Shown here in pieces: positions 1-24,845 of a stretch of 24,845 bases of DNA. Each line of letters begins with the position of its first letter. Position 1 is the first letter of the stretch. The stretch is from Fistulifera solaris (lineage: Eukaryota), in contig AP026129.1 in NCBI GenBank assembly GCA_030295235.1, forward strand, positions 1,364,001 to 1,388,845, read 5' to 3'. The notes below the pieces were generated by a model, which saw only the letters and a program-made list of their open reading frames with translations, was not told the DNA's origin and did not search any database. A program made the position numbers and the translations under genes.

Positions 1-360
1 GAGAAGCCTAGTCAGGTCTCTTCTATAAAATGGCACACACAGATTCAATTCTTTCATTCAAAATTGAACTGGGAAATGGAGAATCCGAACGATTTATTTT
101 GTTGCATGCCCTTGAGCTGAAATATTCTCCTTTTTTATAATACAATGTGTCTGCAGTATATATTTGATGGAACAAGCGATAAATCCCGAGAAAGCTTCCG
201 ACTGACGAAGGATTCATGACTACCCAGCCCGGAGCCCGCGCACGGTGCTTGCTTGTACGTCAGAAGAAAACCTAATGGATGTCTGCCATAAGCGGGCCAT
301 CAATCCACGTGCAGCTTCGTTCCTCTGTTGTTGGAATTGTTTCATTTATCTGTCAACATT

Positions 361-1768
361 TTAAAAGGGCGAAGAACAGTCATGAGGCGGCCGCACCGGT
401 GCTTCGGAGCTAGTTCTCGTAAACGTCGCTGCTGTCGTCGGTTCCATAGTCGGTGGACCGGGAATTTGAAACGGAGGTACCACAGCAGTGGTTTCTCGAA
501 AGCAAAGAGATTGCAAATTCCAACCATCACTGTAAATTTTCATTTCGAGCTCGAATGGTGTAGTTGTCGAGGCGGGCAACGAGAATACGGTACTGGCCAC
601 TTGCCACGTTGTCCAATTCCCCGTCAAGGGTAATTCATTTTGCAGCATCAACGGTGTTTGCGATGCGGCATCGATCAACAAAAATGATCCCATTCCTTCA
701 GGACTGGCGACCATAGTGTCTAATTGGTACGTTCCGGCTGGCAAAGTTAAATTGTAAACGACCCAATCACCCGAGTCCAAGTAACCCACGTAATCCGTAC
801 CCGCTTCGTAGCTCACACCTGACATAGAAGCATAGTCAGATGCATTCAAGAACAAGTTGCATTCATCAAGACTGATCACAGGCGGAAGTATGGAGGTGGC
901 TGGAACAGAGACGGGGGGTCGTTGCGGGGGCAATAGGCGTAGATACCGGAGCCGCAACCGGTGTTACAACAGGAACCATCACCGAAGGTGCCAAAGGAAC
1001 GGCGACAGGTGTCACAACTGGAGTAAATAGAGGAGGCATTGCTTCTGGCGCCATTGGAATTACCACCGAAGGGGTAACTGGAACAAGAGGAGCTGCTATA
1101 GGAGCACTTGTCAACGTTGCTGGAGCCGTGGTCAGTGATAATTTTGTCGGAGAAGTGGTTACCGAGACTGGCGTCATTACGGGAGCCATGGTTGTCGAGA
1201 CAGTAGGTGATGAAACAACATCAATCGGCAATAAATTCATCCATTGCAAACTCCATCCTCCTTGATCAACAAAAAGTTCGATGGTATGCAACCCCACGGG
1301 CAAGGTCAAATTTGTGGAAACTGTCGTCCAAGCATCTGCCGTAGAAGGCAAATTCGAAAATGTCGCCAAAACCGCACGCGTGTCGACTGAAACCACACGC
1401 ACGGATCCCCCTTCCGTCGCGGACGAAATCCTTAACGACAATTGATACAGTCCGTCCTCGGGTATGCCCACCACATAACGCAGCCAGTCATTTTGTTGTA
1501 AATTCATGACACTCTTCGTTCCTTCGGACGATACAGCTACTGTGGCTGTACTGGGTGTTTGTACAAAGGATGCTGTAGCATAATCAGCGGCCGAAATAAG
1601 ACTGGTAAAAGCAGGATGCTGGGAGCCCCATTGCAATTGTCGTGTGTGTTGTGGGGAAGATTGCGTTCGTCGTCGTCGTCGTACGGATTCTGCGTCACCG
1701 TACGGACACGTAGCATTGACTGCCAAAGCAGTAATTACAAGAATGGTTGCAGACGCAAGGACTCTCAT
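361..1768 (-). CDS. Secreted protein: signal peptide, RxL pro-peptide, CBM6-like domain, Pro/Thr/Val-rich linker, second CBM6-like domain (one frameshift near 957-960)
   Basis: ORF 866..2047 has an internal Met at 1768 starting a hydrophobic signal (MRVLASATILVITALAVNA). It is followed by a CBM6-like segment (NDWLRYVV..EDGLYQLSLRISS..WTTVS..L.VGLHTIEL..GGWSLQW). ORF 361..957 carries a second copy (VGYLDSGDWVVYNLTLPAGTYQLD..P.TGNWTTWQ..DGWNLQSL). The true 3' end is uncertain. Confidence 0.7.
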
Positions 1769-2369
1769 TCGTCGTTTTGAAAGAAGAAAAATATGTAAAG
1801 ACTTCTGGTGGGGGTTGCACTCGCGCGCGACAAGATCTATCTGGGAAATTGGGAAATGAGGATCGGCTTTTCTTGTAAGTACAACAAGAACGAACAAGCA
1901 GCTGCCTGTAACAAAGGATATAATAATATTACCGACGGTGGTGATGCGAAAGAAAAAAGCCATCGGCATCATCATCTCGCAACAATAGGCTTCGCAGGCA
2001 TTTTCTGGACTTTTTACAACTACTTGTTGTTTTTGGCAGATACTCAAAGTCCACTCTATACTATCTACTCAAATGCCAACACTCAGACAACATCAAGGGC
2101 CTTATTATGATGAAATCAGCATCGTGAATGAGTTTCCCGTGATTGAGTTTTATTCCCCCCGCCGTCTGTCGCTCGTGTGTGCCGATCCGAAGCCAAAGCA
2201 CGTTTCCATGGGCGGCCAGTCGAGCAAGACGAGTGGATGATTCTCTTTGCTTTAGATTGCTTTAAGACCAATCACTCTATCTTCCTTTGCGTTTGTTCTT
2301 TTTTCGAGCATTTTTAGAATAAGATAACAACTGATTTCAAAACACTAACTTAAAAAAAGTTGTGGAAGA

Positions 2370-4209
2370 ATGGCGACACCAGCCGAATTAATTCAAAAAC
2401 AACACGAGGAAGCCCTTTCGTTGCTCTCCATCGATTCTTCGAAATATTGTCCTTGCGCCGAACGACTCAATCATGGGGAACTTCCATTGACCACGAAACG
2501 CTCTCCTACTGCTAATCAACCATCGTGGTCGAGTCGGGTTCGAATTGATGTCACACCTCTTCAAGAAATTGTTCGAGAAGGATACAATGTTAATTATCAT
2601 TCGAATGAAAAAACTAGCTCCAGCAATACGAATTTGTGGCATCCCGTGACCGCCGCACAACACAATGTCTCTGTGTGTCGACCATCTCACGATCAATGGG
2701 GTATCGGAAAGATTGTTTTAATTTTTTGCGATGATTTCTTGCAGCAGTGTTATCATTTTCCGTATTGGCAGATGCGTGCCGACATTCGTGCCGCTGTACA
2801 ACCTATTTTGGATGTACTGGGCATACAGGTATCGCAATGTGTGAGATTGCTGCTAGCCTCCTTGCCACCCCAAACCACCATTCCGTTGCATCAAGACAGT
2901 GGTGAATGGGTCCATCAGACACATCGTGTCCATGTGCCCATTTTAGTACCATCGCCCGAGGATATTTTGTTTCGTTCGGGCCCCGATGATGCGACACTCC
3001 AACGGATCGATTGCCACGAAGGTCATGTCTTTGAAATTAACAATGCCCAACGACATGCCGTCACCAACGGAAGTTCTGAACACTATCGTGTGCATTTGAT
3101 TCTAGATTACATGGATCAACCTTTTCGATTGCCGCCCGTTGTGTTGACGCCAGGGGAAGTCTTGTATCAGACACGACGATCTTTGAACCGCGTTTGCGAT
3201 CAAGGCAGTCGTCCCACGCCCTCGTTCATGATTTTGGGTGCTCAAAAAGCCGGTACCACGAGTTTGTACCAGTATTTGACGCAACACGATTTAGTCATTC
3301 CTGCGAAACGACGAGAAACTCACTGTCTTGACTGGCGTTGGGATGAGAAGCTGAAAACCGTTGAGCAACAACGAGAATGGTGTCAGAAATTTTATCACAC
3401 GGAAGAATTGTACAAGCACGCCGCTTGTTTGACGGGTGATTCGACTCCGAGTTATCTACTGGACAGTCGCCGCGTGATTCCTCGTATCCAAGCCATCTTC
3501 AATTGGCCTTTGCGATTCTTTGTGATGGTCCGTGAACCCGTAGCACGGGCCGAGTCGCATTATGCCATGGTCACGAGTCCCGTGGGGACCGAAGCGCAGC
3601 TGAAAACGCGGGGTGTGGAATGGCGGAACAAGTCCTTTTGGCAAGTTGTGCAAGAAGACTTGCAACAAATGCACGATTGTGGCTTGTTGCCGCATTGGAA
3701 TGTGGAAGAAGGCATTTTTGATGCGAATGTTTGGAAGGAATTCAGTGGGAGTGCCGCCGAAGACCAGGCGTGGTCGTTGTATTTGGAGCGGCATGTTCTC
3801 TTGAATACTGGTTCGTATGGCTTGCTCGCACGGGGCCTCTACGAATTGCAATTGCGATCTTGGTTGAAGACGTTTCGTGCAGGGCAATTTCTCGTGTTGG
3901 TGCTGGAACGGGATTTGGCGGATACCGAGTCTATACATCGCACTATGCAACGAGCTTGGGCGCATTTGGGAATTCCGGGAATTACTTCTTTGGATGACAC
4001 CTCCGCTCAGAATACGCGGGAGTACAAGAGCTTTGTGGAGGAAGAAAACGAAGAAAAGAAAAGAAGAAGGTGGTGAGTCTTCATTAGGAGGAACGAGGAT
4101 GGCTAAGAAAGAGTATTTGCAACGCTTCTTTCAACCCTACAACGAGCGACTCGAGCAATTAATGGAACAGCACGGATGGGGTAGTCATAATTGGAGTTAT
4201 GAATTGTAA
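2370..4209 (+). CDS. Fusion of an Asp/Asn beta-hydroxylase-like 2OG-Fe(II) oxygenase and an HS3ST-like PAPS sulfotransferase (frameshift in the A-rich tract near 4040-4075)
   Basis: N-half: LASLPPQTTIPLHQDSG (HxD), RVHVPI, EINNAQRHAVTN, RVHLILD. C-half: FMILGAQKAGTTSLY (5'-PSB loop), GDSTPSY, VREPVARAESHY (3'-PB). The expected C-terminal YLQRFFQPYNERLEQL lies in another frame and ends at TAA 4207-4209. Confidence 0.85.
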
Positions 4210-4567
4210 ATTGTTGTGATTAAAAAATTTTCTTTTTTCTTTTTGCTGAATGGGTAATGGTAATGAATGGTAATGGGGACATGAAGGCGACAGAATGAAC
4301 TATCGATGAGAAAGCACTACGTAGACGTTTTCTTCCTGCAATATCGGCGCGCGTTGTTGTTTTCTACAATCCAATCTCGCCAGCCAAGCTCCGCCTCAGT
4401 GGACATCATCTCAAATACGTAGTAATAATGGAGAGATTTCGAAGGATTTTTGGTTGTTTCAATTCTTTGATTGCTTGCTTCTTGACATCTTAAGAAATCA
4501 TATCACTTGCAACTGTCTATTGTTTCACAACACTACCAGATAGAACGCCGAAAGAAACGACGATAGA

Positions 4568-7500
4568 ATGAATCCGCCGCGTTTGTCCTATGCCGAACGC
4601 AAACGATTGCGCGAAGGTTTGCATATGCGACAGGATTCGACCGGAAGTGTCGGGCACTCGTTTTACGCCACAAATGACAGAATCACACCGAACAAAGAAA
4701 AGAGAAAACATCGTCGTCGACCAAAAAAGTCACAGCAGCCCATCAGCGTGGAAACGGCTTTAGACACGATCAACGACTCCTCGTCCGAACATTTGAACGA
4801 ACCGTTTCACGCTTCATCAAAAAGCCTCACTGGAAAGTTACCCGCCAGTCGCAATCATCCACGCACGAGTGTCACGAGCCTTCAGTCCGAAGATAGTCTA
4901 CGATACTCCACGATACTCCCTCCCATGTCCACCATTGAAGGTATTTCTGTAGAAGATTACGGTCTTGATGCTAGACGATCGTCGGAATTGGATATAGCGG
5001 CATTTTCGGCCATGGTTTTGTCTCAAGAGAATCCTACTACGAGTCCAGCAGCAGCTGCTGTCGCAGCTCCAGCGCCCTTGCCGCTGGCGTCGCGACCACC
5101 GCGACCGAAACCACGAACAAAGGAGCAAGAAGATGATGACTACGATGCGGATGAAGATGAGAATCAAATAGAAGAATCGTCATCGGAATGGACCGAGGAT
5201 GAAATGGAAAGTCTGTGGGATTTCGTTTCACGTTGGTTGGATCCCACTGACTACTTGATGCAAGACGCCAAGATAGGAACCGATGGGAACCCGTATTTTG
5301 ATCAGAATGAGGAACGATGGTGGTCTCTCGCAGCTACCGTGCGAAACGTTTTTTACAATCCGCTGGAGCCTGAATTCACGTCGTTGCAACAATTCTCGTG
5401 GGCCATCGTAATTGGTGTGGTTATGGGGGTCTATGTGAGCTTTTGGAAATCACTGATTGAAGGAGGCGTTGAGTTTATGTGGAAGACACTGCCGGCGGAG
5501 TTATTGCGTCTGGGTGTCTTTACCGATCTTCATGGCTCGTTTCCCCTTTATCATTACATGTGGCTCTGTCCTGCTCTATGGGGAGGAATATTGTCTTACC
5601 TGTTCGTCATCTTACCATTCAAAATACCAGATCAAAATGAATGGATTACCGGCGTGCATTCCAAAGGCATCTTGGATCACCGGGGATTTGGCGCTTTGTT
5701 TGTACTGTCGACGCTGGCAATGATGTCTGGACTCAGTCTTGGACCCGAACTGCCGTTGGTGCTAACCGCCGGGATGGTAGGATCCTGGTTTGGGCTCTTA
5801 TGTAAGCAGAGTATGTTGCAGGCCCGTGTATTAAATCTTACCGCAGCATCGGCTGCCGTCGGAGGTTTTTTCGGTTTCCCTATGGCGGGTGCTGTGTTCG
5901 TATTGGAAATACCGCATCGAATGGGTCTGCAGTATTTTGAAGCTTTGTCGCCAGCGACAATATCATCGATTGTGGCTGTTCTTACCAATCGCCTCATCAT
6001 CAACAATGATGTCACCGGATATTACAGTTATCCCTTTCTTTCCGCATCATTGCCCAGTGAGATATTCACCAGTGCCATTGTGTACGGATTGTATGGTGCA
6101 CTCGTCGGACTATTGTATGGGAAGGGAGCGTTGCTTTTCAAGGGGTATGTGCACGAATTTTTCAAAATTCCTTCAAAACACAACCAGCATATCACGGACG
6201 TCTCTTCTTCAAAGGAAGAGGAGACTCCCTTAATGGTTTCGTCCCGAAGAAAGAGAAAGAAGCGGCGACCGCCAACACAACAGCCAACTTGGAGAGAGCG
6301 CGTTTTCGGATTCGGCTGTATTTTCATCAAGGATGAGAAAACACGTGCTGGTTTTGCTGGTTTTCTGGCGGGTGCTCTGGTAGGTCTCGTCGGTATGTAT
6401 CTTCCTCATACAATGTTCTGGGGTGAAGCGCAGCTCCAAAATTTGATTGATAAAGGAAGAACGCCGCTGCCCATCTTCACCACTGGCATTGAACCCACAG
6501 CCACCCTCACAGCGCGAAGTATGTGTATCATTGACCCCAAGGATCACGGTGCTGTACTTCAAGGGTTTGGCATTGGCTGCTCCCTTCTCATTACCTTCGC
6601 GAAAATTGTGGTCGTTGGTTTGAGTCTTGGTACAGGAATCGTCGGTGGACACTTTTGGGGACCGCTGTTCTGCGGCTGTTCGGCTGCACACTTGTTCACG
6701 GATGTGTCCGTATGGTTATCGAAGACGTACGGAGTTGGTGCAAGTCTGTCGGCCTATCCATGCGTAGTCATTCTTTGTACGATGGGAAGTGCACATGTTG
6801 TGACCTATCGAGCTCACATGGCAATAATGCTGATATTGACTCTCACCATTAGTGCATTCAACCCGCAAAATGAGACAGAAGGCGTGGGAGTGGTTGGTGT
6901 CTCCGGCGACTACTCTGCCGTTTTCCCGCTACTAGTAGTTTCTGTGTTTGTGGCACTCATGGCATCGCGAAAATTTATTTTTTACACCGCACAGCGTAGT
7001 AGAGGCGATATTCTGGCTGTTCCGGAAGTTCTCTGTGAGCCTGGAATGAAGGGGCGACCTGCCGTTATCGAGTACGTGGACGGAAGCGACGACGTTGACT
7101 TTGATAATGGCGAGGGGTATGCATACATGGTTTCTAGTGCGATAGAACCAGCACCACACGAGACGGTTCATGTCAATATCGCAGGAGCCGACTACGAAGC
7201 AACACACGTAAGTCCTCCTCCTAGAAGAAGTCCAAATCAGCATGACATAGAGTGGGGATTTGCAAAGGCAAACGCAGAATCGTCCGAGTCAAGAAAACGA
7301 ACGTCTGTTACAGAAAAAAGTAGGCAGGAAGAGTCGCCCAACCTGGATCTATTTTCAACGGCACGTCTGGATGAACTTCTGAAAGAGCCCTTAGAAACGG
7401 ATGTTGAACCTGTCCAAACCAATCATCGACGCTTCCACAGTGCTCCTTCGGTCCCCCGTGACGATGTTCGAGGGCGCTCGATTTCTCCAAAGCGACCTCA

Positions 7501-7957
7501 TGCGGGTAACCGAGACCGTGCCGATAGCGGTAATCTCCGTAAACACATGCTGCGCATCAACAGCTACGGCGAGATTCATGAGCATCAGCCATCGTTGATG
7601 GATCAGGCTCGCGAAAGATCGGCTTCCTCCGCCGCCGACTCACTCCATCGTCGCGTGCCTTCAATAGATGCGAACGAAACCAAACAACACCATCGTCATC
7701 GACGCATCCCCAGTTCACCTGGATTGCCCCGAAAGAGTTCCACCGATGGAAGTGTGTGTGCTTTGAGTATTGAGTCGGGAAAGAGACACCGTCGCAAAAC
7801 ATCCAACGACAGCATCAATTCAGATCAGCACAAGATGATGGAAGAAACAGGTGCCCTGACCTTGGATGATATTGAGCAATCTTTTGATCAAGTCGTGGCA
7901 GCACGGCAATCCGACCTCTCACTCAGTAACCTGTGGACACCGAATAGTTTGAGTTAA
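4568..7957 (+). CDS. CLC-family chloride channel/transporter, bacterial YfeO/EriC-like type, with long disordered N- and C-tails and no evident CBS domains
   Basis: Intact 1129-aa ORF with many hydrophobic helices and the motifs SGLSLGPELP, ASAAVGGFFGFPMAGAVFVLE, MFWGEAQL and AKIVVVGLSLGTGIVGGHFWGPLFCG. Confidence 0.9.
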   Translation: MNPPRLSYAERKRLREGLHMRQDSTGSVGHSFYATNDRITPNKEKRKHRRRPKKSQQPISVETALDTINDSSSEHLNEPFHASSKSLTGKLPASRNHPRTSVTSLQSEDSLRYSTILPPMSTIEGISVEDYGLDARRSSELDIAAFSAMVLSQENPTTSPAAAAVAAPAPLPLASRPPRPKPRTKEQEDDDYDADEDENQIEESSSEWTEDEMESLWDFVSRWLDPTDYLMQDAKIGTDGNPYFDQNEERWWSLAATVRNVFYNPLEPEFTSLQQFSWAIVIGVVMGVYVSFWKSLIEGGVEFMWKTLPAELLRLGVFTDLHGSFPLYHYMWLCPALWGGILSYLFVILPFKIPDQNEWITGVHSKGILDHRGFGALFVLSTLAMMSGLSLGPELPLVLTAGMVGSWFGLLCKQSMLQARVLNLTAASAAVGGFFGFPMAGAVFVLEIPHRMGLQYFEALSPATISSIVAVLTNRLIINNDVTGYYSYPFLSASLPSEIFTSAIVYGLYGALVGLLYGKGALLFKGYVHEFFKIPSKHNQHITDVSSSKEEETPLMVSSRRKRKKRRPPTQQPTWRERVFGFGCIFIKDEKTRAGFAGFLAGALVGLVGMYLPHTMFWGEAQLQNLIDKGRTPLPIFTTGIEPTATLTARSMCIIDPKDHGAVLQGFGIGCSLLITFAKIVVVGLSLGTGIVGGHFWGPLFCGCSAAHLFTDVSVWLSKTYGVGASLSAYPCVVILCTMGSAHVVTYRAHMAIMLILTLTISAFNPQNETEGVGVVGVSGDYSAVFPLLVVSVFVALMASRKFIFYTAQRSRGDILAVPEVLCEPGMKGRPAVIEYVDGSDDVDFDNGEGYAYMVSSAIEPAPHETVHVNIAGADYEATHVSPPPRRSPNQHDIEWGFAKANAESSESRKRTSVTEKSRQEESPNLDLFSTARLDELLKEPLETDVEPVQTNHRRFHSAPSVPRDDVRGRSISPKRPHAGNRDRADSGNLRKHMLRINSYGEIHEHQPSLMDQARERSASSAADSLHRRVPSIDANETKQHHRHRRIPSSPGLPRKSSTDGSVCALSIESGKRHRRKTSNDSINSDQHKMMEETGALTLDDIEQSFDQVVAARQSDLSLSNLWTPNSLS

Positions 7958-8792
7958 TGATAACTAGGATGTGACTAGTATCTACTGTATGATGATCTAT
8001 ACACGACAGTGAACGCCATTTGTTATCTCAAACTTTTTAACAGTTCAAAAATTTTAAGATATTACTATTCCTTTCGTTTTTAGTCGAGCTTTCCGATATG
8101 TTTCGCGATGCATTCTTGCAAATCATTCATCATTGACTGGCACTTCAAACGGGGATTTTTGGTCAAGCAACGAGAGTAGTTTCGATACAAATCGTTACAG
8201 GGTGTATCATCCAATCGTTTTCTAGTCTCTTCCGCACATTGCATCATCTTTGATATCAAAAGTGAGTGAATATCGCTAATAGTATTGCTTTTTATTTAAG
8301 TTAAATTCACACATACCTTTTCAGCAGCCTCCAGTGCCGTATCAGGACTTTTTAACATGCTCTTTTTGTTGACATACTCGGAAATTGTATCCGCACAAGT
8401 AATTTGAATGCACTGGAAACCCATGGTTTGAGTCAATCGATTGAACAAGATCTTGGCAGCATCACACGGGGACGTACCGGAGATAGTGCATCTAACGTCG
8501 CTGCATACATTGGGGCCATTTTCTCTCTTTCTTCCGACTAAATGATTTCTTCGGTAGCTGAGTAATCGAATCGTCTAGCGAAATACGGCTTCACAGGAAT
8601 AACAGCAAACGAACAACGATCCTGAAAAACGCCGAGCCGAAACATTTGCCGTTTGGGCAGCGTCATGGCCGCTCGAGATCACTCCGCTCACACGTCAGCA
8701 CTATAGGCTACATTGTAGTTGCCAGACATCAAAGAGTAGACAGACGTACTAAGGAGAGGCGGCACTAAGTTCTATCCAAAGCTTGTTTAGTT

Positions 8793-9749
8793 TTACGATG
8801 AAGCTGCCTGTTTCAATGATTCATCTTTCGTCTTGGGTGGCATCACCTTTAAGCTATAATCAATGCAATCGTATCCTTGCGTCAACTTCCCCTGCGACAC
8901 AATGTCGACATCGTCCGAAAGATAATCTTTCATCGTCTCGGTTGTAATTCCTCCACTGGCTTCAATGAGCACATGCGGATATTCCTTTTTCAACATCCGC
9001 GCCGTAACTTTCAGTACTTGCGGCTCCAGATTATCCAGCATAACAATATCGGCTCCGGCTTGGGCGGCCTCCATGGCTTCCGCCAGCTGACTGCATTCGA
9101 CTTCGATCTTTTGACTGAACCCCGCTGCTTGTCTTGCCATTTGAATGGCGGAACGAATCGATCCCGCCGACTGAATGTGATTGTCTTTGAGCATGACCAT
9201 TTGGCTCAAATCGAGTCGATGTGTGGCGGCACCGCCCACGAGTAAGCCGTATTTTTCCACGATACGGAAGCCAGGAGTTGTTTTGCGTGTTCCGGCCACC
9301 CATCCTTTCCAGTGGGCGTCTCGCGCGGCAGTGACGGCTTGTTGCGACAATGTAGCAACACCAGAGCAGCGAGAGAGTGTATTAAGTGCGGTGCGTTCAC
9401 CTTGAAGTAATTTATGAATGGGGCCGGAGACTGTGGCGAGTGCAAGTTTGTGTTCCGGAGAGGCCGAAAGGTAGACTCCTTCGGCAGCGGATGGATGCCA
9501 TGTTACTGAGCAACCGAGAATACGAAAGACCGTTTCAAAGAAAGGTTTTCCTGCCAAAACACCGGGTGATTTCATCCACAAGGTCGCTTCTCGAGGTACA
9601 TCACCCACTACTAATCCTCCGACATCCAGAGACGGCATATCATCGTGCAGCCATTGTTGTACGATAACGTCTATTTGGTGCTGAGGAAGTAATGTAGCGA
9701 AGAAATCATTTGTTTGTTGGTGTTGCTGATTTTTATTTGGTGAACTCAT
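8793..9749 (-). CDS. nadC: Quinolinate phosphoribosyltransferase (nicotinate-nucleotide pyrophosphorylase, carboxylating)
   Basis: Intact 318-aa ORF with GERTALN, GTRKTTPG, THRLDLSQMVMLKDNH, KIEVEC, VMLDN, IEASGGIT and IDYSLK. Confidence 0.95.
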   Translation of the reverse strand: MSSPNKNQQHQQTNDFFATLLPQHQIDVIVQQWLHDDMPSLDVGGLVVGDVPREATLWMKSPGVLAGKPFFETVFRILGCSVTWHPSAAEGVYLSASPEHKLALATVSGPIHKLLQGERTALNTLSRCSGVATLSQQAVTAARDAHWKGWVAGTRKTTPGFRIVEKYGLLVGGAATHRLDLSQMVMLKDNHIQSAGSIRSAIQMARQAAGFSQKIEVECSQLAEAMEAAQAGADIVMLDNLEPQVLKVTARMLKKEYPHVLIEASGGITTETMKDYLSDDVDIVSQGKLTQGYDCIDYSLKVMPPKTKDESLKQAASS

Positions 9750-10019
9750 TTTTCTAATAGCATTATTTGTCTAGGAAAATGACGGTGATTTGGGTGCAAA
9801 GAAAAGGCGCTCCGCGATCGATCGAGCATCGAGCACCTTTCATTATTTTTTGCTCAAGGACCAAGGACCTTTTCGTCGTCCGTCCCTTTGTTTTGAAAAG
9901 ATTGTTTCGGAACTATTAAGGTTTAGGGCAAGTTTTGCAATAAGGAAGCGGGCATTTTGTACTCTACAGCTCATATAAGATTAGGGTCATTAACGGAGTA
10001 TTGGACAGACAATGCTATA

Positions 10020-13000
10020 ATGTCCCAGTGCAGTGTGTGTGCCACTCCGAAAAATAAGCAGCATGAAGTAAGAGGATTTTTGCCTTCGGCGCTTCTTGGC
10101 AAGCTTGTTGGGTCTTGCAGCTTGCATCTGATGCCAATATTCATTCCAATTCAGTGGGGCTCCTGGTGTTTCAAAGGAATGATTATCATTGACCGTTCAT
10201 CATCTTCTATCATCTCAGAAATTTGGTAGCTTCGCTTCAAAATCCTATCTGAGAGCTATATTCATTGATATTTGTTTGTAAGGGCTTCTTCTTTGCGTTT
10301 ATCGTCATCATGGTGAAGTCGTCTACTTCAAAGAAGTTAAAGGATGATGGCGTGAAGACTACCTGGATCAAGACAGAGGAAGCCAGTTTGGATATCGATA
10401 CTCTTGTCCATTCACGGTTTTCGCGGAAGATAGGTGCCATAGATGCGGAATACATAATAGAGAAATCAGTGGCTTGCTCATGCAGTGTGGAAAGTGCAAA
10501 AGGCATATTACTGCAGCATGAAATGCTTTAACGATGATTTATCCTGGCATCAGCAGTTCTGCCAAACCTCTCGTATCGACTCGCCCCCCTCGCTGGAAGA
10601 TGCTACAAAGATAAAGGTCAAACTACCTCCGGCGCATCAGCATCGAGCCAATCGGAGAGAATCTTTACAAGATCAAAGCCACGCATCACAAGTTGATTTT
10701 GGCAACAGATGCTAGTGGGCATACGTTTAAGCCAAATCTCGACGATGGGACCATCTTTTAGGTACACAAAAGGAAAGTCCCACGAGAAAAGAGGCACAGT
10801 AGATGGTCACAAGGGCGTTCGAAAGCTTTACGGATCAGGCCCTCTTACTCTAACAGTCGACAATGGGAATGGGAAAAAAGTATCGGTTACTGTGGATCCG
10901 GGCGGAAGTAGGTCCTCCGAAAATCAAAATTGAAGAGTTCAGGCCAGGATTGTACAAGATTGTTGCTTTATATCAAGCAGTCGGAAACTTGGAGCCTGGC
11001 TCGTTTTTTACCTATGACAAAGCTTGGAAAGGATTTCATCAGGAAGAAAATAAACACGTTCAGGAACTGGCAGGACAAGGCTACGTTGCATCTGACTGCT
11101 GTGAATGTGGATGGCAAAGAAATGACAATCGAAGTATCACCATCGGATCCAAGTCCACCAAAAATCAAGATACAAAATCTCGGCGAGAATTTGTATAAAC
11201 TGAAAGTCAAAGACCCCGCAGTCTTCCATGGATTGCTCGATATCACGGCCAAGGACAGTGATGGGTGTCCAATCACTCTTCAAAACAACGAAATTTTCAG
11301 CGATGTCGATGCAGGGACCGGTAAAACCCATCAACAACCAGAGGACGATGAGGAACACGGGGTCATACAAAAATTCGAGGCCACGGGAACCTTACAATCA
11401 CCGTCGTCAACTGTTTTGGAAAGGAAGTGAGTGCCTTTGTATCTCCCGGATCTGCTCCTCCACCGTCTCTTCGTTTGGAGTCCTTAAAAGACGGTTACTA
11501 CAAAATCCACGCTAGTGATCCGAATGATGAGCTCTTGACAATTCAAGTTGCGGATCATATTGGAGACACATTTGTACCTGGTCTGAAAAATGAGTCTGTG
11601 TTTTCCTACATGGATGCGGGGGTCGGGTAGCAATCAGCAGACTGCAAATAAACACCCCTCTTATGGCAGTGTGCAGAAATTGAGAGGTCACGGACAACTC
11701 ACCAGCGTCACAAATGCATCCGGAAAGACGGTGCAAGCTTTGGTCGAGCCTGCAGAAGCAACTCCGCCCTGTTGTGAATATTCATGAGTTAGAGAAGTGT
11801 ATCGACTTGAAGTTTCTGATGAGAGCGGTAATCCAGTAACTATCATGGCCGTCGACTCGGAACGTAACACGTTCAATGATGCATTGGCGGACCAATCCAT
11901 TTTTGGTACAAGGAAGCTGGAGAACGTTCTGCTACACAGGAAATTCAAGGAGATAGCATGCACGGTGTGCACAAAAATCCGAGGAAAAGGTGATCTTACC
12001 ATTACTGCAATCAATTCGGCTGGAAAGGAAAGTTCGGTTGTATTGAAGCCCAAGGAAGCGGACCCTCCATCTCTTGAATGGAAGATTTAGGAGACGGTTT
12101 CTATAGAGTAATTGCCAGCGATAGAGATGGTGAGCCTGTCATAGTTAACGCGGCAGATCAAGAAGGTAATGCATTTGCAGTAGAACCTGGGACAATTTTC
12201 CGTTACGAAGTGGCGGCAAGCGCCGATCTTCACAAGAATTCGCGAGAGGACGGCAGACTTCGGATTAGTCGAGAAGTTGTTCGGCAGTGGGAACCTCACG
12301 TTCAAGGCAATAAATGTGGCAGGCAAGGAGAGCACTGTTGTCATTCAGCTGACAGAATCAGATCCTCCCTCACTTAATATCAAAGATATAGGGGAAGGTT
12401 TCTTGAAAATAATTGCGGGTGACAGCGATGGCAAGCCTGTTGCAGTTAGGGCGGTAGATGAAGAGGGAAATGCATTTGTAATGCAATCTGGGACAATATT
12501 TAAGCTACGAAGAGGCCGGTAAGCGTACTGCTTCACAAGGCCAAAGCAATGACCAAAGATTGACACCGTGGAGAAAATGTGTGGACGTGGAAGTTTGACT
12601 ATCACAGCAGTGAATTAGGCAGGCAAGGAAACTTCAGTTGTAATAAAGGCGACCGAGCCGGATCCACCATCCCTAAGACTTGAAGATATCGGAGAAGGGT
12701 TCCGCAAAATAATCGTCAGTGACAAGGATGGTGGAAATATAGTCGTTATCGCCCTATGATAGTCAGAATGCGAGTTTACAGCAAAGCCTGGTATGATTTT
12801 TTGCTATCTCGGGACGGCGATTCCGGGCAAACGTACCAGCAAGACGTTAATCACAGCGATGTCAGCAATTTGTATGGAAAAGGTGAACTGACGTTCACGG
12901 CGACTAGCGATTCAGGCAAGCAGGCTACAGCGAAAATCCAAGCAACTCATTCGGACGAGCCAAGCGTTGAACTTGTAGAGGTGGGATCGGGTGCGTTTAG

Positions 13001-13577
13001 GATCGATGCCATCGACCCTAATGGCGATCCCATAACGGTACACGCCCGAAGATGCCAATGGTGATTCTATCGCTACAATCCCCGTTAAATCAACATTCCG
13101 TTATTCAGATGTCGGACCCGAATACAGTAAGAAAGAGCGGCAACGTGTATGATTTTCAGATGCCTGAGCTGTGGATCACTTGCTACAATAAGGCTGGGAA
13201 GAAGACAAAACTAAGGATAAAGGCGCCGGAAAGAAGCACGAGCAAGAACCCAGCTCGCCTAAGCCTCCCACAGTTAGTTCCAATCAGTCTTCTGGCTCAG
13301 GGCGAGCCAGACTTCGCCATCCAAGAGAAAAAAGAGAATATTAACACGTGAAGTTCGTGACAAACTAATATTCTGGTACGGTCGTCTTGGCTACCCAACC
13401 CGCGACGAGATGATTAAGAAAGTAGCCCGCTTGCCTGAGTCGTGCGGAATAAGAGCAGAAGATGTCGATCTTTTGCCATGGATAATGAATGGGAGAATGA
13501 TAAGGACAAAAGACTTGCATGACAAAGTTCTGGAAAATACAACAGTTTATATTGAAAAGGAAGTCAACAGCGATTGA
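10020..13577 (+). CDS. Large MYND-zinc-finger protein with tandem ~100-aa beta-rich repeats and a C-terminal WYGRLGYP..EDVDLLPW segment; many frameshifts; start uncertain (ATG 10020 or 10310)
   Basis: MSQCSVC begins at 10020 and is followed by a GTAAG donor at 10068. LMQCGKCK/AYYCSMKCFNDDLSWHQQFC is read across a frameshift at ~10480-10563. Successive short ORFs contain the same repeat unit. The last frame reads KLIFWYGRLGYPTRDEMIKKVARLPESCGIRAEDVDLLPW...EVNSD and stops at 13575-13577. Confidence 0.6.
10829..13225 (+). repeat. Coding tandem repeat with a ~300-bp period, 8 units plus a partial one
   Basis: The motif G.G.LT.TA.N..GK...V.I.P...PPSL.IEDLG.G.Y.I.A.D.DG.PV.I.A.D recurs near 10829, 11073, 11377, 11683, 11980, 12280, 12580, 12873 and 13163 (partial). 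Confidence 0.8.
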
Positions 13578-13715
13578 TTTGCATGGCTACGTTTTGAAAA
13601 ACCCAACACAGTCTTGAAATGCAAATTAACAGCGATATTAATGACTTTTCTCTCACCACTCACTGTCTGCAACTCTAATTGTAGGATGACTTTGATTTTT
13701 GTTTAAACTTTCGAT

Positions 13716-13990
13716 GGAATCCCCCTCATTGGGAAACGGGCTCGGGACTGGCCCTCTACTAGCGCACTAAGGCTAGAGAGTTAGAACCAAAGCTTACTCA
13801 GAGAAGTGTCAGACTGAAATATATGTGAATGAAAAATGGAAAATTCAGTCGAATGTCAAGATTAGATTCTGACGATTAAAAAATTAGGAATAATATTACT
13901 TTTGAAAAAAAATATTTATTCCTAATTTCCTCAAGTCAGAATGCAAATTTGACGTTGGTTTGCATTTTCTTTGGCTTTTCTGGACTTCCG
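13716..13990 (+). mobile_element. Copy A: 5'-truncated 3' end of an RLE-type non-LTR retroelement (last codons plus hairpin-containing 3' UTR)
   Basis: Encodes NPPHWETGSGLALY-stop (TAG 13760-13762). It is homologous to 14745-15030, and 13716-13893 is the reverse complement of 17253-17430 with 3 mismatches. The right boundary is approximate. Confidence 0.7.
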
Positions 13991-14189
13991 AAAAATGAAT
14001 CAGCCACAAACAATCCTAAACATTGATCCCTGATTTCATTAAGTCCAAATAAGATTCTGACATTCAAATGAATATAACGACTCCGATCAACAATTCGCTG
14101 ACTTGTGCTAAATTACAAGAGCCCAAGTGCTAGCAGAGGAAAGACCGAAAAACAAAAGAGAGCGACGTGAAATCTCTGTATGAGCCTGA

Positions 14190-15030
14190 CAACAATGCAA
14201 ACACGGGCGGACTTGTGATCCAGAGACACGACGATCTGAAAGCGGAATTTATGTCTCTCTGCAGCAAGCCTTTGGACCCAAATCTGTTCGCAACGAGCCT
14301 ACCATCCACACATTTGGCAACAGCAACAACAGTACACAGGTTCAAGAACTTCGAGGAGATGTTTCAGCCGATGGTTTTTGGAATGAGAGACGAACGACCA
14401 TTTTCGACGTCCAAGTTACTGACACCGACGCACCGTCATACAGAAACCGTGACCCGATTAAGGTTCTGGCTTCTCAAGAGCGTGAAAAGCGCAGTACCAG
14501 GTATGTACGGACACCCCCCTTGCCATGAAGGCAGACGAGACTTCACTCCCTCGGTCTTTTCCATTGATGGAATGATAGGACAAGAGGCTATTTCAGCATC
14601 GAGACAACTTGCAAGAAAACTTCAACAGAAGTGGAACAAGCCATACTCTGAGATTTGTGGTTTCATCAGAGCTCGCTTGAGTCTTTCCCTGGTCCGGTCA
14701 GTTAGTATGCTTCTGCGGAATCCAAGAGAAGGAATGCCTAGACGGTCTCCCCCGCATTGGGAAGGGCTCTAAACTGGCCCTTTCCTACTAGTACAGAACC
14801 AAAGCCTACTCAAAAATGGAGAATTGAGTCGAATGTCAAGATTTAATTCTGGCGTTTGGAAATTAAAAAAAAATTGATCGGTCTCGTAAAAGATGTTCAT
14901 AAAGTAAAGAATGAATATTTTTAGATACATAAAGTACTAATAATTATTCCTAATTTTTTTGTTTTATTCCCAATTTACTAAAGTAAGAATACAAATTTGA
15001 CGTCTCTTTGCATTTTTCTTGGGCTTCCGG
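14190..15030 (+). mobile_element. Copy B: decayed fragment of a CRE-like non-LTR retrotransposon (end of zinc knuckle, restriction-like endonuclease, 3' UTR)
   Basis: Across frameshifts it reads QCK.GGLVIQRHDDLK, then (hidden in another frame, 14340-14500) ELRGDVSADGFWNERRTTIFDVQVTDTDAPSYRNRDPIKVLASQEREK, then RDFTPSVFSIDGMIGQEA..LARKLQQKWNKPYSEICGFIRARLSLSLVRSVSMLLRNPR. No RT domain is seen in the window. The clade call comes from motif recall. Confidence 0.75.
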
Positions 15031-15711
15031 TCCTCAGAAGCTCCATTTCCTGAATCACTGTACCACAGTTAGTAGTAGAGTGACAAACCTGCACCGGATT
15101 CGCAGTGCGGTAGATTGGGCTGTGGAGCGCCATCTCTCAGTTTTCGCAATAGCAAGCACACCGATCGAACCAACGAGAGGCTCAGACGAGATCTTATGAA
15201 GCCACCAATTTCAGAGTACGGTCTATTCCATTTCTTGCGACGGCTTTATTACGCATAAGCCCGTCAAGGGAAAAGCCAAGAGGCGTGTTATCACAACGAC
15301 GTTTCATGTTTATAAAGTTAAGAATGAATGCTTTTTCCATGAAAATGAAGCTTGTAGGTGCTTTGTCGACAAGCTAACACGCGCGCTCCCGACGAAAGAC
15401 TGTCTGCTGTTTGACTGGACGTTAAGCGTTTCAAGCTCTTCTTACGGTTTAAGCAGCAACTGCAGAACTGATCTTGAAACGAGCAAGTCAGTTACAATGT
15501 CTCATTACTTTGTATTTGTGTCAATAGTCGTTTATAGCCAGTCGCAATTAGTTTTTATCATATGAAGCGAAGATAATTGGATCCAAACGTAATTATCAAA
15601 TAATAATTGTGAACCAAATCGTCCGTTTAATTCAGGTTGTCTGTGTTAAGATATGCCAATAAAACTTTGTCAGTACGTTTAAAAAACGATAGCTGTTTTA
15701 TCATAAAATAA

Positions 15712-15927
15712 AGGAATGACCGATCCATCACTTTCACTAACACAGCTAATTTTATTCATTGATACGCAAGTTGTTCCTTAGTTCTGTCGTTGCCCAAATA
15801 CGACGTATAATAGAGGAACGGCCGATCCATAACTTTCCCTAATACAACTGAATTGATTCATTTGTCTTTTTGATTCCGTTGATACGCAAGTTGTTCCTTA
15901 GTTCTGTCGTTGCCCAAATACGACGTA
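15712..15927. repeat. Two-unit direct repeat with an identical 49-bp core
   Basis: TTGATACGCAAGTTGTTCCTTAGTTCTGTCGTTGCCCAAATACGACGTA occurs at 15759-15807 and 15879-15927. Diverged 5' parts start at 15712 and 15814. Confidence 0.9.
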
Positions 15928-16164
15928 CCTGCAAATGAATTCGTACATTGTCCAAAAGAGATCATTTGATACCTGCGTAGGGTGTCACATGTCATTTCTT
16001 GTGTTGCTTTTTTCTCCAAATGAGTTCCAAAATCCAGATCAATATTTCAGCACATGTAACAGAAATCAAGAATTAGACTAACGCTGAAATTCAACGATAA
16101 AGATATGAATATCAACAGTGTGGCCTGGGAACGAAACTTGATTATGATATGCGCATGATTAAGA

Positions 16165-16375
16165 GCTGATTTCATCGTTTTTAGAAGTTTTTCTTTGTCT
16201 CATGCGCTGAAAACCTGCTGATGAGTCTGAGGGAATAAAATCACATCAACGTTTCAAGTAAAGGAATTTAGTGCTGATTTCATCGTTCTTAATAGTTTTT
16301 CTTTGTCTCATGCGATGAAATCCTGCTGATGAGCCTGGGGGATTGAAATCACGTTAACGTTTAACGTAAAGGAAT
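16165..16375. repeat. Two-unit tandem repeat with a 108-bp period, self-complementary, containing CTGATGAG
   Basis: Units 16165-16267 and 16273-16375 align without gaps (GCTGATTTCATCGTT...CCTGCTGATGAG...AAATCAC...GTAAAGGAAT). Confidence 0.9.
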
Positions 16376-16583
16376 AGTTGAAGTATTTACTCCCAAGTGT
16401 CCTCAACTCCAGTGTTCATTTTCATTTCGATGAGACACGCATATTTTTGGGTTAACTCTCCCTGATCTAGAACTTTTGCTCGAGTATATGGCAACTTTAA
16501 AGGCTTTTCAAGGGAGAGGGGTCATCGGAGTGCGAAGGAGCACACTTACCGATTCGACCAGAAAAGAAACTCATGCAAGCTTT

Positions 16584-16643
16584 GATGATCAATTGAGAAG
16601 AGCGTTAATACAAATGCGCGCTTAGATGATCAATTGAGAAGAG
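16584..16643. repeat. 19-bp exact direct repeat with a 22-bp spacer
   Basis: GATGATCAATTGAGAAGAG occurs at 16584-16602 and 16625-16643. Confidence 0.9.
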
Positions 16644-17166
16644 ACGAAGGGAGTGAGATATCGCATCGGCGTCATTAATAAGAAATTAAATACAAAATGG
16701 TTTTTACATTATTCTACAAGCGCAGTTATGGCTTGGAGCTCATATCTTGTTTCTGGACTCCTGGCTCTCTCGGTTCCGTCGTCCTCACTCTTTTTTCCTT
16801 GCAGACTCAGATAGAGTTTCTTGATGCATTATTGGCCATGTTACTTGTTACTTAAGTGGTACCCCGTTAATATAGCAATACGAAAATGCGATGCTTCACA
16901 ACTGCGCTTAGCGCGAAACGCGAAATACTCTTTGATGCTGGATCTTTTGGAACTTTGACTTCAATCTTGACAGCGTCATCTCTTGCCAGCTGCCATGTGC
17001 CAATTGGTATCATTCTTGACAAACCGACCTCGGATCCTTCATGCTTGAATTATCTTTTATTTTTTTGCTCGTTCTTTGACTGTTTTGCAATAGTGATTAT
17101 TCACCGTCGTTCGTTTGTGCCGCTTCTGGCTCGTGTCTTTGTCGGTGTTTTATTGTTTTTTACAAA

Positions 17167-17478
17167 CGTAATTTAACTAGTATTTATTCCTAATTTCCTC
17201 AAGTCAGAATGCAAATTACGGTGTTTTATTGTTTTTTTTTTTGGAAAACATTTTATTCCTAATTTTTTAATCGTCAGAATCTAATCTTGACATTCGACTG
17301 AATTTTCCACTTTTCATTCACATATATTTCAGTCTGATACTTCCCTGAGTAAGCTTTGGTTCTAACTCTCTAGCCTTAGTGCGCTAGTAGAGGGCCAGTC
17401 CCGAGCCCGTTTCCCAATGAGGGGGATTCCGTTTTGGCATTCCTTCTCTTGGATTTCGCAGAAGCATACTAACTGACC
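17167..17478 (-). mobile_element. Copy C: 5'-truncated 3' end of the same retroelement, inverted, with its distal hairpin arm flipped
   Basis: The reverse strand encodes SVSMLLRNPREGMPKRNPPHWETGSGLALY-stop. 17431-17478 matches copy B and 17253-17430 matches copy A. 17181-17217 matches 13913-13949 in direct orientation. Confidence 0.75.
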
Positions 17479-17482
17479 TGAG

Positions 17483-18547
17483 TTACTTTTGTTCCTGCAT
17501 GACGTGAAGGCTTCAATCTTGCAGCTCCGCCAAAGTGTTCAAGCAGGATCCTCGACCGACGTGGTGGTTGAAGAGTACAATGAATCCAGGGGTATTTGAC
17601 TGCGTGCGACACATCGTCATTGTCGGCCAGTCAATGGCTGAGCTATATTTCCTGTCGAGTCGCGCATTGTGCATCTGACCTTGATTTCCACCGCCGACAA
17701 CAGCCTTGAGGTCTTTGTTCCCCCCGGAAATGGTGGTCTACCAAGGTGGATGCGATGCACTGTAGTTGTGTTGGTAAAACAAATCCTTCCGATGCGAGTT
17801 GCTTCTTGAAGTGACCGGTGGCGAAGAATATTTGATCTTCCTCTTTATGCGGTATGGTCAGCCTTTACCTTGTGCTCGATAGAAGAATATGAGCACGCCC
17901 CTGAACAATAACTGGGATGGTGCCATTGAAATCCTTCAAGATGATTTGCCCTTTCACGCCGAACATTCTCTAGTGGGCTCACTTTCTGATTTCGATCTCG
18001 ACGATTGCAGCTTGGATGGGACTTATGCAGTGTGGTATAAGTACACCACAACATTGCCAGAAGAAATTGTGTATTTTTCCGCGACAACCAGAGACTACAC
18101 ATTCAGCGTGTCCACGTATAATGTCATTGGGGTTCAATCTCCTGTGGATGAATTATTTACATGCGTTGCAGTGGGAAATGAACTTGAAAAATCTGTCTCA
18201 TGGGTTGCGGAAGCGAATATTCCTTATTATATTCTTGTTGGAGACGTCGTTCCGTTTAGCGACAGTATCTTTACGTTGACCTTAGAGTCCGGCGGCGTAC
18301 CAGAAACAAGTGTCCCCGAACCGGTTTCATCTCCGCCTGTTTCGGCACCAGATAAGCAATGAAGGATCAGATTCAGCGACGTCTCTTGCACCCGATTTCA
18401 TTGCGGCCTGTTTCCACACCCGTTACTGATGATTCTTCGCCTGTTGCGGCTCCTACTGCAACGTCAGGAGAAGATTCTGTTGGCTTGCTGGAATCCGCCT
18501 TCAAAACTCAGATGATGGCGTTCCTTTTGTGTGTCATCATTGCGTAA
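17483..18547 (+). pseudogene. Secreted or surface protein with two tandem Cys-containing beta domains, a P/S/T linker and a hydrophobic C-terminus (possible GPI signal); 5' end abuts retroelement copy C; frameshifted
   Basis: Begins with a signal-like LLLFLHDVKA without a Met. Domain 1 fragments: QWLSY..VHLTLIST..VVYQGGCDAL.CVG..EVTGGEEYLIF. Domain 2: PLNNNWDGAIEI..DCSLDGTYAVWYKY..FTCVAVG..VSWVAEANIPYYILVG. Ends MMAFLLCVIIA-stop. Confidence 0.55.
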
Positions 18548-19138
18548 TAAATAATGAGGCGCAAAGAAGAGAATGTTAAGGTTAGGGTCAAGAACGAAGT
18601 ATACTCCCCAGAACCTAACGTAACAAGAATTGGTAATTTATCAATTATTTATGTTTTCCTGCCAATGGAGTGTATAAAAACATTACGGCTCAACAACTGA
18701 GCTCATAACTGCCAACAATAGAAAGGCAGCTACGAACTTGTCCGTGCTTCACCCATCCTATCCATTACCTGTTTCTTGCAATATCCTAATTAACACTGCA
18801 ATAGTTTCGAATTGCGTTAAGTAAAGGTAAACAAAAGGAAGGTAAATAAGCTCCACCTCTAGACCTGTGCTACGTGCTACTAACGATCGCCGTCATCGAA
18901 GATTTCATATTATTTCAACTGCGTTGAATGACGACTGTTTCGTGACCCAACTCGGTCAGACTCAGCAGAAAAATGATAGACGATGCTATACTTCTTTGAA
19001 CGATGAATGCGATGAACGATGATGCGATGATGAGAATCAAAATTGCAAGCTCAACATTTGATGAGTTGCTGATTGTTATTAGAATAGCTTTCATTTCCTT
19101 TTACGTGTCTCATTTTCTGACAAGAAACTCTCGAAAAC

Positions 19139-20127
19139 ATGTCAGTGGCAGCAACTTCGTGCGAAGCCGTCACAACGACGTCGTTCCTTTCGTCGTCTCT
19201 CTTTACGGCACTTGCTTCCCTCTTTGCATTTCCGACTGTCTTCTGGCTCGTTGCGTATTTGATTCCGCAAATCTACATGGCCTTTCGACCCGTTCCTAAT
19301 TTGAAAAGAAATACGCCGCCGAATGGGCTTTGGTAACGGGCGGAGGCAGTGGAATTGGGAAAGCATTGTGCTTCGCACTCGCACAACAAGGATTAAATGT
19401 CGTTGTCGTTTCCTTAGATGATGATTTTCTCAAAACAACGATGCAAGAACTAAAGCAACAATTTCCGAAGCAAGAATTTCGTTCGGTAGGAGTCAATTTC
19501 GCACCCGGTGTTAAATACATGGATGCTATTATCAAGGCCACAAAAGATATTCACATCCCCATCGTTTTTTGCAATGCTGGGTTCATGGTGACGGGCTTTC
19601 TCGATCAAGCTCCCATTGAAAAGCTACTCGCCAATATTGAATGCAACGCCACTTCTGCCGTCAATGTGTCGCATCATTTTGTCAAAATACTGGTGCAGAA
19701 CAAACAAAAAGGTTGTATTGTCTTTCACGAGCAGTGTCGCTGGATTCATTCCGACACCTTTCAGCGGCCATGTACGCCAGTACCAAAGCCTTTGTGTCAC
19801 AATTTGCCGCTTGCTTGCACATTGAAGTCAAGCCGCTCGGTATTGATGTGTGTGCGATTCATCCGTCACCAGTAGCTTCCAACTTTTATCACAAACTCGA
19901 TCACAAGGTCGATATGATTGAAGCGGCGGCGAAATCGGCCGTTACGCCGGAAAGTGTCACCAATGACATGTTGCGGAGTATTGGGCCTTGTGCGTTGCGA
20001 GATATGGGTGGATTGGCGTGGGGAACACGCATGGGGACGTTCTTTTGCCCTATAACTTCTTTGCGGAAGTCTTTGCGTTCTTTGCACCTTTTTGCCTGAT
20101 TGGAAGACGCACAATCAGCATCGTTGA
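19139..20127 (+). CDS. Membrane-anchored short-chain dehydrogenase/reductase, 17beta-HSD3/12 or very-long-chain 3-ketoacyl-CoA reductase-like; several frameshifts
   Basis: N-terminal hydrophobic anchor, WALVTGGGSGIGKA, CNAG, SSVAG, the YxxxK motif MYASTKAFV and HPSPVASN. Ends LPDWKTHNQHR-TGA at 20125-20127. Confidence 0.85.
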
Positions 20128-20330
20128 TCGAGGACGAAATGAATGAAACAATGAGATTGTGGGAGAATGGCGTATCAAATTATGAAATAGTTACCGCTGT
20201 AGTGGTATAAACACGTGACTCATTAATTATTGCTGACTACCTGAGAAAACTGTTTGCGATGTCAAAAATGTGTATCAATGTAGAATCAAAAGCAATTTGC
20301 AAACAAATGAACAAAAACGTAAACTTGCGC

Positions 20331-23300
20331 CTAATAACTGCCCTGTGGCTGGAACGTCGTTGCGGTGGACTCTTCACCCAGCATCGTGGAAAGGGCTTGA
20401 ATCACTAACGGATCTGCAGCGTACATGCGAATCCGTTCACTGGTTACCGGCATCCGCATTTCAAAATACTGGTCGTCGTTCAGATTTGATTTGCGTGCGA
20501 CAGTCAAAGCATCCTTAATGGCGTAAAAGACCTGTGGAAAAAGAACAAACGTTTCAGCAAGCGGAGTGTCAAAAAATCAACAAACGGCCAACTATCCTGA
20601 ACTCACGGATGTTCCCAAAACAAATGGCGGTTCACCGACTGCTTTGCTGCTGTGAACCGCAAACGGATATCAACATTCTCGAGAAGCGAAACATTGAAAA
20701 CTTCTGGAACATCATTGAAGGCAGGTATCTTGTAGGTTCCGGGTCCGGCTGTAAATACGGTACCCCGAGGACCACACCACGTATGGTCGTCGTCCGAGTA
20801 AATGACTTCTTCCATCGTACTCCAACCCATTCCCTGAATAAATGCACCTTCAATCTGGCCGATATCGATGGCTGGGTTGATACTAGATCCGACGTCCACC
20901 AGCACATCAGCGCGAAGCGTTTGTAGTTACCAGTCAGTAGGTCGAGTTCTACTTCTGCACAAGCAACGCCTTGCGTGAAACTGTTAACAAGCAGAAAACA
21001 ATTTGAGATGATCAAATCGAAAGGAGAACAAGTATCCGTGGTCTTCTTCTACTTACTAGTTGAAGGGATGCCCTTTCCACGAGTTCTCGGGTGCGTCTTC
21101 AGGAAAGTCCTCGGGCTTGTTTTTGGTCCAATCAAACCCACATCTACTAGTGTCAAGCGCGAAGAAACCGTGAGCGGAAAGATCGATCCTTTCCATGTGA
21201 GCAGCCAAAGCAACTTCTTTGAGCGTTGCGTCAGGACCAAGCTTATCCTGAATGGGTTTAATTCGTGCAATAATCTGGCGACAAGCGTCCAAGGTTGCCA
21301 TGCCGTACATGTCTGTCGACATGGACGCCGCAGTAGGAATAGCATTTGGAACTTTGTCGCTGCTGCTATCATTCGTAGACATTTTCCAGCGGTATTCCAA
21401 AAGCTTGTGCCGCGACTTGACAGACCTTCGTGTGAAGACCTTGTCCCATTTCCGTTCCTCCGTGACTCACTAAGACAGTACCGTCTGTATACAAGTGAAC
21501 TAACGCCCCTCCCTGGTTCATGAACTTCGCAGTAAACGCGATTCCGAATTTCGTTGGCAACACGGCAAGTCCGCGCTTGACCCATTTGTGTTTGGCATTA
21601 AAAGCGTCGATTTCCTTGCGACGTTCAACGACGTTTGTTCCCTAAAAATCCGATCCCACATGGATGGCACATTCCATTTTCCGAGAATTGTTCTCCAATT
21701 ATCATGCCAAAATGCATGTGTTGACCAATTTCATAGAAGTTATCTTTGCGTATCTTGTCGCCGGGGTACTTTGCATGCTGTCGCAAGGTGGTCGATCACA
21801 TGTTCAGCAACAACCTGAAGAAGATGGCAATCAAGGTTGAGTTAAAAAAATTAACGCTGCGACATCAAGTTAAACACAGTTTCTTACCATGCCTTGGGGA
21901 CCCTATATTTGAAAATAGCATTTGGAGAAAATTGAGAAATGATATTGTGTAAGACAGTAACAGCAGAAGGTCAACGTATTTACTACTTACCCCAAAGCCT
22001 CGAAATGCTGTGTGGGGCGGCTGAACGGTCTTGCAAGGTACACCCTCAATCCTAAAGCGCGATAGATGTGTGAGTGACGAAAAATAAGAAAACAGTAATT
22101 TCGAATACAAAGTATGATCTCACCTGAAATTGGGATAGTAATAGCATCCGTCTACGTGAAGAGAGCTCGATCCATCACTGGACTGGATAAGTCCAAGCCG
22201 ACCAGCATTGTTGAATAGTTTCGCATCAAAAGCGACAAGCTTTACACCAGTCTCCGTAACTTCGGCGCTGGCTGAGTAATAGGTAATAAAACAGTGACGA
22301 GTGCCTGTCGTCTCTGTCAACAAGGGAACACAGTTGAGTGAGCGGTGTGAATATCGCGAACTTTATTCATATTGCACTTACTCATGTCAACGTCACGTCC
22401 TAATGTCAAGCGAACAGGTCGATTGGATACCTTGGCTGCGACAGCCGCAGCGCAAGAAGCAAAGACGCTCCTCGTTTCCTTTCCTCCAAAGCCGCCACCC
22501 ATGCGCTTCATACGTACTACGACCTTATTGGCTGGCGTGCCAGTTGCGGATGCAGCGAACATTTGTGTTTTATTGGTTGCTTGGGTGGAGCAATAAATCG
22601 TCAAATCATTTTCCGAGGGGATGCACAAACTACAGTTAGTTTCCAAATAAAAATGCTCCTGGGCACCCGACTTGAAAACACCCGAAACTTTAACAATGTC
22701 TCCGACCTTCGGTTCCCCTTTGAAATCCTCTGTGGTGGCCAAACTGTTAAGAACGGTTATATCACCACGTTCAAGTCCGTGACGTCCAATTTCGTAAAAA
22801 CTTCCCGCTTCAATCGCATCTTCAATAGAAACGATTATCTTCTTAGAACCAGCCGCGCCGTATTCAATCTTGCAACTACGGGCACCCAGTTCAGCACTAT
22901 CCAGAGTTTCGGCGACGACGATAGCGAGAACCTGCCCGACCATTCGGATCTCTTCACCCGGCGGAAGGAATACGGTTTCATCCTTGACGACCGGGCCATA
23001 CTCGTTCTTTCCGCCAATTTTGATCAAGTCATCGTAGCCATACACCGCTACAACACCAGGTGTCGAAAGTGCAGGAGCAGCATCCAAAGACTCAAATGTC
23101 ACCCCGCATTGCTTCGCTTGGACCAAATACGCTTGTAGAGAACCCGGGAGGAAGTGGGATATCATCAACGTACACGGCTTCTCCCGTGCAATGAAGAGGG
23201 CCCGACGTAATGCGTGGCCGCTTTGCCCACTTCACCCGCCATTCTTGTTGATTCACTACCCAAGTCCACCCGAGGGCAAGCTTTTATCTTCGAGACCACT

Positions 23301-24763
23301 GGCCACTTTCGGAGCAGGATACGTTTGAACTCCGTGAAATTGGGGCTTTGGTTCATTCAAAAACGTCTTGGCACCACTCCTTTCCTGATCCTCTAAAGTC
23401 GGGGCTGCCGGCACATCGCCAACCAATGCCAACAACGAAGAATCTTCCTTAATCTTTTGTATGTCGGTCTGCAATTCCTCGGCGCACTGCAAGTAGAACT
23501 TGTAGAGAAAGGACGCCGCAAGTGACATGCGAAACGCTGCTTGACCACCGGGGACATTCGGTGGGAGCTTGAGCTCGTTCAATAACGTCTCCCGCGCGAC
23601 ATCGAACGTCGCGGCACAAAGAATCGGCACCGATCAACACAGCAGCCGTTTGACTCGCCATGACGGTCGCGGGAGCCATGCCTCAAACGCCAATGCCGCG
23701 TCTTCAATTTTGTACTTTCCACTTTGAACCTGTAACTTGATGCGCATCGATGCGGTGACAATACTTATGTCATCTTCGCGACAGCGCGCCTGCTTGAATA
23801 GCTTGTAGTACTCCAAAAAGGAGCCATCAAAGGAATCTCGACAGCTCCACAATTTCATTGGGTTTTAAATCGACCGTACGGTATTTTAGGAAGAATTCGG
23901 ACACCCAAATCGTTCGACGCTGAATACTTTCGTCGTCGTCACTGAGCGACGTCAATACGAGTGTCGCACCACTCGCCGCTAGCATCGGGTTCATGTCGGA
24001 AATGGGACTCGCCGTGACCAAGTTTCCTCCCAAACAGGCGACATTGCGAATTTGCGTGGAGGCAAACCATCGGAGCATGTCATGAATGGGCAAAGTCGTA
24101 CGCAACAGACGATCTTGTTGCGACCATTCGTGACATTTCTGTTGAATCGTACTCAACGGAGAACCGCGATCCGATCATCAAACAATTGTCAGCGACTTCC
24201 AATCCGTAGACTTCCGTAATTCGATCCGAAGGACTCACCAACCAGCGGATACCACGGCCTGCTTGAATTCCGTTTCAATGCCCGCCGGTATTTCCGACCA
24301 CAATTTTGCATCCACCCGCAAATTCTTTTAGCAGTGAAAGCAGTTCCAAGAATGTGGTCGGCTTGAACCATGTTCCACCGGCATGATATTCCGTTGTATC
24401 GACGACCATGAGGGATTGTGCCAATTCTTCCGATTCCTCGTTTAACAACTCTGCGGGAAACATTTGATTGGCTTGTTGACTCCATTCGTCCTTGTGTTTC
24501 AGAAAGGTCTCTTGATACACTTGTTGTTTGTCTGTCGACGAGGAGGAACAGCACTTGTCGTTGACATTGCATTCCTGTTGACAAGTGTCGCGTTAGGGAC
24601 ATTCCCGACCGCGGTGTCCCACACGGTCCTGTTACTTCGATAAGTCGCTGCTTGACCGCGCCGCATCCCAAATGGGACGATATCCGGTACAACGACACAA
24701 ATTTCCATCCAAATGTTCTTCCAAATAGTCCATGGAAGGATGATTTGTGAGCAAAGTATAAAT
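20331..24763 (-). pseudogene. XDH: Xanthine dehydrogenase/oxidase, 5'-truncated by the telomere; six introns; many 1-bp indels
   Basis: Starts abruptly [37 protein letters not shown] domain: KIVVGNT, WFASTQIRNVACLGGNLVTASPISD. Moco domain: [73 protein letters not shown]. Ends FQPQGSY-TAG at 20331. GT-AG introns at 20532-20606, 20981-21056, 21815-21887, 21903-21990, 22052-22123 and 22314-22381. Confidence 0.93.
21888..21902 (-). other. 15-nt micro-exon of XDH encoding GPQGM
   Basis: The reverse strand reads ..TTT GGG|gtaagt..atag|GGT CCC CAA GGC ATG|gtaaga..ttcag|GTT GTT GCT GAA. Splicing restores AFRGFG-GPQGM-VVAEH. Confidence 0.85.
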
Positions 24764-24845
24764 GGGTTAGGGTTAGGGTTAGGGTTAGGGTTAGGGTTAG
24801 GGTTAGGGTTAGGGTTAGGGTTAGGGTTAGGGTTAGGGTTAGGGT
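24764..24845 (+). repeat. Telomeric repeat (GGGTTA)n, 82 bp, running to the end of the window
   Basis: Perfect TTAGGG array with the G-rich strand running 5'->3' toward the end, the orientation expected for a right chromosome end. Confidence 0.97.

Follow-up and report, generated by a model that had tools for sequence, protein, structure and literature searches.

Telomere repeats joined directly to a xanthine dehydrogenase exon at a contig end of the diatom Fistulifera solaris: a probable case of chromosome healing

Introduction

At one contig end of Fistulifera solaris, telomere repeats stand directly against the coding sequence of a xanthine dehydrogenase (XDH) gene. Is this a real chromosome end, at which telomere repeats were added within an exon, or a product of the assembly, and what has become of the gene? 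F. solaris has an allodiploid genome, made up of two subgenomes. That terminal deletions can be healed by the de novo addition of a telomere is a classic finding, with textbook cases in yeast, Plasmodium, and human alpha-thalassaemia. For this contig end, an earlier reading made from the letters only (hereafter, the sequence-only reading) had proposed a terminal deletion or fragmentation healed by telomerase. Here, we examined the whole stretch of 24,845 nucleotides that carries this end (hereafter, the window), the remnant of the gene in it, and the homoeologous copy.

Materials and methods

The region 18000–24795 of the window was compared with the Logan contigs of four runs (X1–X4). The zone 24757–24795 was skipped in this comparison ('reads seem cut there'), and loose ends in that zone may have been dropped. 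Two X1 contigs run over the ends of the compared stretch, the end in question being unspecified. X1 is a 2015 run, whose contigs covered all 30 bins, including the intergenic DNA, and had no intron-like joints. It carries the present copy and a second copy, about 90–95% alike, at similar depth. Based on the intergenic coverage, the lack of intron-like joints, and the similar depth of both copies, X1 was judged to be DNA. X3 and X4 were judged to be RNA from intron-like joints only; the joints of this type are at 22313–22382, 22050–22123, and 20979–21057. X2 is a wetland metagenome.

Results

The telomere tract and the junction

The features around the junction are listed in Table 1. According to Tandem Repeats Finder, the terminal tract is 82 bases long, with a period of 6, 100% matches, and no indels, and none of the 21 rows given by this program for the window is a second telomere-like array. 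Outside the tract, lone hexamers occur in the window five times as TTAGGG and four times as CCCTAA, and they are never doubled. The G-rich strand of the tract runs 5′ to 3′ up to the final base of the source, as it does at true chromosome ends, and this base would be the physical end of the molecule. The telomere repeat of F. solaris is CCCTAA, and such repeats are present at 82 of 88 termini, according to the accessible part of a preprint (10.1101/2021.11.10.468027).

Table 1. Positions of the features at and near the contig end (numbering of the window)
Feature	Position	Strand	Remarks
Short-chain dehydrogenase gene, convergent with XDH	19300..20099	+	Three frames in the window
5′-truncated xanthine dehydrogenase/oxidase	20331..24763	-	1327 codons and about 5 introns; stop at 20331-20333
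Low-quality consensus zone	18000..24763		46 small indels relative to X1 contigs (12 listed)
Remnant of the second [2Fe-2S] domain	24644..24763	-	Only the C-R-C pair of Fe/S-I remains
In-frame ATG nearest to the junction, 10 codons in	24731..24733	-	Start of P0002
Junction between the unique coding sequence and the telomere repeat	24763..24764		Window sequence
Telomere tract	24764..24845	+	Perfect (GGGTTA)13.7, running off the end of the source

Two features of the boundary are clear from the window sequence. One is that neither degenerate nor subtelomeric repeats lie between the tract and the XDH exon; likewise, no subtelomeric repeat family was found in the remaining ~20 kb of the window, where ordinary genes reach the end. 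Another is that the tract directly adjoins the codons I-Y-T-L-L of the minus-strand XDH, in whose reading frame the letters of the telomere repeat contribute a stop codon and a Pro. Both features had been described in the sequence-only reading: Tandem Repeats Finder and the sequence confirmed perfect GGGTTA repeats from 24764 with neither degenerate repeats nor a subtelomere, and the direct contact with the I-Y-T-L-L codons was verified in the minus-strand frame. As for other diatoms, statements on subtelomeres were not found in PMC8147415.

At the junction, the homoeolog contig reads ...TATAAATGCTCAC, as compared with ...TATAAATGGGTTA in the window. In the homoeolog, Ile is preceded by AGC (Ser), which reads GCT on the plus strand. 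Had the present copy carried AGC there as well, the first G of the tract (24764) could be genomic. Since the homoeolog has AGC there, at most one G of the tract, not GG, would be genomic, and the idea that GG served as a 2-nt seed is not supported: AGC shares only one G with the tract. The homology with the repeat at the junction that can be deduced from the homoeolog is 0–1 nt, which neither helps nor hurts the healing explanation. An exact search with the 28-base junction gave no matches. When metagenome contigs were searched with the homoeolog protein (P0122, see below) for related loci, 126 pattern matches were obtained, and none was confirmed.

The truncated gene

Once the indels of the window are corrected, the remnant is P0002 (GAX26192.1), an uninterrupted protein of 1317 aa annotated on a 440,184-base contig. 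A 304-aa exon of the window is 100% identical to P0002 over 84% of the exon length. GAX26192.1 is wrongly named 'putative selenate reductase molybdopterin-binding subunit' in public records; it is a 5′-truncated XDH.

The full-length counterpart is P0122 (GAX25170.1, 'xanthine dehydrogenase/oxidase [Fistulifera solaris]'), a protein of 1474 aa that is encoded on another contig and belongs to the same 90% cluster as P0002. The two proteins are 93.6% identical over the shared columns of the first ~780 residues, and P0122 is the full-length homoeolog from the other subgenome. Its landmarks are CAEGGCGAC at residue 70, QCGFC at 139, IYTLL at 151 (in the context ...GIIVSIYTLLT), and CRC at 173. The XDH of the window begins at I151 of P0122, so that 150 N-terminal residues are absent. 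The break, previously estimated to lie ~120 aa into the protein, is thus located after residue 150 of the homoeolog.

The break lies inside a coding exon: the promoter, the start codon, the four Fe/S-II cysteines, and the QCGFC pair are gone, and the CRC pair is kept. This pattern of loss had been pointed out beforehand, and it is supported by both the comparison with P0122 and the Fer2_2 match: the junction-side piece matches this Pfam profile only at positions 38–74 of 75 (E 2.5e-9). The ORF pieces further downstream match FAD_binding_5, CO_deh_flav_C, Ald_Xan_dh_C, MoCoBD_1, and MoCoBD_2; among the eight ORF pieces tested, seven gave Pfam matches (E 7.4e-7 to 1.2e-32). PF00111 (Fer2) is absent from the precomputed domains of P0002. 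As compared with eukaryotic XDH (Fer2, Fer2_2, FAD, and Moco), the remnant shares all the domains from the second half of Fer2_2 to MoCoBD_2, including the whole set from FAD_binding_5 onward, but it has neither the N-terminal Fer2 (PF00111) nor the first half of Fer2_2, and it is not a complete member of the family.

Xanthine oxidoreductases need the Fe/S path that carries electrons from Moco to FAD. The remnant has no Fe/S-II, half of the Fe/S-I ligands, and no promoter of its own; as XDH, it should be inactive, because the Fe/S path from Moco to FAD would be missing.

In the P0002 model, the protein begins with the first Met that follows the junction. The corresponding position is occupied by Thr in P0122, P0003, P0124, and P0101, by Ala in P0004, and by Val in P0008, and among the seven relatives compared, Met was found in this copy alone. 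It may have arisen by chance or may be a new start codon. If the ancestral codon was ACG, the Met codon corresponds to a CpG transition that made ATG.

The homoeolog in the DNA and RNA contigs

Both X1 and X3 have one contig that agrees with the window as far as 24745 and then continues for 255 and 90 further letters, respectively, with CGTCAACAATGTATAAATGCTCACAATGAT. The reverse complement of the CGTCAACAATGTATAAATGCTCACAATGAT run-on encodes I-I-V-S-I-Y-T-L-L-T, and within the 18 bases next to the junction it departs from the window at three sites, all of them synonymous. Another loose end of this X3 contig encodes the P0122 residues L-C-D-D-A-V-K-G-P. Judged from these letters, the run-on contigs are those of the homoeolog, whose DNA and RNA extend into 5′ XDH sequence. 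The comparison listed no contig of the type of the present copy that continues past the junction; as the zone 24757–24795 was skipped, a contig of this copy entering either the telomere or further XDH codons would not have been displayed.

The annotated proteins gave a similar picture. Residues 1–152 of P0122 were searched against proteins of 30–809 aa, and among the 120 matches listed of 7800, no second N-terminus of F. solaris XDH was found; the identity was at most 86% in these 120 matches. Neither an intact model of the P0002 type nor an N-terminal fragment was found among the annotated proteins listed. The annotated F. solaris proteome seems to contain two XDH bodies and one XDH N-terminus.

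In X1, the word depth was 16.5–22.5 for the present copy and 23 for the homoeolog. The similar depth of both copies is as expected for two single-copy chromosomes, with no amplified fragment. At the diagnostic sites 21347, 21378, and 21384, the whole RNA-contig depth of X3 and X4 showed the homoeolog letters, with the reservation that contigs drop rare variants. One X3 contig (21603–21732) has 0 letter differences from the window, so that the remnant, too, may be expressed. The truncation had been regarded as a null allele of purine-nitrogen catabolism on this haplotype, but this was an overstatement: full-length P0122 is present, and RNA contigs cross the break point.

Differences between the two copies were also found outside the coding region. 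Where the short-chain dehydrogenase gene and XDH converge with their 3′ ends (20231–20328), an X1 contig of the homoeolog type skips 96 bases, which is an indel difference between the two subgenomes.

Age of the truncation

Using three outgroups, we counted the changes unique to P0002 and to P0122. The ratios were 15:13 with P0004 and 18:15 and 22:14 with P0008 and P0101, respectively (both over the whole length). Thus, with these three outgroups, no significant excess of the kind expected from pseudogene-like acceleration was observed in P0002. The lack of faster protein change and the uninterrupted 1317-aa model suggest that the truncation is recent relative to the divergence of the subgenomes. 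It is less likely that the remnant is instead still under constraint.

Quality of the consensus near the end

When P0002 was placed on the window, 25 ungapped pieces in all three minus-strand frames were obtained, which cover residues 1–1317 with 88–100% identity. The XDH of the window changes frame about 20 times inside exons, a feature that had been missed in the sequence-only reading. The X1 indels restore the P0002 frame at 24611, 23683, 23621, 23143, 22201, 21763, 21633, and 21373, and several X1 contigs differ from the window by 0 substitutions and 2 gaps. On the evidence of these contigs, the frame breaks of XDH, about 20 in number, are attributable to assembly indels. Pseudogene decay was considered as a cause of the frame breaks and ruled out, since the differences are indels without substitutions and X1 restores the frame of P0002.

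The errors are dense, near 10%, in the patches 24241–24286 and 24595–24611. The second of these patches contains an apparent in-frame TAA and a TTAGGG at 24593; P0002 has C-P-E-R there. By contrast, unbroken ORFs of 575, 1137, and 325 aa occupy the region of 2–10 kb of the window. The quality of the consensus drops toward the contig end, so the terminus itself should be viewed with caution. In the last ~7 kb, the gene calls (XDH and the short-chain dehydrogenase) will be frameshifted.

Neighbouring genes

XDH is the last gene before the contig end. The other genes of the window encode a CBM6 protein, a sulfotransferase-like protein, a CLC channel, quinolinate phosphoribosyltransferase, and a short-chain dehydrogenase. 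The last of these is spread over three frames owing to assembly indels: all the X1 depth there has indels at 19303, 19726, 19763, and 20042.

Two further observations were made in this neighbourhood. One is that the plus-strand region 10854–13064 contains ORFs in different frames with similar repeats of ~100 aa (GxGxFKI/LxAxDxxGxPI-like) and no Pfam match; they are probably one repeat-domain gene split by introns or indels. Another is that a 108-base unit occurs in two tandem copies (86% matches) at 16158–16375, in an AT-richer intergenic stretch.

In the wetland metagenome X2, 35 contigs were found on 18900–24800: 4 at 99% or more, 4 at 95–99%, and 27 at 90–95%. At some places, X2 has two versions, with many letters shared with the F. 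solaris homoeolog. Close relatives of F. solaris are therefore present in the wetland sample.

Discussion

The explanation that we regard as probable is that the XDH gene is really truncated and telomere-capped, by a terminal deletion followed by de novo telomere addition by telomerase. The window would contain a chromosome end of one F. solaris subgenome, whose original tip was lost together with the promoter and the first 150 codons of XDH. TTAGGG repeats would have been added by telomerase straight onto the broken or eroded end within the exon, and the loss would be tolerated since a complete XDH is still present, and transcribed, on the homoeologous chromosome. Two properties expected of a healed end were observed: the repeats are joined directly to unique non-telomeric sequence, and the truncation is evident against an intact homologous locus, represented by P0122 and the run-on homoeolog contig. 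Of the original proposal, the cut within the exon has thus been substantiated with P0122 and P0002, and telomerase is the presumed agent; the loss of the distal piece and the inactivity of the remnant are likewise what we infer from the structure of this end.

P0002 is of particular importance here. The window cannot encode it letter for letter because of the frame changes, which indicates that P0002 was derived from a separate sequence of the locus that is truncated at the same place. The scaffold of P0002 would then be expected to end in telomere repeats, too; the truncated model could also stem from a scaffold that merely stops there.

The possibility that the end is an assembly artefact, in which the real chromosome continues into intact XDH and the terminal kilobases were built from one or a few noisy long reads, one of them chimeric or mis-joined to telomere sequence, must be weighed against this second sequence. 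The 46 indels in 18000–24795 relative to X1 and the frame changes of XDH, as opposed to the clean upstream ORFs, are what one would expect if few long reads underlie this end, so that a chimeric one could do damage, and the junction zone was masked in the contig comparison. However, P0002, which was annotated separately, has its N-terminus cut off at the same block of codons and contains no PF00111, a second XDH N-terminus of F. solaris is not annotated among the 120 listed matches of 7800, and the tract is perfect and correctly oriented. Moreover, the sole X1 contig that diverges from the window near the junction has synonymous differences of the homoeolog type. We thus consider an artefact to be unlikely. 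A mosaic or extra-copy end, present in part of the culture or on a mini-chromosome beside an intact chromosome, has a precedent in this very species: in the accessible part of the preprint, telomere-bearing and telomere-free reads meet at one internal boundary, with an ~8-fold amplified 135-kb fragment (10.1101/2021.11.10.468027). For the XDH end, such a state is very unlikely, given that the X1 depths of the two copies indicate no amplification and that neither an intact model of the P0002 type nor a fragment with the N-terminus appears among the annotated proteins listed.

In the least probable of the explanations considered, no internal break was healed by telomerase; a telomere was captured by recombination, or XDH already was the outermost gene and was slowly eroded from the tip. 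XDH is indeed the last gene, and erosion followed by re-extension would yield an identical junction. Capture, however, should have brought in subtelomeric sequence from the donor end, which is not present, and an internal TTAGGG-like seed was not found: around the TTAGGG at 24593, the window and P0002 differ. Beyond these alternatives, a wider hypothesis extends the healing of a broken end to chromosome ends in general, which would be pruned by telomerase-capped intragenic breaks as a form of homoeolog-buffered loss after hybridisation, with the remnant perhaps being a live, telomere-adjacent neo-gene with FAD and Moco domains and no Fe/S domains. The idea of a live remnant is motivated by the intact frame of 1317 codons, the absence of faster evolution, and the unique Met ten codons past the junction; we hold the hypothesis to be decidedly unlikely.

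If the healing of this end is confirmed in reads, it will provide a base-pair-resolved case of telomere healing within a coding exon of a diatom, a group in which the behaviour of telomerase at breaks has hardly been described. It would also represent a concrete route to the loss of one member of a homoeologous gene pair in a young allopolyploid. Those who work with the genome should keep in mind that GAX26192.1 is a 5′-truncated XDH and that the last several kilobases of the contig are indel-rich.

Among the known cases, the nearest is chromosome 4 (Fso_l) of F. solaris itself. In the accessible part of the preprint, an internal telomere tract with telomere-bearing reads is located at a copy-number boundary, and a 135-kb mini-chromosome was proposed (10.1101/2021.11.10.468027). 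The two cases share the species and the presence of telomere repeats at a non-native position. They differ in that the chromosome 4 case is an amplified fragment beside an intact chromosome, whereas the XDH end has single-copy-like depth and no intact version of it was found; in addition, the chromosome 4 tract has long-read support, whereas the XDH junction is known from the assembly sequence. No description of the XDH truncation was found in the F. solaris literature searched, including the accessible text of this preprint, whose supplements might list it, and in the literature searched, no cases of de novo telomeres in diatoms were found beyond the preprint (10.1101/2021.11.10.468027).

A comparable case is chromosome B05 of the allodiploid Auxenochlorella, for which a putative de novo telomere on a duplicated fragment is reported in the accessible part of the article (PMC12636532). 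Auxenochlorella is, like F. solaris, a clonal oleaginous allodiploid alga, and its telomere-bearing reads map internally at a coverage step. It differs in being a green alga, in the duplication of the fragment, and in that no gene truncation is described in that part of the article (PMC12636532).

The XDH end is most likely an ordinary healed chromosome end, that is, an event of a known kind. With the classic healed ends, it shares the repeats placed directly on unique truncated sequence and the absence of a subtelomere, and it presumably shares the homology of zero to a few nucleotides at the junction and the loss of the distal segment. It differs from them in that it occurs in a diatom, that telomerase is here the presumed agent, and that the truncated gene is a housekeeping gene backed by its homoeolog.
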